IMG/VR virus record: IMGVR_UViG_3300027782_000047
Coordinates: 1 to 64,000 of that record
Direction: 5' to 3' (one strand)
Source: a virus
DNA length: 64,000 nt
Made by a program: the position numbers and the translations under genes
Part shown: in pieces, positions 1 through 64,000 of the stretch
How positions within the stretch are numbered: position 1 is the first letter of the stretch
Layout: each line of letters begins with the position of its first letter
Notes under the pieces: generated by a model
Databases searched by the model: none
What the model was told of the DNA's origin: nothing
The model's input: the letters and a program-made list of their open reading frames with translations, nothing else

Positions 1-45
1 TCATCCGTGAGAGAGTAATCTCCTATATCAAGTGTGTTTCTATAT

Positions 46-177
46 GGTTAATGTTATCTGCAGGTAACATCCATGCTGGGGAGTAATTAACCTCAGGAAC
101 TCGTAGTCTTCTAATGGTTAAGAAAGCCCCGCTATAAGGGGCGAATGCAAGTTTCGAAATCTTGCCTACAATGAGTT
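46..177 (+). ncRNA. candidate structured RNA containing a tRNA-like module (103-169) without CCA
   Basis: Hairpins ATGTTATC/GGTAACAT and CTGGGG/CCTCAG. GGTTAAT (46-52) is complementary to ATTAACC (86-92). A cloverleaf follows, with D arm TTCT/AGAA, anticodon-like stem GCCCC/GGGGC, T arm GCAAG-TTTCGAAAT-CTTGC, and closing stems GTAG/CTAC and AACTC/GAGTT. Confidence 0.5.
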
Positions 178-180
178 TGT

Positions 181-300
181 CATATAAAAACATTCTTGAC
201 GGACAGTAACCGCAAAGGCGCGGCCAATGTTCGGTCTCCTGACAGAGGCGAAAGATTCTTTGTGTCAGCATTGAATTAATATTGAGAGTGTTTCTATATG
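181..300 (+). ncRNA. candidate structured ncRNA closed by a long terminal stem
   Basis: CATATAAAAACATTCTT (181-197) pairs with GAGAGTGTTTCTATATG (284-300) with one mismatch. Internal helices are GACGGACA/TGTTCGGTC and CTGACA/TGTCAG, with GCAA and GAAA loops. The 3' arm GTGTTTCTATATG also occurs at 34-46. Confidence 0.55.
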
Positions 301-374
301 CGGGTATGGTGCTAGTGGTAACACAAGACCTTGCCAAGGTTTAGTTGTGGGTTCGATTCCCACTACCCGCTCCA
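300..374 (+). tRNA. tRNA-Gly(GCC)
   Basis: Cloverleaf, anticodon loop TTGCCAA, GTTCGATTC T-loop, encoded CCA. Confidence 0.95.
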
Positions 375-382
375 GATTTTAT

Positions 383-457
383 GTGGTTGTTAGTTTAGTG
401 GTAAAACCGCGGGTTGTGATTCCGCTATCACGGGTTCGATTCCCGTACATCCACCCA
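383..457 (+). tRNA. tRNA-His(GTG)
   Basis: G-1:C73 pair, anticodon arm GCGGG-TTGTGAT-TCCGC, T-loop, CCA. Confidence 0.93.
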
Positions 458-463
458 ACATAT

Positions 464-538
464 GCCTCGTTAACTCAGCGGTAGAGTAACTCCTTTACAC
501 GGAGAAGGTCGGCAGTTCGATCCTGTCACGAGGTACCA
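464..538 (+). tRNA. tRNA-Val(TAC)
   Basis: Anticodon loop TTTACAC, GTTCGATC T-loop, ACCA end. Confidence 0.93.
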
Positions 539-544
539 AATTAT

Positions 545-621
545 GCCCAAGTGACGAAATTGGCAAACGTGTCTCTCTCAAAAGGAGAATTTTGTGGGTT
601 CGAATCCCATCTTGGGTACCA
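545..621 (+). tRNA. tRNA-Leu(CAA), short variable loop
   Basis: Anticodon arm TCTCT-CTCAAAA-GGAGA, Leu-type D arm, ACCA end. Confidence 0.9.
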
Positions 622-622
622 T

Positions 623-696
623 GCTCTCATAGTATAATGGCATTACACATCCTTGGTAAGGATGAAAACCAAGTTCAATTCTTGGTGGGAGCACCA
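623..696 (+). tRNA. tRNA-Thr(GGT)
   Basis: Anticodon arm CATCC-TTGGTAA-GGATG, ACCA end. Confidence 0.93.
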
Positions 697-700
697 ATAA

Positions 701-776
701 GCCTCTTAAGCTAATCTGGTGAAAGCACTGGACTGAAAATCCAGGGAGTCTGGTTCGAAACCAGAAAGAGGCACCA
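701..776 (+). tRNA. tRNA-Phe(GAA)
   Basis: Anticodon arm CTGGA-CTGAAAA-TCCAG, T arm TCTGG-TTCGAAA-CCAGA, ACCA end. Confidence 0.92.
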
Positions 777-781
777 AACAT

Positions 782-858
782 GCGGATGTGATGGAATAGG
801 TATACATATCAGACTTAAAATCTGAGTTCTGTGGGTTCAAGTCCCACCATCCGTACCA
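782..858 (+). tRNA. tRNA-Leu(TAA), short variable loop
   Basis: Anticodon arm TCAGA-CTTAAAA-TCTGA, ACCA end. Confidence 0.9.
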
Positions 859-879
859 ATATAAACTCTACAAATTTAT

Positions 880-954
880 CTGGCGTTCGTTCAATGGACA
901 GGACAGCATTCTTCTAAAGTGCGAATGGGGGTTCGATTCCCTCACGCCAGGCCA
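880..954 (+). tRNA. tRNA-Arg(TCT)
   Basis: Acceptor CTGGCGT/ACGCCAG, anticodon arm GCATT-CTTCTAA-AGTGC, GCCA end. Confidence 0.92.
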
Positions 955-1269
955 TCAATTTTTATTCTCTTTAATTTGCTCTTTTATCACCTTAGAGCAA
1001 TTTGCACCTTTATGGAAGTGCGTATGAAATATTCTCTGTTTGCTTGCATTGTTGCAAGTGTATTCGCAAACCTTTATTTCATTTTCGATTTTCTGATTCG
1101 TTAAATTACAAGTAGCCGTTATCACTTGATACGGCTTTTCTTTTTTGGCCATCTGTGATTGAATGGTTATTGGTACATTCAAATTAATATTCACGGTGTC
1201 AGGAATCATAGGCGCAAGTATAGTGACTGCTGTACCAACTGCTATCAAAACTTTTTGATATTTGTTCAT
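955..1269 (-). CDS. hypothetical secreted or membrane-anchored protein with 4 Cys
   Basis: 104 aa ORF with an N-terminal hydrophobic segment; ATGA overlap with the upstream gene. Confidence 0.7.
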   Translation of the reverse strand: MNKYQKVLIAVGTAVTILAPMIPDTVNINLNVPITIQSQMAKKEKPYQVITATCNLTNQKIENEIKVCEYTCNNASKQRIFHTHFHKGANCSKVIKEQIKENKN

Positions 1270-1412
1270 CTATAGTCTTTGGTATACCACCAAACAACCG
1301 CCAATACGCCAGCGGCTAGTATGATATAAAATAGATAGAGAACTAAAATAAATTTTCCAAAACCTACATTGTCAAATACCCATTCTAAAAATGTGTACTT
1401 ATTTTTCTTCAT
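1266..1412 (-). CDS. small membrane protein (48 aa)
   Basis: Translated by hand: MKKNKYTFLEWVFDNVGFGKFILVLYLFYIILAAGVLAVVWWYTKDYR. Overlaps both neighbours. Confidence 0.7.
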   Translation of the reverse strand: MKKNKYTFLEWVFDNVGFGKFILVLYLFYIILAAGVLAVVWWYTKDYR

Positions 1413-2226
1413 TTGGTGTTATTAGTTTTTTGTTTTGTTCGTAATTTTTTTCATCAAGATATTTGATTGCTTCTAATATTTTTTCGGTTCTTAATTGCTT
1501 TTCTCTTTCCAACTCTTGTTGATATGTTTTTCGTTCCAATTCTGGCCATCTTTTCTTTTTATCAAAATGTATCCAAGTGAACAAAATGCCCATTACAACG
1601 AATACTAGTAATATTGAAGCAAATAAAGCAATTTCAAAACTTAATGTTTCCATTCTTTTTTTTCGTTTTGCGGCCTTGATTGCGTCTTCTTTTTCTTTTA
1701 CCAATCTAGCAACTTTTTGTTCCTGGATAATTTGTCCACGCATTTCTTGAAATCGTGTCCACAAATCTTTTAGGTCTGCTGGTACGTGGTAAATCATTTG
1801 CTCACGCAATTCAACTTCCATCTGTTCAAGTCTGGAACGAATCAATACACGTTGCAATGCTCTACGGCTTAGTGATACATCACCAGTGTAAACTTCTTTG
1901 GACTTCTTTTCTTCTTCATAAAACAATTCTTCAATCTTGTCCATAGCATCAAAGAATGTTCCCAACTGGTCTCCAATGATGGATATAACATCATTAGGAT
2001 CCTTCTCAATATTTGCTCTTACTTCTTTTTTCTTTTGTTCAAACTGCTGACGTTGTTCTTTGGTAGCCGGTTTGTTTTCGTGTTGCTTGTTGAATTGTTT
2101 GTCCAAATCATCAAGCACCCCTTTTACGTCACCGGCGGCACTTTTGATATCCTTGTATAGTTGACATCCTTTCTTTATGGCGGCAACTGCGCCATTGGCA
2201 AGGGCAAGGAGTGTTAGGGGATCCAT
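1399..2226 (-). CDS. helical/coiled-coil membrane protein
   Basis: 275 aa, amphipathic N-terminus MDPLTLLALANGAVAAIKK, one TM helix near aa 195-218. Confidence 0.85.
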   Translation of the reverse strand: MDPLTLLALANGAVAAIKKGCQLYKDIKSAAGDVKGVLDDLDKQFNKQHENKPATKEQRQQFEQKKKEVRANIEKDPNDVISIIGDQLGTFFDAMDKIEELFYEEEKKSKEVYTGDVSLSRRALQRVLIRSRLEQMEVELREQMIYHVPADLKDLWTRFQEMRGQIIQEQKVARLVKEKEDAIKAAKRKKRMETLSFEIALFASILLVFVVMGILFTWIHFDKKKRWPELERKTYQQELEREKQLRTEKILEAIKYLDEKNYEQNKKLITPNEEK

Positions 2227-2268
2227 TTTTTGTTATTGTTGTTTTTTTACTACATAACAAAAAAAGAC

Positions 2269-2297
2269 TTGACATTATTACCTATTTATCGTATACT
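2269..2297 (+). promoter_or_regulatory. early sigma70-type promoter overlapping a divergent late-promoter-like GATAAATA on the minus strand
   Basis: TTGACA-17-TATACT; TATTTATC lies in the spacer. Confidence 0.8.
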
Positions 2298-2325
2298 CTA
2301 TCCATAGATTGAAAAAGGAACGAAA

Positions 2326-2523
2326 ATGTCTTGGATTCTAGAAGGTCAAAAAGTTGCTGGTGAGTACCTCGGTACTCATTCTTTCTCCGGTGTTGTTGTT
2401 GAGAGCCGCGTTAAGTATGGCGGTAAAGTTTCTAATACTATTGTGTTAGATACACCAATTGTGGTGTTTGGCGATATCCGTGAGCGTGTCCTCATGGACA
2501 CGGAAGACTTAATACTTTTGTGA
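2326..2523 (+). CDS. hypothetical early protein
   Basis: 65 aa ORF with AAGGA SD downstream of the promoter. Confidence 0.8.
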   Translation: MSWILEGQKVAGEYLGTHSFSGVVVESRVKYGGKVSNTIVLDTPIVVFGDIRERVLMDTEDLILL

Positions 2524-2526
2524 TAC

Positions 2527-2554
2527 TTGACATTCCTGCCCATTGTGCTATACT
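2527..2554 (+). promoter_or_regulatory. early promoter
   Basis: TTGACA-16-TATACT with extended -10 TG. Confidence 0.8.
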
Positions 2555-2585
2555 GTACCCATAGATTGATTGAAAGAGTTAAGAA

Positions 2586-2858
2586 ATGTCCAAAATGATT
2601 GAATACACCCTCGAAATTTACAAGACTGACAAGCGTACCAAAGAGGGTGTCCGCTTGGTTGAAAAACGTGACTTTGCACCTGTGACCAAAGATTACATTA
2701 ATTCAGTTGCAAACCAATGGTCCGAACTCGGATTCATTGTTAAAGTTTTTGAAACCTATGTCACCCGCAAAAACCTGATGGCTGGTAAAGAATTCCAGGA
2801 ACGATACGACACACCGTATTTTTGTTCTCCCTCCAGTGAATCTTACTGGTCAATGTAA
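2586..2858 (+). CDS. hypothetical early protein
   Basis: 90 aa ORF ending TPYFCSPSSESYWSM. Confidence 0.85.
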   Translation: MSKMIEYTLEIYKTDKRTKEGVRLVEKRDFAPVTKDYINSVANQWSELGFIVKVFETYVTRKNLMAGKEFQERYDTPYFCSPSSESYWSM

Positions 2859-2882
2859 AAATTTTATCAAAGGAGTTTCCAA

Positions 2883-3293
2883 ATGGCTTATATGAACCAA
2901 GAACGTAAGGCAAAAATCAAAGCAAACCTTGATGCCGCATTGAAAGGCACTGGTGTTAAATTTTCGCTGAAATGTTCCAGTCTTTCCATTACTTGCACAA
3001 TCAAGTCCGCACCGATTGACTTTATCGCAAATTCCAACGAGACCTGCGGCAAAGATTTTTATCAAGTGTCCAAAGGTTTCAAACCCAATACGACTGGCTA
3101 CGAACAGGTTAATCCTTATTGGTACCAGGATCATTACTCCGGCAAAGCCAAAGAGTTGATGACCAAAATCGTGAAGGCTATGTACTCTGCCGATTACTAC
3201 GACCGTTCGGATGCCCAAACTGATTATTTTGATACCGCATACTATGCACATGTCAACGTTGGTAGCTGGAACAAACCTTTTATCGTAAAATGA
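2883..3293 (+). CDS. hypothetical early protein
   Basis: 136 aa, AAGGAG SD, C-terminal YDRSDAQTDYFD motif. Confidence 0.85.
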   Translation: MAYMNQERKAKIKANLDAALKGTGVKFSLKCSSLSITCTIKSAPIDFIANSNETCGKDFYQVSKGFKPNTTGYEQVNPYWYQDHYSGKAKELMTKIVKAMYSADYYDRSDAQTDYFDTAYYAHVNVGSWNKPFIVK

Positions 3294-3412
3294 AAAAGTA
3301 CGCCATAGTTCACGAAGGCAAGATTGTTGGAATTTTTAATATTCTTGCCTGTGCAAAAATTTATGCCGCTGGGTTAAAAAATGCTTGCATTCAACAGCTG
3401 GATCTGTTATAA
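3290..3412 (+). CDS. small hypothetical protein (40 aa)
   Basis: ATGA overlap; MKKYAIVHEGKIVGIFN... Confidence 0.5.
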   Translation: MKKYAIVHEGKIVGIFNILACAKIYAAGLKNACIQQLDLL

Positions 3413-3413
3413 T
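3385..3413 (+). promoter_or_regulatory. sigma70-type promoter
   Basis: TTGCAT-17-TATAAT with TG extension. Confidence 0.65.
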
Positions 3414-3432
3414 TGTTTTTTAGGAATTTATT

Positions 3433-3564
3433 ATGTTTGAAAAAAATGAATTTGAATCTTTGATGCTTGATTCTCCCGAAAGTCCTCCTGTAACCGATGA
3501 GGAAATTAATCGCATGGCCGAGTACTTTGGTTACGGTCTGGATCCAGGAAGTGAGTTTGATTAA
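3433..3564 (+). CDS. small acidic hypothetical protein (43 aa)
   Basis: AGGA SD; MFEKNEFESLMLDSPESPP... Confidence 0.6.
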   Translation: MFEKNEFESLMLDSPESPPVTDEEINRMAEYFGYGLDPGSEFD

Positions 3565-3565
3565 A

Positions 3566-3868
3566 ATGCCACAAGGTACTTACATACTAATAACAAGCGA
3601 TGGTTACCGTGTAACGCCATTGAATGACTATGGCAGTTTATTTGACGGCTATATGCCAGACATGTCTAGATATTTAAATACTGATAAAGTAGTTGAAGCC
3701 TTTGGTGAATGTCATGTTTTTAAAACACAATCCGAAGCCATAGAAGTTGCACAATCGTTATCAAAAGCATTCCGAGAAACCGAAGATGGTATTCTTGTGA
3801 TGACAGATTATAGAAAATATTCTTTTCAGGAGTTAAAAGATGGTAAAGCCAGCAAGAGTTCGGATTGA
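3566..3868 (+). CDS. hypothetical protein
   Basis: Start moved to ATG 3566, just after the upstream stop; MPQGTYILITSDGYRV. Confidence 0.75.
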   Translation: MPQGTYILITSDGYRVTPLNDYGSLFDGYMPDMSRYLNTDKVVEAFGECHVFKTQSEAIEVAQSLSKAFRETEDGILVMTDYRKYSFQELKDGKASKSSD

Positions 3869-4883
3869 TGATGAACCACGATTCTCTGAACCAATGTCTA
3901 AACTGGAATTGGTTCATACACTAAATTGGTATCATCAAAATAAAGAATCCAAGGACGCATTAAATTATATAAATTTATACACTAAGAAAAATAAAATTCA
4001 AGGTAAGATTGATACATCCAATGGTATTTTGACCGTTGGATGGTTGTGTCGTTTGGTGCTGAACGGGAATGATATCGGTGATACTGGTCGTGCTTATATC
4101 AAAAAGAATTTATTTTTTGTTGATGATACACCAGCGCCAGTTGTTGTCGTTGATAAAGGTCCGTCTATTCAAGACCGACTAAATGAAAAGATATCGGAGA
4201 TTGCAGGCGACCTTGAAGCGGCAATTGATGAAGTTGTTACCAGTAAATTTAATACCATGCCATCGCCGTTTGCAATTATGCAAGACCGAGCAAAAGGAAT
4301 GCATGCCAATAAATTGGTTGATATTTTCAAAAAACGCCGAAGTGAATTTGATGATGTTCTAAACACAAAAGACGCGGACGTGCGTGAGGGTTATTCCAAC
4401 TTTACAAAGCCGCAGTTGAAAAAGATGGTTGCATATTGCGATACAATTATTACCGATGCGATGAAGATTGCTGGTGAGGCTAAAATAAATCGTAAGCCAC
4501 GAAAACGCAAAGCAAAAACACCGGATCAACTTGTATCCAAAGTCCAGTATTGTGAAAAATTTGATGACTTGAAATTGGTATCAATCAAGCCGAAAGATAT
4601 CATTGGTGCAATGCAGTTATGGGTGTTCAATACCAAAACAAGAAAACTTGGTGTATATCATGCCGATGATGCTGGTGGTTTTGGTGTTAAAGGCACATGC
4701 GTTACAAATTATACGGAATCCAAATCTATAAGTAAGACAGTACGAAAGCCAGGCGAAATGTTGCCAGAAGTATTGAAAGCTGGTAAAATAGCCTTGCGTA
4801 ATGTATTGACTGGTATTGCAACAAAAGAATCTCCGTTAAATGGTAGAATCAATAAAGATATTGTCCTGTTGCGTGTCCTATGA
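3840..4883 (+). CDS. conserved T4-like phage hypothetical protein
   Basis: 347 aa, basic C-terminal domain (LWVFNTKTRKLGVY...NGRINKD), directly upstream of rnh. Confidence 0.85.
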   Translation: MVKPARVRIDDEPRFSEPMSKLELVHTLNWYHQNKESKDALNYINLYTKKNKIQGKIDTSNGILTVGWLCRLVLNGNDIGDTGRAYIKKNLFFVDDTPAPVVVVDKGPSIQDRLNEKISEIAGDLEAAIDEVVTSKFNTMPSPFAIMQDRAKGMHANKLVDIFKKRRSEFDDVLNTKDADVREGYSNFTKPQLKKMVAYCDTIITDAMKIAGEAKINRKPRKRKAKTPDQLVSKVQYCEKFDDLKLVSIKPKDIIGAMQLWVFNTKTRKLGVYHADDAGGFGVKGTCVTNYTESKSISKTVRKPGEMLPEVLKAGKIALRNVLTGIATKESPLNGRINKDIVLLRVL

Positions 4884-4922
4884 TTACCTACCTTTTCTAA
4901 AAACTTATGCTATAATGACCAT

Positions 4923-5762
4923 ATGATTATATTTGACTACAACCAAGTTGTTATTGCTAACTTGATGGAACAAATTGGTTCCTCAAAAACACCTGTTGAA
5001 GAATCTTTGGTTCGCCATATGGTTCTTAATACTATCCGTGCTAACGTGAAGAAATTCCGTGAGTATGGTGAAGTGATTATTGCTTGCGATAATCGCCATT
5101 ACTGGCGCAGAGAAATATTTCCGCCATACAAAGGTCACCGAAAGAAAAATCGTGATGCATCTGGGCATGACTGGACTGCAATTTTTGATTGTATGTCAAA
5201 GATTCGCCAAGAGTTGAAAGACCATTCTCCGTACAAGGTGATTGACATTCATGGCGCCGAAGCTGATGATATTATTGGTGTATTGACACAGGCATATTCT
5301 AAGAATGAAGCCGTATTGATTTTATCATCCGATAAAGACTTTGTTCAATTGCAAATTTATCCGAATGTTAAACAATATTCACCAACAATGAAAAAGTTTA
5401 TTCAAACGAATGATCCAATCAAACAATTGAATGAGTTGATTGTTACTGGCGATAAGGGTGATGGAATTCCAAACATCTTGTCACCTGATACTTGTATCAT
5501 TGATGGCGTTCGGCAAAAATCTGTGACTAAGAAGTTTCTGGAAGAAGTTGCGGAAACTGGCACAAGTAAATTTAATGAAACGCAAATGCGGAATTGGTCG
5601 CGGAACAAACAGTTGATTGATTTGACTATGATTCCTGGACCAATCTCAAAAAACATTATAGATACATACATAGAAACAAAACCAGCAACCCGCCAGCAAT
5701 TTATGAATTACATGATTGCGAATCGACTAAAGAATTTGCTGGAAGTAATTGATGAATTTTAA
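4923..5762 (+). CDS. rnh: T4-like RNase H / 5'-3' exonuclease
   Basis: Motifs IIFDYNQ, WRREIFPPYKGHR, EADDII, SSDKDFVQL, GDKGDGIPN. Confidence 0.93.
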   Translation: MIIFDYNQVVIANLMEQIGSSKTPVEESLVRHMVLNTIRANVKKFREYGEVIIACDNRHYWRREIFPPYKGHRKKNRDASGHDWTAIFDCMSKIRQELKDHSPYKVIDIHGAEADDIIGVLTQAYSKNEAVLILSSDKDFVQLQIYPNVKQYSPTMKKFIQTNDPIKQLNELIVTGDKGDGIPNILSPDTCIIDGVRQKSVTKKFLEEVAETGTSKFNETQMRNWSRNKQLIDLTMIPGPISKNIIDTYIETKPATRQQFMNYMIANRLKNLLEVIDEF

Positions 5763-5771
5763 GGAAAATAA

Positions 5772-6203
5772 ATGAACGATTTGATGTATCACGAAATCTT
5801 TGCTTTGTTTGAAAAAACAGAAAAGAGAGCGGATAAAATTAATGTTTTGCGACAACATGGCGATAAAAATCTCAAAGAGTTTTTGATTGCAGTTTTTAAT
5901 CCGAATGTAATTTTTGATGTAGAGATTCCAGAATATAAACCAGCAAAAGAGCCAGAGGGACTAAACATTCTCTATCTCCACAATGAGATACCTAGATTGT
6001 ACCGATTTATTGCTGGTCATCCACGTAGGGCACAAGGATTGACACCACAAAAACAAATGAGTTTGTTGATTCCTCTATTGGAAGCACTTCACAAAGATGA
6101 GGCTGATTTGCTTGTTAGGGCTATGAAGAAAGATTTGCGTATTCCTTTCCTTACCCCAAAACTAGTCAAAGAGGCTTTTCCAGATATTGATTTAGGAGAT
6201 TGA
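5772..6203 (+). CDS. conserved T4-like hypothetical protein
   Basis: 143 aa with LLEALHKDEA motif, in the usual position downstream of rnh. Confidence 0.8.
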   Translation: MNDLMYHEIFALFEKTEKRADKINVLRQHGDKNLKEFLIAVFNPNVIFDVEIPEYKPAKEPEGLNILYLHNEIPRLYRFIAGHPRRAQGLTPQKQMSLLIPLLEALHKDEADLLVRAMKKDLRIPFLTPKLVKEAFPDIDLGD

Positions 6204-6204
6204 A

Positions 6205-6420
6205 ATGTCTGATGGTGGTAAAGGTAGTAGACCAAGACCATTTAGCGTTACCCAACAAGAATATGATACTCGGTGGGATGCAATTTTTGGTCGTGACTTA
6301 AAAAATGATGAACGTTTGATGGAAATGCCTGGTACGATTGGTGGTGCCAAGCTGATTTTTAAGGATGAAAATGAAAGTAGCGGTAATAACACCGACAATC
6401 GGAACCAAGTATCTCAGTAA
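6205..6420 (+). CDS. small conserved hypothetical protein
   Basis: MSDGGKGSRPRP...YDTRWDAIFG motif. Confidence 0.75.
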   Translation: MSDGGKGSRPRPFSVTQQEYDTRWDAIFGRDLKNDERLMEMPGTIGGAKLIFKDENESSGNNTDNRNQVSQ

Positions 6421-7135
6421 GTGTATTGAATCCGTTGACCGTCAAACATATGATGATTTGACGCATTACGTTTTCATGGATGGTATTCAGTATTGGAAAG
6501 AAATTGATGATATCATTGAAGGTTCTGAAAAAGTCCGTGTAATAAAAATTGAAGAAAATGTAGGCAAAGGATGGTACGGCCATCGTGTTTACTCGGCGTG
6601 TTCATTTTTGGTAAATGCTGATGTAATCATTTACCTTGATGAAGATAATTGGATTGATCCGTGTCACGTTGAAAAACTTGTTAAGGTGATACAAAAAGGA
6701 AATGATTGGGCATATAGCCTTAGAAAGATTTATGATAAAGATGAAAATTTACTATGTGAAGACAATTGCGAAAGTCTTGGAAAGTGGCCTGTTTTCTTTG
6801 ACGAGAAAGTTAACCATATTGATACTTCCAGCTTTGCTATTAAGCGTGATATTGCTGTTCGCATCGGTCATGCATGGTATGGGCAGTGGGGTGCTGATAG
6901 ACAATTTTATCAAGCACTATCAACCCATTTTCCCAATTACGATTGCTCCAATGCACACACTCTATGCTATCGTTTAGATGGCAATCCGAATTCTGTAAAA
7001 GCAGATTTCTTTGAAAGCGGCAACGCTATCAATGCGACAAAATATAATGGAAGTTTCCCATGGAAAAAGAACAAGTTAATGCAAATAGAACCGCGCTCAT
7101 TACCGGTGGGTCAGGTTATCTCGGTTCGCACTTAA
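6365..7135 (+). CDS. glycosyltransferase family 2
   Basis: VAVITPT, CIESVDRQTY, YLDEDN (DxD), WGADRQF. Confidence 0.9.
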   Translation: MKMKVAVITPTIGTKYLSKCIESVDRQTYDDLTHYVFMDGIQYWKEIDDIIEGSEKVRVIKIEENVGKGWYGHRVYSACSFLVNADVIIYLDEDNWIDPCHVEKLVKVIQKGNDWAYSLRKIYDKDENLLCEDNCESLGKWPVFFDEKVNHIDTSSFAIKRDIAVRIGHAWYGQWGADRQFYQALSTHFPNYDCSNAHTLCYRLDGNPNSVKADFFESGNAINATKYNGSFPWKKNKLMQIEPRSLPVGQVISVRT

Positions 7136-8025
7136 GCAAAAAACTAAAGCAACAAGGATGGAAAGTCATCATCCTTGACATAAAAGAACCCACACATTCT
7201 TATGTGGATTCATTTTATTGTGGTGACATTCGGCGAAAGTATTTCCTAGAAAGTATTTTTCAAAATCATTTTGTGGATGTTGTATTCCATCTCGCTGGTC
7301 GGATTGAAGTTGGTGAATCAGTAAAAGATCCTACCGAATTTTGGGAAGTCAATGTTGGCGGAACAGTCTCAGTTTTAAATGCGATGAAAAGAAATGGCGT
7401 GAATACAATCATCTTTTCTTCAACTGCGGGTGTCTATTGGTCAGGTGCAATACAAATACCAGAAGATGAATGCACCACAAGCAACAATCCATACAGTAAT
7501 AGTAAAATGTCCTGTGAATATGCTATTGAAGATTCTGGTATGAATTATGTAATTTTTAGGTATTTCAATCTGGCTGGTGCTGATCCTGACGGAGAAATGG
7601 GTGAAAGCCATGAGCCAGAAACGCATCTAATTCCCAGAATTCTACAAAATCTAAATACGGTTGAAGTGTATGGAAATGACTATGACACACCAGATGGAAC
7701 ATGCGTTAGAGATTATGTCCACGTTTGTGATGTTGTTGATGCACACTTAGAAGCGGTAAAATATCTAGACAATTATGGCGAATCTGGAGTTTTTAATCTA
7801 GGTTCAGGAGTTGGTTATAGTGTTCTTGATGTTATAAAAACAGTTGAAAAAGTAAGCAGTAAAAAAGTAAAATATAACATAGTGCCAAGGAGAGAAGGCG
7901 ATCCAAGTCATTTGGTCGCTGATATCACCAAAGCAAAAACCATTTTGAATTTTAATCCAAAACATGATATATCATCCATCATCAAGTCGGCCTATGAGTG
8001 GGAAGAGATTAGGTCAAACACCTGA
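7060..8025 (+). CDS. galE: UDP-glucose 4-epimerase
   Basis: TGGSGYLGSH, FSSTA, YSNSK, RYFNLAGA, ETHLIP, DGTCVRDYVHV. Confidence 0.95.
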   Translation: MEKEQVNANRTALITGGSGYLGSHLSKKLKQQGWKVIILDIKEPTHSYVDSFYCGDIRRKYFLESIFQNHFVDVVFHLAGRIEVGESVKDPTEFWEVNVGGTVSVLNAMKRNGVNTIIFSSTAGVYWSGAIQIPEDECTTSNNPYSNSKMSCEYAIEDSGMNYVIFRYFNLAGADPDGEMGESHEPETHLIPRILQNLNTVEVYGNDYDTPDGTCVRDYVHVCDVVDAHLEAVKYLDNYGESGVFNLGSGVGYSVLDVIKTVEKVSSKKVKYNIVPRREGDPSHLVADITKAKTILNFNPKHDISSIIKSAYEWEEIRSNT

Positions 8026-8578
8026 AGACATACCATTCAACGTTCAAGATAAGTTTGACAATGTATTCCTTGACAATCATATCTTTTTCTTAAGTGGTGA
8101 AATAAATGAAGAAAACATTCTCAAAGCAACACAATGGTTAGTCTATGAGAATGCATACAATGATCCAGAAAAACTTTTACAGTTGTATATCAATTCTACC
8201 GGCGGTGATTTGTATCAAGCACTTGGTTTAATTGATATGATGCGTATTAGTAAAAACAGAATCCGAACAATCGGCGTTGGTGCTGTTATGTCGGCTGCTT
8301 TTCTAATATTTGCATCTGGCGAAAAAGGCGAAAGATTAATTTCCAAAAATTGTAGTTTGATGTGTCACCAGTATTCTGACACCTACGAAGGAAAGCACCA
8401 CGATTTAAAGTCATTCACAAAAGAGGCTGAATTGACTAATCAAAGAATGTTGAATATACTTCAAGAGGCTACGGGCATGAGCGCACGTAATGTTAAGTCC
8501 AAACTTTTATCACCTAGCGATGTTTGGTTGACAGCCGATGAAGTTATTAAACTGGGTGTAGCAGACCGCATTCTTTAA
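7994..8578 (+). CDS. clpP: ClpP-family serine protease subunit
   Basis: LYINSTGG; catalytic Ser in VMSAAF, His in MCHQ, Asp in DVWLTADE; GVADRI. Confidence 0.88.
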   Translation: MSGKRLGQTPEDIPFNVQDKFDNVFLDNHIFFLSGEINEENILKATQWLVYENAYNDPEKLLQLYINSTGGDLYQALGLIDMMRISKNRIRTIGVGAVMSAAFLIFASGEKGERLISKNCSLMCHQYSDTYEGKHHDLKSFTKEAELTNQRMLNILQEATGMSARNVKSKLLSPSDVWLTADEVIKLGVADRIL

Positions 8579-8600
8579 CGGAGGTTAATCAAAAGAAAAA

Positions 8601-8780
8601 ATGATTGGTGGCACTAAGGTAGAAAAAGTCTACAAAACTAAATTTCGGAAAAAAGATGATCCAGTATCCGACTGGAAACAACCCAAGCAAAAACACCACG
8701 ATAAATCTTTTTATCGTTTGGCAAAGGAAGAAAGCAATGAGTATCACTCAAGTTATCCAAAAGCAAATAAAAGAAATTGA
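8601..8780 (+). CDS. small basic hypothetical protein (59 aa)
   Basis: GGAGG upstream; MIGGTKVEKVYKTKFRKK... Confidence 0.55.
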   Translation: MIGGTKVEKVYKTKFRKKDDPVSDWKQPKQKHHDKSFYRLAKEESNEYHSSYPKANKRN

Positions 8781-8904
8781 AGCTAGAATCAAAACAGATT
8801 CTGGCGATGTTGAGGAACTCAAGAGGGTATTATCTCGCTTGAAAATGCAGGAATTTGAGGAAGATATAAAAGAGTCCGACAACAGGCAACTATTACAAGG
8901 TTGA
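8737..8904 (+). CDS. small coiled-coil hypothetical protein
   Basis: Start at ATG 8737 after AAGGA; ends DNRQLLQG. Confidence 0.7.
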   Translation: MSITQVIQKQIKEIEARIKTDSGDVEELKRVLSRLKMQEFEEDIKESDNRQLLQG

Positions 8905-8928
8905 TGTTGTAGGAAAACAACGAGCCAC

Positions 8929-8956
8929 TTGACAAGATTATCCATTGTGCTATACT
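8929..8956 (+). promoter_or_regulatory. early promoter (leaderless transcript predicted)
   Basis: TTGACA-16-TATACT; ATG 7 nt downstream, no SD. Confidence 0.8.
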
Positions 8957-8963
8957 AAGCATT

Positions 8964-9335
8964 ATGAATATTCCAACAGTCGGTTCAAAAGTTTCCATTA
9001 CTGTCCGTTTTAAAACTAATTACTTATACGCTCCAGAGCCGTATGAGGATGTTGAATTAACGGGCACAGTTGTTAAAAGTCAACGATGGGTTGATGCGGA
9101 TAGTTTTTCACTTGAAACTACCGACAAAGAATACCCGGTCAAAATAATTCCGTCCTCATGGTTACGGAATGTCAAAGTAATTTCTGGCTCGGTTCAGAGT
9201 ACCAGAAAATTCAAGGTCGCAGGTAGCAAAGGCGAGTATACCGTAACGCAAAACGGCAAGCATTACTCCTGCACATGCATTGGTTTCAAGTATCATGGAA
9301 AATGCAAGCATATTACCGCTGTTGCAAAAATGTGA
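8964..9335 (+). CDS. SWIM zinc-finger protein
   Basis: C-terminal YTV...CTCIGFKYHGKCKHI. Confidence 0.85.
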   Translation: MNIPTVGSKVSITVRFKTNYLYAPEPYEDVELTGTVVKSQRWVDADSFSLETTDKEYPVKIIPSSWLRNVKVISGSVQSTRKFKVAGSKGEYTVTQNGKHYSCTCIGFKYHGKCKHITAVAKM

Positions 9336-9343
9336 CACTATGC

Positions 9344-9372
9344 TTGCAAAATAACCTTGCCTGTGTTATACT
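9344..9372 (+). promoter_or_regulatory. early promoter
   Basis: TTGCAA-17-TATACT with TG extension. Confidence 0.7.
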
Positions 9373-9394
9373 GACTTATGTTTGTTAATTAGGA

Positions 9395-9622
9395 GTGTAT
9401 ATGAACGAATGGGACCGTGATAATCTAAATTTTTTAATGAATTGTCCTCGTGTGACATTAAGTCAAATGGCCAAAGAAATGGACATTGAAGACTTAAATT
9501 ATGCAATAAAATTACTTCGGATTGGTCGTTCCGAATTGATGGTTCAAGAAATGGAACAATGCTTGGACTATGTTGAAGACCTGACGGTAGCTAAAAATTT
9601 GTTGAATAAAATTAAGGGATAA
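9395..9622 (+). CDS. hypothetical protein
   Basis: AGGAG SD (probable start ATG 9401); MNEWDRDNLNFLM. Confidence 0.75.
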   Translation: MYMNEWDRDNLNFLMNCPRVTLSQMAKEMDIEDLNYAIKLLRIGRSELMVQEMEQCLDYVEDLTVAKNLLNKIKG

Positions 9623-9623
9623 T

Positions 9624-9827
9624 ATGGATCAGTTTACACTAATGGCAGAAACACTCACAAATTATAATTGTAAGTTTGTCCGAAATTACATTCTGGAAGA
9701 TGAAGAAGCCACCAATGAATCGTTAGCATTGGTTGAGAGTATCTTACTTCACGGTTATACAATCACCGATTGTACCGAATATAAAACCACAATGAAGCGA
9801 GTGACCGAAAGGAAAAGTAATGCGTGA
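9624..9827 (+). CDS. hypothetical protein
   Basis: 67 aa ORF in operon. Confidence 0.65.
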   Translation: MDQFTLMAETLTNYNCKFVRNYILEDEEATNESLALVESILLHGYTITDCTEYKTTMKRVTERKSNA

Positions 9828-9951
9828 ATTTTCTTTTTTCCTTGAAGCCTGGAAATTCTGTATTCAGAATAAAATTCCTACAACGACAATCCAAAGAAAA
9901 AGCTGGAAGACTTGGACAGTTAACGTAAATTCAGGATTTGAATTAGCATGA
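9820..9951 (+). CDS. small hypothetical protein (43 aa)
   Basis: AAGGA SD; MREFSFFLEAWKFC...; overlaps both neighbours. Confidence 0.55.
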   Translation: MREFSFFLEAWKFCIQNKIPTTTIQRKSWKTWTVNVNSGFELA

Positions 9952-10298
9952 TGTTCTATGTTAACTTGGGCAAGAGCAAGCGCAAAAACAAAACCAAAAA
10001 AGAATTGGCCGAGTATGATGCTTGGCTAAAAAGTGTCAACAGCATGACTACCAATTTTTCATCTAAGAAAGCAAAAGTGATACAAGAAAATAAATTTCCC
10101 AAGTTGGCTATTCCTGCGGATCGTGATTCTAAAAAGTATCCCAGCAAAGTGACTCCCGGCGGTTCTGCAACAAAGCCAATTCATGGTAAAGTTTACACTG
10201 GTACCGAAATGAAAGGTATCGGCACTTTACATAAGAGTAATGCGGTGCCAATTTTCTCAGCCGAGGAAGCAATTGACCAAGCAAACATGAGGCGATAA
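9948..10298 (+). CDS. conserved basic T4-like hypothetical protein
   Basis: KVYTG...GIGTLHKSNAVPIF...MRR motif. Confidence 0.8.
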   Translation: MMFYVNLGKSKRKNKTKKELAEYDAWLKSVNSMTTNFSSKKAKVIQENKFPKLAIPADRDSKKYPSKVTPGGSATKPIHGKVYTGTEMKGIGTLHKSNAVPIFSAEEAIDQANMRR

Positions 10299-10299
10299 G

Positions 10300-10428
10300 A
10301 TGGAAGTATTCATTTCCACAAGTAGTATATTTGTTTTAGGATTATTCTTCGGCGCACTATTAGGCCGACTTGTAACCTTTAGTATTCTAGCCGCTGGCTG
10401 TGTGGTAATGTTAATACTTAGGTACTAA
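10300..10428 (+). CDS. small hydrophobic membrane protein (42 aa)
   Basis: MEVFISTSSIFVLGLFFGALLGRLVTFSILAAGCVVMLILRY. Confidence 0.55.
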   Translation: MEVFISTSSIFVLGLFFGALLGRLVTFSILAAGCVVMLILRY

Positions 10429-10460
10429 TGTTGTATTTCTGCGACAACCCCAAAAAATGC

Positions 10461-10488
10461 TTGACAATCTTTACCATCCTGTTATACT
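10461..10488 (+). promoter_or_regulatory. early promoter
   Basis: TTGACA-16-TATACT followed by CATAGATTGA. Confidence 0.8.
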
Positions 10489-10519
10489 ATATTCATAGAT
10501 TGATAGAAAGAGGTTGAAA

Positions 10520-11272
10520 ATGAAATTGCTCTCCACCGGTAATCCAAAAGTACTCAAAGGTATGTCTCAAGGATATAACACTTATATCTTACACTTGGCG
10601 CCTGCTGATTTGTCGGGTTATGAAACATGTGCAAAGCGCACCGCTGGTTGTACCGCGGCTTGTCTCAATACCGCTGGTCGTGGTGGCATGTTCAAGCGTG
10701 GCGAGAATACCAACGTTATTCAACAAGCCCGCATCCGCAAAACAAAAATGTTTTTTGAGAACCGTGTAGAATTTATGGCTACACTGGTTAAAGATATTGA
10801 GTTGGCTATCAAGCAAAGCAAAAAAATGGAATTGGTGCCTGTGTTCCGCTTGAATGGCACTTCCGACTTAGCGTGGGAAAAATACGAAGTTGTTCGCAAC
10901 GGTCAATTATTCCGTAACATCTTCACCGCTTTTCCAGAAGTCCAATTTTACGACTACACCAAAATCCTTGGTCGTAAAATCAAAGAGTATTCAAATTATC
11001 AATTGACGTTTTCAGCCGCGGACGGTAATGATTCCGATGTGTTGAAAGCCTTGAATGAGGGTTTGAATGTTGCGGTAGTCTTCGGTATCAAAAAAACATT
11101 GCCGATGCCTGTTGATTACCTCTCTCGCCCAGTCTTTAACGGCGATGAATCCGACTTGCGTTTCCTTGACCCAAAGGGTGTGATTGTCGGTCTCTATGCT
11201 AAAGGCAAAGCAAAAAAAGATACTACCGGGTTCGTTAAGTATCCTACCATCATGTTGCAAAAAGCCGCATGA
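10520..11272 (+). CDS. GP88-like Cys-cluster (radical-SAM-related) phage protein
   Basis: C-x7-C-x3-C (CAKRTAGCTAAC), RLNGTSD, QFYDYTK, GDESDLRFLD. Confidence 0.75.
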   Translation: MKLLSTGNPKVLKGMSQGYNTYILHLAPADLSGYETCAKRTAGCTAACLNTAGRGGMFKRGENTNVIQQARIRKTKMFFENRVEFMATLVKDIELAIKQSKKMELVPVFRLNGTSDLAWEKYEVVRNGQLFRNIFTAFPEVQFYDYTKILGRKIKEYSNYQLTFSAADGNDSDVLKALNEGLNVAVVFGIKKTLPMPVDYLSRPVFNGDESDLRFLDPKGVIVGLYAKGKAKKDTTGFVKYPTIMLQKAA

Positions 11273-11287
11273 TTACCAGCCATCTGG

Positions 11288-11316
11288 TTGACAGATGGCA
11301 ATTTTTATTGTATAAT
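11288..11316 (+). promoter_or_regulatory. consensus sigma70 promoter
   Basis: TTGACA-17-TATAAT. Confidence 0.85.
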
Positions 11317-11333
11317 GTATTTTCTTAAATTAA

Positions 11334-11732
11334 ATGGAGTTTATTATGACTAAAGCTAAAAATGTTAAACCAGCTAAAGCCGTTCGTTTAAAGGCATGGG
11401 AGCCAATCTTCCAATTGCTTATGACTGGTAATGCGGTTAAAAAAGATGTGTTTGAGAATTTGCTTGGCGATGCCTTGAAATACAAATTGTCGGCTCACAT
11501 TCTTGAAATTAAAATTCGGAGTGAAGCCGTTATCCGTGTTGTGAAAGATGGTCGTAAAGTTGTATCATACCAACTTATGAATCCAACATCCGACGGTGTT
11601 GTTAAATATTGGCGTGACCGCGGTATCGTTCTTGATACTGTGAAGAACCTTAAAGATTTGCAAGCAAAGCCTGCAAAAGAAACCGAAGTCCTTACTGTGA
11701 CTGAGGTTACCGAGCCAACCGCTACGGCTTAA
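11334..11732 (+). CDS. hypothetical basic protein, possibly DNA-binding
   Basis: GGAG SD before ATG 11346; has its own promoter and terminator. Confidence 0.75.
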   Translation: MEFIMTKAKNVKPAKAVRLKAWEPIFQLLMTGNAVKKDVFENLLGDALKYKLSAHILEIKIRSEAVIRVVKDGRKVVSYQLMNPTSDGVVKYWRDRGIVLDTVKNLKDLQAKPAKETEVLTVTEVTEPTATA

Positions 11733-11752
11733 GTTAAAAACTTTTAGAGTTT

Positions 11753-11780
11753 AGCCTGGGTGCAATGCCCAGGTTTTTTT
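11753..11780 (+). terminator. Rho-independent terminator
   Basis: Stem CCTGGG/CCCAGG around a GCAA-containing loop, followed by a T-run. Confidence 0.85.
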
Positions 11781-11795
11781 CTATGGAGAATCGGA

Positions 11796-11945
11796 ATGTG
11801 GAAATTATGGGCTAAAGCATTAGGTGAAAAAGCTGGAGAGAATGATAAAGAGGCTGATAAAGTTGCTTGCATTCGGACGGCGATTGTGTTATCATACATC
11901 ATCACTAACCTTTTTATTGTTGCTGGCGTAATTCGCCATTGGTAA
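11796..11945 (+). CDS. small membrane protein
   Basis: GGAG SD; MWKLWAKALGEKAG...IVAGVIRHW. Confidence 0.75.
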   Translation: MWKLWAKALGEKAGENDKEADKVACIRTAIVLSYIITNLFIVAGVIRHW

Positions 11946-11948
11946 ACT

Positions 11949-12194
11949 ATGCAGACATTCTTAACTACTCACACATATAATACGGTGCCTGTTGTGCAGG
12001 TAAATACTGCTGGTCCTACAATGACTTTTCCTGAACCAATCAGTTATGAATTTCAAGTTGTTGAATATATTGATGATGATGAAAAAATAACTAGAGTTGC
12101 TTTGCAAGTGAAAAAAAATGTCCATGACCAATTTGGAAATATTAAACTAGCTGGCTATTGGGAAGAAGTACCACGAATAAAGATGAAACTATGA
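11949..12194 (+). CDS. hypothetical protein
   Basis: 81 aa ORF. Confidence 0.7.
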   Translation: MQTFLTTHTYNTVPVVQVNTAGPTMTFPEPISYEFQVVEYIDDDEKITRVALQVKKNVHDQFGNIKLAGYWEEVPRIKMKL

Positions 12195-12730
12195 ATATTT
12201 TTTACCTTGACCACGATGTTTCTAATTGTGCTATGATGCACAACGACAAGCATTGTGTTAAAATGATCCTTGAATATGCTCAATTACTTTCTACTGCCCA
12301 TCGTTATCTTGATGGCGCTGTCTTTGTTGGCCTCTCTAAAACTGGTCGCAAACAAACTAGATATGTTCTTCCTGACGGGCGTGAATCTGTGTTGTATTCT
12401 GCTACTCATATCAATCATCCTTCAGCCGTATGGGTAAGACAATCTGATGCCAACTATGCTTGGTTGTACAGACTGTTTGGCGCACTGATGGACGAATATA
12501 CGCATCGTTATGGTAAAATTCATTCATGTGAACGACTTTCACAAGCACTGAGTTATAGACCCAAAAATATTCCCGTTGGTCCATTTACTGAACCAACTCC
12601 TGCTATGCCTGATGAAGTGAAAATTCCCGGTGATTCTATTGCATCATACAGAAATTACTACATAAACAACAAAAATCATCTTGCAAACTGGAAGAAAAGA
12701 AATATTCCTTCCTGGTTCTGTGCTATATAA
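12191..12730 (+). CDS. pyrimidine-dimer DNA glycosylase (DenV-family)-like protein
   Basis: MNIFYLD, HCVKMILEYAQLLSTAH, THINHPS, EYTHRYGKIH, PAMPD. Confidence 0.8.
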   Translation: MNIFYLDHDVSNCAMMHNDKHCVKMILEYAQLLSTAHRYLDGAVFVGLSKTGRKQTRYVLPDGRESVLYSATHINHPSAVWVRQSDANYAWLYRLFGALMDEYTHRYGKIHSCERLSQALSYRPKNIPVGPFTEPTPAMPDEVKIPGDSIASYRNYYINNKNHLANWKKRNIPSWFCAI

Positions 12731-12739
12731 GAGTGTAAC

Positions 12740-13039
12740 ATGCCTACATATAACTTCCTGAATATTGAAACTGGTGAAGAATTTGAAGCGTTTATGAAAT
12801 TTTCTGAACGTGAAGAATATCTAAAAACCAATCCACAGATTCAAACTGTGATGACTGCACCTGCGATTGTGTCGGGCGTGTCTACATCAAAACAAAACCG
12901 TGTTCCCGATGGGTTCAAAGAGGTTCTTTCAAAAATCTCTGAGGCTCATCCTGCTAGTGCAGTTGCGGATAAGCACGGAAGAAAATCAATCAAACAAGCC
13001 AGAACCGAACAGGTGATTAAAAAACACACAAAGGGATAA
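12740..13039 (+). CDS. conserved hypothetical protein (FmdB-like N-terminus)
   Basis: MPTYNF...TGEEFE; GFKEVLSKI. Confidence 0.7.
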   Translation: MPTYNFLNIETGEEFEAFMKFSEREEYLKTNPQIQTVMTAPAIVSGVSTSKQNRVPDGFKEVLSKISEAHPASAVADKHGRKSIKQARTEQVIKKHTKG

Positions 13040-13063
13040 TGGCATTACCAATAGAGGGTCTTC

Positions 13064-13816
13064 ATGGCAAGAAAAGCAAATACAAAAATTAGACTTGTTG
13101 ATGAATCTGATGTGCAAACAAAACCAACGAATGCACTAAAAATCAGAATAGATGATTTAAAGACTTTTGACCCACTAACAAACAATCAAAAATTATTTTT
13201 TGATGCATATAAGAGAGGCGATTATTTTGTAGCATTACACGGTGTAGCAGGAACAGGTAAAACATTTTGTGCGTTATACAAAGCACTAGAAGAAGTTTTA
13301 GATAAGAGTAATCCATTTCATAAAATTATTATTGTGCGTTCGGCGGTACAATCAAGAGAGATGGGTCATTTGCCTGGTGACGTTGCAGAGAAGATGGAAA
13401 TCTATCAGCAACCATATCAACAAATTTGCCACACTTTGTTTGGTCGCAAAGATGCGTATCAAAGACTTGAAGAACAAGGATACATTGAATTTATTTCAAC
13501 ATCATTCATCCGTGGTATGTCATTTGATGATGCAATTATTATCGTTGATGAAATGCAAAATTTGACGTTTGAAGAAATTGATACCGTTATGACCCGTGTT
13601 GGTTATCGCTCAAAAATTGTATGGTGTGGTGATTATCGCCAAACAGACTTGAACAAAAAGAAAAATGATATGAGTGGTATTTTAAAATTCTTTGATATTG
13701 CAATGCACATGAATGCATTCACTAGAATTGAATTTACCGCAGATGACATTGTTCGGTCATCACTTGTGAAAGATTACATCCTTGCTAAAATGCAACATGA
13801 GGATTCAACAAATTAA
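13064..13816 (+). CDS. phoH: PhoH-like ATPase
   Basis: GVAGTGKT, MGHLPG, FIRGMSF, IVDEMQN, GDYRQTD. Confidence 0.93.
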   Translation: MARKANTKIRLVDESDVQTKPTNALKIRIDDLKTFDPLTNNQKLFFDAYKRGDYFVALHGVAGTGKTFCALYKALEEVLDKSNPFHKIIIVRSAVQSREMGHLPGDVAEKMEIYQQPYQQICHTLFGRKDAYQRLEEQGYIEFISTSFIRGMSFDDAIIIVDEMQNLTFEEIDTVMTRVGYRSKIVWCGDYRQTDLNKKKNDMSGILKFFDIAMHMNAFTRIEFTADDIVRSSLVKDYILAKMQHEDSTN

Positions 13817-13819
13817 ATT

Positions 13820-14488
13820 ATGTTTACGTATTGCCCACCCAAGAAACTAGAAGACTTAAAATCAGAAACACTAGAGAATGGAAGATTTTATGTAACGCCA
13901 GATGGTAAAAGATTACCATCGGTAACAACCGTCTTGGGTGCAATGGGCAAGAAAGCTATCTATGAATGGCGACAACGTGTTGGTGCAGAGGAAGCAAATC
14001 GTATTTCACGGATTGCTTCTGGTCGTGGTACACGTATGCATACGCTATGCGAAAAGTATTTGAACAATCAAGAGTTGGGCAAACCAATGCCTGATGCGCT
14101 GGAATTATTTAAAAAGGTACAACCATATCTAAATAAAATCAACAACATTCAGTATCAAGAATGTGCATTGTGGTCAACAAAACTTGGCATGGCTGGGCGT
14201 GTAGATTGTATTGCGGAATATGATGGTGTTCTTTCTGTCATTGATTTTAAAACATCCAGCAGAGTGAAAACTGCGGAAGATATTCCTGCATATTTTGCTC
14301 AATGTACCGCTTATGCATTGATGTATGAAGAATTGATTGGTGTAAGAATTGACCAAATAGTTGTTATCATGGCTGTACAGGAAGATAACCCAATCATCTT
14401 TATTGAACCAATGAGAAAACATATAAATACTTTACTAGAGTACATTAGTTTTTATCGTGAAAAAAACAATTATTACCTGACAAACTAG
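13820..14488 (+). CDS. PD-(D/E)xK exonuclease (Cas4-like/exonuclease A)
   Basis: LPSVTTVL, RGTRMH, AGRVDCI, IDFKTS, QCTAYA. Confidence 0.88.
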   Translation: MFTYCPPKKLEDLKSETLENGRFYVTPDGKRLPSVTTVLGAMGKKAIYEWRQRVGAEEANRISRIASGRGTRMHTLCEKYLNNQELGKPMPDALELFKKVQPYLNKINNIQYQECALWSTKLGMAGRVDCIAEYDGVLSVIDFKTSSRVKTAEDIPAYFAQCTAYALMYEELIGVRIDQIVVIMAVQEDNPIIFIEPMRKHINTLLEYISFYREKNNYYLTN

Positions 14489-14505
14489 TTTTGTTGTGTT
14501 ATAAT
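14477..14505 (+). promoter_or_regulatory. promoter for tmRNA (additional late TATAAATA at 14422-14429)
   Basis: CTGACA-17-TATAAT with TG extension. Confidence 0.65.
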
Positions 14506-14509
14506 TAGT

Positions 14510-14805
14510 GTTATTGCTGTATGAAGCAAAGAGAAAAGTGTTCTGGACGGGGGTGCGAATCCCCCCACCTCCACCAGAAGTGCATGTATTAGATGAAAGA
14601 AACCATTTTATGGGCTCTAATGGGTGTGCTTCTGATGGGGGTGACCTAGATTCGACAGGGCAACAAGTACATGCGTGGACAGCACGGTAGGCGATGACCG
14701 TAAATCAAGCAAAAAAGTAAACGCAAACGACTCACGTTTCGAATTGGCAGCCTAAACGCTGACTAGGGTTTCGGTAGGTTTCCTCGTAACAGAATAACCT
14801 ACCAA
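14510..14805 (+). ncRNA. ssrA: circularly permuted (two-piece) tmRNA, tag ANDSRFELAA
   Basis: The acceptor piece ends ...GACGGGGGTGCGAATCCCCCCACCTCCACCA (14576), before the coding piece starting GGGGGTGACCTAGATTCGAC (14637). Tag ORF is 14723-14755. The intervening segment is hairpin-closed (CAGAAGTGCAT/GTGTGCTTCTG). Confidence 0.9.
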
Positions 14806-14827
14806 TTTATTAACAAGGAGTTTTATT

Positions 14828-15364
14828 TTGAAGAAAATAGCAATCGCAAGTTTAATTGCAATCGCAACTGCCGCGCAAGCCGGTGGTTTTGTTTCGTATG
14901 GTGTTGACCAAGTTACTGACCGTGTAAGTAACAAACAGAGTATCGCACAGTATGTCCGTGCTGGTACTTCATTAGGTGGTTTGAATCTTGGATTACAAAA
15001 TCGTAATGCTCGTACCAATGACAACCAATCTATGTTCAATAGTTTGGAACTTACCGCAGGTAAAACAGTTTTTGGTATCAACCCATTCGTTGGCGTTGGT
15101 TTTGATAATGGCGGTGATGGCGCAAAGCCATATGAGTATGGTCTAGTTGGCGCAAACGCTGGTGTTAAAGTAGGTCCTGGTTATGCCATGGCTGGTGTTA
15201 AGACCCGTGTAAATTGGAACAGCGCAAATCCAAAACAATCTGTAGCCTTTGTTAGCTATGACATGCCAGTCATCAGCAAAGTATCTGTTGGTTTGGGTGT
15301 TAGCCAAAGCTATCAAGACATTCAGGATCGTGCAGTTGGACTTACAGTTTCTGTAGGATTCTAA
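14828..15364 (+). CDS. outer-membrane beta-barrel (porin-like) protein
   Basis: AAGGAG SD, TTG start, signal peptide ending AQA, amphipathic strands, C-terminal Phe. Confidence 0.8.
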   Translation: MKKIAIASLIAIATAAQAGGFVSYGVDQVTDRVSNKQSIAQYVRAGTSLGGLNLGLQNRNARTNDNQSMFNSLELTAGKTVFGINPFVGVGFDNGGDGAKPYEYGLVGANAGVKVGPGYAMAGVKTRVNWNSANPKQSVAFVSYDMPVISKVSVGLGVSQSYQDIQDRAVGLTVSVGF

Positions 15365-15388
15365 TATTGGAGTTTGTTAGTTCTCAAT

Positions 15389-15436
15389 AAAAACTAACTA
15401 AATATTCCATAAATTACTTAAAGAATAAAACATGGC
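15389..15436 (+). repeat. 48-bp direct repeat, copy 1 (late promoter and translation start)
   Basis: AAAAACTAACTAAATATTCCATAAATTACTTAAAGAATAAAACATGGC; 2 mismatches versus 18191-18238. Confidence 0.9.
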
Positions 15437-15992
15437 ATTACAAAGCTCCGGTGCAATATCATTTAACAACATTAACGTTGAACTTGGTGTAGCTGGAACT
15501 ACACAAGCAAGTTTGAACCAGTCATCATATAGAACATTGGCTGGTGTGGCGAGTGGTGCAATCTCTATGTCTAATTTCTACGGTAAGAGTGCTGGCACTC
15601 CCGTCAGTATTACTTATACTAGTATGTATTATTCTGACAGAGAAGGAGGTTCAACGCAATTCCTCGTATTTGACAATTTGAATGAAGCAGTATCACGACC
15701 TCTGTTCGGTGCAAATATTATATATGTACAACTCACATGGGATAACCCCCGTCAAGAAATAAGCCATTTTGAATTCGGTGTAAGAGGAGTCCGTGCTCAA
15801 AACTTCTTTAATTCAGTCAGCGGAAATGGTAGGACTCTTTATACAAATTCGCTATCTTATTTCAACTCCCAAGCCTCAGGATATTATGGTGCTTTAAGTG
15901 CTTGGGTTTGGAATTACTATGTTGGTCCAAGTCCATTGCCATTTACACTCACTGTAAATGAGACACTAACTAATACCTTAACATTTGCATAA
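15432..15992 (+). CDS. putative tail-fibre tip/adhesin with conserved MALQSSGAIS N-terminal module
   Basis: First ~52 aa are paralogous to 18234 (ELG...SLN...R.LAGVASG.I..SNFYG.S); aromatic beta-rich C-terminus. Confidence 0.65.
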   Translation: MALQSSGAISFNNINVELGVAGTTQASLNQSSYRTLAGVASGAISMSNFYGKSAGTPVSITYTSMYYSDREGGSTQFLVFDNLNEAVSRPLFGANIIYVQLTWDNPRQEISHFEFGVRGVRAQNFFNSVSGNGRTLYTNSLSYFNSQASGYYGALSAWVWNYYVGPSPLPFTLTVNETLTNTLTFA

Positions 15993-15997
15993 AAATT

Positions 15998-17245
15998 ATG
16001 AATACAGTTTTAGAAAATCTTAGACAGCAATTGTCTTTACTTGATGATATTAATAATTACAAAGTCAAATTTTGTCTTAATAATCAATGGACTCGTCTTC
16101 CAGCCTCAAGAATACTTTCCAATTCTGAATGGGCAAATCAATTATCCTCCCTCAATGAATTACTAATTCAAATTGTAGATGTTCGAGATATTGATGATGA
16201 AGAACAATTATGTGGTCTGAGTGCAGAAGCGAAAAGTATTGATAGCGATACTGATCTTAATCAAATTTTTAGGTCATTGGTAATGCTATCTTGTCGCGGC
16301 ACCTTGATCCCAGAATTGATAGATCGTTCTGGTATATTTTTAACTGGTTCAACCATCACCATCCCACAGAACATTCATACTGCTAAAACTTATAACACAA
16401 TTATGGATGAAACAGCACTGTCTTACGCTAATTTGAATCCTGTTGTTATGTGGAGTGGTGGCGTGGATTCGACAGCAATTTTAGCAGCCTTTGTTAAAAA
16501 CAATATTAGTTTTAGCGTAGCATTAGATAGTAATACACAATCTGAATCTCCTATCATGTATGATTACGTCCGAGCAAATTTTGATTGTTTACCACTTAAT
16601 AACTATGATATTGGTTATTCCACCCATCTTAGTATGTTGAAACAGCAGGTAACTGATAGAACGATTGTGACTGGTGACTGCAACGATCAAATATTTCCAG
16701 TACTACAGCATCATTTAGCTATTGGCAAAAAGTTTTTTAAGTTTCATGTTAGAGATGTTGGTACTGAAGCAATTAATAGTTTTTATAAATTGCCCGTAGA
16801 AGACAGCGTTAAATATATGTCTGCTAGGGACTACTTTGTGAATAATCATTCCAGGATACATGGTTGTGAAACTTCTCAAAGTGGTGCTTTATACGATTCT
16901 GTAATTGCACCTAAACTAAGTCAGTTTCCTATATCTACAGAATATGCATATCAGTTAGTTAGTTACTTTAGATTTATATTTAAGTATCAAATGCATCTGA
17001 ATAAAATTCAAAGATTAAATACAACAAACACATTAAATAACACATACAAAGCATTTTACCACACTGATGACTTTCAAAGATGGTCAATAACAAATTTTGA
17101 AAATAATTATGAAACGCAATCTACAACATACTTAACTATGAAGTCTATGGTTAAACAGTATAGTTATGACGTTTTTGGAATAAACGAAATTCTTGAACAA
17201 CATAAACGTGCATCCGATCTTGCCACAATGAGTATGCCTGATTAA
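15998..17245 (+). CDS. asparagine-synthetase-like / N-type ATP pyrophosphatase protein
   Basis: PP-loop WSGGVDST and IVTGDCNDQIF; no glutaminase domain evident. Confidence 0.7.
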   Translation: MNTVLENLRQQLSLLDDINNYKVKFCLNNQWTRLPASRILSNSEWANQLSSLNELLIQIVDVRDIDDEEQLCGLSAEAKSIDSDTDLNQIFRSLVMLSCRGTLIPELIDRSGIFLTGSTITIPQNIHTAKTYNTIMDETALSYANLNPVVMWSGGVDSTAILAAFVKNNISFSVALDSNTQSESPIMYDYVRANFDCLPLNNYDIGYSTHLSMLKQQVTDRTIVTGDCNDQIFPVLQHHLAIGKKFFKFHVRDVGTEAINSFYKLPVEDSVKYMSARDYFVNNHSRIHGCETSQSGALYDSVIAPKLSQFPISTEYAYQLVSYFRFIFKYQMHLNKIQRLNTTNTLNNTYKAFYHTDDFQRWSITNFENNYETQSTTYLTMKSMVKQYSYDVFGINEILEQHKRASDLATMSMPD

Positions 17246-17248
17246 AAT

Positions 17249-18199
17249 ATGATGAAAAAACTTTTAGTAACCTTATTAACTGCAACTGCTATGGCTGTTC
17301 AAGCCTGGACTCCCACGAAGCCTATTGTAGTTGTTTTGCCTAATTCACCTGGTGCAGGTAATGAAATTGCATTTAGAATTTTGGCTAAACAAGTGGAAGA
17401 AAAAACTGGCGCAAACTTTGTTTTTGATTATCGCCCAGGTGCTGATGGTACAGTGGCTATGAATCACTTTAATACACTACAAGCGGATGGTCACCACGTG
17501 GCTGTTCCTGGTTGTCAAAGTACATATGTAACGTCTGAGATATGGTATGCACACAATACAAAATTCAATGCTATGGATTTTGTACCAGTCACTAACATAG
17601 GCAAAAGTCCTTTAGGTTTTTATGCAAGAGCATCATCTAATATTGATACACCAGAAAAACTAATTGCTGAAATTAAGTCTGGACAAAAACAAATGAACTT
17701 TGCTGTAGGCGGCGCAGGGCACAAATTAGCTGTGGAGTATATGATATCTACAATTCAACCTGCAATCAATAATGTGCAATCTATAATGTATAAAGGTCCA
17801 GCGCAAGCTATGAATGATGTTGTGTCTGGGCATGTTGAGTTTGGCGTATTTCCTATAGCTGTGGGTGCGCCATTGATAAAGTCTGGCAAAATCAAATTGA
17901 TTGGAATTGCTGGAGAACAATCTATGCCCGGTCTAGAAAAAGCCAAGCTGATGAAAGATTATGTTCGTAATTTAAATGTGTATGCTTGTTGGAACTTAAT
18001 TTTGCCAAAAAACACTCCACAAGATATTCAAGACTGGTATCGTAATGCATTTATTCCTGCTTTAAATTCAAAAGAAACAAAATCATCCTATGATGAACAA
18101 TTTATCTTCATCAGTAAAAATGAACAAACTCCACAAGGAGTACATGCGACTATGCATAGACTGCGTGAACAATGGCAACCATTCGCAAGAAAAAACTAA
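17249..18199 (+). CDS. Bug/TctC tripartite tricarboxylate transporter substrate-binding protein
   Basis: Signal peptide; WTPTKPI..PNSPGAG, RPGADG, DFVPV, YKGPAQAMNDVVSGHV, PKNTP. Confidence 0.88.
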   Translation: MMKKLLVTLLTATAMAVQAWTPTKPIVVVLPNSPGAGNEIAFRILAKQVEEKTGANFVFDYRPGADGTVAMNHFNTLQADGHHVAVPGCQSTYVTSEIWYAHNTKFNAMDFVPVTNIGKSPLGFYARASSNIDTPEKLIAEIKSGQKQMNFAVGGAGHKLAVEYMISTIQPAINNVQSIMYKGPAQAMNDVVSGHVEFGVFPIAVGAPLIKSGKIKLIGIAGEQSMPGLEKAKLMKDYVRNLNVYACWNLILPKNTPQDIQDWYRNAFIPALNSKETKSSYDEQFIFISKNEQTPQGVHATMHRLREQWQPFARKN

Positions 18200-18238
18200 C
18201 TAAATATTTCATAAATTATTTAAAGAATAAAACATGGC
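18191..18238 (+). repeat. 48-bp direct repeat, copy 2
   Basis: AAAAACTAACTAAATATTTCATAAATTATTTAAAGAATAAAACATGGC; supplies the stop codon of the Bug gene. Confidence 0.9.
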
Positions 18239-19277
18239 TTTAGTATCTTCTGGTGAAATTGCGCTTGCTGGTAGCACATCTGGACGTTCCGTTGCGTTGG
18301 AACTTGGAAGAAGTGCGACAGCAACAACAAGTCTTAATGAAACACCCGTTCGTTCTCTTGCTGGTGTAGCTAGTGGTACTATTGCACTATCAAATTTCTA
18401 TGGAAGATCAAATAGAGCATCGCTCTCATACACTTACTCAACAAATCAAACTTCAGCCGTAGCTTTTCAGGCTTCTGGGTTAGCAGGTTATGTTGCTGGA
18501 GGTACGGATATTACAATTACAGTCAATTCTGGCGTTTATTTATCATCAGACAGTATTGTTGATCCCGCTATACGCATATATGGCGCAACATCTGGAGATA
18601 CTATTACTCTAGTTAATAACGGCTACATCATGGGTCGTGGAGGAAATGGAGCAACACATCCAAGCCGAGGTCAAGATGGCGGTCCAGCTATATCTATTGA
18701 ATTCCCCATTACTATTAATAATACTAATGGCAGCGCATACATTGGTGGCGGCGGCGGCGGTGGCGGGGCAGGTGGCGGTGGTACAACCGGCGGTGGTGGA
18801 GGTGCAGGAGGAGGAGCTGGCGGAAACAATAATGCAGGACTTTCGGGAGGCGGTGGAGGATCAATCGGTAATCCAGGCAGTAATGGAACAAACGCGGGCA
18901 TTCCTGTTTTATATTACGGCTTTGGCGGTGGTGCTGGTGGTGCTGGTGGCTCTTATCAGTCACCAGCTAAAGGACCTGCCCTTGCTGGCACTGGCGGCGG
19001 TGGCGGAAGAATATTTCCAGGCACGGGCGGTGAAGTATACACACCAGTTACTAATGCCGGGGGAGTTGGAGGAGGAGGCAACTCCGCAGGCTCCAGCTCT
19101 GGCGGTGGGCTTAGCGCAGGAGGCGGTGGCGGTTGGGGAGCAACCGGTGGGCGCGGCGGTGGTGGTGGGTACGATTCGCTTGATTCAGGCGTAGGCGGTA
19201 AAGCTGTAGCTTTAAATGGCTATTCAGTAACATGGGTAAGTGGTGATACAACAAGAGTTTACGGGAGCGTTTCATGA
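18234..19277 (+). CDS. glycine-rich gp38-like receptor-recognising adhesin
   Basis: ITLVNNGYIMGRGGNG, IGGGGGGGG, poly-Gly segments alternating with variable loops, W...G...VYGSVS end as in T-even gp38. Confidence 0.8.
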   Translation: MALVSSGEIALAGSTSGRSVALELGRSATATTSLNETPVRSLAGVASGTIALSNFYGRSNRASLSYTYSTNQTSAVAFQASGLAGYVAGGTDITITVNSGVYLSSDSIVDPAIRIYGATSGDTITLVNNGYIMGRGGNGATHPSRGQDGGPAISIEFPITINNTNGSAYIGGGGGGGGAGGGGTTGGGGGAGGGAGGNNNAGLSGGGGGSIGNPGSNGTNAGIPVLYYGFGGGAGGAGGSYQSPAKGPALAGTGGGGGRIFPGTGGEVYTPVTNAGGVGGGGNSAGSSSGGGLSAGGGGGWGATGGRGGGGGYDSLDSGVGGKAVALNGYSVTWVSGDTTRVYGSVS

Positions 19278-19777
19278 ATACAAAAGTAAATGAGCATGGT
19301 GAAGTTTTAATGACCAAAGAATTGTGTTTGCATCTTGGTTCTTGCGGATTAAGTTTAGATAGACCTGAATTAGAGCCTTTTTCTTTAGAACATGATAATG
19401 ACAATCATTATTATACTGTAGGTCAAATGTGGGGAAAAACAGAGGCAGAGTGTGTGACTTTTTGCTTTAGAAATAAAATTTTTAAAGATATGTACTGGTA
19501 TATCGCTCAAAGAGAGACAGAAAAATTCGTTCGTTATATAGGAGAAACAATTACAATGACTAATAAATATCAAGTTTTTAATCCAATCAGTGGATCGCAT
19601 ATTTCTTGTGAGTCTGAAGCCGAGGCAAAACAAAAAATTGCCGAGATTTCACTACAAATTCTTTCACATAACAAAATAACAGTGTGTAGAGAAATGTCTA
19701 ATGAGTTTGGCCATACTACTTGGGTTGCCGAAGAAATAGAAAATCCTATTACTCTAACAGCAAACGTACCAAGCTAA
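19274..19777 (+). CDS. hypothetical protein
   Basis: 167 aa, ATGA-coupled to the adhesin. Confidence 0.75.
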   Translation: MNTKVNEHGEVLMTKELCLHLGSCGLSLDRPELEPFSLEHDNDNHYYTVGQMWGKTEAECVTFCFRNKIFKDMYWYIAQRETEKFVRYIGETITMTNKYQVFNPISGSHISCESEAEAKQKIAEISLQILSHNKITVCREMSNEFGHTTWVAEEIENPITLTANVPS

Positions 19778-19780
19778 ACA

Positions 19781-20551
19781 ATGAGAGATTCTTCTTTTCT
19801 TTATAATAAAGGAAAACCAATAGAGTGGCAAAAATCCACATCTTTTGGAACAGCTTTCATGGATGCACTTTCTATGAGTTTTCCAGCAGGCGAAAAGTTT
19901 TTTATTGATTCTGTGGAAGCTGGCTACAAAGCCTTGCCGGAAAACAAAAAACAAAAATTTTTAGCCGATGTGGAAAATTTTTGCAGAGAAGAAGAAAATC
20001 ACAGTAAAGCACACATTGCATACAATAATAAAATTATCAATAAATTTAATATTGTGAATCATTGGAAATCACGGTCACTTAAACGCATTGAAGCAATGTC
20101 GAAATATAATGTTAGGCATCATTTAGCATCTACGGCAGCAGTTGAGCATATAACAACTGTTATGGGTTGTTGGTTACTACTCAATAAACATATTCTAGAC
20201 ACCGCTTCACCAGATTTTAAAACTATGTGGATTTGGCATGTTAAAGAAGAATTACTTCATAGAAAAGTTGCAATAGATTTGTATCGTGAATTGGGCGGCT
20301 CAGAAAAAGTTAGACTTTGGTGGATGAAAACCATGTATATTTTAACTTTGACTGATATAGTCCGACAAACTATACATCACATTTGGAAAATGGGTGGTTT
20401 TTTTAAATTCATGACTTGGTACAATGCATATCATTTTTTATTTTCAAAAAACGGTCTTTTTCGCTGGACATATCCTCTTTTCAAAGCCTATGGACAATTA
20501 AACTATCATCCTTCACAAGATGATGATTTAGTTAATTTAGCATTAAAATAA
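19781..20551 (+). CDS. predicted metal-dependent hydrolase (ferritin-like di-metal fold)
   Basis: ALSMSFPAGEKFFIDSV, EEENHSKAH, AVEHIT, WHVKEELLH. Confidence 0.82.
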   Translation: MRDSSFLYNKGKPIEWQKSTSFGTAFMDALSMSFPAGEKFFIDSVEAGYKALPENKKQKFLADVENFCREEENHSKAHIAYNNKIINKFNIVNHWKSRSLKRIEAMSKYNVRHHLASTAAVEHITTVMGCWLLLNKHILDTASPDFKTMWIWHVKEELLHRKVAIDLYRELGGSEKVRLWWMKTMYILTLTDIVRQTIHHIWKMGGFFKFMTWYNAYHFLFSKNGLFRWTYPLFKAYGQLNYHPSQDDDLVNLALK

Positions 20552-20629
20552 ATTAACAAATATTCTTAGTTTGTTAATGTGAACGGATTACTATCCGTTT
20601 TTTCTAAAATCCTAATTGAAAGGAAATAG

Positions 20630-21187
20630 ATGCGAAGTAAACCTATACTTCTAAGCATATTCTTCTCGGCAATAATTTTGTTATTATCATTTGTGAATGT
20701 TGACACACATAACATTCTACCAATGAAGTCAACATTCAATGCACTCACTATGGATGCAAAGAAACAGGTAACTTGCCTAGCTGAAAATATTTATTTTGAA
20801 GCCGCGCATGAACCAGAAGAAGGTAAAAAAGCGGTAGCATTCGTAACCTTTAACAGAGTGCAGTCCGGATATGCAACTGACATATGCGGAGTTGTAAAGC
20901 AAAAGACTGGTAAAACTTGCCAATTTTCTTGGTATTGTGACACAACATTTACCAGCAAACTCTTGACAATCAAGAACACTCTGTTGTATAATGAGATTTT
21001 AGAGTTATCAACGAATCTATTTTTGAACTTTGAAAGAATGACCGATGTAACAAACGGTGCAACTTATTACCATGCTGATTATGTGAATCCAGGTTGGACA
21101 AAACTAAAAAGGGAGAAACAAATTGGCAGGCATATTTTCTACAAGAGTAAAGGCGACAAAATTGACAGAAACAAAGGAATCATTTAA
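20630..21187 (+). CDS. SleB-like cell wall hydrolase (Hydrolase_2)
   Basis: CLAENIYFEA, AVAFVTFNRV, CQFSWYC, GATYYHADYV, IGRHIFY; N-terminal TM helix. Confidence 0.9.
   Translation: MRSKPILLSIFFSAIILLLSFVNVDTHNILPMKSTFNALTMDAKKQVTCLAENIYFEAAHEPEEGKKAVAFVTFNRVQSGYATDICGVVKQKTGKTCQFSWYCDTTFTSKLLTIKNTLLYNEILELSTNLFLNFERMTDVTNGATYYHADYVNPGWTKLKREKQIGRHIFYKSKGDKIDRNKGII
20963..20991 (+). promoter_or_regulatory. internal consensus sigma70 promoter upstream of the replication genes
   Basis: TTGACA-17-TATAAT inside the hydrolase gene. Confidence 0.65.
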
Positions 21188-21188
21188 A

Positions 21189-21407
21189 ATGAACAATAAC
21201 TTAATTACGGTATGCATCTCAGCAACAATAGTTTGTTGTACGTTTATTGTAAGTATTTTCATGTATAATATAAACGATAGAAACAATATGGCAAAAAACA
21301 TTGAAGCGGCTATTGCCAAAGGTGTTGATCCAGTTTCTGTTAAGTGTGCATATGAAACAAATATGAATGCAATCTGTATAACTTACGCAGCCACAACTAA
21401 AAAATGA
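21189..21407 (+). CDS. small membrane protein
   Basis: MNNNLITVCISATIV..., GVDPVSVKCAY. Confidence 0.75.
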   Translation: MNNNLITVCISATIVCCTFIVSIFMYNINDRNNMAKNIEAAIAKGVDPVSVKCAYETNMNAICITYAATTKK

Positions 21408-22567
21408 CAAGTGAAGTAGATAGAATTTTTAGAGAATTGAAACAATCCGCATCGCAAATTGGTGGTGATGCCCCAGTAAAATACCGTGTTTCACGGAGAC
21501 GCGGTAGAAAGAAACGCAGTTTAAACTCTTGGACTTATGACGCAATGGATATGAATATGAATGAAATGAAAAGCGGTGCGAACGATAAATTTTTTGTCGG
21601 AGCATCAGATTACGCTGACTGGTTGCACTTGCAATTACTTGATTCGCGGACAGAAAAGAAAATGTCCACTTTCAATTCTGATTTGAAGATGCACGGCAAT
21701 CGTAAAAAATGGCAAGACTTTATCAATGAAGAATTTGATGGTGACTACATCATTCAATATACAGATTCTTCTGGACTTATTGTTACAGAAGGTTTGAATT
21801 TCATTCGTTATGATGTGAATTCCAATTCTGTCTCAACACATACCTATGGTGATAAAATCTTTATTGAAAATGTTGAAGATATTTTTCTAAAGCATTTTGA
21901 TGAAGTTACCTCATACATTGAGTGGGTGTACGGTGCAAATGGTGATAGCGTGAATGTTCCTTTGAATGCCGAGCGTTTGCCTGTTGATGAAATGTATCCG
22001 TTCCTCAAAGAACCATTGACTGACTATTATGACCGTTATCTGGAATCTAACGCAAACATTCTTTTGTTGATTGGACCACCAGGCACTGGCAAGACTACTT
22101 TCATTCGTGGTCTCCTTGCACACAGTAACTCCTCAGCGATTGTGACATATGATGCCGCAATTTTGGAGAAAGACTATTTGTTTGCACGTTTCATTGAAGA
22201 TGAAACTGGCGTGATGGTACTTGAAGATTCCGACAACTTCCTGAAAGCACGGAGTGATGGTAACACCATGATGCATCGTTTTCTAAACGTTGGCGATGGT
22301 CTTGTTACCACAAAAGGTAAGAAGTTGATTTTCTCAACTAACTTGCCAAGTATCCGCGACATTGATCCTGCGTTGATTCGCCCAGGTCGTTGTTTTGATA
22401 TTGTTTCTTTTGATACATTGAAACAAAAAGAAGCCGAAGCATTGGCTAAGAAAATCGGTGTTAAGTTGGATGGTAAGCGTGAAAGCTGGACTATCGCAGA
22501 AGTGTTCAACAAACAAATTGAAGAAAAGAATACCCGCTCTGTGGGTAGCAAAATGGGTTTCGTTTAA
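21404..22567 (+). CDS. AAA-family ATPase
   Basis: GPPGTGKT, VLEDSD, IDPALIRPGR; true start may be downstream. Confidence 0.88.
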   Translation: MTSEVDRIFRELKQSASQIGGDAPVKYRVSRRRGRKKRSLNSWTYDAMDMNMNEMKSGANDKFFVGASDYADWLHLQLLDSRTEKKMSTFNSDLKMHGNRKKWQDFINEEFDGDYIIQYTDSSGLIVTEGLNFIRYDVNSNSVSTHTYGDKIFIENVEDIFLKHFDEVTSYIEWVYGANGDSVNVPLNAERLPVDEMYPFLKEPLTDYYDRYLESNANILLLIGPPGTGKTTFIRGLLAHSNSSAIVTYDAAILEKDYLFARFIEDETGVMVLEDSDNFLKARSDGNTMMHRFLNVGDGLVTTKGKKLIFSTNLPSIRDIDPALIRPGRCFDIVSFDTLKQKEAEALAKKIGVKLDGKRESWTIAEVFNKQIEEKNTRSVGSKMGFV

Positions 22568-22577
22568 GGAGTATATT

Positions 22578-22850
22578 ATGGCTGTAAAACAATTTAGTAT
22601 TAATCAAATCTCTAGTGAAGCTGACCGCAAGAAATTGCTTGATGTTATGCGAGAGTGTTCCAATTCTATGATTCGCATGGAAGGCGAAAAAGACTTTATC
22701 AAAGAGGCCGTAAAGGATATTTGTGAAGACTTGAAGTTGCCAAAGCGAATTGTGAATCGTCTAGTTAAAGTTTATCATAAACAAAACTATGATGAAGAAG
22801 TTGCTGTGCATGAACAATTTGAACAATTGTACGAAACGATTGTAAAATAA
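22578..22850 (+). CDS. dsbA: T4-like double-stranded DNA binding protein
   Basis: AAGGAG SD; helical with YHKQNYDEE...LYETI; adjacent to gp33 and gp59. Confidence 0.75.
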   Translation: MAVKQFSINQISSEADRKKLLDVMRECSNSMIRMEGEKDFIKEAVKDICEDLKLPKRIVNRLVKVYHKQNYDEEVAVHEQFEQLYETIVK

Positions 22851-23071
22851 TGCCGACAAAAGATGAAATGTTTAAGTTCCAGGAAGAGATTGAAAAACTC
22901 GTAGCTGGAACCGACTACAACTACATGGAAGCAATCATTGAGTATTGTAATCAAACTGGTATGGAGATTGAATTAGCATCCAGTTTGGTAAACAAAGACT
23001 TGAAGTCAAAAGTGGAAATTGATGCACAAGAACTCAATATGTTACCGAAAACACGTAGACTTCCTATTTGA
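22850..23071 (+). CDS. gp33: late promoter transcription co-activator gp33
   Basis: F...IEKLV...YMEAIIEYC...LKSKVEIDAQELNML; synteny. Confidence 0.88.
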   Translation: MPTKDEMFKFQEEIEKLVAGTDYNYMEAIIEYCNQTGMEIELASSLVNKDLKSKVEIDAQELNMLPKTRRLPI

Positions 23072-23090
23072 TTTGTGATATAATTATAGC

Positions 23091-23678
23091 ATGACTGGTT
23101 ATGAAGCATTCACTCTCTATCACGTACTAAAATTGCATTTCACCTCTGAATATGACTTTTTTAAGTACAGGGGTAAAACAAATATCACCATAGAGACATT
23201 TGAGAAAAGAAAAGACAAGTACCATTTCTACAAGTTATCCCGCAAGTTTAACAATCGTAAAAATGACTACGTTGATTTTGTTATCTCAAATTTTCTACAC
23301 AATGATAATTGTTGGGCAGGCACTTTGCTTGAAGATGGATCCGATGAAGTCAATATAAAGAGACTTGCAATCATTCAAGCATTGAGTTATAACTTTCAAA
23401 ATGATTGTTCGGTGATTGGCGAGAGTGGTAGCATAAACGATTTATTAAAAACTGATGGTGAGTATCCAGAGTTATTGACGATGACTTTACAAAAAGTTAT
23501 TCAGACTGAAACTTTGTGCATACTGAATTCAATGATGAATTTTCTTCCTATGTGGCAAAGAAAAATCTCAGATGACATTCGCTGGCCATCACTACATAGA
23601 AAATGGATAAAATATTCTCCGTTTTTGAGTTTTGATAAAAACAAGTTTCGTGAAATAGCATTGAAAGAATTGAAATGA
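23091..23678 (+). CDS. gp59: helicase loader gp59
   Basis: LKLHFT..YDFFKYRGK, FEKRKDKYHFYKL; synteny. Confidence 0.9.
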   Translation: MTGYEAFTLYHVLKLHFTSEYDFFKYRGKTNITIETFEKRKDKYHFYKLSRKFNNRKNDYVDFVISNFLHNDNCWAGTLLEDGSDEVNIKRLAIIQALSYNFQNDCSVIGESGSINDLLKTDGEYPELLTMTLQKVIQTETLCILNSMMNFLPMWQRKISDDIRWPSLHRKWIKYSPFLSFDKNKFREIALKELK

Positions 23679-24175
23679 TTGAGAAAATTTATTTGGATAT
23701 GGATGGTGTTCTTTGTAACTTTGAGCGCCGATACTTTGAGTTATACAAAGAACTACCTGGTTCAATGCGTGACCGAAAAGAATTTAATGTACACTGGCAT
23801 GACTTCATAGCAACAAAGCAATTTGAAACGCTAGATTGGTATCCTGGTGGTAAAGAATTGGTTGCATTTTGCTTTGAAGCTGATGTACCGATTGAGTTGT
23901 TGACTTCTTCTGGTGGTAACAAATACTATGATGAAGTTGCACGACAAAAAATTGTTTGGTTAGCGAACAATGGTCTTGGCAAACTAAAGGCGAACGTTGT
24001 TCCCGGTCGTAAGCACAAGGCTGAGTATGCTACACCAAACACTATTCTTATTGATGATACACAAGATATTATCCAGTCGTTTAACGCCGCTGGTGGTATT
24101 GGTATTCTTCATAAAGAAATTGGTAATACTTTAATGATGCTTGAAAAGCTACTTGAAGTTGAACTAAATACATGA
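23675..24175 (+). CDS. HAD 5'(3')-deoxyribonucleotidase-like protein
   Basis: YLDMDGVL, LLTS, ILIDD, GGIGILH. Confidence 0.85.
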   Translation: MIEKIYLDMDGVLCNFERRYFELYKELPGSMRDRKEFNVHWHDFIATKQFETLDWYPGGKELVAFCFEADVPIELLTSSGGNKYYDEVARQKIVWLANNGLGKLKANVVPGRKHKAEYATPNTILIDDTQDIIQSFNAAGGIGILHKEIGNTLMMLEKLLEVELNT

Positions 24176-24235
24176 TACAATGAATCATGTGGATAATTTT
24201 ATACAACGCATACAATTTATACAAAGGAAAATAAT

Positions 24236-25114
24236 ATGTCTTTCGCTAATCTAAAACGCAACCGCGACAGCCTTGATAAACTCACTAAGGCTATTGAGAT
24301 CACCACACAAACTGCTGAGGCTGGCTCAAAAGATGACACCCGATTCTGGGCTCCAACTGTAGATAAATCTGGTAACGGCATGGCTGTTATTCGTTTTCTA
24401 CCAGCACCTTCTATTGATGGTGATGATGGACTTCCATGGGTACGCCGTTTTGACCACGGCTTTCAAGGACCAGGCGGTTGGTTCATTGATAACTGTTTGA
24501 CTACAGTTGGTGATAAGTGTCCCGTTTGTGAACACAACTCTACATTGTGGAATTCTGGTGTTGAAGCAAACAAAGAAATCGTTCGTAAACAAAAGCGCCG
24601 CTTGAGTTACGTTGCGAATATCTATGTTATTTCTGATCCAAGCAATCCCGAAAATGAAGGTACTGTTCGCTTATATAAATTCGGAAAGAAAATCTTTGAT
24701 AAGATTTCCGAAGTGATGAATCCTGAGTTTCCCGATGAAACGCCTTTGAACCCATTTGACCTATGGGAAGGTGCTAACTTCAAATTGAAGATTCGTAATG
24801 TTGAGGGATATCGCAACTACGACAAATCAGAATTTGCTGATAAGTCTGCATTGCTTGATGGTGATGATGATAAATTGGAAGCAATTTATACCAAAGAACA
24901 TTCTTTGAAAGATTTTACGGACAAGAAACATTTCAAACCATATGAACAACTTAAGGCTCGCCTTGACAAAGTTCTTGGTTTTGAAGGTGACGCTGTTCCT
25001 AATATTCGTGCAGAAGATGTTGAATTGCCAGCAACAGTTACAAGAGCAAAAGCTCCTGTGTTTACTACTGTAGATGATGATTTGGATTACTTCAAGTCGT
25101 TAGCTGAACAATAA
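24236..25114 (+). CDS. gp32: single-stranded DNA binding protein gp32
   Basis: DKSGNGMAVIRFLPAP, Zn-binding C/H residues, KFGKKIFDKI, acidic tail. Confidence 0.95.
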   Translation: MSFANLKRNRDSLDKLTKAIEITTQTAEAGSKDDTRFWAPTVDKSGNGMAVIRFLPAPSIDGDDGLPWVRRFDHGFQGPGGWFIDNCLTTVGDKCPVCEHNSTLWNSGVEANKEIVRKQKRRLSYVANIYVISDPSNPENEGTVRLYKFGKKIFDKISEVMNPEFPDETPLNPFDLWEGANFKLKIRNVEGYRNYDKSEFADKSALLDGDDDKLEAIYTKEHSLKDFTDKKHFKPYEQLKARLDKVLGFEGDAVPNIRAEDVELPATVTRAKAPVFTTVDDDLDYFKSLAEQ

Positions 25115-25143
25115 ACTAAAGCTCCTTTCTCAGAACTTAGTTT

Positions 25144-25166
25144 GCCCCGCCTAGTGCGGGGTTTTT
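25144..25166 (+). terminator. Rho-independent terminator between convergent operons
   Basis: GCCCCGC-CTAGT-GCGGGGT followed by a T-run. Confidence 0.85.
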
Positions 25167-27312
25167 ATATTGATCTTACGCCTGCGGCTGCTTGAAAGAA
25201 CAATTCTAAGGCATCAATATTTGTAGCAGCCGCAACTGTTTGTGGTGCCGCACTTGATCCGCTATTATTGATTGTTTGTGGCGCACTAAATGCAATAACA
25301 GGAGGCTGTGAAGACGATTCTCTCATTGCGGAAGCCATTGCTGTACTTGCTTGTTCCAATGCACTACCAGGTAATGCTGGTTGTATTTGCGCTGTTGAAA
25401 TAGATGCTTTATTATCTCCTACTCCAGCATAATAAGATTTTCCCGTGTAAGGATTAGCAATAGATGCGAATTCTTGTGATAGCGCATATTGTTGTTTTAT
25501 AGGATCTAATCCGCCTTGCTTCAATCTTTTATCAATCAATGTTTGAGCCAATTTATCTTGTGCAGTTTTATCAAACACATCATTCAAAGTAAGTCCAGTA
25601 TTTCCATATGCGCCACTCATTAAACCAGCAAGTGTCTTTGGAATTATTTGATATCTTCCTGCGGCAAAAAGTTTTCTTTCACCTTGCAATTGCATAACTT
25701 CACCAATTTTCATGTTAGATAGACCGGGCATTCCTTCTGGTGTATCTCCCGCCTTTCCTTTATTGGCGGCATCATAACCCATTTTTCCGGCTTCACCGCC
25801 GGCAATAATATCCAATAGATTTGCTTTAGATGGAGAACTGCTTGAATTGCCACTTGCTTGTGCCGCATCTGCCATCATACTTAATCTCACTTGTTCATCA
25901 CTCTTAACTGGAGTTGGAGATTTTGATTCAGTAACATCTTCTCTCATTACTTCATCATAAAGACCACCTTCGCCAAAAATAAGTTGATATATTTCAACTA
26001 AATCTTTTATAGCCCATATTGCACCACCCACGGCAAATATTAGACTAAGACCGAAAGTCATCGGTGCGGCTGCAATCGATGTTCCTATTGCAACTATTCT
26101 TAGCATAGCCGCTTCACCAACTCTCTTTAATAATTTTGATTTGAATACATTCATCAATTTTGGGTTGTTGGCAAGTTTTGTGAAAAATGATTTAACCTTT
26201 TCATACATGGTTTTATTTTTTACCATTTCTCTTTTTTCACCAACGCTTCCAAAAGATGTTAATGGTTTACCTTCAGGAATTTTTGTCATAGGAGAAGGTG
26301 CTGTTGGCACAGGCGCTTTATACATTCCTGCAATTCCCTTAGCACCACGATATGCGACAGCCGCGGCGGCTGCGCCTGTAACTGCTGTTGCTCCTACTTT
26401 GTTGCCAATATCAATACCTCCTGCTCTAGGAGCATCTGGATCAACATTACTTCCAGAAGGATTTGGAACCCCAGCATTTTTTAATTGTTCATTAATAAAT
26501 GCTCCTATTTCATCTTTGAAGTAATATGCTAAACCTAAAAGTCCGGCTGCGCCACCCATCATCAATAAGTTTTTTCCTTTTGGACTTGGTGGTTTAATAC
26601 CTCCAGAAGGACCACCGCCACCTCCTCCGAGCAAACCTTTTCCTAGCAAAGCGCCTTTCAATACATTACCTAAAGTTTCAAGGGCTGATCTAATTACTGC
26701 ACCAAGTTCCGTTACCAGTTTTGTTCCTAGTGTCAGTATTGCTACAGATATTGCTCCGACAGCCTTTACCAACGTGGACAATAATCCGCCACTGTCTTCT
26801 TTCTTTGGGACAGCACTTATTGCAACAGGAGAAACGCTTTTACTACCACCACTTTTTCCAAATTGACTTTCATATGCAGATTCTCTTGCGGCGGCATCTT
26901 TGAAGAACATATCTGCTCCTCTTGATGCTTTTCCACCACTTATCGTTACCAGCTTCATAATGTTTTGGCGCATAACATTCATATCTCTGGCCATTGCATT
27001 ACTATTCATTGTATTTTTTGCAATGATAGAAAGTTGTGCTTCTTGATTTTTGCTGGAAATAATTAGCGCATTTAATGCCTGTGATTGCATTCCGCTATCA
27101 CCAAGCAATTTGCCGGAAGATGATTTATTTAATGCGGAATATCCTTTACCGAATATTTTTTGACCAATAGCAGAAGTTATGCCTGAGCCGCCAAATAGAA
27201 TGTTTCTCGGATCAAGACGTTCCTTTGACCGCTTAAACATGGTAGAACCTAAAGAAGATAAAACTCCTTTGCTTTTTAGTTCTTGTTTATAAACATCCGT
27301 AAAAGTTGCCAT
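25165..27312 (-). CDS. tape-measure/baseplate-hub (gp29-like) protein with C-terminal lysozyme-like domain
   Basis: 715 aa Ala/Gly-rich helical protein with hydrophobic segments; LLDIIAGGE...AAGRYQIIPKTL...QDKLA...QEFASI muramidase motifs; downstream of gp26/gp51. Confidence 0.7.
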   Translation of the reverse strand: MATFTDVYKQELKSKGVLSSLGSTMFKRSKERLDPRNILFGGSGITSAIGQKIFGKGYSALNKSSSGKLLGDSGMQSQALNALIISSKNQEAQLSIIAKNTMNSNAMARDMNVMRQNIMKLVTISGGKASRGADMFFKDAAARESAYESQFGKSGGSKSVSPVAISAVPKKEDSGGLLSTLVKAVGAISVAILTLGTKLVTELGAVIRSALETLGNVLKGALLGKGLLGGGGGGPSGGIKPPSPKGKNLLMMGGAAGLLGLAYYFKDEIGAFINEQLKNAGVPNPSGSNVDPDAPRAGGIDIGNKVGATAVTGAAAAAVAYRGAKGIAGMYKAPVPTAPSPMTKIPEGKPLTSFGSVGEKREMVKNKTMYEKVKSFFTKLANNPKLMNVFKSKLLKRVGEAAMLRIVAIGTSIAAAPMTFGLSLIFAVGGAIWAIKDLVEIYQLIFGEGGLYDEVMREDVTESKSPTPVKSDEQVRLSMMADAAQASGNSSSSPSKANLLDIIAGGEAGKMGYDAANKGKAGDTPEGMPGLSNMKIGEVMQLQGERKLFAAGRYQIIPKTLAGLMSGAYGNTGLTLNDVFDKTAQDKLAQTLIDKRLKQGGLDPIKQQYALSQEFASIANPYTGKSYYAGVGDNKASISTAQIQPALPGSALEQASTAMASAMRESSSQPPVIAFSAPQTINNSGSSAAPQTVAAATNIDALELFFQAAAGVRSI

Positions 27313-27315
27313 TTT

Positions 27316-27510
27316 TTATCTTTTCTTATTCTGCATTTGCTGTTTTATTTTTTCATTTTCTTCTTCAATGTATCGCATCAACATAGTAACATATAAACTC
27401 TTTTCCCAAGGCATCAAAGATTCTATGTCACTTAAGGAATATTTATGATGTTGCATCAAAGCAAAGTTTGTCTGGTAATGATTGGATAGACTATCATGCC
27501 TAAATGTCAC
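27316..27510 (-). CDS. gp51: gp51-like baseplate hub assembly catalyst (probably the -1 frame extension of gp26)
   Basis: NFALMQHHKYSLSDIESLMPWE. Confidence 0.8.
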   Translation of the reverse strand: MTFRHDSLSNHYQTNFALMQHHKYSLSDIESLMPWEKSLYVTMLMRYIEEENEKIKQQMQNKKR

Positions 27511-28238
27511 ACGAAAAAACTTTGTACTCCCTCCAACACCACTTCTTCCTGATACTCACACTTATTGCATTTGAAGTTGAGTGTCTTTTTCATTTTAGGA
27601 ATAGTTTCAAAGAAATCTTGTATTTTTTGGAATTGGTCTCTAGTCAAACTATCCACAAAATCTATTAATTCTGTTTCGGAAACATCTTTAGCATAATATA
27701 AAGTTTCTTCATCGTAGATGTAATCTATACAGTTGGTGACCATTTTTTGTATGGCTTCTGTTTCAGACTGCGTATCCATTTTTTCCATGGTTTTGAAATC
27801 TGGATATTTCATAACAACACCAAGTTTTGAAGTTAGTTGAATTTTTTGTGAATGATTTTCATTCTCTTCCGGTTCAACTTCTAGTGCATTGAAACTCAAT
27901 TTAATGATGTTGTTGCACTTCTTTTCGTTTCCTTCATTATCTTTAACATCGTTATTGCATTTGTATTGCAAATCAATTATCTCACCAATAGACCTTGCTC
28001 TCAATTGCAAGAACATATATTCCAAGTCTAGTATGGGCAAATCATCAACGTTGATATTTTCCACACAGCAGTTTGTCACAATCTGCTTAATCGCTAAAAG
28101 AATGGATTTTTCATCCTCAGATTCCATAGCCATCAAAAGAATTTTTTCTTCTTTAACTAAGAATGGTCTAATCTTTACTTTCTTTTTTAATAATGGCAAA
28201 GTAATTTCATATAAAGGCACATCAATTTTAGGTAACAT
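27507..28238 (-). CDS. gp26: gp26-like baseplate hub subunit / assembly chaperone
   Basis: MLPKIDVPLY, RPFLVKEEKILL, LRARSIGE, C..C, GVQSFF end. Confidence 0.88.
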   Translation of the reverse strand: MLPKIDVPLYEITLPLLKKKVKIRPFLVKEEKILLMAMESEDEKSILLAIKQIVTNCCVENINVDDLPILDLEYMFLQLRARSIGEIIDLQYKCNNDVKDNEGNEKKCNNIIKLSFNALEVEPEENENHSQKIQLTSKLGVVMKYPDFKTMEKMDTQSETEAIQKMVTNCIDYIYDEETLYYAKDVSETELIDFVDSLTRDQFQKIQDFFETIPKMKKTLNFKCNKCEYQEEVVLEGVQSFFV

Positions 28239-28253
28239 ATAATCTCCAAATAA

Positions 28254-29024
28254 TTAAAATATTCTTCTCACAGCTTCGGCCGTTCCTCTAATTTGTGATT
28301 GTAGGATTTGAGAGACTGGTACTCCTGCAACAGAAGAACCAAGAAGTGCGGCTGCGGTTGCACCAAGGTCATAGTCGCCTTCATAAATTGTTTTAAATTT
28401 TTGATAAGCAAAATTGACAGTCAATCTATGAAAGCCGTCATCTGACCAAGCTAATGGTTGCGCTGAGATTCCAATGGGAAAAGCATCAAATAATTCTACT
28501 GCATAAATCTGTTTGATAAAGTCATCGTACTGAACAATCTTAATGTTTGTCATGTAGTATGTTTCTTTGCCCTTAGGAAATCTAGCATTGTTTGTGTCGT
28601 TAGGTACGATTGCTTCTAGCCAACGGTCAAATAGCTTTCTCTCATAGAATTCGTTTGTGCAAATCCAAGTCAATTGTATTCCGTCATCATATTGTGCTTT
28701 ATATGGAACTTTGAAACTTGGACCATAAATTTCAACGTCATTGGTGTTTAATGTTTTTCCAGGCAATGACGCACTTTCACATTGAAGTGCTAGATATCTG
28801 GAAATAGATGAATTGTATGATTGAGTTTGTTCACCGCCAAGCACTCTTGCGGTAACATCAGAGAAAATTGAGTTTGGCAGATTTAAGATTTGCTCAAGCA
28901 AACCATTCTCAACAAACTTGCCAATGTATTGTGGTATCGGTAATATAACTTGAAAACGACTTGGACGGGCTAAGCCTTCTTTAGCTTTTATGTTAGCTAA
29001 AAATAATTGGGGTAAAAATGACAT
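28254..29024 (-). CDS. tail tube initiator (gp54/gp19-like)
   Basis: GLARPSRFQV, CESASLPGK, ERKLFDRW, DAFPI, LTVNFAY. Confidence 0.75.
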   Translation of the reverse strand: MSFLPQLFLANIKAKEGLARPSRFQVILPIPQYIGKFVENGLLEQILNLPNSIFSDVTARVLGGEQTQSYNSSISRYLALQCESASLPGKTLNTNDVEIYGPSFKVPYKAQYDDGIQLTWICTNEFYERKLFDRWLEAIVPNDTNNARFPKGKETYYMTNIKIVQYDDFIKQIYAVELFDAFPIGISAQPLAWSDDGFHRLTVNFAYQKFKTIYEGDYDLGATAAALLGSSVAGVPVSQILQSQIRGTAEAVRRIF

Positions 29025-29602
29025 TAGAATTTTTTCCTAGAATCGGCCCAGACTTTGTGTTTTGTTGCCTTTTCAAATTGTTCAACCGGCAATAGGGCGG
29101 CAATGTCCCATTCATCAGCTGGAATTTCAACAAATCTAGATTGCACATGAGAACCTAGATATCGCTTAATACAAGGTGTTGCTTCATACGCTTTTGAGAA
29201 TGCCGCCAGCATTTGATAGTTTAATCTTAGCTTAGTTTGTGCATCAAAGCGATTATCGGTGGCATGTTCGCTCAATTTATCCAAAAGAATGATACGTTGC
29301 TTTGGGTGAATGTAATGTAAATTCAGCCCTAGAAAACCGTCTGGGTATAGTTGTATTGGTAGAACCAATGGGAACTTGTCGTAATATGGCAACTTATCCT
29401 TCGTTTTTGGGTCATAATAAAAATAGTACATGTGACCGATAAAATGTGAAGTTGTCTGTCTCTCACGGTCCTGCATTAATTTTTGGGGCGTTGGTTTTAA
29501 ATCGCCAATCTTTGAACGCAACCAATCACGGGCTTGTCTGCTACGAGCCGTATAACCAGTCTTTTGCAACTGCTGATTGATTCTATCCATTAAGTAAGCC
29601 AT
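29024..29602 (-). CDS. gp2: DNA end protector gp2
   Basis: YYDPKTKDKLPYYDKFPLV, GFLGLNLHY, CIKRYL. Confidence 0.92.
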   Translation of the reverse strand: MAYLMDRINQQLQKTGYTARSRQARDWLRSKIGDLKPTPQKLMQDRERQTTSHFIGHMYYFYYDPKTKDKLPYYDKFPLVLPIQLYPDGFLGLNLHYIHPKQRIILLDKLSEHATDNRFDAQTKLRLNYQMLAAFSKAYEATPCIKRYLGSHVQSRFVEIPADEWDIAALLPVEQFEKATKHKVWADSRKKF

Positions 29603-29620
29603 AATTGTATTTATTACGAA

Positions 29621-30067
29621 TTAAATGCCTAAATCTTTTTCCGTAATTATTTTGAACTCCCAGCCGTGTGTGTGACAGAACTCATCGGCTGCTTTCCACT
29701 TCATTTGATTGACAACATAAGTAATGGATTCTTTTATGTACTGCTTTGTCTTACGCTTTTGTGTTGGTTTTTTGGTCTGTGCTTCTGGTTTCACCTCAAC
29801 TACATAAGTCATAATGGTATCATCTTTTCGTTTGACTTTGATGATGAAATCTGGAAAGTAACGATGCATTCGCTTGTCAACTGGACTGTAGTAAGGAATA
29901 GCCAATTCTTCCGATGACCACCAGATGATGTTCGGATTATCGTCAAACCACTTCATACAACGCAATTCCCAAGATGACCTATAGATTATGTTATCTGGAT
30001 TGCCGTTATATTTTTGGGGGTTTTGTGGGGTAAACTTACCTTTGTAAGAATTAGTTCCATAAGACAT
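29621..30067 (-). CDS. gp4: head completion nuclease gp4
   Basis: YKGKF.P.NP.KY, YRSSWE, RYFPDF, EVKP, KWKAA. Confidence 0.92.
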   Translation of the reverse strand: MSYGTNSYKGKFTPQNPQKYNGNPDNIIYRSSWELRCMKWFDDNPNIIWWSSEELAIPYYSPVDKRMHRYFPDFIIKVKRKDDTIMTYVVEVKPEAQTKKPTQKRKTKQYIKESITYVVNQMKWKAADEFCHTHGWEFKIITEKDLGI

Positions 30068-30074
30068 ATAAATA
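30067..30074 (+). promoter_or_regulatory. T4-type late promoter
   Basis: Exact TATAAATA upstream of the gp48 structural operon. Confidence 0.8.
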
Positions 30075-30097
30075 TGTAGTAAAACTTCAGGATCAAC

Positions 30098-31372
30098 ATG
30101 GCACTTTTCACCTTATCCGACATAACTTATAAAGAGCAAGCCGCTAGAACAATCGGACCTTTGCCTAGAGAAGCATTTGGTCAAAATATATTGAGATATC
30201 CTATTGATATTGGATCGGTAGATAAAGGGCATTATATGGTTATTCATATCAATGTTCAGGATAAAACTGAGTATCCAGCAAATTTTGCTAGTGATCCTCG
30301 TTCAAATATACAACGCAATAGAGAAGGTCTTTTTGGCCAAACAAATTCAACGAATGCTGGTGGTACACTTAATTCTGTTGTTGGTGCAGTAAAAACAATT
30401 GGAGAAGAAGCCGGCAAACTCGTACAAGATGCGTTGGGTGGTGAAGTGGCCAATAAAGTAAATGTTGTTACGACTGCTGCCAACGAAACATTGACTTTTG
30501 TACAACGAGGTCTTTCTTCATTTGGTGTTAATGTTTCGGATGGTGTTAACATTCTTAAAGGCGCAACTCAAGGCGCCGGCGAAAGTTTGGGCTCTCTAAA
30601 TGCGGTTAATTTTTTGAGAACAACAAAAAGGACTACCGATAGTATCGCATTGTATATGCCGAATACTTTAAATTTTACTCACACTCAAGGATATTCTGAT
30701 TTAGATTTGGGTTCAGAAACGGCAGCTTTGTTAGGAGCTGTTGGAAAAGTTGGCTTAGAGGGCGGTGTAGATCCAACACAGAAAGGAAGAAATTTATCTC
30801 CTTTCGTTCTGCAAAAACTTGCATCAGGACTTTTAGCTAATAGATTAATAGATTCACCAAAAGCGGCTACAGCCGCATTTGTTGGTGCTACAGGACTAAC
30901 GCAAAATCCACAATTAGAATTAATTTATACAACTCCAAGTTTTAGAGATTTTAGATTTTCTTTTATGTTTTATCCAAGAAGTGAGCAAGAAGCACTTGAG
31001 ATACAAAAATTAATTAAACGATTAAAATTTCATCAAGCCCCGGAAGTTAAAACGGGAACTGCTGGTTATTTTTTGGTTCCGCCATCAGAATTTGACATTG
31101 AATTTTATTACAACGGCCAAATCAATCCAAATATACCAACAATTTCAACTTGCGTTTTAATGTCAATAGATATGGATTATGCACCAAATGGATTTCATAC
31201 TTTTGAAACACCAGGAGACAACTCTCCTCAACTCGGTGCCACTGGTATGCCAACAGCAATTAGAATGGATTTAACATTCAAAGAAACTGAAATTATGACA
31301 AAATTTAATTTTCAAGACGAAGCTGGCTTAATCACAAAACAAAGACAATTTGAAAAAGATAGATCCTTCTAA
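30098..31372 (+). CDS. gp48: baseplate tail tube cap gp48-like
   Basis: LRYPIDI, IALYMP, NPQLELIY, FRDFRFSFMFYPRS..E, LTFKETE. Confidence 0.85.
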   Translation: MALFTLSDITYKEQAARTIGPLPREAFGQNILRYPIDIGSVDKGHYMVIHINVQDKTEYPANFASDPRSNIQRNREGLFGQTNSTNAGGTLNSVVGAVKTIGEEAGKLVQDALGGEVANKVNVVTTAANETLTFVQRGLSSFGVNVSDGVNILKGATQGAGESLGSLNAVNFLRTTKRTTDSIALYMPNTLNFTHTQGYSDLDLGSETAALLGAVGKVGLEGGVDPTQKGRNLSPFVLQKLASGLLANRLIDSPKAATAAFVGATGLTQNPQLELIYTTPSFRDFRFSFMFYPRSEQEALEIQKLIKRLKFHQAPEVKTGTAGYFLVPPSEFDIEFYYNGQINPNIPTISTCVLMSIDMDYAPNGFHTFETPGDNSPQLGATGMPTAIRMDLTFKETEIMTKFNFQDEAGLITKQRQFEKDRSF

Positions 31373-32359
31373 ATGGCAAAATACTTTAGATACTTTCCCA
31401 AAACCGTCTATAATTTAGAGGGTTCAAATTCTCTTGACACAGTTACAAATTTAACTGCTAGTTTTTCGTTTGATGAAAGTCTTACGGAAAATTCTATCGC
31501 ATACTATCAGTACACCGTACCTGATGGCGAAACACCAGAAATTGTAGCCAATAAATTTTATGGTGGACCAGAAAAACACTGGATCATTTTGAAGATGAAT
31601 AACATTTTTGATGTTAAGACAGATTGGCCAGTTGAACAAAGAGTTTTGGATGAAGTTGTTCGGTCAAAATATGCAGACAGTTGGATAACAGAAACTTTTG
31701 AAATGGCTGATGAAGAAGGCAATCTTTTTGTTACTGAAGCAATTTCTACAATTACATCATTGAATGTTGTTAACGATGGTTCAGGATATGCTAACGGAAA
31801 CATTATTCAAGTTCAAGGCGGAACAGTATTTGGTACCAAAGCAAATGCAACAGTAACCACCGATGGAAAAGGTAATGTTGTTTCATTGAGTATCGCCACA
31901 GCAAATGTTGGTTCTTATTTAATTCTACCATCTGGTACAGTTGCTACATCAAATATCACTGGAGCAGGCACAGGATTGACAGTTTCCGTCAACGCATCGG
32001 TAACTAATGATGAGCAATTAATTTTTGAAACGGGCAAAGAGAGGGATGGATTACAATGGGCTATAATTAACAATCATTCCTTTTATAAAATTGAGACAAG
32101 ATTATTTCCCGTTACTGGAGAAAAAACGGTAGACAAGATACAAATAACAGAAGAAGACTACAATAATCTTGTGGAAGAAAGTGCAAACTATACTTTATCG
32201 GATGGAAATACTTTAACTATATCAATTACAAAAACCAGAATGTCTTTCTACGATTATGAAGTTGAGCAAAATGACGCTAAAAGAGATATAAAAATTCTTA
32301 AGAGTGAATATGTTGCTGTAGTGGATCAAGAATTTGTTGGGGTAATTAGTAATGTCTGA
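31373..32359 (+). CDS. gp53: baseplate wedge gp53-like with internal insertion
   Basis: YFRYFPK, DGETPEIVANKFYG..HWIIL..N, YDYEVEQNDAKRDIKIL. Confidence 0.85.
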   Translation: MAKYFRYFPKTVYNLEGSNSLDTVTNLTASFSFDESLTENSIAYYQYTVPDGETPEIVANKFYGGPEKHWIILKMNNIFDVKTDWPVEQRVLDEVVRSKYADSWITETFEMADEEGNLFVTEAISTITSLNVVNDGSGYANGNIIQVQGGTVFGTKANATVTTDGKGNVVSLSIATANVGSYLILPSGTVATSNITGAGTGLTVSVNASVTNDEQLIFETGKERDGLQWAIINNHSFYKIETRLFPVTGEKTVDKIQITEEDYNNLVEESANYTLSDGNTLTISITKTRMSFYDYEVEQNDAKRDIKILKSEYVAVVDQEFVGVISNV

Positions 32360-33698
32360 TGTAAGCATTTTACAATCAACACAATATACTGTTAAAAAAG
32401 ATGGTCTATCATTAGTAACCAAAATTGGTATTATTGATTTGACTGGTATGTTTGAAGAATTGAATATCTTTGATAGTATTTTTAATCCATGCATGACAGG
32501 AACTATTTTAATAAGAGATGCAAAAGGACTGTCAAACAAATTATCTTTTGATGGATCAGAAATTCTTTTGATTGAGATGGGGAAAACGGAAAATCAAGCA
32601 ATAATTAAAAAATCATTTAGAGTTTATAAACAAAGTTCCAGAACAACGGTAAATATAAGCACTGAACTTTATGTTCTTCATTTTGTTTCGGACGAATTTA
32701 TTTTATCCCAACAAAAGAAAATATCAAAGTCATATCGTGATACTTATGATAATATTGTTCGTGATATTCTAAAAAATTATTTGTCTGTAAATTCTCAAGG
32801 AGTAGGTCTTATTGAGACAACAAAAGGAGTAAGAACTGTTGTTTTGCCCAGTAAAACTCCTTTTGAATGTTTAGATTGGTGTTCAAAAAAAGCAGTTAAC
32901 GATGATTTATCACCAACATTTTTATTCTTTGAAAACAAGATAGGATATAACTTTATAACTATCTCAAATATGTTAGGACAAAAAGCGATACATGATATAA
33001 ACTATCAACCAAAAAATTTAGCATTGCCAGATACTGAAAAAAATGAAATGCTGGGGGCTAGATATCTTGAAGTTGTCTCTCAATTTGATTTGAATAAAAA
33101 TATCAAGCATGGAGTTTATGCTGGCACTTTTATTGGATTTGATATTATGTCCAGAAAAGTTGCAATAAGAAATGTAAACTTTGATGACGTTTATTCGACC
33201 GGCAAACACGCAAACAAAACTCCAAATATTGGTGTTGTTAAAAATAAAGATGGTATTAAAAATACGGAGATGTTTGATTCAAGAAAAGTTTTTTTTCCAA
33301 CAGGAATTTTTAAAGCAAAGAATGAGTATGTAAAAGAAAATGATGCGAATTCTATTGATGCGGATGATGATACATATAACTATGTGATACAAAGAGAATC
33401 TTCTATTCGCAATTTGATGAATCAAAGATTAAAAATTGTTATGCCAGGAAACTTTGATTTGATTTCTGGCACAAATGTGAACGTAACAGTTCCAACAATT
33501 AGTGAGCAATCTTCGGAAAAAAATCAAGATAACATGGATAAATCAAAAAGTGGTAAATATTTGATTGTGGCCGCAAGACAGATGATTACTTATGACAAAC
33601 ATGAAACTATTCTGGAAGTGGCCACAGATTCTTCAAACCGGGATAGAGTTTATTTGAGTACACAGCAACAAAATGATTTGGCGGATTTTTATGGATAA
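32352..33698 (+). CDS. baseplate hub protein (gp27-like)
   Basis: IFDSIFNPCMTG, FLFFENK.GYNF, MPGNFDL, SGKYLI; position before gp5. Confidence 0.65.
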   Translation: MSDVSILQSTQYTVKKDGLSLVTKIGIIDLTGMFEELNIFDSIFNPCMTGTILIRDAKGLSNKLSFDGSEILLIEMGKTENQAIIKKSFRVYKQSSRTTVNISTELYVLHFVSDEFILSQQKKISKSYRDTYDNIVRDILKNYLSVNSQGVGLIETTKGVRTVVLPSKTPFECLDWCSKKAVNDDLSPTFLFFENKIGYNFITISNMLGQKAIHDINYQPKNLALPDTEKNEMLGARYLEVVSQFDLNKNIKHGVYAGTFIGFDIMSRKVAIRNVNFDDVYSTGKHANKTPNIGVVKNKDGIKNTEMFDSRKVFFPTGIFKAKNEYVKENDANSIDADDDTYNYVIQRESSIRNLMNQRLKIVMPGNFDLISGTNVNVTVPTISEQSSEKNQDNMDKSKSGKYLIVAARQMITYDKHETILEVATDSSNRDRVYLSTQQQNDLADFYG

Positions 33699-33990
33699 TA
33701 ATTTTTCTGGAAAAAATGGTTTCATTTGGTGGGTCGGCATAGTTGAAAACAGACTAGATCCATTGGCAATGGGAAGGTGTCAAGTTAGAATATTAGGTTG
33801 GCATAATACAGATAAAGCGCAACTTCCAACTGAAGGCTTGCCTTGGGCGCATCCAATGTATGCAATCAACACTTCAAAAATGTTTTCTTCTCCCAAATTA
33901 AATGATTGGATTGTTGGATTCTTCTTAGATGGTGAAACTGCACAACAACCAGTGATGATTGGTTTCTTGCCTGGAATGATATCAAAATGA
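33691..33990 (+). CDS. gp5 N-terminal OB-fold as a stand-alone gene
   Basis: WWVGIVENRLDPLAMGRCQVRILGWH...LPWAHP...WIVGFFLDG..AQQPV. Confidence 0.88.
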   Translation: MDNNFSGKNGFIWWVGIVENRLDPLAMGRCQVRILGWHNTDKAQLPTEGLPWAHPMYAINTSKMFSSPKLNDWIVGFFLDGETAQQPVMIGFLPGMISK

Positions 33991-34220
33991 GTCAAAGTTT
34001 AATTGATTTACATATTTTGACAGCGAAGGCAGCCATATCGCATGAGAAATATATTGCTGGAATAATTACGACTGAAGAATTCTTAAAAGAAATAGAATCT
34101 ATAGATTGTCATTGTCATACTGATATTAAACTAGAAGAAGCCCATTCGGAACTTGATTGTTGCTATAGAGACATAATGGATGGAATTCTGCGACTATATC
34201 ACCAAGAGAATAAAAAATGA
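33987..34220 (+). CDS. hypothetical Cys/His-rich acidic protein
   Basis: 77 aa, ATGA-coupled on both sides. Confidence 0.65.
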   Translation: MSQSLIDLHILTAKAAISHEKYIAGIITTEEFLKEIESIDCHCHTDIKLEEAHSELDCCYRDIMDGILRLYHQENKK

Positions 34221-35182
34221 GCGCACAAACATTTAAACCAATCTTAGCAACCACTGTTGAAGAAGCATCGTTATCCAATTACACATTACTGTATAACACA
34301 GGAGATTTTGGAGAAGAAGGCACACCAACAACATCAATTTGGGCTATGGGAAAAATTGCAGGAACAAGCATTGATGTAACAAATAATAAGTTGGTGCATA
34401 GTTGTGATTTCTCAAATGACTTGAAAAAAAATATTGGGTTAAAGAAATTCTTAAAAGGAATTGCAAAATGGATTAGAGAAGGAATTAGATCCATTATGAG
34501 ATTGCTAGGTTTTAGTGATCCATCTGGTTCTTTTTCATCAGTTATCAATATGCTAAAGTCTGTGGCTGAGTATATTAATTATATCAATCGGGAATATATT
34601 CAACCAATTATAGAATTTGAAAAATATGTTCTTGCTGTATTGGTTAAGATCCGAGCAATCATTCAATGGATTCTTAGTTTGCCAAAAAAATATTTAGAAA
34701 TGTTGAGAGACTGTCTAAATAAATTATTATCATCTTTAGGAAGTATTTTTAGTGAAGTATGGACTGAATCTGCACCAACTAGTCCAACATGGACAGTAGG
34801 AACACAAGAATTTGAGGATGGGTCTTCTATACAAACATTTGAAGATGGTTCCCAATTAATTACCGATACTGATGGAAATGTATCTTCAATTGATGCACCA
34901 GAAGATACATATATTTCTCCATCGGATACCGGAAAAAGTTATACAGAATTGGCAGGAGCAATAAAAGACGTTGCCTCAGCGACTAAAGATGCGCTAAAAG
35001 CATCTGCTACCGTTGCAGGTTTAGCCGTAGGAATTGCAGCCTCATCAACAGTTGGTTTATTTGTACCAACCACTCAAGATGAAGTTACCAAAGCTAATGC
35101 GACAATCACATCATACACTGGCTCTGTGCCACCTGGATTACAAGTTCCAACTGCACCAAGTCAAAAATCAAAAACACCTTAA
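34217..35182 (+). CDS. gp5-region structural protein
   Basis: 321 aa; GTPTTS motif, amphipathic helices, FEDGS repeats. Confidence 0.75.
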   Translation: MSAQTFKPILATTVEEASLSNYTLLYNTGDFGEEGTPTTSIWAMGKIAGTSIDVTNNKLVHSCDFSNDLKKNIGLKKFLKGIAKWIREGIRSIMRLLGFSDPSGSFSSVINMLKSVAEYINYINREYIQPIIEFEKYVLAVLVKIRAIIQWILSLPKKYLEMLRDCLNKLLSSLGSIFSEVWTESAPTSPTWTVGTQEFEDGSSIQTFEDGSQLITDTDGNVSSIDAPEDTYISPSDTGKSYTELAGAIKDVASATKDALKASATVAGLAVGIAASSTVGLFVPTTQDEVTKANATITSYTGSVPPGLQVPTAPSQKSKTP

Positions 35183-35188
35183 AAAATT

Positions 35189-36097
35189 ATGGCAACAAAT
35201 AGCGACTATACTAAATCATATGAACAGGTGGTTGGAGCACTTAGTTCCAATCCATCAAATAATTTATTTCAAGAACCGCCATCTCCAGCATCGGTTGACA
35301 ATCCACCATTATATCCATATAATCAAACGTGGGATAGTGAGGGAGCACATTCAATCCAATTAGATGATACTCCAGGAAGAGAGCGGGTACGCATACAACA
35401 TGGAAAATCTAGAAACTTTATTGAAATGCATCCAAACGGAAATCAAGTTATAAAAGTTTTTGGTGAAGGATTTGATATTACAATCGGTAAGAAAAACATT
35501 TATGTTAGCGGTGCATGTAACATCGTTGTTAAAGGCGATTGTAATATGCAAGTGGATGGAGATTTAAATCAAGAAGTTGGCGGAGATTATAATCTTGCAG
35601 TAAAAGGAAAAATGAATGTCCTGAGTGCTGGAAATCTTTCACTTTCTGGTAATAAAGATGTTAGCATTAGTGCAAGTGAAAAATTTGGTGGTTCTTTGAG
35701 TTTGTCATCAGCACAAAGTTTGAATTTAGGATCAGATTTGTTTATTCATGGTTCAATTACTTGCGACACACTTACTGCGGAATCAAGAGTGAATGCAAAA
35801 ATGGGTGTTTTTGCTGGTCCATATGGATTCACATCTTCTCTCGGGGGATTATCATTAGGCTTGCCAACTCCATTAACACCAGTTGCAACTCCAGGATCCA
35901 TTACTACCGTTGGACCAATCACATCATTAGTGTCCGTAAATGCTCCAATAGGAAATTTCTTTGTCGGTAATATTGGATATGCAAGTATTGGTATTTCATC
36001 AGCAGTTTTCATGTTTGACACAATCAATTCTTTGATTTATAATACACACAGTCATCCAAAAGCTGGACCCGTAATAGGTAAATTTTTAAGTGCTTGA
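35189..36097 (+). CDS. gp5 C-terminal spike/beta-helix protein
   Basis: YPYN...DDTPGRERVR..H...EMHPNG, VxGD octapeptide repeats, HSH near the C-terminus. Confidence 0.85.
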   Translation: MATNSDYTKSYEQVVGALSSNPSNNLFQEPPSPASVDNPPLYPYNQTWDSEGAHSIQLDDTPGRERVRIQHGKSRNFIEMHPNGNQVIKVFGEGFDITIGKKNIYVSGACNIVVKGDCNMQVDGDLNQEVGGDYNLAVKGKMNVLSAGNLSLSGNKDVSISASEKFGGSLSLSSAQSLNLGSDLFIHGSITCDTLTAESRVNAKMGVFAGPYGFTSSLGGLSLGLPTPLTPVATPGSITTVGPITSLVSVNAPIGNFFVGNIGYASIGISSAVFMFDTINSLIYNTHSHPKAGPVIGKFLSA

Positions 36098-36113
36098 TAA
36101 GGAAAAAAATACT

Positions 36114-36956
36114 ATGGCTAAATTATTTCAAAAATTAGGATACAATTATACAGACACCAGAGGTGATATACCAGATTTGTCTGTGGAAGCAAAAGAACAT
36201 TTGAATAGTGTTCCAACCATAATTACTGATTGGCAATCGGGGGATATTGCGAATAGTTCTGTTAGTGGTTACTTTAAAAATCCAACTTCGGTTTCGGTAG
36301 CTAACATTTTAAATTCTGCAAATACATTACGAGATACAATACTTACAATTACAAGTTGCACAAATGTGGGTGTACAAGATAAATTAAACATGACAGTTAA
36401 CATTCTTGAATCTAATGTATCTTCAAATTTATACAGCAATTCTGCCAATTTTGTGGCACACACAAATAGAATTTCCGGCGTTACAAATTATATAACTGAT
36501 GCTACAAATAATCCAGATGTTGCTCAAGCAAAACCGTATTACGATAATGCAATGGCTGTAGCAAAAGGATTAATGTATATAATTTATCAGACTGATGGAA
36601 TTCAAAATACTGCTCCAATTTTTGGCAGTTTTACTAGCGTTTTTATTGATCCAGAATTGTCTCAAGCAAACACAAACATCATTGCAAATACGGTAATACT
36701 ATCAACTAGCATTTCTGGCGGAGGATCTTGCAGTTTGACATTACCACAAGCTAATACAATTTATAATAATTTAGCAAATGTTATAAGTCTCATGGACACA
36801 AGAAAATTGCATGATGAAAATTTTTATACAAACAGTAGGACATTGATGGATGATTTTGCAAAAGTTCGGCAATTTTCTTCAATGGGTCAGTCTCAAACTG
36901 CTTTAATAGAAAATTATATAGGAACAGATAAACTTATTACTAGAATTACTTCATAA
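36114..36956 (+). CDS. hypothetical virion protein
   Basis: 280 aa ORF in the baseplate operon, AAGGA SD. Confidence 0.75.
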   Translation: MAKLFQKLGYNYTDTRGDIPDLSVEAKEHLNSVPTIITDWQSGDIANSSVSGYFKNPTSVSVANILNSANTLRDTILTITSCTNVGVQDKLNMTVNILESNVSSNLYSNSANFVAHTNRISGVTNYITDATNNPDVAQAKPYYDNAMAVAKGLMYIIYQTDGIQNTAPIFGSFTSVFIDPELSQANTNIIANTVILSTSISGGGSCSLTLPQANTIYNNLANVISLMDTRKLHDENFYTNSRTLMDDFAKVRQFSSMGQSQTALIENYIGTDKLITRITS

Positions 36957-36963
36957 ATAAAAG

Positions 36964-37368
36964 ATGGCCACAGTAGTAAGCGCAACAACTAGAAAATACA
37001 AAGACTTGGACTTGTCTTTCACAGCCCATCCTATAAAGAAGGATGTGAATAAGCACGTTGACGAGATGGCGGTAATCAATTCCGTTAAGAATTTGATCTC
37101 AACTTCTCGGTACGAAAGACCTTTTCAGCCTCAGTTGGGCTCCGGTGTACGCAACTTGTTATTTGAAAACATGGATTCCATTACATCTTCCGCACTAAAG
37201 CGTGAGATTATACAGACGTTGGAAAACTTTGAGCCAAGAGTTATCGTAAAAAGCGTTGCTGTTTCGCCAAATTATGAAGGCAATTCTTACAGTATCGGCA
37301 TGACATTTTTGATAGTCAATAGAACAGACCCAATAACAATAAACTTCTTCTTACAACGAGACAGATAA
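36964..37368 (+). CDS. gp25: baseplate wedge gp25
   Basis: YKDLDLSF..HP, SVKNLI, ERPFQP.LGS, FEPRV. Confidence 0.92.
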   Translation: MATVVSATTRKYKDLDLSFTAHPIKKDVNKHVDEMAVINSVKNLISTSRYERPFQPQLGSGVRNLLFENMDSITSSALKREIIQTLENFEPRVIVKSVAVSPNYEGNSYSIGMTFLIVNRTDPITINFFLQRDR

Positions 37369-37369
37369 G

Positions 37370-39442
37370 ATGGCGGACCGTTTAAATGTAACCGAATTAG
37401 ATTTTGATTCAATCAAAACTAATCTTAGAAATTTCCTAAGACAACAAACCGAATTTCAAGACTATGATTTTGAAGGTTCTGGCTTAAGTGTTCTATTGGA
37501 CATTCTAGCATACAATACACATTACAATGCATATTACTTAAATATGATTGCCAACGAAGCATTCTTAGATAGTGCTTCTCTTAGAAACTCAGTTGTTTCA
37601 CATGCGAAACGAGTTGGTTATACACCACGTTCAGCTAGAGCGCCAAGAGCAATTGTTAATGTAACAATTCAAACAACAAATGCTACACCAGGTTCATTAA
37701 CTCTGCCTAGAGGTTATGCATTTTCATCTTCACAATTAGATGGCGTATCATACAAGTTTGTTACCGTAGAATCTACAACAGTTTCTAAAACAGCAAACAA
37801 TTTTGTTTTCACAAACGTGCCAATCTATCAGGGACAACTAGTTTCATACTCTTATACCAACAGCTTCTTTTCTAATCCAAAACAACTGTTTACAATACCA
37901 GATGCAAACATTGATACGACAACTTTGAGAGTTTCGGTCAAACAGTCTGCTTCAAATACAGAAACTGTGGTTTATGATTTATCTACGAATGCACTTACTG
38001 TAAATTCAACATCGGAAGTTTATTATCTACAAGAAGGTAAAAATGGTCAGTATGAAGTTTATTTCGGCGATAACATCCTAGGGAAAAAGATACCGGATGG
38101 TGGTGTAATCACTCTAGAATATTTGATTACCAGTGCGGATGCATCAAACAAAGCAAACAGTTTTGTTTCTTCCTCAACAGTTGGTGGATTTAGTTTAATT
38201 TCCGTAAATTCAATTTCTGCGGCTGCTGGTGGTGTCACCAGAGAATCAGTAGATTCAATTAAGTTTGCGGCACCTCTTGCTTTGCTATCACAAAATCGTG
38301 CTGTAACAAAGAACGACTACATCAAGTTAATTCAACAAAACTATCCAGCTTTTGAAGCAGTCAACGTATGGGGTGGAGAAGAAAATGATCCACCAGTTTT
38401 TGGTAAAGTATTCGTGTCAGCAAAGCCAAAATTGGGTTTTGAAGTTTCGGATACGGAAAAAGATTTTGTAAAAAATACCATATTGAAGCCAATCAGTATG
38501 TTGACAATTACACCAGAAATTGTTGATATTGATTACAATTATCTAAAAGTTCAATCAAACGTTTTCTATGATAAATCAAAATTGTTGTTAAATGATTCCG
38601 AATTGAAAAGTGCAATAACAAATTTAATTAAAAATTATGCTTCTACGAATTTGAATCAATTTAATACTTATTTTAGATTTTCGGGTCTTGAAACTGCGAT
38701 TGATAATTTTGATAGATCAATTGTTTCTAATGAAATAAATTTGTTTGTTGCTAAAAAATTCAGACCAGATTTAATTAATGCGGATAATTATATTTTGGAT
38801 TTTGGTTTTGAATTGGGCAGAGGAACAACAAACGATAACTTCTACTCAACACCAGATTTCACAATGACAGATGAAATTGGTGTTTCTCGTCAGTGTTTCT
38901 TTGAAGAAGTTCCATCATCGTTTTCTGGACTAGAATCAGTAACGGTAAGTAATCCAGGTTTCAATTACACATCAACACCAAAAGTTACCATTGTCGGTGA
39001 CGGTGAAGGTGCATTAGCAGTTGCTGAAATAGTGAATGGAAAATTGAACAAAATTACTGTCACAAATCCAGGCATTGGATATACCACAGCAGCCGTTCAA
39101 ATCACTGGCGGCGGTGGATCTTTAGGTGCTGGATTGGCGGTGCTTGAAGGTCGGTATGGACAAATCAGAATTTCATACTTTAAGCCAGATGAAATTAGCA
39201 GTCAAAGCACTAAAGTAATTTTAAACAAAAGCAAAAACAATGGTGTAACTGGTGTCATTGATTACACATTAGGTAAAATAACGATCAGTAATTTTAATCC
39301 AACAGCAGTTAACAACGACTTTGGCGATATCATGGTTCATATTAAGCCAAAGATTAATATCATTCAATCAAAATTAAATAAGATGCTTGTTCTGGATGCA
39401 GATGATCCTACCAGCGTTACTGTTAAGACTACTACAATTTAA
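37370..39442 (+). CDS. gp6: baseplate wedge gp6
   Basis: LDFDSIKTNL, DYDFEGS, LAYNTHY, QNRAVT..DY, WGGEEN.PP..GKV. Confidence 0.92.
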   Translation: MADRLNVTELDFDSIKTNLRNFLRQQTEFQDYDFEGSGLSVLLDILAYNTHYNAYYLNMIANEAFLDSASLRNSVVSHAKRVGYTPRSARAPRAIVNVTIQTTNATPGSLTLPRGYAFSSSQLDGVSYKFVTVESTTVSKTANNFVFTNVPIYQGQLVSYSYTNSFFSNPKQLFTIPDANIDTTTLRVSVKQSASNTETVVYDLSTNALTVNSTSEVYYLQEGKNGQYEVYFGDNILGKKIPDGGVITLEYLITSADASNKANSFVSSSTVGGFSLISVNSISAAAGGVTRESVDSIKFAAPLALLSQNRAVTKNDYIKLIQQNYPAFEAVNVWGGEENDPPVFGKVFVSAKPKLGFEVSDTEKDFVKNTILKPISMLTITPEIVDIDYNYLKVQSNVFYDKSKLLLNDSELKSAITNLIKNYASTNLNQFNTYFRFSGLETAIDNFDRSIVSNEINLFVAKKFRPDLINADNYILDFGFELGRGTTNDNFYSTPDFTMTDEIGVSRQCFFEEVPSSFSGLESVTVSNPGFNYTSTPKVTIVGDGEGALAVAEIVNGKLNKITVTNPGIGYTTAAVQITGGGGSLGAGLAVLEGRYGQIRISYFKPDEISSQSTKVILNKSKNNGVTGVIDYTLGKITISNFNPTAVNNDFGDIMVHIKPKINIIQSKLNKMLVLDADDPTSVTVKTTTI

Positions 39443-42400
39443 TGGAAAATGTTCGCACATCAAACCTGGTATCTTCACAATTACCAGATTTCGTAAGAAG
39501 TGACTATCCAAAGTTTGTTACTTTCTTAGAAAAATACTATGAGTGGCTGGAAACTACAAATAGCGTTTCCTATGAAATTGATGCATTACGTAATGCAAAT
39601 GATATTGATAATTCAGATGATTATTATATTCAGCAATTAAAGAAGGACTTGGCTCCTTATTTTCCTCAAGAAATAGTAACAGACAAAAGATTGTTTCTAA
39701 AACTAGTCACCCAATTTTATAGATCAAGTGGCACACAAGAATCTGTTAAGTTCCTTTTCAGAGCATTGTACAATGAAAATATTGAAATCTATTATCCAAA
39801 AGAAGATATTCTAAAAGCGTCTGATGGTAAATGGGTATTGCCTTTAGCACTTAGAGTTGATACTGATGACAACAATATTTTCAACATTGCAAAAACTTTA
39901 ATTACCGGCGAAACCTCAAAAGCTACAGCACTTGTTGAAAAAGTAATTCAATCAGTTGACCGACAACTCGGCATTACGTACACCGAAATTTATGTTTCAA
40001 ATGTTCAAAGATTGTTTACAACGGGCGAAAGAATAACAGCCACTTATGTTGATGAAGCTACTGATCTAAATGTTACTGTTAGTGGTCGTTTGATTGGCGC
40101 ACTATCCGAAATAAAAATTAATCCGCTAAACAGAGGTCTTTTTTATAATGGATACGATCTTGATGCCATCCCCTCTTATCCTGGAGATCCAGTCAGTATT
40201 GTTGGTGGTTTAAATCCTATTGCTAACACGCCAATTGGTGCGGTTGCTTATGTTGGAGTAACTACAAAAGGCGGCATCACGGATATCATTGTTGAAAAAG
40301 GTGGTTTTGGTTTCAGAGATCCAGCAATAAATTTAAATTCATCAATTATTGATTTTAAAGGTGGATTTGATGGTGTAGCATTTGGTACTGAAGCTAAAGC
40401 AACCATCAATTTGTTGGATACTTCAATATCAAGAAAAATAAATGTATCCAATATGGCTGTTGATACTTTAGATGGTTATTTTTCTAAAATTTCAAGAGTA
40501 CTAACTAGCGTTTCTATTGTGGGATCAAATGGTTATTTCTCAACAACAACTTCATACTCGGGAAATCTTACGGTTGGAAATGCAGTAACTTCTTATGGAA
40601 CATTGACAGGAACTGGAACAATTACCGACTATTCATCAACAACTTTAACTGGTGTTGTAATTGAAGGATCAAATGGTTATTTTTCAACCACATCATCGCC
40701 ATCAACAATTACCGTTGGTGATCCAGTTAGCATCTCAGGAACTTTAACTGGAACCGGAACAATTTATAATTATTCATCGGGAACAACATATTACATTAAG
40801 ACAAAAAATTCTAATTATTTTTCCTTATCCGAATCTATTGGTGGGGCTGCAATCACATCACTCAATGGAACAACAACAGGTTTAACTTTTCAAACAGGAA
40901 AATTATATTACGTAAAAACGCAAGCCGGTGGTCCAGGAGCAAATTTCTTTTCTTTATCAGCAACTGTTGGTGGGGCTGCAATCAGTACCACATCAGGTAC
41001 AACTACTGGTCTCACTATTACGGCAAATAAAGAAACACAAACAATTTCAAGTTTATCTACATTTGATGAATTTCCAGTTTTTCCAATTTCATTTGTTGCT
41101 GTTGATGGTTCAGGTGGTGGATATCGCCAAAAGCCATCCGTAGAAACTTATAGTTTTTATAATGAAGATTATCCTGATAGTGAGGTATGTACTGCACGAA
41201 CAATCGTAAAAGGAACATCATTAATAAACGATAGTTCGCAAAATTTAACAAATTCTTTTGAACCCGGAGATTATGTTAGACTATTCATTAAAAATAAATT
41301 TGAAGCCATTCGTGAAGTGTTGTATGTTGACACAAATAATTTATATTTTGCCGAAGCATTTCGGAATGATTTAACAAACGTATCGGTTTATAAAATTCTA
41401 AGAAACGATTTGTATAAAATTGGATCACTTGGTAGAATAACAGTTAACAATGGTGGCACTGGTTATGCTAATGGCGATATTCTAATTTTTACTGGTGGTT
41501 CTGGATATGGTGCAAATGGATATGTAAATGTTTCTTCTGGTGTAATTACTTCAGTCACCATTAACAATCATTCTTCAAATGCTTTTGTTATTGGCGGAGA
41601 AGGATATACAAGAGATTCATTGCCATCAATTAATGTTCAATCAGTTTCTGGTACAAGTGCTAATTTGACGGTTGCACAAATAACGGGTGATGGTGAACAA
41701 TACGGATTAACAACCTCGAGAATTGGTGCCATAACATCATTAAGAATTGAAAGTTTTGGTTATGATTATGTTGAGGCTCCAACAGTATCTTTAAGAAATG
41801 CAGATATAGTTTTAAGAGATGTAACCCTTGGACAATTATTTGTAGCAAATACATCAGTGTATCAAGGCACATCAAATAGTAGTTCAACATTTAGTGCAAC
41901 AGTAGATTCTTATAATCCTGGAACTACAACGCTTAGAATATTTAATTATCGTGGCGTTTTTGATGAAACTAAAACTATCAAGTCGGATGATGGAACAGTT
42001 ACTGCAAATGTAACATCATTCTTGTTCTATGGTGATGGTAACGCCAAAGCTACAGCAAAATTTGAAAACGGTTTGATTCGTTATCCTGGAATTTATTTAA
42101 ATACTGATGGACAAATTAGCGCAGACAAGAAATTACAGGACGGTGAAAAGTATCACAACTTCTCATATATTATTAAATCTCAAACGGACTATTCTAAGTT
42201 TAAGAAGCCACTAAACGATATTGTTCATCCAATTGGAACAAAAACTTTCATTACAAAAATTGATGACAATGATGAAATGATAACTGATGTTAATACGTCA
42301 ACATTTATAACGATTACTTCTCTTGCGGATACATACAATATTGCCAATGGTTCTAATAAAATTATTACTACAAACGCCAGCGCAAACCTCCAATCTACTG

Positions 42401-42765
42401 TTAATGTTGGTGATTTAATTCTTCTATCAAATGTTCATAGAAGATTACAGAACACGGTTAATGTTGTTACAGGATCAAATGTTTTGTTTGGATCATCTAA
42501 TAGCGTCAACTTCATAAATGACTTACAGGACGGAGATACAATATATCTTTCTACCGGAAATACAGTAATAATTAAAGAAGTTACCAATTCGTCTTTTGCT
42601 ATTCTTGATACCATAATTAATGTGACCTCAACTTCGGCGACTGTTAACTTGGTTTATACTGCTACTGTCAGGGCTAATTCCAGAAATGCAAATACTATTT
42701 TTGCGAGTAGCATATTTACATCAAACGGCAGCAATTTGAGCGCAACCATTCAAAAAGTTAGATAA
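39442..42765 (+). CDS. baseplate wedge initiator gp7-like
   Basis: QLPDFVR..YPKFV.FLEKYYEW, GT..S..FLFR.LY, LQD..KYHNFSY, HPIGT. Confidence 0.75.
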   Translation: MENVRTSNLVSSQLPDFVRSDYPKFVTFLEKYYEWLETTNSVSYEIDALRNANDIDNSDDYYIQQLKKDLAPYFPQEIVTDKRLFLKLVTQFYRSSGTQESVKFLFRALYNENIEIYYPKEDILKASDGKWVLPLALRVDTDDNNIFNIAKTLITGETSKATALVEKVIQSVDRQLGITYTEIYVSNVQRLFTTGERITATYVDEATDLNVTVSGRLIGALSEIKINPLNRGLFYNGYDLDAIPSYPGDPVSIVGGLNPIANTPIGAVAYVGVTTKGGITDIIVEKGGFGFRDPAINLNSSIIDFKGGFDGVAFGTEAKATINLLDTSISRKINVSNMAVDTLDGYFSKISRVLTSVSIVGSNGYFSTTTSYSGNLTVGNAVTSYGTLTGTGTITDYSSTTLTGVVIEGSNGYFSTTSSPSTITVGDPVSISGTLTGTGTIYNYSSGTTYYIKTKNSNYFSLSESIGGAAITSLNGTTTGLTFQTGKLYYVKTQAGGPGANFFSLSATVGGAAISTTSGTTTGLTITANKETQTISSLSTFDEFPVFPISFVAVDGSGGGYRQKPSVETYSFYNEDYPDSEVCTARTIVKGTSLINDSSQNLTNSFEPGDYVRLFIKNKFEAIREVLYVDTNNLYFAEAFRNDLTNVSVYKILRNDLYKIGSLGRITVNNGGTGYANGDILIFTGGSGYGANGYVNVSSGVITSVTINNHSSNAFVIGGEGYTRDSLPSINVQSVSGTSANLTVAQITGDGEQYGLTTSRIGAITSLRIESFGYDYVEAPTVSLRNADIVLRDVTLGQLFVANTSVYQGTSNSSSTFSATVDSYNPGTTTLRIFNYRGVFDETKTIKSDDGTVTANVTSFLFYGDGNAKATAKFENGLIRYPGIYLNTDGQISADKKLQDGEKYHNFSYIIKSQTDYSKFKKPLNDIVHPIGTKTFITKIDDNDEMITDVNTSTFITITSLADTYNIANGSNKIITTNASANLQSTVNVGDLILLSNVHRRLQNTVNVVTGSNVLFGSSNSVNFINDLQDGDTIYLSTGNTVIIKEVTNSSFAILDTIINVTSTSATVNLVYTATVRANSRNANTIFASSIFTSNGSNLSATIQKVR

Positions 42766-42773
42766 ATAGAAAC

Positions 42774-44102
42774 ATGTCAGCACTCTTAACTAAAAATTTC
42801 AAAATATTGATGGCCCAGCAAGTTTATAACTTGTTGGACTTGGGCGCAAACGCATATTTGCCAGCCGAAAGAAAATCATATCTGTATGCATTTTTCGGTA
42901 GACACTTACCTTGGAATTCTGGTGTAGAAGTGGAGGGAACTCCATCTGAAACCGAAGAAGCTATAAACAACTACTATAAACGTGGTGTTTTAGCTAAACA
43001 ATTATCATATGATAACGCATCTCTTGTTGTTCCTAGAATTAACTGGACTGCCGGAACAGTATACAACACGTATGATGCAAATGCAAATTTTTATATTTTA
43101 AATTCAAAAGATCAAGTTTTTAAGTGTTTATCAAATGTGTCAACTGGCACAGTATCCACACAAGAACCAGAGTTGACACTTTCTACAACATCCTTAGAAG
43201 AGCCATATGTAGAGACTTCCGACTTTTACAAGTGGAAATATATGTATACACTAACATCTTTACAAAAACAAAAGTTTTTGACTGATGATTGGATGCCAGT
43301 TTCTACAAACAAATTTGTACGAGCAGCCGCTGAACCCGGCTCAATTGATATTGTGACAGTAACTAATACGGGTAATAATTACACCAGCGGTCCCGTGCAG
43401 AATATTATTACAATTGAAGGAAATGGAACTGGCGCAATATTAAAAGCAAATGTGTCTGATGGAAAAGTAAGAAATGTAATTATACAAAATCGTGGAAATT
43501 ATTACACTTACGCCAATTTAACTTTTACTGATGTTAGTGGCGGCATAGGAACTTTGGCGACTGCTACAGTTTCAATTGCTCCACACGATGGTCATGGATA
43601 TTCACCAGTTCATGAATTAGGCGCATCTACTATTTTATTTAATGTAGAATTTGAACAAACCGAAGGTGGAGCATTACCAGTCGATAATGATTTCCGAGAA
43701 GTAGTGTTATTAAGAAATCCATATGTATACAACACTACAACATTAGCAACCGCAAAAACTTATACCTTATACACTCTCGTTAAAGTTTCACCGGGTGTTG
43801 GTGACTTCAATAACGATGAAGTTGTTTATCAAGGAGCAACATACGGCGATGCAACATTTACCGCTGATGTTATTTCTTTTGGTGAAACATCAAACTTATT
43901 ATACCTAAATAATGTTCGCGGAACATTACAAACAAATCAGGCGATTAGAGGCTTACAAACAGGCGCTATTCGTATCGTAAATTCCATAACAAATCCAACT
44001 CTTGATTTGTACTCTGGAAAGATATTATACATATCAGATAAACTGCCAATTACAAGAGACCCAGCCCAAACCGAACGAATTCGTTTCATTTTGAGTTTCT
44101 AA
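42774..44102 (+). CDS. gp8: baseplate wedge gp8-like
   Basis: VPRINW..G..Y, VFKCLSN, YKWKYMY, GHG....ELG, SGKILY. Confidence 0.82.
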   Translation: MSALLTKNFKILMAQQVYNLLDLGANAYLPAERKSYLYAFFGRHLPWNSGVEVEGTPSETEEAINNYYKRGVLAKQLSYDNASLVVPRINWTAGTVYNTYDANANFYILNSKDQVFKCLSNVSTGTVSTQEPELTLSTTSLEEPYVETSDFYKWKYMYTLTSLQKQKFLTDDWMPVSTNKFVRAAAEPGSIDIVTVTNTGNNYTSGPVQNIITIEGNGTGAILKANVSDGKVRNVIIQNRGNYYTYANLTFTDVSGGIGTLATATVSIAPHDGHGYSPVHELGASTILFNVEFEQTEGGALPVDNDFREVVLLRNPYVYNTTTLATAKTYTLYTLVKVSPGVGDFNNDEVVYQGATYGDATFTADVISFGETSNLLYLNNVRGTLQTNQAIRGLQTGAIRIVNSITNPTLDLYSGKILYISDKLPITRDPAQTERIRFILSF

Positions 44103-44113
44103 ACGAGGAATAA

Positions 44114-47100
44114 ATGACTGCTACTTTTAACTACGATCCATACTATGATGATTTTGATGAAGATAAAAACTTCATGCGTGTTTTGTTTCGTCCTGGATAT
44201 TCGGTTCAAGCCCGTGAATTGACGCAATTACAAACTATATTAGCAAATCAAATTGAAAAATTTGGCAACCACATTTTTAAGAGTGGTAGTCCAATTGTCG
44301 GTGGTAAAGTTTCATTAGACAACAAAGCAAATTATATTGTTTTATCGGCTCAATATAATAGCTTAGACGTTGATGCTACACAATTTTTAAACAAGACTGT
44401 TGTTTCATATAACTCATCAAAAATAATTAGAGCAAGAGTTATTGCAATTGACACATCAACAGCAAATCCCATTCTTATTCTAAAGTATCTAAGCGGCGAA
44501 AGATTTTCGGAATCAGATGAAATTCGTGTTTATGGCCAAGAAATTTATGCACAATTAAGATCCACCGCGGCTGTTGGTGGTTCTTTCGTTGCTAAATTAC
44601 AAGAAGGTATATACTACTTTAAAGGACAATTTGTAAAAGTAGTTCCTCAATATTTGGTTATTGAAATTTTTTATCGCATAGGATATAATACAACAACAAT
44701 TAATGCAAATCCATCATATAAAATTGGTATTGAATTTACAGAAACTATTGTTGATGAAGTTGACGATACTTCTTTATTGGATCCAGCTCAAGGCGCATTT
44801 AACTATCAAGCACCAGGAGCCGAGCGTTTTGCAATTCAAACTTCACTGTCAAAGAGAACATTAGATTCTGCTGATATTTCAACATTCTTTGAAATTGTTC
44901 GTCTTGTTAATGGTATAAAAACAAAAGAAATTGAATATCCAATTTATAGCGAAATTGAAAAAACTTTAGCTCGCCGAACACATGATGAATCTGGAAACTA
45001 TACCGTAGATCCATTTGTTATTTCTCTTGAAGAAGGAGATACAGCTAATGGTAAGTTTAGCGTAGTCTTGGATCCGGGTAAAGCATATGTAAGTGGATAC
45101 GAATTTGAAACTATTGCTCCAACAATTATTTCAGTTGATAGAGCAAGAGATGTTTCAAATGTTTCAAGTTTTGATTTACCAACAAACTATGAAAGTAGTT
45201 TGGTTCTAGCAAACGTTCGTGGCACACTTGATATTACATCATTCCCATCTTTGGATATTCATTCCGTTCCACTGACAAACATAAGTTTGTCCACAACCGC
45301 AACATATAATTCTACCAAAATTGGTACCATTTATGCAAACATGATTCGCTACAATGATTCAACACTTTCATCAAATGGAAATAGTCACAGTCATATAGTG
45401 AATACGTTTGGAGCAAACACTACTCCCATCACAGGAACATTGGCCGCATCAGGTTCATCTGCTACTACAATTGCAATTCCTGCCGCATTCAATGCTGGTT
45501 TGCCATTGAATGCTTATGCAAACATGTATTTTCAAATTACCAATGGTGCTGGCGCTTCATTGTCGCCAATTCTAATTACTAGTTCAAATACCGTAACTCT
45601 CAATTTAGCATCATCATTGAATTTTATTCCAGGTTCAAACACATTCACTATTCAGTCCGATATTAAAAATGCAGAATCGTTAGTTCAAAATGGTGGATCA
45701 TATATTCAATTTGGTGGTAATATTGATGTAGATTCAAAAAATCCAACTACAGGATTTGTATCTATCAGTGAACCAGCAAGAACAAGTCTTGTTTTTGAAA
45801 CTCCATATGAAGCTATTAAAGCTAATACAATTAGCAATATGGACTTTCAAGTTAGAAAACTATATCAGGGAACAACGGTAGGCTCTAGCGGTGTATTTAC
45901 TGTGACCGCTTCTGGCACAGATACGTTCTCGTTCTCATCTGGAGTAGATCCACTTAGCAATTCGCAGATTCAAGACAATATAATTTGTTTTGTTCGTTCT
46001 GATAGTGCAAGTAATACTCAGTATGGTATTCAACCTAATACAGTTATTAGTTTATCACAATCTGGTTTTGCTGTTACTCCGATATCAGCATCTCAGTTTT
46101 CAATTAATTTGAAAGCTACTCAAACAATCAAAGTTGATTTGCTTATAAAAACAAAAATTAATAACGCCGAAGATGGTACAAACGGTGTTACCAAGCGTAA
46201 ACAATTAATACCAATTACGGGCGGAACAGATTTACACTCATTGATTCCTTATGAAATGAATACTGCTGGAACTCAAGGAACAACTGTTCTATATTCAGCA
46301 AGTACATCTGGCGAAGTAACATATTTTGCTGGTGGTGCGGTATTCAAAAGTATCGGCGCAACCAACTTTGATAACGGTACAGTATTAACAGATTTGAGGA
46401 CACCAGGAAAAGCAGTTAGCTTGCAAGTTCCGGATGTATATGAAATCATTGGCATTTATGATTCTAAAAATACAGGATCAAACGTTACCTCTGCTATGTT
46501 GACAACCGCAACGAATGATATTACATCATACTATGAGTTTGACAATGGTCAACGCAAAACACATTATGACCATGCAACAATTAAATTGAAACGTGGTTAT
46601 TCTGCACCAGTTGGAAAAGTATTTGTGCAATATAGGTACTTCAAAAGTTTGTCTGGATTTGCCGGACTATTTGATGTTGATTCATACTCAAAAGGCTCAA
46701 ACATCTCTTATGATGAAATATCTAAGTTTGATAATAAAGAAGATAAAAAACTTATTCCTCTAAGAGGCGCATTTGACTTTAGACCTTACAGAGCAATTGG
46801 TGGAACATCATTATCTGGAGCATTGAATCCAGAACCACTAGAAAACATCACGATGAATTATGATTACTACTTGCCAAGAATTGACCAAGTGGTAGTTAAA
46901 TCTTCTAGAGAAATTGGAGTGTTGAAGGGACAATCAGCCGTTGTTCCAGTTCCACCTCCAGTTGATAAAAAAGATATGTTGATTTATACTTTGTATATTC
47001 CAGCATATACCGAAAGTGTTAAAGATATCCGCGCAGACTTTAAGAATCATCGCAGATATACGATGAGTGACATTCAGGCGTTTGAGGATAGAATTCGTGG

Positions 47101-50100
47101 ACTAGAGTACTATGTTGCATTGACAACATTGGAAAAGGATGCAGCCTCAACAAAAATTCTGGACAACAATGGTCTTGAACGCTCAAAATATGGTATTCTT
47201 GTTGATAACTTCACATCAAAAGATTCACAAGCAACATTCTCAGATGCAGATTATGATAACAGAAACTTGATTGATGCTGGAAGATTGTATCCAGCTTCTC
47301 TAATGAGAACTGTTGCATTGGAAGCAAATACATCATTAAGCACCGGTGCAACAAAAGTTGTTGGAACTGGTACCAAAAAAGCATTGATGCTTTCATACAC
47401 AACTTCTGAATTTGCAAAGCAACCTTATGCAACAAAATCTTTAGCGATTGCTGATGCAACATTTGCTAACTTTAAAGGTAAAACAAAACTGTTCCCAGAA
47501 TTTACTGGAGATGTTGATACTGGTTCTACAGCGAGAGTTACACTAAATTCAACTCAGGGCATTGATAATGCTTTCAACTTTATCAATGATGCATTTAAGT
47601 ATGTTGCTGACAATAATAAACAATGGGCTGATGATAGAAATAGTCCCTTTGCTCAAATTGCTGATAGTAAATGGTATAAAACTTTAAGAGAAACAGATTA
47701 TACTAAACAAACAACCATACATTTAGGCGGAAGAACTTTCGGTCAATATGCAGCCGTTAATGACAACACTTATTTGACTAAGGGCGCAGAACTAAATCAG
47801 AAACAAATTTCCACATCAACTTCACAAGTGGACGTTGGAACTTTTGTTACAGATTTGGCTATTCAACCATACATGAAGTCAAAGCAAATTCTTTTTGCTA
47901 CCGAAGGCATGAGACCTTCAACAGTAATGTATTCTTTCTTTGACGAAACTGATGTTAACAAATATATTGTAGTGCCAAACAAAGTTACTTTGAATGCTAA
48001 TACAACTTTGATTTCTGGCGAATCAGTTCTTACAGCAAACACTATTGCAGACTTGACCGCAAACTTAGTAAGTCTATTATCTGGTGGAAATTCTTTTGAT
48101 GCTGGATTTGTTGTTGTAAGTGAGATTGGATCTGCTAATGTCTCTATTATTAATGAAACAGGTAAACCTCTTTCAGGTAAATATGTTTATGGACTAGACA
48201 GCGGTAAATATTACACAGTAAGTTCCGTAAATGACCATCGTTCCGGTGTAACAAGAGGCGTTAGTGCTTCAACGATTACTCTTGCTTCCGATGCGCCAGC
48301 TTACAGCATAGTTGGAAACACGATTACTCTTATTCGTTCAACTTCATCGTTTGAAGGAGTGGGAGCACAATTTACAGTAACATCGTATGATACTAGCACA
48401 AAGGTTGCTACCGTAAGTGGAGCAAGTGCATATGCTGGTGGAACATATGTCTATAGTTTTGGAACAAATAGAACGAACACTTTGGGACAAGTTGGCGGTG
48501 CATTCTATATGCCAAAAGCAACGTTTCGTTCGGGTGAAAGAAACTTCCGCGTTACTGAATCTTTTAATAATACATATGACGCAGATTCAATTTCGTTCTC
48601 AGATAAAACATACAACGCAACTGGTCTAACAGTAAGCAAAACAACTCTTGTTGATACTGTATTGAATGTTGATGTTGATAGAAAAATTGTTGGCACACAA
48701 ACTTCCGACAGATTGATTGGTTCTGTAGCATCTGGCCAAGAATTTTTATATGCGTGGTCTACTACCGATCCACTTGCACAAACATTCTTTGTTGATCCTG
48801 TAGTATATCCACAAGGTTTGTTCTTAAGTAGTGTTGATTTATTCTTTAAAGCAAAAGATGATGGCAATTTGCCAGTGACAATGCAAATTCGTCCAACGGT
48901 AAATGGATTCCCATCTTCTGATTACTGGTATCCAGAATCTGTTGTCACCAAGTATCCTTCTCAAATCAATGTTTCTGAAACGCCGAGTGTTGCTGATTCA
49001 AGCACATCTACTAATTTTGAATTTAGTTTCCCTGTCTATTTAAAGCCGGGTCTATACGCATTAATTGTTTTGGCTGATACTCAAGATTATATTGTTTGGG
49101 AAGCTGAAAAGGGTAGTTCAACTACCAACAATGAATATGTGGATAAACAACCATATATGGGAACTTTATATAAATCACAAAATACCGCTGAATGGACTCC
49201 TTTTATTAATGAAGATTTGATGTTTAGGTTAAATCGTTGCGTTTTTACAACGAACACTAATGCAACATATTACCTAAGAAATCAAGCACTACCTACTAGC
49301 ACAAACTATGACAAAATAAGATTGATTACAAATTCAATTGTACCAGATGCAAAGGTTACATCGTTGACGCATAGCATCGCAACGACTACGATTTCGGGCG
49401 CAAAAGAATCTTCATTTAGAACATTGTCTCCAGGACAAACATATGATTTTTCCGCTGATGATTTGTATCAAGTTGGTTATCGCAGAAAGAAAATGTTCAA
49501 TGCAAATGATTTTACATTGAAACTTGATATGACAACAACAAGTGATGCTGTGTCGCCAATCTTCTCATTAGAATCTGCTTATGTTAACATGTGGGAAAAC
49601 TATATTGACAATGCAGAAATTAATTCTGAAGACTTCACTATCACTGCTCCCGGCAGAGGATACAATAACGCAAACTCAATTATTATCACAAGTTCATCTG
49701 GTACAGGAGCAAATGCAAACGTAACTGTTGATGGTAATGGTAATGTTATTGCAATTTATGTTACATCGCCAGGATCAGGCTATTTGGATGACTTTACTAT
49801 TTCATATCCAGATACCGGCAATTCAACCACAGTTACATCTAATGCAGTTATTGAATTGAATAGTGAATATGATTCTTCGGGTGGTCCATGTCTAGCACGG
49901 TACATCACTAAGCCAGTTAAGTTAGCTGATGGATATGATGCTGGTGATTTGCGTGTATTCCTTGGCGCAAACAAACCCGGATCTTCGGAAGTTTCTGTAT
50001 TCTACAAAGTATTGTCCGACAGCGATGCAACACCATTTAAAGATAGACCATATCAAAAAATGGTTTGTATTAATCCTACTGTAACATCATCGCCCGATAA

Positions 50101-50287
50101 TGAAACCTTCCGCGATTATGAGTTTCGCCCATCGGCTACAACAAATGCAATCACATACGCTGGAACAAATGGAGTAACATATAATTCATTTAAAACTTTT
50201 GCTATTAAAATTGTATTGACTTCTAGTGATCCAGCGATTGTTCCAAGTGTTAAAGACTTGCGTATCATCGCAACTCCAGCCGAGTAA
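44114..50287 (+). CDS. VrlC-like large baseplate/virion structural protein (DUF4815-type)
   Basis: PYYDDFDEDKNF.RVLFRPG..VQARELTQLQ, DPLAQTF, DLRIIA end; 2057 aa. Confidence 0.85.
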   Translation: MTATFNYDPYYDDFDEDKNFMRVLFRPGYSVQARELTQLQTILANQIEKFGNHIFKSGSPIVGGKVSLDNKANYIVLSAQYNSLDVDATQFLNKTVVSYNSSKIIRARVIAIDTSTANPILILKYLSGERFSESDEIRVYGQEIYAQLRSTAAVGGSFVAKLQEGIYYFKGQFVKVVPQYLVIEIFYRIGYNTTTINANPSYKIGIEFTETIVDEVDDTSLLDPAQGAFNYQAPGAERFAIQTSLSKRTLDSADISTFFEIVRLVNGIKTKEIEYPIYSEIEKTLARRTHDESGNYTVDPFVISLEEGDTANGKFSVVLDPGKAYVSGYEFETIAPTIISVDRARDVSNVSSFDLPTNYESSLVLANVRGTLDITSFPSLDIHSVPLTNISLSTTATYNSTKIGTIYANMIRYNDSTLSSNGNSHSHIVNTFGANTTPITGTLAASGSSATTIAIPAAFNAGLPLNAYANMYFQITNGAGASLSPILITSSNTVTLNLASSLNFIPGSNTFTIQSDIKNAESLVQNGGSYIQFGGNIDVDSKNPTTGFVSISEPARTSLVFETPYEAIKANTISNMDFQVRKLYQGTTVGSSGVFTVTASGTDTFSFSSGVDPLSNSQIQDNIICFVRSDSASNTQYGIQPNTVISLSQSGFAVTPISASQFSINLKATQTIKVDLLIKTKINNAEDGTNGVTKRKQLIPITGGTDLHSLIPYEMNTAGTQGTTVLYSASTSGEVTYFAGGAVFKSIGATNFDNGTVLTDLRTPGKAVSLQVPDVYEIIGIYDSKNTGSNVTSAMLTTATNDITSYYEFDNGQRKTHYDHATIKLKRGYSAPVGKVFVQYRYFKSLSGFAGLFDVDSYSKGSNISYDEISKFDNKEDKKLIPLRGAFDFRPYRAIGGTSLSGALNPEPLENITMNYDYYLPRIDQVVVKSSREIGVLKGQSAVVPVPPPVDKKDMLIYTLYIPAYTESVKDIRADFKNHRRYTMSDIQAFEDRIRGLEYYVALTTLEKDAASTKILDNNGLERSKYGILVDNFTSKDSQATFSDADYDNRNLIDAGRLYPASLMRTVALEANTSLSTGATKVVGTGTKKALMLSYTTSEFAKQPYATKSLAIADATFANFKGKTKLFPEFTGDVDTGSTARVTLNSTQGIDNAFNFINDAFKYVADNNKQWADDRNSPFAQIADSKWYKTLRETDYTKQTTIHLGGRTFGQYAAVNDNTYLTKGAELNQKQISTSTSQVDVGTFVTDLAIQPYMKSKQILFATEGMRPSTVMYSFFDETDVNKYIVVPNKVTLNANTTLISGESVLTANTIADLTANLVSLLSGGNSFDAGFVVVSEIGSANVSIINETGKPLSGKYVYGLDSGKYYTVSSVNDHRSGVTRGVSASTITLASDAPAYSIVGNTITLIRSTSSFEGVGAQFTVTSYDTSTKVATVSGASAYAGGTYVYSFGTNRTNTLGQVGGAFYMPKATFRSGERNFRVTESFNNTYDADSISFSDKTYNATGLTVSKTTLVDTVLNVDVDRKIVGTQTSDRLIGSVASGQEFLYAWSTTDPLAQTFFVDPVVYPQGLFLSSVDLFFKAKDDGNLPVTMQIRPTVNGFPSSDYWYPESVVTKYPSQINVSETPSVADSSTSTNFEFSFPVYLKPGLYALIVLADTQDYIVWEAEKGSSTTNNEYVDKQPYMGTLYKSQNTAEWTPFINEDLMFRLNRCVFTTNTNATYYLRNQALPTSTNYDKIRLITNSIVPDAKVTSLTHSIATTTISGAKESSFRTLSPGQTYDFSADDLYQVGYRRKKMFNANDFTLKLDMTTTSDAVSPIFSLESAYVNMWENYIDNAEINSEDFTITAPGRGYNNANSIIITSSSGTGANANVTVDGNGNVIAIYVTSPGSGYLDDFTISYPDTGNSTTVTSNAVIELNSEYDSSGGPCLARYITKPVKLADGYDAGDLRVFLGANKPGSSEVSVFYKVLSDSDATPFKDRPYQKMVCINPTVTSSPDNETFRDYEFRPSATTNAITYAGTNGVTYNSFKTFAIKIVLTSSDPAIVPSVKDLRIIATPAE

Positions 50288-50289
50288 TC

Positions 50290-50523
50290 ATGTTTGTGAA
50301 AGTTGAAGGTACCAATTTTATTAAAGATACTGGCACAAACGCCCTGTTGATGACTGGGCGGAATGCCTTGGCTGAAAATGAAGCGAGGAAAAAACTTGCT
50401 GATAGGATGAATGGCAAAAATAATGAGATAAATAACTTGAAGAATCAGGTAGAAGAACTATCTTCTGATATGAAGGAAATCAAGTCCCTACTAAACGCAT
50501 TGCTGAAACAGAGTAAAGAATAA
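50290..50523 (+). CDS. small coiled-coil conserved virion-region protein
   Basis: KVEG...KD..TNA; C-terminal heptads. Confidence 0.75.
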
Positions 50524-53500
50524 TGGCACTCAATAACATTACAAGAACAAATACAATTGATGAATGGCGCATTCAGACTAATTTGGCAGCCAATGCGCTT
50601 AATCAAATTGAGACTGGTAATTACAATAAAACTAACGGAACATTCACCATTTCTTCAAATGGTGCATTGTCTATTATCGCACAAGGAACTGCATTATCTG
50701 TTGCCAACGGTGCATTGTTTCAGAGTAATGTTTCTATTGGTAAAGAAATTGTTTTGGGTTCTGAAGTATCACAAACCGGCAATTTATTGGTTGGTAATGC
50801 AGTTTACATTTATGGTCAAGCAACCGCTCTTTATGTTGCGAATAATATAATTTCTAATGGTAGTATTGTTGTTCAAAATACAATTAAAACAAACAATATA
50901 ACAGCAAATTCAAATGTAGTTGTTGTTGGTACAGCAAACGTAGGATATCTAGGTGTAGCAAATAGTGGTTATGTTGGCACAACTTTAACTGTTGTTGGTA
51001 ACACAGCAGTGGGTAATTTGACAACAGCAAATTCTGTCTTTGCTGATAATGCTAGAATTACAACAAACATTGCTTTTGGTAGTTTACTACAGTCATATGC
51101 TAACGCTAATGCCTATGTGTCAAACACAGGTTCCGTTGTTGCTAACAATGCTAGATTCATTGCTAACACTTCTATTGGAGAAGAATTAACAACCATTACG
51201 GTGAATGCAACAAATGTTAGGGTAACAGCAAATGCTAATGCCGCACATTTCACAGCTTCACAATCGGTTGTTGCAGACACTGCTAGATTTGCAACGAATG
51301 TTGCTTTTGGTAGTTCGCTACAATCATATGCTAATGGAACTTCTTTTGTCGCAAATGGTGGATCTGTTGTTGCCAACACCGCTACAATTAATGCCAACAC
51401 TTCCGTCGGTGGGCATATTGTTGTAACAAACTCGGTTGTTTCGGACACTGCTAGATTTATAACTAATGTTGCTTTTGGCAGTTCACTAGAATCATATGCT
51501 AATGGAACTTCTTTTGTCGCAAATGGTGGATCTGTTGTTGCCAACACCGCTACAATTAATGCCAACACCAGTGTTGGTGGACATATTGTTGTAACAAACT
51601 CGGTTGTTTCGGACACTGCTAGATTTGCAACGAATGTTGCTTTTGGCAGTTCTTTACAATCATATGCTAATGGAACTTCTTTTGTCGCAAATGGTGGATC
51701 TGTTGTTGCTAATAATGCTAGAATTAACGTCAACACTTCTGTTGGTCAAGAATTAACTACAGTTACGGTTAACGCAACAAACTCAAGAGTTTCTGGAAAT
51801 GCTAATGCCGCACATTTTACTACTAGTGCTGGTGGTTCTGTTGTTGCAGATAGTTTAAGAATAACAAGCGCAACTCAATCTGCCAATATCAGCGGTAATG
51901 TTATTGCCGGAAATGTAAATACGCAGGGTATGGTATACGCTGGATCTATAGTATCCACTGGTATGTTAAAATCCTTTGATATGGAAGTAGATCAGGATCT
52001 TACTGTTAATCGTAATCTAACCGTAGATGGAAATTTTGTTCTGTCTGGTGATATTGTTTATGATACAGATAATTTTACCATTAGCACAGTAACTCCAGTA
52101 ACAACTACAGGTGCTGGTTATTTTGGTGTTTTTAGGGGAAATACAATTGGTGGTGTTTTTGGTCATAACGGCCTGGTAAATACTGACGCTAATGCATATA
52201 TTCGTTGGAGTGCATCTGCTAACAACTGGCAAATTCGTGATGTATTCAACCCTAGTATATCAACGTCATATTCTAAAATACTTACTGCAAATTTAATTAC
52301 TGTAAGCACTTCATCCGTAAGTAATAATGATTTTGCATCTTCATGGTTAATGAAAAACTATGTTGATAATGCAAATACAAATTTACAGAATTATATTGAT
52401 GTTGCTAACACCAGCATGAAAAGTTATGTTGACACAGCAAATACCAATTTAAAGAGTTATGTTGATACTGCAAATACAAATGTTGTTAGATATGTTAATA
52501 CACAAGTTACATCCAATGTTCTGAATTCTGGTGCCGCAGTTGTTGTCGCACAAAACTTTGCTACTGCGGTTGATGATTCTGATCCGGGCAATGGTAACTT
52601 TAAATTTAATAATGCAACGATTGCATCAGCAACTTTTGCATACATGGACAACTTGGACACATATGCACAAACAATTACTGGAATATTGTCCACATATGGC
52701 GATTCAACCAATGCAGTAAAAGGACATTTGAGATTCTCTGTCTTTGGTTCATCAACTACAAAATTTGCAGTTTTTGCTATTACATCATCAACAGCAGCCT
52801 CTGGTTACTATAAAGTTGGTCTGACTTATGTTTCTGGCGCAGGAACATTTAGCGGTGGCGATCTCGTTATGGTTCAATATTCTAGAGCGGGCAATTTGGG
52901 CGCACAGGGACCAACAGGAGCACAGGGACCAACAGGAGCACAAGGACCACAGGGACCTCAAGGACCACAGGGACCTCAAGGAACAAATGGTACAATAGGT
53001 GTTAATGGTGCACCGGGCGGACCTGGACCAACAGGACCGCAAGGACCAACAGGAGCGCAAGGTGCTCAAGGTGCTCAAGGCGCTCAAGGACCAACAGGAC
53101 CTCAAGGACCAACAGGAGCGCAAGGGCCACTTGGACCAACAGGACCTACAGGACCACTTGGACCAACAGGACCGCAAGGACCACTTGGACCTACAGGACC
53201 AACAGGACCACTTGGACCTACAGGACCACTTGGACCGACAGGACCAACAGGACCAACAGGACCACAAGGTCCAACTGGTGCCCAAGGTCCGACTGGTGCC
53301 CAAGGAGCCCAAGGCGCACAGGGACCATCAGGAACAATTACTAATACATCTTATCAAATGACTTCTCTTGGTGTTGGTACAGCAGCCTCGGGAACAACTG
53401 GTGAAATTCGTGCTACTGGTGCTATAACTGCTGGTTATTCTGACGATAGATTGAAAACAAGACTGGGTAATATTGAAAATTCTCTTATTAAAATTGCAGC

Positions 53501-53753
53501 CATTTCTGGATTCTATTATGAGCCTAATGAAATAGCTCAAGATTTAGGATATGAATTAAAAAGAGAAATTGGTGTATCCGCTCAAGAAATTCAAGCAGTT
53601 CTTCCAGAAGTTGTCGTTTCTGCTCCAGTAGACGATCAATATTTAACTGTTCATTATGAAAAACTTGTTCCTTTATTAATTGAAGCTATTAAAGAATTGA
53701 TTAAAGGATTCAAAGATTTGAAAGATGAAGTTGACGAATTAAAGAAGAAATAA
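50523..53753 (+). CDS. long tail fibre with beta repeats, coiled coil, collagen stalk and S74 chaperone
   Basis: TIDEWR..TN N-terminus, 56-aa repeats, (Gly-X-Y)n, SDDRLK...GVSAQE...[15 protein letters not shown]. Confidence 0.88.
51276..51720 (+). repeat. intragenic 168-bp tandem repeat (~2.6 copies)
   Basis: GACACTGCTAGATTT... recurs at 51276, 51444 and 51612, near-identical. Confidence 0.9.
52890..53336 (+). repeat. collagen-like Gly-X-Y repeat ([12 protein letters not shown])
   Basis: Direct translation. Confidence 0.95.
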
Positions 53754-53754
53754 G

Positions 53755-54087
53755 ATGGCCGCATTTTCAGAAATCGTTATAGAGCAAGGCGCAACATTCA
53801 ACACTACAATTAATGTTGAAGATACCGCTGGTGCCGCAATTAACCTTTTTGGTTATACAGCAAACTCCATGATGCGTAAATCATACTATTCATCAAGTGC
53901 AACAACAATTACATCTACAGTAACAGGTACAGCAAATGGTGAAGTAACCCTTCGTGTAACTGCGGCTAATACTGCGGCATTAACACCAGGAAGATATGTG
54001 TATGATGTTATTATTACATCTCCAACATCTGTGGTAACAAGAGTTGTTGAAGGGATTGTTACCGTCTTACCTTCAGTTACGAGGTAA
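53755..54087 (+). CDS. small virion adaptor protein
   Basis: IEQGATF...MRKSY...GRYVYDV...RVVEG. Confidence 0.75.
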   Translation: MAAFSEIVIEQGATFNTTINVEDTAGAAINLFGYTANSMMRKSYYSSSATTITSTVTGTANGEVTLRVTAANTAALTPGRYVYDVIITSPTSVVTRVVEGIVTVLPSVTR

Positions 54088-54089
54088 TT

Positions 54090-54344
54090 ATGGTTACAGC
54101 TAGAATCAATACTCCAGGAGTGATTGGTAAAGTTGCTGTTCGCCCAAATCAAAGAACAACAATCGCAGATCCAAAGTTTACTCCTAAACCTAATGTTGGT
54201 TTAGTTGAATTGTTTGATACCGCTATTGACCAAGCAGAGGAAGGCGACATTATTACATATGTCGCCAGCTCAGGAAAGTTTGAGAATCAGCAACTTGGAA
54301 ATGTAAGTGTACAAGTTCCCAGAATAAATGGTGGGTTTTTTTGA
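54090..54344 (+). CDS. small virion protein ending NGGFF
   Basis: 84 aa ORF. Confidence 0.75.
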   Translation: MVTARINTPGVIGKVAVRPNQRTTIADPKFTPKPNVGLVELFDTAIDQAEEGDIITYVASSGKFENQQLGNVSVQVPRINGGFF

Positions 54345-54398
54345 TTTACCAAATTCATAAATAGAATAATAAGAAGATTCCACAACTAAGGAACCATA

Positions 54399-56054
54399 AT
54401 GGCAAATACAGTAATTCAGTTAAAATATTCTACCGCAACCAATAAACCGCCTACACTTAACGTAGCGGAACCAGCATATTCTAACGTATCAAGTACTCTT
54501 TGGATTGATGATGGAACGGGTGTTGTAGCAATTGGTGGTAAAGCATATACCGATAAAATTGATGCCGCTGCCTCAGCCGCGACTGCTAACGTTCTTGTTA
54601 AGAGAGATACCACAGGTAACGCATCGTTCAATTACATTACTGCTAACATTGTTGGTAGTATTTTCGGTAACGCTACAAGCGCAGATAAGTGGTTTACTCC
54701 TAGAAACATTGGTGTTTCTGGTGATGCAACAGGTATTATTTCCGTTGATGGTACAGCAAACGCTAACATTCCATTAGTTCTTTCCAACTCTGGCGTGGCT
54801 GCTGGAAATTATGGCGGTGCAACAAATGCCGCAGTAATTTCTGTAGATACAAAGGGTCGTGTAACATACGCGGCTAACGTTCCTATTTCTTCTACACTAA
54901 ACTTCTCGGGTGATGTTGGTGCGGCTCCAGGAACATTATCTCTAATCTCTGATACCCTAACAATCAAGGGTAGTTTAAACGGAGGTATTAGCACCAATGC
55001 TGTTGATGCAAACAATACGGTACTTGTTAATGTTGATAATACAGTTCTTAGAAATTCTGGAAATCAATTTATTACAGGCGACTTGTCACTAACAGGAAGT
55101 TTGTTTATTGCTGGTAATACCACAACAGTAGATACTACAACAATATCAACCTCAGACTCTTTAATTAGACTAGCCGCAAACAACAATAGTGATCTTTTAG
55201 ATATCGGTTTCTATGGCGTAGCTAATTCGAATACAAATGTAACAGGTAGCACAGTATATCACGGTCTTGTTCGTAGAGCCCAAGCCAATGAGTTCTTCTT
55301 GTTCAAAGGACTAACGACAGATCCAACCTCAAATGTTTTACCAACGGGTTCAATAAGAGGATCTAATACAGCAACACTGATTGCGAACTTAACTGCCGGT
55401 ATGATTTCTGGTCTTGCTAACACTATTGGTGTTGTTGACGGCGGTACTGGAGTAGGCACATTTGCAGTTGGTAGCATTCTAGTTGGCGATGGAACAAATT
55501 CATTAAAAATACTCGCTAATACAGGTACTGCAGGAGCATATGGTTCAGCATCTAATACATTAATTGTCACTACGGATACTTATGGTCGTGTATCAGCTAT
55601 TACAAATAGTGCAATTCAAATTAATGCATCTAATATTGTATCTGGCAACTTAGCAATTAATAGAGGCGGTACAAACAACGATTCTTACACAACTGGTGCC
55701 GCAGTATTCTATGATGGTACTGCAATCAAGACATTAGCAAATACTGGTACAGCGAACACTTATGGTTCAGCATCTTATGTTCCTGTTATTACAACTGATG
55801 CATTAGGTCGTGTTTCTGGTGTAAGCAACACCGCAATCAATATTGATACAAGCGCAGTCGTTTCCGGCACACTAGGTATCGCAAGAGGCGGTTCAGGAGC
55901 ATCTTCATTCTCAATTAAGGGTGTTATTGTTTCTGATGCGGCATCAACAACTGGTGCATTGTCTGCATTGACTTCACCAACCGAAGGTCATCTATTACAA
56001 ATTAACTCATCTGGAGCACCAACTTTTGCACACCTAAATGGTGGAACATTCTAA
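54399..56054 (+). CDS. tail fibre protein
   Basis: MANTVIQLK N-terminus, AGxYG...TD.YGRV repeats, GGTG motifs, NGGTF end; late promoter CATAAATA at 54356. Confidence 0.85.
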   Translation: MANTVIQLKYSTATNKPPTLNVAEPAYSNVSSTLWIDDGTGVVAIGGKAYTDKIDAAASAATANVLVKRDTTGNASFNYITANIVGSIFGNATSADKWFTPRNIGVSGDATGIISVDGTANANIPLVLSNSGVAAGNYGGATNAAVISVDTKGRVTYAANVPISSTLNFSGDVGAAPGTLSLISDTLTIKGSLNGGISTNAVDANNTVLVNVDNTVLRNSGNQFITGDLSLTGSLFIAGNTTTVDTTTISTSDSLIRLAANNNSDLLDIGFYGVANSNTNVTGSTVYHGLVRRAQANEFFLFKGLTTDPTSNVLPTGSIRGSNTATLIANLTAGMISGLANTIGVVDGGTGVGTFAVGSILVGDGTNSLKILANTGTAGAYGSASNTLIVTTDTYGRVSAITNSAIQINASNIVSGNLAINRGGTNNDSYTTGAAVFYDGTAIKTLANTGTANTYGSASYVPVITTDALGRVSGVSNTAINIDTSAVVSGTLGIARGGSGASSFSIKGVIVSDAASTTGALSALTSPTEGHLLQINSSGAPTFAHLNGGTF

Positions 56055-56076
56055 ATTATAATGAAAGGATTTTATT

Positions 56077-56640
56077 ATGGATGTGAGATTACAAAATGCT
56101 TATGTAGAGGTTTTGCTTGGCAATTTTATGGAAGTTGTCAAGCAGAATTTAATGTTTCAAGCACAAATTGAAGTAAATAAGAATAGTTTACAAGAAGCAG
56201 AAGATTCAGTAAGAAGATTAAAAGAAGTTTCGGACGCAAATATTAATTATCAAACTCAACTTGTTGAAAAAGATAAACTCATAAACGAGTTAACAACAGA
56301 AAGAAATAATTTAAAAAGCTCTTCAGGAAATAATGATTCTTTGAAACAAGAAAAAGATAGATTGCAAAGTGCAGTTAATGACTACATGAGGCAATTAAAA
56401 TCTGCACAACAAGATGTGTTGACCGCTAAGAGTGAATCCCAAAATGTTTTAATGCAAAACAATAATCGGATTGAAGAACTCACTAAATATGTTGCAAGAT
56501 TGGAAACTGTAGTTCCAGCAAACAAACTTAAAAAAGTTAAACTTGGTGAAGTTGTTCAACCTGATGCTCCAGAAATTACAGTTGAAGAACCTGTTCTTCC
56601 AATTGATGATGATACTGTAAAATCTGGCGGAACATTCTAA
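56077..56640 (+). CDS. coiled-coil protein ending SGGTF
   Basis: 187 aa heptad-rich ORF with AAGGA SD. Confidence 0.8.
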   Translation: MDVRLQNAYVEVLLGNFMEVVKQNLMFQAQIEVNKNSLQEAEDSVRRLKEVSDANINYQTQLVEKDKLINELTTERNNLKSSSGNNDSLKQEKDRLQSAVNDYMRQLKSAQQDVLTAKSESQNVLMQNNNRIEELTKYVARLETVVPANKLKKVKLGEVVQPDAPEITVEEPVLPIDDDTVKSGGTF

Positions 56641-56650
56641 GATTCGGTAA

Positions 56651-57808
56651 ATGGCAAATACAGTAATTCAATTAAAAAATTCGGGCGCATCAGGTAATAC
56701 ACCAGGTACTTTGCAACCGGGTGAATTGGCTATTAACTATGCCGATGGTAAACTGTATTATGGAAATCAAGCAAATACGCCAGTTTTATTTGATGTTATA
56801 ACTGAGCCTGGCGGTCTAAATCAAGAAATTCAATTTAATGATTCTGGTGCATTTGGCGCATCAGCAAATCTAAAATTTGACAAGACAACAAAAACATTAA
56901 CTACGAATAAAATTGTTTCGGCTAATATTGAAGTTTCATCAAACTTAGTCGCAGAAAATGTAATCGCACATACAGCATTGTATGTTGGCATTGCAGACAT
57001 TTCTCATACACCTCTAGCGAACTCATTAGGTTACTTTACAGGAAATTCTTCTCCATACGTTCAAGTAAACCTTGAAAATATTAATCCTAATGGTTCGGCT
57101 GATTGGGTTGCTACTGCTGACGTTGGTAGTGATTCAACATTCTACACTGACTTAGGTATTCAAAACTCTGCACACACTGATGGAACAATTAAACCACTAG
57201 ATGGTTATTTGTTAGTGCAAGGTAACACAGGTCAAATTGGTGGTAATCTAATAATTGGTACCATTTCTGGAACACCAGGGCAAGAAATCCGTGTAGTTGT
57301 TGATGGCAATCAAGATGCGAATGTAGTCTTAAAAATTAATTCTTCTGGTTTGCAGATGGTCAGAGGTGATATCACAAGTAATATCACTACAAGAATTAGT
57401 AACGTTTCAAACTCAGCATTTGCACAAGCTAACTTAGCATACAACGCAGCCAATTCCGCGGTAACATCAGGACAAGCTAACGTTGGTGCAGGTTTAATTG
57501 TTGTTACGGGAAGAACAAATTCAGCATTTGGACAAGCTAATTTGGCTTTTGATAAAGCAAACTCAGCTAGTGGTTTAGCACAAGCCGCATATGATTATGC
57601 TAATACCGTTTCTGTTGGAGGAGGAACTTCTTCATCAGATTATTTTCCAACTGCGCCTTATGGTTTTGTTACTGAAAGTTTGGTTGCTCTCGTTTCAGAT
57701 AATACATTCATACAAGGAGAACTGGCTGGACCAGTTTATGATTGTTCAGATAATCCAATAACACCCGAAGGCTTTTATTTGGAAAAAGACCTTGGCTATT
57801 TAACCTAA
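56651..57808 (+). CDS. tail fibre protein
   Basis: MANTVIQLK...GELAINYADGKLYY, IQFNDSG.FG, QANLA repeats. Confidence 0.85.
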   Translation: MANTVIQLKNSGASGNTPGTLQPGELAINYADGKLYYGNQANTPVLFDVITEPGGLNQEIQFNDSGAFGASANLKFDKTTKTLTTNKIVSANIEVSSNLVAENVIAHTALYVGIADISHTPLANSLGYFTGNSSPYVQVNLENINPNGSADWVATADVGSDSTFYTDLGIQNSAHTDGTIKPLDGYLLVQGNTGQIGGNLIIGTISGTPGQEIRVVVDGNQDANVVLKINSSGLQMVRGDITSNITTRISNVSNSAFAQANLAYNAANSAVTSGQANVGAGLIVVTGRTNSAFGQANLAFDKANSASGLAQAAYDYANTVSVGGGTSSSDYFPTAPYGFVTESLVALVSDNTFIQGELAGPVYDCSDNPITPEGFYLEKDLGYLT

Positions 57809-57839
57809 CATAAATAGATTGATAATTTAAGGATATTAA

Positions 57840-60770
57840 ATGCCAACGCAATTACAGTTAAGAAGAGGAAATACAGCCCAAACTGCAACATTTACTGGAG
57901 CAGTGGCTGAGATTACCGTTGACACAGATAAGAAAACAGTTGTTGTCCACGATGGCACAACAGCTGGTGGTTTCGCTCTCGCTTTAGAATCAGCGCAGTT
58001 AGACCAATTTGCATTCACAAAAGCAAACTTAGCGTTTGATAGAGCAAACTCGGCATTCGCTCAAGCAAATGCAGCCTATAGTACAGCTAATACAAAATTC
58101 AATTCTGCTGGTGGTACAATTTCTGGTAATGTAATTGTAACTGGTAATGTAACTCCAACAACGGATAATATTTATAGTTTAGGTTCGTCATCTAATCGTT
58201 GGAAAGATTTGTTTGTTGGACCAGGTTCAATTAACATTGATGGCATTGTTATTGGAAATAATGGTGGGCAGATTGTAATCTCTGGCGCATCTGATTTTGT
58301 TTTTCAATCAACAACTGGTGCACCTTCCGTATCATCATCGGCTAGTGCTAACATTGCGCTTAATGCTTTCAATCAAGCCAATCTAGCATTCAATCAAGCA
58401 AATACTTCTTACGGTTCTTTTGCACAAGCTAACTTAGCATACACACAAGCAAACTCTGGTGTTGGTATTGCTGTTTCTGCATTTGCTCAAGCCAACTTAG
58501 CGTTTACGGCTGCAAATAATGCCGTATCTACAGGACAAGCAAACGTTGGTGCTGGATTAATTACAGTTACTAGTGCTTATCAAGTAAACGTTGGTGCTGG
58601 CTTAATTGGCGTTACCTCGGCGTATGGAGCAAACGTTGGAGCGGCTAGAATTGCAGATGTTGCTTCTGGTCAGGCTAATGTTGGCGCAAGTGTAATTACA
58701 TTAAACAATAATATTGGCAATGCATTCAATCAAGCAAATTTAGCATTTACGGCTGCAAATAATGCAGTTGACACTTGGGTTAGAAATCAAGCTAATGCCG
58801 CATATAATGCCGCAAACACAGCAGTAACAACTGGTCAAGCAAACGTAGGTGCTGGACTTATTAGTGTAACATCAGCATATCAAGCAAACGTTGGTGCTGG
58901 ATTAATTAGTACCAAATCTGCATATGAAGCCAATGTAGGCGTTGCTATTGCATCAGGACAAGCAAACGTAGGTAATGCAATTACTACTGTAACATCTGCT
59001 TATCAAGCAAACGTTGGTGCAAGTATAATTACAACTACTAATGCATACCAAGCAAACGCTGGTGCTGGTTTAATTACTGAAGTAGCCGCACGGCAAGCAA
59101 ACGTTGGTGCAAGTGTTATTACTTTGTCTAATAACATAACTAATGTATTTAATCAGGCTAATCTAGCATTTACGGCTGCAAACAATGCTGTAGATACTTG
59201 GGTTAGAAATCAAGCTAACTCCGCGTATGATAGAGCAAATTCATCATTTGCACAGGCTAACTTAGCATACACCACAGCAAATGCCGCATTACCTAAAACT
59301 GGTGGTACAATTACTGGCGACTTGACAGTTTCGGGTAACTTATTTATTTCTGGTAATACAACAACACTTAACGTTACCTCATTGAGTGTCTCGGATACTC
59401 TTATTCATTTAGGTAATGAAAATGAATCAGATTCGTTGGATATTGGTTTTATTGGTCACTATGCTAATACGCCAAACAATCACACAGGTTTGATTCGTAA
59501 ATTTACCGATGGTAGATATTACTTGTTTGATAACCTACTAACAAATGTTGAACCAACTAATATTGTTGATATTGCAAACACAAGAGTTGCAACATTAAGC
59601 GCAAATCTAATCACGAATGTAATCACATTGCGCGGACTTGATCCATTAGATTACTCAAATACAATTTACAGTAATGCACAAGCAAATACTGGTGCCGCAG
59701 TTATTTCATTAACTTCTGCATATCAAGCAAATACTGGTGCAGCCGCTTTAGCTGGTCAAGCAAACGTAGGTGCAGGATTAATATCTGTAACATCAGCATA
59801 TCAAGCAAATGTGGGTGCCGCTAGAATTGATGCGAATACGGCTAATACAACTTTAGCGGCTAGTATTGCTTCGGGTAGACTTGCGGATAACGCTAACGTT
59901 GGTGCAAGTATAATTACAGTTACAAATGCATATCAAGCAAACGTTGGTGCTGGTAGAATTGCTGATGTTGCGTCAGGACAAGCAAACGTAGGTGCTGGTT
60001 TAATTGCTGTAACATCTGCTTATCAAGCTAACGTTGGTTCAGCTAGAATTGATGCGAATACGGCTAATACAACTTTAGCCGCTAGTATTGTTTCTGGTAG
60101 ACAAGCTGATAATGCTAATCTTGGTGCTACTATAATTACAGTTACTTCTGCATATCAATCAAACGTTGGCGCAGGTTTAATTACAGTTACTTCTGCGTAT
60201 CAATCGAATGTTGGTTCTGCAATCGCTCAAGGTCAAGCTAATACAGGTGCCGCAGTTATTTCATTAACATCTGCATATCAAGCTAACGCTGGCGCTGGTG
60301 ATATTACTGTTACCAATAACTATCAAGCAAATGTCGGTGCAGTAAACATTGCTAAAGTTGCAAAAGCTGGTGATGTAATGACTGGTGCTTTGTCTACCAG
60401 CGGTGCATTGATTGGTGCAAGTTTAACATCAAACACAATAGCAACAATTAACACAAATGCAGTTTATGAATCTACTGCTGTAACAACTGCGGCGGCTACT
60501 CAATTTACATTAGATTCATTCTCAACAACTGCATATCGTTCAGCTAAATATCTCGTTCAGATTTCTAGCGGTTCATCATATGAATTACTAGAGATGACTT
60601 TGATTCATGATGGAACGACTGTGTATTTGTCTCAGTATGGTAACATTAAAACTGGTGCAACATTGGGTGTATTTGACGCTACAATTTCAACTGGCACTTT
60701 AAGTTTGTTAGCTACACCAAACAATGCAGTAACTACATTTAAGACAGCCATAACTCTGATACCGGCATAA
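57840..60770 (+). CDS. long fibre protein with Mtd-like N-terminal domain and Ala/Asn coiled-coil stalk
   Basis: QLRRG...FTGAVAEITVDTDK..VVHDG.TAGG; many QANVGA repeats; C-terminal YRSAKY...HDG domain; late promoter at 57809. Confidence 0.85.
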   Translation: MPTQLQLRRGNTAQTATFTGAVAEITVDTDKKTVVVHDGTTAGGFALALESAQLDQFAFTKANLAFDRANSAFAQANAAYSTANTKFNSAGGTISGNVIVTGNVTPTTDNIYSLGSSSNRWKDLFVGPGSINIDGIVIGNNGGQIVISGASDFVFQSTTGAPSVSSSASANIALNAFNQANLAFNQANTSYGSFAQANLAYTQANSGVGIAVSAFAQANLAFTAANNAVSTGQANVGAGLITVTSAYQVNVGAGLIGVTSAYGANVGAARIADVASGQANVGASVITLNNNIGNAFNQANLAFTAANNAVDTWVRNQANAAYNAANTAVTTGQANVGAGLISVTSAYQANVGAGLISTKSAYEANVGVAIASGQANVGNAITTVTSAYQANVGASIITTTNAYQANAGAGLITEVAARQANVGASVITLSNNITNVFNQANLAFTAANNAVDTWVRNQANSAYDRANSSFAQANLAYTTANAALPKTGGTITGDLTVSGNLFISGNTTTLNVTSLSVSDTLIHLGNENESDSLDIGFIGHYANTPNNHTGLIRKFTDGRYYLFDNLLTNVEPTNIVDIANTRVATLSANLITNVITLRGLDPLDYSNTIYSNAQANTGAAVISLTSAYQANTGAAALAGQANVGAGLISVTSAYQANVGAARIDANTANTTLAASIASGRLADNANVGASIITVTNAYQANVGAGRIADVASGQANVGAGLIAVTSAYQANVGSARIDANTANTTLAASIVSGRQADNANLGATIITVTSAYQSNVGAGLITVTSAYQSNVGSAIAQGQANTGAAVISLTSAYQANAGAGDITVTNNYQANVGAVNIAKVAKAGDVMTGALSTSGALIGASLTSNTIATINTNAVYESTAVTTAAATQFTLDSFSTTAYRSAKYLVQISSGSSYELLEMTLIHDGTTVYLSQYGNIKTGATLGVFDATISTGTLSLLATPNNAVTTFKTAITLIPA

Positions 60771-60800
60771 TAAAATTTATCAACAAAGGGATAGTGAACT

Positions 60801-62294
60801 TTGGCATCTAATCAAGACTTCATAGTAAAGAATGGGCTAACTGTTGGCTCATCGCAAGTGATTGCCGCCAATGGTCGTTGGGTTGGTGTCAGCACTGGTT
60901 TAATAGGACCTCAAGGCGCACAGGGTGCTCAAGGTCCAACAGGAGGCACTGGACCTCAAGGTGCTCAAGGGCCTGCTGGTCCTACTGGACCTCAAGGTGC
61001 TCAGGGAGCAACAGGCGGTACTGGTCCTACTGGTCCTCAAGGAGCCCAAGGCGCACAAGGAAATTCTGGCGGTACAGGACCAACAGGACCCCAAGGCGCA
61101 CAGGGACCAGCAGGACCAACTGGACCTCAAGGAGCACAGGGAACACAAGGACCAACTGGACCACCAGGAGGAACTGGCGCTCAAGGCGCACAGGGTCCAG
61201 CTGGACCAACAGGACCAACAGGACCACAGGGCGCACAAGGAGCCCAAGGCGCACAGGGAGTTGCAGGACCAACTGGTCCATTGGGACCAACAGGTCCGAC
61301 TGGCGCACAAGGCGCACAAGGCGCACAGGGACCAACAGGACCAACAGGACCTTCGGGAGCAACTATTGATAATACAAACAGAACATTAAACAGTTTGACG
61401 TTCACTGGCCAAGGTGGAAATTCTGGTAATGCACCATCAAGTTATTATTACTCATTACATCAAAAAACTGGTCCATGGACAGGCCCATATCCAGATTTAT
61501 CAATCAATTATCATACTGGCATTTCGTTTGGCGCTCTTGCAGGTTATGAAGGTTATTCTTTTTGGGATGATGCTCCCCAAAGCACATTAGTTTTTAGAAT
61601 TAATGGCTCCAGCAATTATTCATACAAATATTACTGGCAATATACAAACACAACTGGTTATTACTCAGATACAAATAGTTGGCACTTGATACCAAATACT
61701 GGTAGTTCATATGGTTCAATGCAATTACAAGGCTCAAGAAATAGCTGGCGTGGTATTCATTTTTATGATGGCGGAAATATTCCTCATTTGATGTTTGATG
61801 GTGGCGCAAACGGTGGAATTTATTTTGAATCTGGCCGATGGGCGATGTATTATAGTTACGGAAATGCTAGTTGGGGAATTAATACATCAACAACTTCCTC
61901 TGGTGTTGCATTGTATGCATCTGGAGACATATACTCAACGGGTAACATCACAGCATATTCTGACGGAAGAAAAAAAGATAATGTAGTTGCTATAAAGAAT
62001 GCATTAGATGGAGTATTAAAATTAAGAGGTGTAACATATACCTGGAATGACAAAAAAGAATCTGATATCGGTTATGGTAAAACAGAGATTGGTGTTATTG
62101 CTCAAGAGGTTGAAAAAGTATTTCCAGAAGTTGTTAAATACATGGAAGACGTTGATGTGTATTCAGTTGCTTATGGTAACATCACAGCAATATTGATTGA
62201 AGCTATAAAAGAACAACATTCTATTATAACTAGTCAAAATGATAGATTAGAGAGAATAGAAAACTTTATTAATAATTACTTGGAGAAAAAATAA
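60801..62294 (+). CDS. collagen tail fibre with receptor-binding domain and S74 chaperone
   Basis: TTG start, DFIVKNGL, (GXY)n, SDGRKK...GVIAQEVE...IEAIKE. Confidence 0.88.
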
Positions 62295-62725
62295 TGGCGC
62301 TAATCAGAGATTATGAATTACCAGGAACTGGTGTAACTGTTGCTAATGCATATCATGTAGTAACAAAAGTTGATGTGGATAAAAGAACACAAGATATTTC
62401 TGCACCTCCAGATCCATCAAGACCCGGTGGCTTTACTGCTGGTCATCAAGAAGTTGGAAAAGAATTATTTTGGAAAGCTGGTTATATTGGAACTATTTCC
62501 ATCACAATATGGAAAGATGCACAAGCAAGAAATGATGGATTACAGCCTTTAGGATTTTTGGGAATGCATCCATCAGATAATAAGTATGGTGCAAGTCTAT
62601 CACAAGATGTAAAGAATTATCAACCTAGATTTTTCATTGATGTAGACTCACAAGACAATTATGTAACTCAAGCATATGCTTATCTAAAAACAACACCGTA
62701 CTATTTGAACTCAACAGAAGTTTAA
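62294..62725 (+). CDS. hypothetical protein (possible fibre assembly/tip protein)
   Basis: 143 aa ending QAYAYLKT; coupled to the fibre gene. Confidence 0.75.
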   Translation: MALIRDYELPGTGVTVANAYHVVTKVDVDKRTQDISAPPDPSRPGGFTAGHQEVGKELFWKAGYIGTISITIWKDAQARNDGLQPLGFLGMHPSDNKYGASLSQDVKNYQPRFFIDVDSQDNYVTQAYAYLKTTPYYLNSTEV

Positions 62726-62732
62726 TTCTTAA

Positions 62733-64000
62733 ATGGCATCTAATCAAGACTTCATCGTAAAGAACGGCTTAACAATAGGCGGTTCGCAAGTAATTGCTGC
62801 CAATGGTCGTTGGGTTGGGGTCACCACTGGTCTTATCGGTGCCACTGGTCTTCAAGGACCCGCAGGACCGCAAGGCGCAACAGGACCGACCGGACCTCAG
62901 GGCGCACAAGGAACTCAAGGCGCACAGGGAGTTGCAGGACCTCAAGGCGCACAAGGACCAGCCGGCGGCACTGGACCAACTGGACCACAAGGCGCTCAAG
63001 GTCCTGCTGGCGGTACAGGACCAACGGGTCCTCAAGGAGCCCAAGGTGCTCAAGGTTCTGCTGGACCTCCGGGACCGACTGGCGCTCAAGGTCCTACAGG
63101 CGCTCAAGGTCCTACTGGCGCTCAAGGGCCAACCGGTGCTACAGGACCTACTGGACCAACAGGCGGCAATTCAGGAAATGATACTTACGTTGCTTGGGGT
63201 CAATTAGAAGCACATAGCACTTATACGAATTTTAATTCATCAGTAAATTATTGGGGCTTCACTTATGTTCAAGGAAGCACTAATGCTCCAAATTCAACAT
63301 CATCTCAATGGTACCGAGGAAGATTTTCCCTAGGAAATGCATATGGTAAAAATTATGGTGGTAGCGATTATTGGTTAGAACTAGCTTGGCCAAGAGAAAA
63401 TCCAACCACAGCAGGACATATGTGGAGAAGAAATGGAGAAGCTGGTGGCGTTGGCTCTTGGACACAAGTTGGTGCAAACATTATTGGTACAGGATCTGCT
63501 ACATCAGATTATAGAGCACCAATCTTCTACGATTCTAATGATACCGGATATTATGTAAATCCTAATAGTGGTACAAATTTAAAGTTTCTTCAAGTTTCTG
63601 GTGCATGGGCCAGTTCGCCTTTTGGATCAGCTCATGAACAATTTACAATTCGTACAAACTATCCATCATACACACTTCGTAATACCGATACTGGATATTA
63701 TTGGTTAGTACATCACGCTGCTGATTACACTATTAATTGGTACGGTGGTGGAGGTGGCGTAGATGGATCTTCATGGAATAGAAACTTCTACGTTGATATG
63801 AGTGGTAACATAACAGCAAGAGGAAACGTTACAGCATATTCTGATGTTAGATTAAAAATCAATATTGTGACCATCAACAATGCAATAGATAAAGTAAAAC
63901 GACTAAGAGGTGTTTATTTTGATTGGATTGATTCTGGTGAGCATTCCCTAGGAATGATTGCACAGGAAGTTGAAGAAGTTCTTCCAGAATTGGTTATGAC
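62733..64000 (+). CDS. second collagen tail fibre with S74 chaperone (truncated by window end)
   Basis: Translated by hand, open to the end: [13 protein letters not shown]..., (GXY)n, [21 protein letters not shown]...GMIAQEVE. Confidence 0.88.

What the first reader, a model, noticed from the sequence alone, without database searches (positions are those of the whole stretch)
1..300. Repeated stem-closed ncRNA units at the head of the tRNA cluster
Seen: GTGTTTCTATATG occurs at 34-46 and 288-300. The second copy pairs with CATATAAAAACATTCTT (181-197), forming a ~17-bp stem that encloses a multi-helix domain with GNRA-type loops. The first copy follows a GAGA-GTAA-TCTC hairpin and probably closes a similar unit starting before the window. 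Each unit ends exactly where the next RNA starts (tRNA-Gly begins at G300). Inference: a family of phage small RNAs with a conserved closing/processing stem and variable interiors, co-transcribed with tRNAs. I could not match them to a known class.
Basis: partly seen in the sequence, partly recalled or inferred. Interest (0 to 1): 0.7.

Follow-up and report, generated by a model that had tools for sequence, protein, structure and literature searches.

The report
Hairpin-closed RNA cassettes between phage tRNAs
The repeated 13-mer belongs to a nearly invariant 17-base-pair RNA stem that starts at the CCA end of one tRNA and stops at the first base of the next RNA, and that encloses hundreds of unrelated small folded RNAs in the tRNA gene arrays of many uncultured T4-like phages; this family of phage RNAs appears to be undescribed.

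Summary
GTGTTTCTATATG (34-46, 288-300) is the core of a 17-nt 3' arm, AGUGUGUUUCUAUAUGG. It pairs with a 5' arm, CCAUAUAAAAACACAUU (window copy 180-196).

- **Stem:** 15 of 17 stem pairs show compensatory changes. G·U intermediates lie almost only on the tRNA-sense strand (342 against 15 A·C), so selection acts on the RNA.
- **Junctions:** the 5' arm starts at the CCA of an upstream tRNA in 191 units. The 3' arm ends at or near G+1 of the next tRNA.
- **Interiors:** they fall into about 180 unrelated families, several with covariation of their own. The same interior occurs in different slots.
- **Slot preference:** 74% of tRNA-abutting units follow tRNA-Lys(UUU), Gln(UUG) or Glu(UUC). I have no explanation for this.
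- **tmRNA link:** the excised intervening segment of two-piece tmRNA genes in related phages has the same kind of stem, and in one case almost the same arms.
- **Known classes:** there is no Rfam match, no cultured-phage match and no paper found.

Most likely these are passenger RNAs cut out of the tRNA-operon transcript by tRNA-end processing. Their function is unknown. This scan noted similar elements earlier on two other genomes.

The parts
1..30 (+). 3' part of the interior ('head') of unit 0, cut by the contig start. It includes the GAGA-GUAA-UCUC hairpin at 11-22.
   Evidence: Sequence. Homologue L105:7933-8011 has the full unit: tRNA-Lys(UUU), then 5' arm, head, 3' arm. The small hairpin covaries (GAGA/UCUC in the window, UAAA/UUUA in L105).
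31..47 (+). 3' arm of unit 0, AGTGTGTTTCTATATGG, an exact match to the family consensus.
48..179 (+). Unit A, a conserved tRNA-shaped RNA that sits between a 3' arm and the next 5' arm, where tRNAs sit elsewhere. It has a hairpin at 51-70 and a hairpin at 76-96 with the conserved loop AGUAAUUAA. A cloverleaf-like domain spans 97-178: an acceptor-like stem with an AAU bulge, a D arm, a variable 'anticodon' arm (loop GCUAUAA) and a T arm. It has no CCA.
   Evidence: Fold. 11 homologues. Consensus fold A5 has compensatory changes in 10 of 25 pairs, and the anticodon-like loop is not conserved. ARAGORN does not call it by default, only at a relaxed threshold. No Rfam tRNA hit at E<=10.
180..196 (+). 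5' arm of unit B, TCATATAAAAACATTCT (consensus CCATATAAAAACACATT). In most family members its first three bases are the CCA of a tRNA.
197..284 (+). Head of unit B, a three-hairpin interior. Two homologous heads were found in other phage contigs.
   Evidence: Fold of 198-283 gives z -2.25. Alignment A1 with L103:6639-6764 and L011:11033-11162 shows 7 pairs with compensatory changes.
285..301 (+). 3' arm of unit B, AGAGTGTTTCTATATGC. Its G300 is base 1 of tRNA-Gly.
300..954 (+). Eight tRNA genes, all with encoded CCA: Gly-GCC, His, Val-UAC, Leu-CAA, Thr-GGU, Phe, Leu-UAA, Arg-UCU. They lie directly downstream on the same strand.
   Evidence: ARAGORN, Rfam. No convincing promoter or terminator lies between them.
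14577..14636 (+). Related feature elsewhere in the window: the 60-nt intervening segment of the permuted tmRNA gene. It is closed by a 10-bp stem (CAGAAGUGCA/UGUGCUUCUG) that starts at the A of the CCA end and stops 2 nt before G+1.
   Evidence: Comparison with tmRNA intervening segments of related phages.

Best explanation
The units are intervening, hairpin-closed passenger RNAs of the phage tRNA operon.

A unit is transcribed with the tRNAs. Its 5' arm, (A)CCAUAUAAAAACACAUU, begins with the CCA of the upstream tRNA. Its 3' arm, AGUGUGUUUCUAUAUGG, ends at or a few bases before G+1 of the next tRNA or tRNA-like RNA. The two arms pair into a 17-20-bp stem as soon as the 3' arm is made. This stem folds the unit away from the neighbouring tRNAs and puts both processing sites at its base.

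RNase P cutting at the downstream G+1 would free the 3' side. 3'-end maturation of the upstream tRNA would free the 5' side, either by a host endonuclease such as RNase III or RNase E followed by trimming, or by a phage nuclease. The product would be an exonuclease-resistant hairpin RNA of about 70-130 nt carrying a variable head. This is the way the intervening segment of two-piece tmRNA genes is removed.

The stem would be the common handle. The heads would be exchangeable cargo, swapped between slots and phages by recombination within the conserved arms.

- **Shown:** the stem, its sense-strand covariation, the exact junctions, the head diversity and head covariation, the shuffling, and the resemblance to the tmRNA segment.
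- **Inferred:** transcription, the cutting enzymes, release as a stable RNA, and any trans function of the heads (possibly decoys or regulators in the tRNA-centred arms race with host defences).
For: - **Stem covariation:** 94.6% of cells are paired against 86.6% in shuffles. 15 of 17 pairs have changes on both sides. The covariation score is 0.262 against 0.115 for shuffles and at most 0.085 for slid partners; 0 of 500 shuffles reach any measure.
- **Strand:** on the tRNA strand, the intermediates at positions 2, 11, 12, 13, 14 and 16 are G.U in 342 cells and A.C in 15. All 44 C.A readings at position 14 lie on the antisense strand.
- **Orientation:** every unit counted is on the tRNA strand. 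1834 of 1846 tRNAs in the first 119 loci share that strand.
- **Junctions:** the 5' arm's CCA is the tRNA's own CCA in 103 of 144 units and in 191 of 352. The 3' arm overlaps the next tRNA's first one or two bases in 47 units and lies within 15 nt in 22 more.
- **Heads:** heads fold somewhat better than shuffles, and the sense strand folds better than the antisense (Wilcoxon p 5e-11). Head families show compensatory changes in 18 of 36 and 11 of 29 pairs.
- **Shuffling:** the same head occurs behind different tRNAs and in front of different genes.
- **tmRNA link:** permuted tmRNA genes in related loci have intervening segments closed by the same kind of stem from CCA to G+1. In L020 the arms are CCAGAAACACAUU...AGUGUGUUUCUGAUGGG. 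Such segments are cut out by tRNA-processing enzymes and are absent from the mature RNA (PMC11915505).
- **Location:** units are confined to the tRNA array in two complete genomes.
- **No promoter or terminator:** nothing above chance in the window's array.
Against: - No expression or end-mapping data exist.
- The near-invariance of the upper stem (AAACACAUU/AGUGUGUUU) across phages whose tRNAs differ by more than 10% exceeds what generic RNase III, RNase E or RNase P recognition needs. It hints at a sequence-specific partner that I did not identify.
- No RNase III gene was found in five large carrier genomes, two of them complete.
- Heads are only modestly more structured than shuffles (mean z -0.5), so many could be neutral filler.
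- The base of the stem competes with the first pairs of both flanking acceptor stems, and leader-CCA pairing is known to hinder RNase P (my own knowledge).
- The units were collected with a pairing filter (at least 14 of 17 pairs), which inflates the percentage paired. It does not inflate the strand asymmetry or the double changes.
- The strong preference for Lys/Gln/Glu tRNAs is not explained by this model.
Confidence: 0.55

Rival explanations
1. The unit is a cis-acting lock on particular tRNAs. The stable stem sequesters the CCA end of tRNA-Lys(UUU), Gln(UUG) and Glu(UUC). It keeps them 3'-extended and blocks 3' exonucleases until a specific endonuclease acts. This would time, protect or boost exactly the tRNAs that host anticodon nucleases attack. 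In this model the heads are secondary.
For: - 142 of 191 tRNA-abutting units follow these three tRNAs, which make up 13% of all tRNAs.
- The preference holds after collapsing tRNA sequences at 90% identity: Lys 41/54 clusters, Glu 21/63, Gln 17/64, and all others at most 16%.
- 58 unrelated heads occupy the Lys slot, so the slot is what is conserved.
- The stem includes the CCA and often extends to positions 73 and 72.
- RNA-repair-like genes (metallophosphoesterase, P-loop kinase, phosphatase) sit in the same arrays.
- tRNA-Lys(UUU) is the PrrC target (PMC10264068).
Against: - 161 of 352 units abut no tRNA. They stand in tandem or behind tRNA-like RNAs, as both units in this window do.
- Head families are conserved with covariation of their own.
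- The same stem type closes tmRNA intervening segments.
Confidence: 0.15
2. The unit is primarily a DNA-level element. The arms would be terminal inverted repeats or recombination sites of a miniature mobile cassette, comparable to MITEs, integron attC sites or the PeSL shuffling motifs of T4-like phages. RNA foldability would only be what makes insertion between tRNAs harmless.
For: - The arms are nearly invariant while the interiors are hypervariable.
- The same interior has different neighbours, and interiors are shared between slots.
- Tandem arrays reach six units.
- In form the units resemble attC sites: an imperfect inverted repeat of similar overall size with a variable centre and a frequent central mismatch.
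- PeSL motifs are a precedent for short conserved motifs that mediate modular shuffling in T4-like genomes (PMC4122927).
- HNH endonuclease genes lie in the arrays.
Against: - G.U greatly outnumbers A.C on the transcribed strand only. A double-stranded or cruciform site would not produce this, although a single-stranded sense-DNA hairpin could.
- Registration with CCA and G+1 is exact, and orientation relative to the tRNAs is fixed.
- The heads carry their own compensatory changes.
- No attC core sites (RYYYAAC/GTTRRRY) can be read in the arms.
- No recombinase or transposase appeared among the 20 commonest neighbour families.
Confidence: 0.15
3. The unit is a promoter and/or terminator module for tRNA sub-operons, that is, a PeSL-like composite, a T4-late-like TATAAAAA box, or a T7-like ...CTATA|GG promoter.
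For: - The 5' arm contains TATAAAAA, which resembles the T4 late box TATAAATA (my own knowledge).
- The 3' arm ends ...CTATATGG just before the +1 of the next RNA.
Against: - The motif occurs nowhere else in the 108.7-kb record, nor upstream of the late structural genes.
- In complete genomes it is confined to the tRNA array.
- No U-tract follows the stem, and sigma-70-like hits do not exceed chance.
- A promoter would not need a covarying complement at a variable distance.
- The distance from the 3' arm to the tRNA start varies from 0 to 12 nt.
Confidence: 0.05
4. The unit is a self-cleaving ribozyme that trims the 3' trailer of the upstream tRNA, as proposed for the HDV-like theta ribozymes of gut phages.
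For: The position is the same, with the 5' end flush against a tRNA 3' end. Theta ribozymes set the precedent (PMC10879173).
Against: - The interior has no conserved core. There are about 180 unrelated head families, and some interiors are only 4-12 nt long.
- No ribozyme family is hit in Rfam.
- These tRNAs encode CCA, whereas only 4.5% of theta-associated tRNAs do.
Confidence: 0.03

Closest known systems
Intervening segment (IVS) of circularly permuted two-piece tmRNA genes (Rfam RF04321, RF01850; PMC11915505)
   Same: Both lie between an encoded CCA 3' end and the G+1 of the next RNA piece. Both are closed by a stem that starts at or next to the CCA and ends 0-3 nt before G+1. The interior varies in sequence and length. 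In phages related to this one the tmRNA IVS arms are visibly related to the unit arms: L020 has CCAGAAACACAUU...AGUGUGUUUCUGAUGGG, L114 has AAAGCACAU, and L154 has AAAACGCAU with a compensating change. The IVS is removed by tRNA-processing enzymes.
   Different: The units here sit between separate tRNA or tRNA-like genes, not inside a permuted gene. They occur in tandem, carry a UAUA extension of the stem, prefer three particular tRNAs, and host about 180 head families, some with conserved structure of their own.
Stable small RNAs of phage tRNA clusters (T4 species 1 and 2, rnaC and rnaD; T5 stable RNAs). Recalled from my own knowledge and from an earlier scan note, not tested by alignment.
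   Same: They are non-tRNA RNAs encoded inside a T4-type tRNA cluster, co-transcribed and released by tRNA processing, with unknown function.
   Different: There is no sequence similarity. Searches of 50,697 phage records with window 1-1000 and 176-305 matched only tRNAs or chance 19-26-mers. Those RNAs are not known to share a closing stem or to be interchangeable.
HDV-like theta ribozymes next to phage tRNAs (PMC10879173)
   Same: They are a phage RNA element whose 5' end abuts a tRNA 3' end, and they are proposed to serve 3'-trailer processing.
   Different: Theta ribozymes have a conserved catalytic fold, and their tRNAs mostly lack an encoded CCA. The units here have no conserved core, and their tRNAs encode CCA.
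PeSL promoter-terminator motifs of T4-like phages (PMC2839356, PMC4122927)
   Same: They are short conserved motifs, repeated within variable regions of T4-like genomes, at which unrelated modules are exchanged.
   Different: PeSLs flank protein genes and are promoter plus terminator. The arms here are neither. They act as an RNA stem and flank RNA genes.
RNase III processing stems of rRNA operons and the RNase III-excised intervening sequences of 23S rRNA (my own knowledge)
   Same: A long leader-trailer duplex encloses an RNA that is cut out of a stable-RNA precursor. The excised 23S rRNA segments are sporadic and variable.
   Different: Those stems are not sequence-invariant across taxa. 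No cleavage data exist here, and the carrier phages lack their own RNase III.

Membership tests
Any Rfam 15 family | Covariance-model match at or above the gathering score | tested here: not met
   No match in window 1-299 even at E<=10. In L038:2500-4600, which holds four units, only tRNA-type hits appear.
Two-piece tmRNA intervening segment | Lies inside a permuted tmRNA gene, between the acceptor piece's CCA and the coding piece's 5' end | tested here: not met
   The window units lie at 1-47 and 180-301, between tRNA-like RNAs and tRNA-Gly. The tmRNA gene is at 14463-14809.
Two-piece tmRNA intervening segment | Hairpin-closed segment running from CCA to G+1, with related arm sequence | tested here: met
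   All seven tmRNA segments examined are closed this way. L020's was picked up by my own unit search and has near-consensus arms.
Two-piece tmRNA intervening segment | Absent from the mature RNA (excised) | not testable with these tools
   This needs RNA end mapping. It is established for tmRNA (PMC11915505).
tRNA (for unit A, 97-178) | Canonical cloverleaf with a 7-bp acceptor stem, a conserved anticodon loop and a CCA or discriminator end | tested here: not met
   ARAGORN makes no call by default, and there is no Rfam tRNA hit. The acceptor-like stem has a 3-nt bulge, the anticodon-like loop differs in every homologue, and there is no CCA. The D and T arms are conserved.
HDV-like / theta ribozyme | Conserved nested double-pseudoknot catalytic core | tested here: not met
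   No Rfam ribozyme hit. The interiors are unrelated, and some are only 4-12 nt long.
PeSL (promoter-early stem-loop) | Sigma-70 early promoter plus terminator stem-loop | tested here: not met
   Promoter-like and terminator-like sites do not exceed chance, and none coincides with the arms apart from one weak 9-of-12 match. No U-tract follows the stem.
Integron attC site | R''/R' core sites RYYYAAC ... GTTRRRY, with an integron integrase | tested here: not met
   The arms read CCATATAAAAACACATT / AGTGTGTTTCTATATGG and contain no such cores. No recombinase is among the 20 commonest neighbour families annotated. No dedicated search for an integrase was made.
RNase III substrate | About two turns of mostly A-U-rich double-stranded RNA | tested here: met
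   The stem is 17-20 bp with 94.6% of cells paired. Cleavage itself is not testable here.
Y RNA-like (YrlA) | Match to RF02553, with a Ro-binding stem and a tRNA-like module | tested here: not met
   The only YrlA hit (20 bits against a 69-bit cut-off) lies on the true tRNAs at 404-521, not in 1-299.

The most novel reading that the evidence does not exclude
These phages may run a plug-and-socket system for small RNAs. The socket would be a sequence-specific stem, read by a dedicated factor that is still unidentified; the RNase H-like PF04308 protein encoded in the arrays is one candidate. The sockets sit behind the three xm5s2U34 tRNAs (Lys-UUU, Gln-UUG, Glu-UUC). Hundreds of different structured RNA heads would be plugged into them and exchanged by recombination. 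Once released, the heads would act in trans as decoys or inhibitors of host tRNA-targeting or other defences. That would make this an RNA counterpart of an anti-defence gene-cassette array.
Probability: 0.2. Interest if true: 0.88.

Novelty: new variant of a known kind. Interest (0 to 1): 0.72.

Why it matters
Phage tRNA arrays are now seen as counter-defence equipment, but the non-tRNA RNAs inside them are almost unstudied. The family has a fixed stem, precise processing junctions and exchangeable structured cargo.

The family links tRNA-operon spacers to the excised segment of two-piece tmRNA genes. It also offers a natural scaffold for releasing stable small RNAs. The unexplained preference for the three tRNAs that anticodon nucleases typically attack makes a concrete question testable: do phages attach extra RNA functions or controls to exactly those tRNAs? 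Finally, the arms can serve as a probe to harvest hundreds of candidate phage small RNAs.

Tried and rejected
- **Rfam:** gathering and E<=10 scans of the window and of a unit-rich relative found nothing but tRNA and tmRNA.
- **Cultured phages:** blastn of window 1-1000 and 176-305 against 50,697 phage records matched only tRNAs or chance 19-26-mers.
- **Prokaryote genomes:** a combined two-arm pattern over 185,579 species genomes gave one hit, a 1.5-kb contig binned with Ca. Planktophila. It is probably a mis-binned phage fragment.
- **Upstream sequence:** the window starts at base 1 of its contig, and the other contig end is protein-coding, so there is no circular continuation.
- **Promoter or terminator reading:** rejected.
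- **tRNA remnants:** the idea that all heads are tRNA remnants closed by an acceptor-like stem is rejected. Only about 12-20 of 144 heads contain a T-arm-like hairpin.
- **Shared head motif:** none found. The enriched k-mers are weak and tRNA-like.
- **Phage RNase III:** absent in 5 of 5 large carrier genomes.
- **PF04308 in this record:** no match, but the record is only 62% complete and is cut within the array.
- **Literature:** six full-text searches found no description. The supplementary alignments of the catalogue of 10,006 viral structured-RNA candidates (PMC10690425) are not held. I therefore cannot exclude that some units are listed there anonymously.

Full report
**Observation.** The window is the first 64 kb of a 108,667-bp IMG/VR virus record (62% complete), so nothing lies upstream of base 1. 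GTGTTTCTATATG occurs exactly at 34-46 and 288-300. A near-complement lies at 181-193, and no further good copy exists in the record. tRNA-Gly starts at G300 and heads eight co-oriented tRNAs that run to 954. A permuted tmRNA lies at 14463-14809. Rfam finds nothing in 1-299 even at E<=10. Folding the whole 1-300 instead pairs 34-46 with 181-193. The arms can therefore pair with either neighbour, and comparative data are needed to decide.

**A large family.** In nearly all of them N is T and a G follows, so these are not chance hits. Almost every 3' arm is preceded, 50-120 nt upstream, by CCATATAAAAACAC. An independent scan seeded on the 5' arm (CCATATAAAAACACATT) again reached the limit. Of 69 arms in loci not seen before, 63 have a 3' partner within 260 nt, and the other six look like chance matches in AT-rich DNA. 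A structure-aware search found 352 distinct units on the tRNA strand of 162 loci, one to eight per locus. Interiors run from 4 to 227 nt, with a median of 53. Co-transcriptional folding would favour this pairing as well, because each 5' arm is free when its 3' arm emerges (inference).

**The stem is an RNA stem.**
- On 143 non-redundant units, 94.6% of cells pair, against 86.6% in shuffles. 15 of 17 pairs show changes on both sides, in 159 cells against 34 expected. The covariation score is 0.262, against 0.115 for shuffles and at most 0.085 for slid partners.
- Whole variant 'alleles' of the lower stem exist, for example CCAUAUUGAAGCAC/GUGUUUCAAUAUGG and CUAUUCUAAAACAC/GUGUUUUAGAAUAG.
- The upper stem AAACACAUU/AGUGUGUUU is the most invariant part.
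- Position 8 is an A.C mismatch in 47% of units but is A-U, G-C or U-A in 40%.
- On the tRNA-sense strand the one-step intermediates at six positions are G.U in 342 cells and A.C in 15. The mirror-image C.A readings all fall on the antisense strand. This asymmetry was not created by my filter, since nearly every hairpin passed on both strands. It shows that selection acts on the sense-strand transcript. A sense single-stranded DNA hairpin is less likely but not excluded.

**Junctions.** In 191 of 352 units the first three bases of the 5' arm are the CCA of an upstream tRNA (103 of 144 in the stricter set). The 3' arm's final G or GG is the start of the next tRNA in 47 units, and a tRNA starts within 15 nt in 22 more. 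Units also stand in tandem, joined by about 3 nt, with up to six in a row in L124. They also stand next to non-canonical tRNA-shaped RNAs.

**Heads.**
- 340 interiors fall into 182 families, 110 of them singletons. No motif is common to all.
- They fold only modestly better than shuffles (mean z -0.5), but the sense strand folds better than the antisense (p 5e-11).
- Families with several members show clear covariation: 18 of 36 pairs in A3 and 11 of 29 in A4.
- The same head occurs behind different tRNAs and in front of different genes. Nine head types are shared between the Lys and Gln slots. The heads are therefore exchangeable modules, most simply swapped by recombination within the arms (inference).

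**The window in detail.**
- Bases 1-47 are the end of a unit whose 5' arm lies beyond the contig start.
- Bases 48-179 (unit A) are a conserved tRNA-shaped RNA with 11 homologues. It has a hairpin with the invariant loop AGUAAUUA(A) and covarying stem, a bulged 9-10-bp acceptor-like stem, D and T arms, a non-conserved 'anticodon' loop and no CCA.
- Bases 180-301 (unit B) have two homologous heads elsewhere.
- GUAA and GAAA in unit B are not tetraloops in the predicted fold.

**Context.** The phage is T4-like, judged by baseplate wedge, tail and T4-type RNase H genes. Related loci carry arrays of 20-35 tRNAs. These arrays are interspersed with same-strand genes for an RNase H-like PF04308 protein (46 of 176 loci), a metallophosphoesterase (40 loci), dCMP deaminase, HNH endonucleases, a dual-specificity phosphatase and a P-loop kinase, beside T4 core genes. 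Five large carrier genomes, two of them complete, lack RNase III, and four have PF04308. In the complete genomes the units are confined to the tRNA array. The arms are absent from cultured phages and from prokaryote genomes, apart from one 1.5-kb contig binned with Ca. Planktophila.

**Link to tmRNA.** This lead came from earlier scan notes on other genomes, and I tested it here. In the window's permuted tmRNA gene the 60-nt segment between CCA (14574-14576) and GGGGG (from 14637) is closed by a 10-bp stem that starts at the A of the CCA. Six permuted tmRNA genes in related loci are built the same way. Their arms are related to the unit arms, and L020's are nearly identical (CCAGAAACACAUU...AGUGUGUUUCUGAUGGG). 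Transcripts of permuted tmRNA genes are cut by tRNA-processing enzymes, and the intervening sequence is absent from the mature RNA (PMC11915505). This is the best anchor for the proposed mechanism.

**An unexplained regularity.** Of the 191 tRNA-abutting units, 85 follow tRNA-Lys(UUU), 33 follow Gln(UUG) and 24 follow Glu(UUC). These three make up 13% of the tRNAs. After collapsing tRNA sequences at 90% identity, the fractions of clusters with a unit are 76%, 27% and 33% respectively. Every other species is at most 16%, and ten species have none. Fifty-eight unrelated heads occupy the Lys slot. These are the three xm5s2U34 tRNAs and the usual anticodon-nuclease targets (my own knowledge; PrrC and tRNA-Lys in PMC10264068). 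I found no mechanism for the preference.

**Interpretation.**
- **Most likely (0.55):** the units are intervening passenger RNAs of the tRNA operon. The stem insulates the unit and places both cuts at its base. RNase P at the downstream G+1 and 3'-end maturation of the upstream tRNA release a hairpin-capped RNA. The heads are cargo of unknown function.
- **Rivals:** a cis-acting lock on the 3' ends of Lys/Gln/Glu tRNAs (0.15); a DNA-level mobile or recombination cassette (0.15); a promoter or terminator (0.05); a ribozyme (0.03).
- The near-invariance of the upper stem suggests a sequence-specific partner that has not been identified.

**Comparison and novelty.** The closest known things are the tmRNA intervening segment, the stable RNAs of T4 and T5 tRNA clusters, theta ribozymes at phage tRNA 3' ends (PMC10879173), PeSL shuffling motifs (PMC4122927) and RNase III processing stems. 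The units are not members of any of these by the features tested. I found no description in Rfam or in six literature searches. The large anonymous catalogue of viral structured-RNA candidates (PMC10690425) could not be checked. I rate the finding as a new variant of a known kind (spacer or passenger RNAs of stable-RNA operons), with several unprecedented properties.

Noticed in passing
window 14463-14809 and 7964-8578: The phage encodes a permuted two-piece tmRNA (tag ANDSRFELAA, beta-proteobacterial type, 135 bits on RF01850) and also a ClpP protease homologue. The tmRNA type hints at a betaproteobacterial host.
   Followed up: partly
L103 (oriented 6920-7011), also L124, L044, L048, L009: ARAGORN calls a 92-nt 'tRNA-Ile(UAU)' with a long variable arm in many related arrays (56 calls). 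A class-II-shaped tRNA with an Ile anticodon is unusual.
   Followed up: no
L025:2976-3629:- and 45 other loci; G002:C1:45352-45783: A gene for an RNase H-like protein (Pfam PF04308, the YkuK family, function unknown) is the commonest protein gene inside these tRNA arrays. It is always on the tRNA strand and is present in 4 of 5 large carrier genomes. It is a candidate RNA-processing factor.
   Followed up: partly
L065:3377-4120:+, L067:5412-5888:+, L101:6156-6725:+ and relatives: A metallophosphoesterase, a P-loop (AAA_33) kinase and a dual-specificity phosphatase gene recur within the arrays. This set is reminiscent of RNA end-healing and repair enzymes.
   Followed up: no
L066 (oriented 327-467) and L038:3101-3240: An RNA of about 140 nt lies between a 3' arm and the next 5' arm. 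It has two T-arm-like hairpins and an acceptor-like closing stem. Rfam's tRNA model gives only 21 bits. It is another conserved non-canonical tRNA-shaped RNA.
   Followed up: no
L126 (CAZQNP010000058.1, 1478 bp): The only prokaryote-genome hit for the two-arm pattern is a short contig binned into a Ca. Planktophila (freshwater actinobacterial) MAG. It is probably a mis-binned phage fragment and hints at a freshwater origin for the family.
   Followed up: no
L156:693-1177:-: The intervening segment of this phage's permuted tmRNA gene is 160 nt long, far longer than the 60-88 nt of the other six.
   Followed up: no
tRNA-Lys(UUU), Glu(UUC) and Gln(UUG) genes in the related loci: Those tRNAs that are followed by a unit mostly have a weak first acceptor pair (G1.U72, U1-A72 or U1.U72). 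Their bases 72-73 (UA) can extend the unit stem by pairing with the UA that follows the 3' arm.
   Followed up: partly

Follow-up and report, generated by a model that had tools for sequence, protein, structure and literature searches.

The window analysed here, a stretch of 64,000 nucleotides, makes up the first 64 kb of an IMG/VR virus record of 108,667 bp, whose completeness is estimated at 62%. The record is T4-like, encoding a gp21-type prohead protease (Pfam PF03420, 107.9 bits) at contig positions 80807-81256 and a gp38-like adhesin. Nine RNA genes were found in the window by ARAGORN, namely eight tRNAs (300-954) and a permuted tmRNA. The genes and signals of interest around the tmRNA are the following:

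300-954, plus strand: array of eight tRNA genes (ARAGORN, Rfam), given as context and showing the investment of this phage in RNAs of translation
7964-8578, plus strand, likely start at 7994: ClpP-family serine peptidase, 5.9 kb upstream of the tmRNA, considered as its partner
13064-13816, plus strand: PhoH-like ATPase, a conserved neighbour upstream of the tmRNA
13820-14488, plus strand: PD-(D/E)XK exonuclease, directly upstream of the tmRNA
14422-14429, plus strand: T4 late-type octamer, lying within the exonuclease gene at its 3' end, a weak candidate late promoter
14477-14505, plus strand: predicted sigma-70-type promoter, with the -35 element at 14477-14482, a 17-nt spacer and an extended -10 element at 14500-14505
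17249-18199: Bug/TctC-family gene
21404-22567, plus strand: AAA ATPase with a classical AAA domain, of a PHROG family of unknown function, without a ClpX-type domain

The tmRNA was called by ARAGORN at 14484-14846 on the plus strand. Two Rfam models agree with this call: tmRNA_permuted (RF04321) matches 14515-14755 with 142.8 bits, compared to a gathering score of 47, and beta_tmRNA (RF01850), which is the top scorer of its Rfam clan for this RNA, matches 14463-14809 with 135.5 bits, compared to a cut-off of 84 (E value 3e-41). The concurrence of the three program calls confirms the gene. The acceptor piece, with the T-arm and the CCA, lies upstream of the piece that holds the 5' strand of the acceptor stem and the tag frame, which is the permuted order, and the tag read by ARAGORN is Ala-Asn-Asp-Ser-Arg-Phe-Glu-Leu-Ala-Ala, followed by a stop. 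The gene is, in conclusion, a complete, circularly permuted (two-piece) ssrA of the betaproteobacterial structural type. An earlier note, made from the letters alone, had described at 14510-14805 a phage-borne permuted tmRNA with this gene order, a 60-nt intervening segment (IVS) and this tag; the ARAGORN and Rfam results agree with it on position, order, segment and tag, and the gene, on a T4-like viral contig, also has an alanine identity pair, a resume codon and a degron-type tag. The parts of the gene, all on the plus strand, are as follows:

about 14515-14576, plus strand: acceptor piece, or 3' tRNA-like half (ARAGORN, Rfam, alignment)
14515-14520 and 14539-14545, plus strand: 5' strands of the P2 helices, in the acceptor piece
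14549-14565, plus strand: T-arm, with a 5-bp T-stem and a 7-nt loop
14566-14572, plus strand: 3' strand of the acceptor stem, pairing with 14637-14643
14573, plus strand: discriminator A of the acceptor piece
14574-14576, plus strand: encoded CCA, the 3' end of the acceptor piece
14577-14636, plus strand: IVS of 60 nt, recognised by its fold and by a covarying closing stem
14637-14809, plus strand: coding piece (ARAGORN, Rfam, alignment)
14637-14643, plus strand: 5' strand of the acceptor stem, whose third pair is the G3.U70 wobble
14656-14662 and 14679-14684, plus strand: 3' strands of the P2 helices, in the coding piece
14686-14699, plus strand: small covarying hairpin, modelled as a nested hairpin
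14723-14755, plus strand: tag frame, from the resume codon GCA to the stop TAA
14773-14803, plus strand: covarying 3' hairpin with an invariant loop, modelled as a nested hairpin

The seven-pair acceptor stem with the G3.U70 alanine identity pair, the discriminator A and the CCA are all present. In the T-loop, a G occupies the position that is usually U55 in tRNAs, a feature common to 13 of the 23 clade members aligned. The middle of the P2 helix of the Rfam beta model is not formed in the phage RNA, and the terminal terminator hairpin of the model is missing from it; these two differences explain why the phage gene reaches 135 bits on that model, compared to 245 for a canonical cellular gene from Rhodocyclaceae.

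As for transcription, the sigma-70-type promoter matches the consensus at 11 of 12 positions, with a TG ahead of the -10 element, and it appears to be a real and strong, near-consensus promoter; a similar pair of -35 and -10 elements is found upstream of most related phage tmRNA genes. The earlier note had proposed both a sigma-70 and a late promoter upstream of the tmRNA, and only the first proposal stood. The T4 late-type octamer at 14422-14429 is present, but the motif occurs 3 times in the window, compared to 6.1 copies expected by chance, and for this reason it was given little weight and discarded as a meaningful late promoter. In two relatives (L115 and L038), a late-type motif lies directly ahead of the tmRNA and replaces the sigma-70 promoter. 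No terminator was found directly after the tmRNA, and the ribosome-binding site and the start codon (14828) of the next gene fall within 25 nt past it, so that transcription of the tmRNA likely reads through into the downstream gene; a terminator-like hairpin occurs within that gene, at 14866-14888.

The comparison with viral relatives was based on a degenerate pattern of the T-arm and acceptor strand, which matched at least 120 IMG/VR contigs. When the 120 loci listed, the window and its copy were analysed by ARAGORN, a tmRNA was called in 103 sequences, about 85 of them permuted; the closest among the matches listed showed 76-93% identity to the tmRNA of the window. An alignment of 23 sequences, the tmRNA of the window and 22 related viral tmRNAs, was then examined for covariation. 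RNAalifold predicted 56 pairs in this alignment, 32 of which with compensatory changes. In a structure of 49 pairs, 95.8% of the cells were paired, compared to 44-52% when the 3' partners were slid by 1-3 columns, and double-sided changes were seen across the 22 related viral contigs in 31 of the 49 pairs, compared to 8-13 with slid partners. The covariation score was 0.447, compared to 0.10 or less after sliding, and none of 500 shuffles reached the observed values. All sequences but one have the same acceptor stem, with the G3.U70 wobble in 22 of the 23, while the P2 helices covary, with double changes in five of the six pairs of P2a and four of the seven of P2c.

The tag frame consists of ten sense codons in all 23 sequences. 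Many codons differ synonymously at tag positions 1-3 and 6-10, where the residue stays identical or similar, and positions 4-5 vary freely; this pattern is therefore the signature of a translated, selected peptide. Judged from the comparison of viral relatives, both the structure and the tag peptide are shown to be under selection. Since the structure covaries, the tag is kept by synonymous changes and the promoters recur in relatives, it is very likely that the phage gene is functional.

The IVS contributes a further element of structure. In the window it folds into a hairpin of -20.7 kcal/mol (z = -3.5; none of 200 shuffles folds as well), nearly continuous, of about 10 plus 7 bp, which starts at the base after the CCA and ends 4 nt (UGAU) before G14637. 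Within the viral clade the IVS ranges from 45 to 175 nt and is always closed by a covarying stem of 9-15 bp right after the CCA, and the same four-base leader ends it in nearly all members. The constant succession of CCA, stem, four-base leader ending in U and next RNA suggests a shared processing route, in which RNase P might act at the leader and an endonuclease on the stem.

The neighbourhood of the gene is conserved, and the gene itself is not always part of it. Relatives repeat the order PhoH - exonuclease - tmRNA, and in 9 of the roughly 20 related loci whose flanks are long enough the tmRNA directly follows the exonuclease, while it is absent from this place in the others. In one relative whose flanking genes are 94-98% identical, a 295-bp deletion at the tmRNA locus has removed the acceptor piece entirely, together with the promoter and the adjoining 3' end of the exonuclease gene on one side and the first part of the IVS on the other, and another relative diverges right after the exonuclease. 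The tmRNA is an accessory gene, dispensable in nature.

With regard to its origin, the best match found by BLAST in 401 sampled Burkholderiales genomes was 74% identical over about 130 nt; the top matches are permuted tmRNAs and come from genomes of about 2 Mb. A pattern scan of bacterial genomes, limited to IVSs of 15-45 nt, returned 44 loci similar only in the T-arm region forced by the pattern, and is for this reason a poor sample of the cellular relatives. Taken together, the 74% identity of the best Burkholderiales match, the 245 bits of the Rhodocyclaceae gene compared to 135 and the 99.5% identity on a viral contig argue for a distinct viral clade of beta type rather than for a recent capture from a host. 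The beta-type RNA and the Bug/TctC-family gene are a hint of a betaproteobacterial host; the nearest cultured relative by the ClpP-like gene, the isolate BUCT-ZZ01, infects a cyanobacterium.

The phage gene shares with the cellular two-piece tmRNAs of beta type (RF01850, e.g., Methyloversatilis) the gene order, the acceptor stem, the T-arm, the P2 helices, the context of the resume codon, the ten-residue tag of the Ala-Asn-Asp...Leu-Ala-Ala type and the 3' hairpin with a conserved loop. It differs from them in the IVS, which has 60 nt and a covarying closing stem instead of about 28 unmodelled nt, in the non-canonical middle of P2, in the missing terminator hairpin and in the score (135 compared to about 245 bits).

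Two-piece tmRNAs of phages have already been published. They were reported in T4-like myophages, namely the OM43 phage Melnitz and pelagimyophages, behind an early promoter (PMC9004378); of the 53 counted in 18,146 phage genomes, 50 are aquatic, and 17 of 47 contigs related to Melnitz carry them (PMC9004378). The tmRNA database holds 79 phage sequences (PMC11915505). Like the gene described here, the tmRNAs of Melnitz and the pelagimyophages are permuted ssrA genes of T4-like myophages, accessory, with an early-type promoter and with no phage smpB reported (PMC9004378). On the other hand, the Melnitz tmRNA groups with alphaproteobacterial tmRNAs, whereas ours best fits the beta model, and it is followed by a glutamine riboswitch (PMC9004378), while no riboswitch was found in the window by Rfam; moreover, our gene has a long, stem-closed IVS and Glu at the fourth-last tag position. 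The Synechococcus phage BUCT-ZZ01 (ON615601, Kyanoviridae) shares with the window a permuted tmRNA (111.9 bits), a ClpP-like gene of 43% identity and the order PhoH - exonuclease-sized ORF - ClpP-like gene, and differs by the distance of 41 kb between its tmRNA and the ClpP-like gene, by a 12-residue tag and by its cyanobacterial host. The tmRNA and the ClpP-like gene bear no functional name in the BUCT-ZZ01 record, being either unannotated or called hypothetical.

By itself, the gene is one further example of a published class. What is particular here is a viral clade of beta type, the Glu tag and the conserved neighbourhood: no DNA match to the tmRNA region, or to the 20 kb around it, was found in 50,697 published phage records, and two-piece tmRNAs of this clade, missing from the published phage genomes, occur widely on uncultured T4-like viral contigs. 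The side results reported below, namely a conserved Glu variant of the degradation tag which recurs in separate phage lineages, the repeated, though not constant, nearness of the tmRNA to a divergent ClpP-family peptidase, and an excised segment which is an exchangeable slot with small conserved protein genes in related phages, each offer a direct handle on what a phage gains from owning a ribosome-rescue RNA.

We consider with good confidence that the best explanation of the locus is a functional phage two-piece ssrA, which is processed by the host and rescues ribosomes through host factors. No SmpB gene was found when we searched this contig, four complete related phage genomes and the isolate BUCT-ZZ01; the RNA must therefore rely on the SmpB of the host, as well as on its AlaRS, EF-Tu and RNase P. 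The identity of the gene, its architecture, the selection on structure and tag and the lack of a phage SmpB are what we observe; the processing enzymes, the charging, the tagging, the timing and the benefit to the phage are what we infer. The host RNA polymerase would transcribe the gene early from the near-consensus sigma-70 promoter, giving a single precursor in which the acceptor piece is followed by the 60-nt hairpin and by the coding piece. The hairpin would be excised by tRNA-processing enzymes of the host, with a cut by RNase P before G14637, after the leader ending in U, and a 3' end-maker trimming to the CCA at 14576, and the two pieces would be held together by the 7-bp acceptor stem and the P2 helices. 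The RNA would then be charged by the host alanyl-tRNA synthetase through G3.U70 and delivered by host SmpB and EF-Tu to ribosomes stalled on broken messages, where translation would resume at GCA 14723 and add the ten-residue tag ending in Leu-Ala-Ala. At the stop codon the ribosome would be freed, and the tagged fragment would be degraded by the ClpXP of the host. The benefit for the phage would likely be that ribosome rescue is maintained during infection, as host transcription stops and cleaved mRNAs accumulate.

The same mechanism could have another selective reason, that is, the tmRNA and the phage tRNAs could mainly serve to rescue ribosomes stalled when abortive-infection nucleases of the host cleave mRNA or tRNA. 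We regard this as possible, though unlikely. The genome has a tRNA array, the promoter is of early type, with apparent expression from it, and the tmRNA is accessory and patchy among close relatives, as genes of defence and counter-defence often are; however, a patchy distribution suits any accessory gene, and the sequence does not separate a response to such nucleases from a general upkeep of translation.

The other alternatives concern the fate of the tagged proteins, and they depend on the Glu in the tag and on the two enzymes that had been considered as partners. To start with the Glu, the nearest relatives of the tmRNA backbone have Ala at the fourth-last tag position, and the window differs from them there by one base. 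A pattern search for this ending returned 17 viral contigs with tags ending in Phe-Glu-Leu-Ala-Ala, one of which, from another sample, has a tmRNA 99.5% identical to that of the window; the identical Glu tag is also found on two tmRNAs just 82% identical to it, and a separate clade of jumbo phages has long tags with the same Phe-Glu-Leu-Ala-Ala ending. The recurrence of this ending on other viral contigs excludes an assembly error and, at 99.5% and 82% identity and in the jumbo-phage clade, indicates that the Glu, to which the earlier note had drawn attention, is real and selected. As to its meaning, Flynn et al. reportedly defined, in 2001, the tag positions read by ClpX, ClpA and SspB. In E. 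coli, the fourth-last tag position contributes to recognition by ClpA and is not known to contribute to that by ClpX. The tag is modular: its N-terminal part binds SspB, while the terminal Ala-Leu-Ala-Ala engages ClpX (PMC8512704). The phage tag has an intact Leu-Ala-Ala end, which ClpX requires. The Glu could affect the choice of protease or adaptor.

The ClpP-like ORF and the AAA ORF do exist where the earlier note had placed them (7964-8578 and 21404-22567). The ClpP-like ORF, of 204 residues, matches Pfam CLP_protease (PF00574) with 115 bits, and its Ser-His-Asp triad aligns to solved ClpP structures. On the other hand, it scores about 103 bits on the two best ClpP subfamily models, compared to cut-offs of 228-249, and 65-83 bits on the equivalog models, compared to 251-361 (for TIGR00493, 83 compared to 309), and remains under every NCBIfam ClpP cut-off as well as under that of the head-maturation model related to ClpP. 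When the ORF is aligned to solved ClpP chains, the best alignments and most of the others begin near its residue 31-36, and no similarity to ClpP was found in its first 34 residues, where ClpP has the axial-loop region that engages ClpX or ClpA. With the family signature and the triad on one side, and the scores below the cut-offs and the unalignable N-terminus on the other, the ORF is a real ClpP-family peptidase, yet it does not appear to be a standard ClpP. It was also considered as a prohead protease, and this was rejected, because a separate gp21-type gene for the capsid protease lies elsewhere on the contig, at 80807-81256. No match of the AAA_2 (ClpX/ClpA) type was found on the 108.7-kb contig; an ATPase of the host might still serve the peptidase. 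Of five complete or near-complete relatives, just one has a homolog of the AAA ATPase, which is lacking from three that have both tmRNA and ClpP-like gene; without ClpX hallmarks and without co-occurrence with the tmRNA or the ClpP-like gene, the ATPase was discarded as a partner of ClpP.

These two genes had been joined with the tmRNA into a pathway run by the phage, in which the tmRNA tags proteins, the ClpP-family peptidase, perhaps with the phage ATPase, destroys them, and the Glu directs tagged proteins towards the phage protease or diverts them from that of the host. In favour of this reading, which we hold to be improbable, the two genes share a strand and are separated by 5.9 kb, the peptidase has its triad intact and is not the prohead protease, and the association is found again in relatives. 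Nine tmRNA loci from the clade of the window have a ClpP-like gene at a distance of 1.1-2.6 kb (in eight of them 1.1-2.2 kb downstream, on the same strand), the identity of these genes being 38-42% in eight and 27% in one (L104), and nine further loci, more similar to the window, have it 4.5-8.4 kb upstream of the tmRNA. Both genes are found in two complete relatives (G405 and G407) and in the isolate BUCT-ZZ01; another relative (G406) has a tmRNA and only a weak ClpP match, a 96%-complete one (G430) has neither a ClpP nor a tmRNA match above the cut-off, and two jumbo phages with tags ending in Glu-Leu-Ala-Ala carry a high-scoring ClpP.

Against it, the ClpP-like gene belongs stably to a conserved block, which runs from it to PhoH and exonuclease, and the tmRNA occurs in about half of these blocks, so that the nearness of the two genes can be explained by shared ancestry and, within one clade, is inseparable from it. 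Close relatives retain the ClpP-like gene where the tmRNA is deleted or replaced. Conversely, an 87%-complete tmRNA phage has no ClpP, and in one of the 82%-identical relatives with the same Glu tag no ClpP-like gene was found on its 17.8-kb contig, which indicates that the Glu tag is not tied to a nearby ClpP-like gene. The distance between the two genes is 20-90 kb in BUCT-ZZ01 and in the jumbo phages, and when published phages were searched with the ClpP-like gene, names of Pelagibacter or Methylophilales phages were absent from the matches listed and from the main organism counts. In the set of related genomes built on the gp21-type protease, in which tmRNA and ClpP were to be compared, 77 of the 80 loci returned were on short contigs. 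Finally, the contig has no ClpX-type ATPase, the N-terminus of the ClpP-like protein cannot be aligned and the AAA gene does not co-occur. The proteolysis arm owned by the phage, as the earlier note had it, is consequently not upheld, given a ClpP below the cut-offs, no ClpX-type partner, a block conserved without the tmRNA and an unlinked AAA ATPase. That the tmRNA and the ClpP-family peptidase form one tag-and-destroy route controlled by the phage, with Phe-Glu-Leu-Ala-Ala tags shifting tagged proteins between host and phage proteases, we judge quite improbable; if it were true, the phage could draw amino acids from stalled proteins of the host and leave its own proteins untouched.

Instead of adding rescue capacity, the phage RNA could also compete with the tmRNA of the host in order to alter the fate of the tagged proteins, for example if the Glu weakened the recognition by one host protease. 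A truncated tmRNA-like RNA of the phage DS6A has been reported to inhibit the host tmRNA (PMC11915505), and the Glu variant is kept between phage tmRNAs 82% identical and recurs, on long tags, in the separate jumbo-phage clade. However, the phage gene described here is complete, unlike the truncated inhibitor, its terminal Leu-Ala-Ala required by ClpX is intact, and its nearest relatives have the ordinary Ala on nearly the same backbone, all of which makes competition with the host RNA very improbable. As for an inert passenger, that is, a host fragment acquired at an integration site or a decaying gene, tmRNA genes are indeed common sites of prophage integration (PMC9004378, PMC11915505), some tmRNA matches in the viral collection are proviruses and one relative has a deletion, but both pieces are complete, structure and tag covary or are selected across a large clade present on viral contigs only, the best of the 401 Burkholderiales reaches 74% over about 130 nt where viral contigs reach 99.5%, and the phage is T4-like and lytic in type, so that an integration-site relic was rejected and the passenger as a whole can be considered extremely improbable.

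Returning to the functional, host-processed two-piece ssrA, the segment excised from its precursor can differ in related phages in which the two pieces around it are nearly the same. The 60-nt IVS of the window is also found in two relatives (L324 and L275), the second of which is 99% identical in the acceptor and coding pieces; in another one (L271), an unrelated IVS of 171 nt is inserted in a backbone 97-99% identical, the two pieces being 97% identical. From these comparisons, the content of the IVS appears to be an exchangeable slot in related phages, occupied at times by small protein genes. The IVS of the window is a hairpin without ORF, and no homologs of the two IVS ORF families described below were found in the window. 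In the tmRNA database paper, only a tRNA gene and a repetitive element are described inside IVSs, as unique cases (PMC11915505). Several of the longer IVSs of the relatives contain a ribosome-binding site and a small ORF, and these ORFs include two families with homologs down to 51-66% protein identity, which are located inside the IVSs of other diverged tmRNAs, directly upstream of a tmRNA, or free behind a late-type motif.

The intervening segment that separates the acceptor piece from the coding piece of these permuted phage tmRNAs is an exchangeable slot. We observed this in two viral relatives of the window's tmRNA, L275:11411-11774 and L271:12564-13038, whose tmRNA backbones are 97-99% identical and differ in the content of the segment: near-identical backbones carry either the 60-nt hairpin of the window or an unrelated 171-nt segment. 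Further examples of the slot come from the viral loci L047, L059 and L082. Segments of 138-175 nt enclose a ribosome-binding site and an ORF of 41-52 codons, and the stop codon of this nested ORF falls within the four-base leader preceding the coding piece. The protein-coding features associated with the phage tmRNA genes are the following:

L047:4640-4795, family of small helical proteins, about 50 residues long, with further members in L326-L359
L357:601-741, ORF of the L047 family beside a tmRNA at 750-1099
L342:601-744, ORF of the L047 family beside a tmRNA at 731-1157
L059:9669-9818, second protein family, of 50 residues, with further members in L360-L378
Window 14828-15364, gene directly after the tmRNA, whose 178-residue product carries a clear signal peptide

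The family typified by L047 was found in three arrangements, namely within the intervening segment of diverged tmRNAs, immediately upstream of a tmRNA, and as a free-standing gene with a late-type motif in front. Its length stays constant while protein identity drops to 51%, and the small helical protein may act jointly with the tmRNA. tmRNAs bearing four different tags hold members of the L059 family (64-100% identity) inside their intervening segments, and free-standing gene copies occur as well. Pfam, PHROGs and NCBIfam gave no match for the product of the gene following the window's tmRNA; the gene is kept at this position in the closest relatives, with 93-95% identity, and may be co-transcribed with the tmRNA.

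Within the clade, the T-loop of the window's tmRNA (14554-14560) has a G in place of the nearly universal tRNA U55. When this tmRNA was aligned with 22 related viral tmRNAs (columns 48-54), the G was present in 13 of the 23 sequences and the usual U in the remainder. In a close relative (L277:6640-7080), with flanking genes 94-98% identical, a 295-bp deletion takes out the promoter and the entire acceptor piece, leaving the coding piece orphaned and a truncated exonuclease gene fused to the nested ORF. Either tmRNA function has been lost naturally here, or the deletion stems from misassembly.

Permuted tmRNA and a high-scoring, cell-like ClpP (252-262 bits) occur together, 20-90 kb apart, on jumbo-phage contigs of 220-380 kb (G408, G433 and G412/G418/G420, with tmRNA loci L058, L309 and L102, L107, L033), and two of these tags end in Glu-Leu-Ala-Ala. 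In the cultured Synechococcus phage BUCT-ZZ01 (ON615601), the tmRNA and the ClpP-like gene are present in the record without being annotated as such. About 1 kb from this tmRNA, ARAGORN reported an amber-reading tRNA with anticodon CTA, labelled Pyl (L266:2875-2950), making it a possible suppressor tRNA of a cultured cyanophage.

Among bacterial genomes, permuted tmRNA-like genes with unusual tags were detected in Herbaspirillum and Duganella (L127, L142, L145-L147, L150, L163, L165), the Herbaspirillum gene scoring 102.8 bits with the beta model (RF01850), and in Oxalobacteraceae and relatives (L123, L134, L135, L152, L156). Some tags have eleven residues, ending in Tyr-Gly-Thr or similar, and others 23-30 residues; it is possible that these genes are second tmRNAs of a non-canonical kind, or that they are located on mobile elements. 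L149, a contig binned into a Verrucomicrobiales MAG, and the IMG/VR viral contig L037 are of equal size (22,067 bp) with an identical tmRNA tag, and several other matches to MAGs of odd phyla in the bacterial-genome scan may likewise be misbinned phage contigs.
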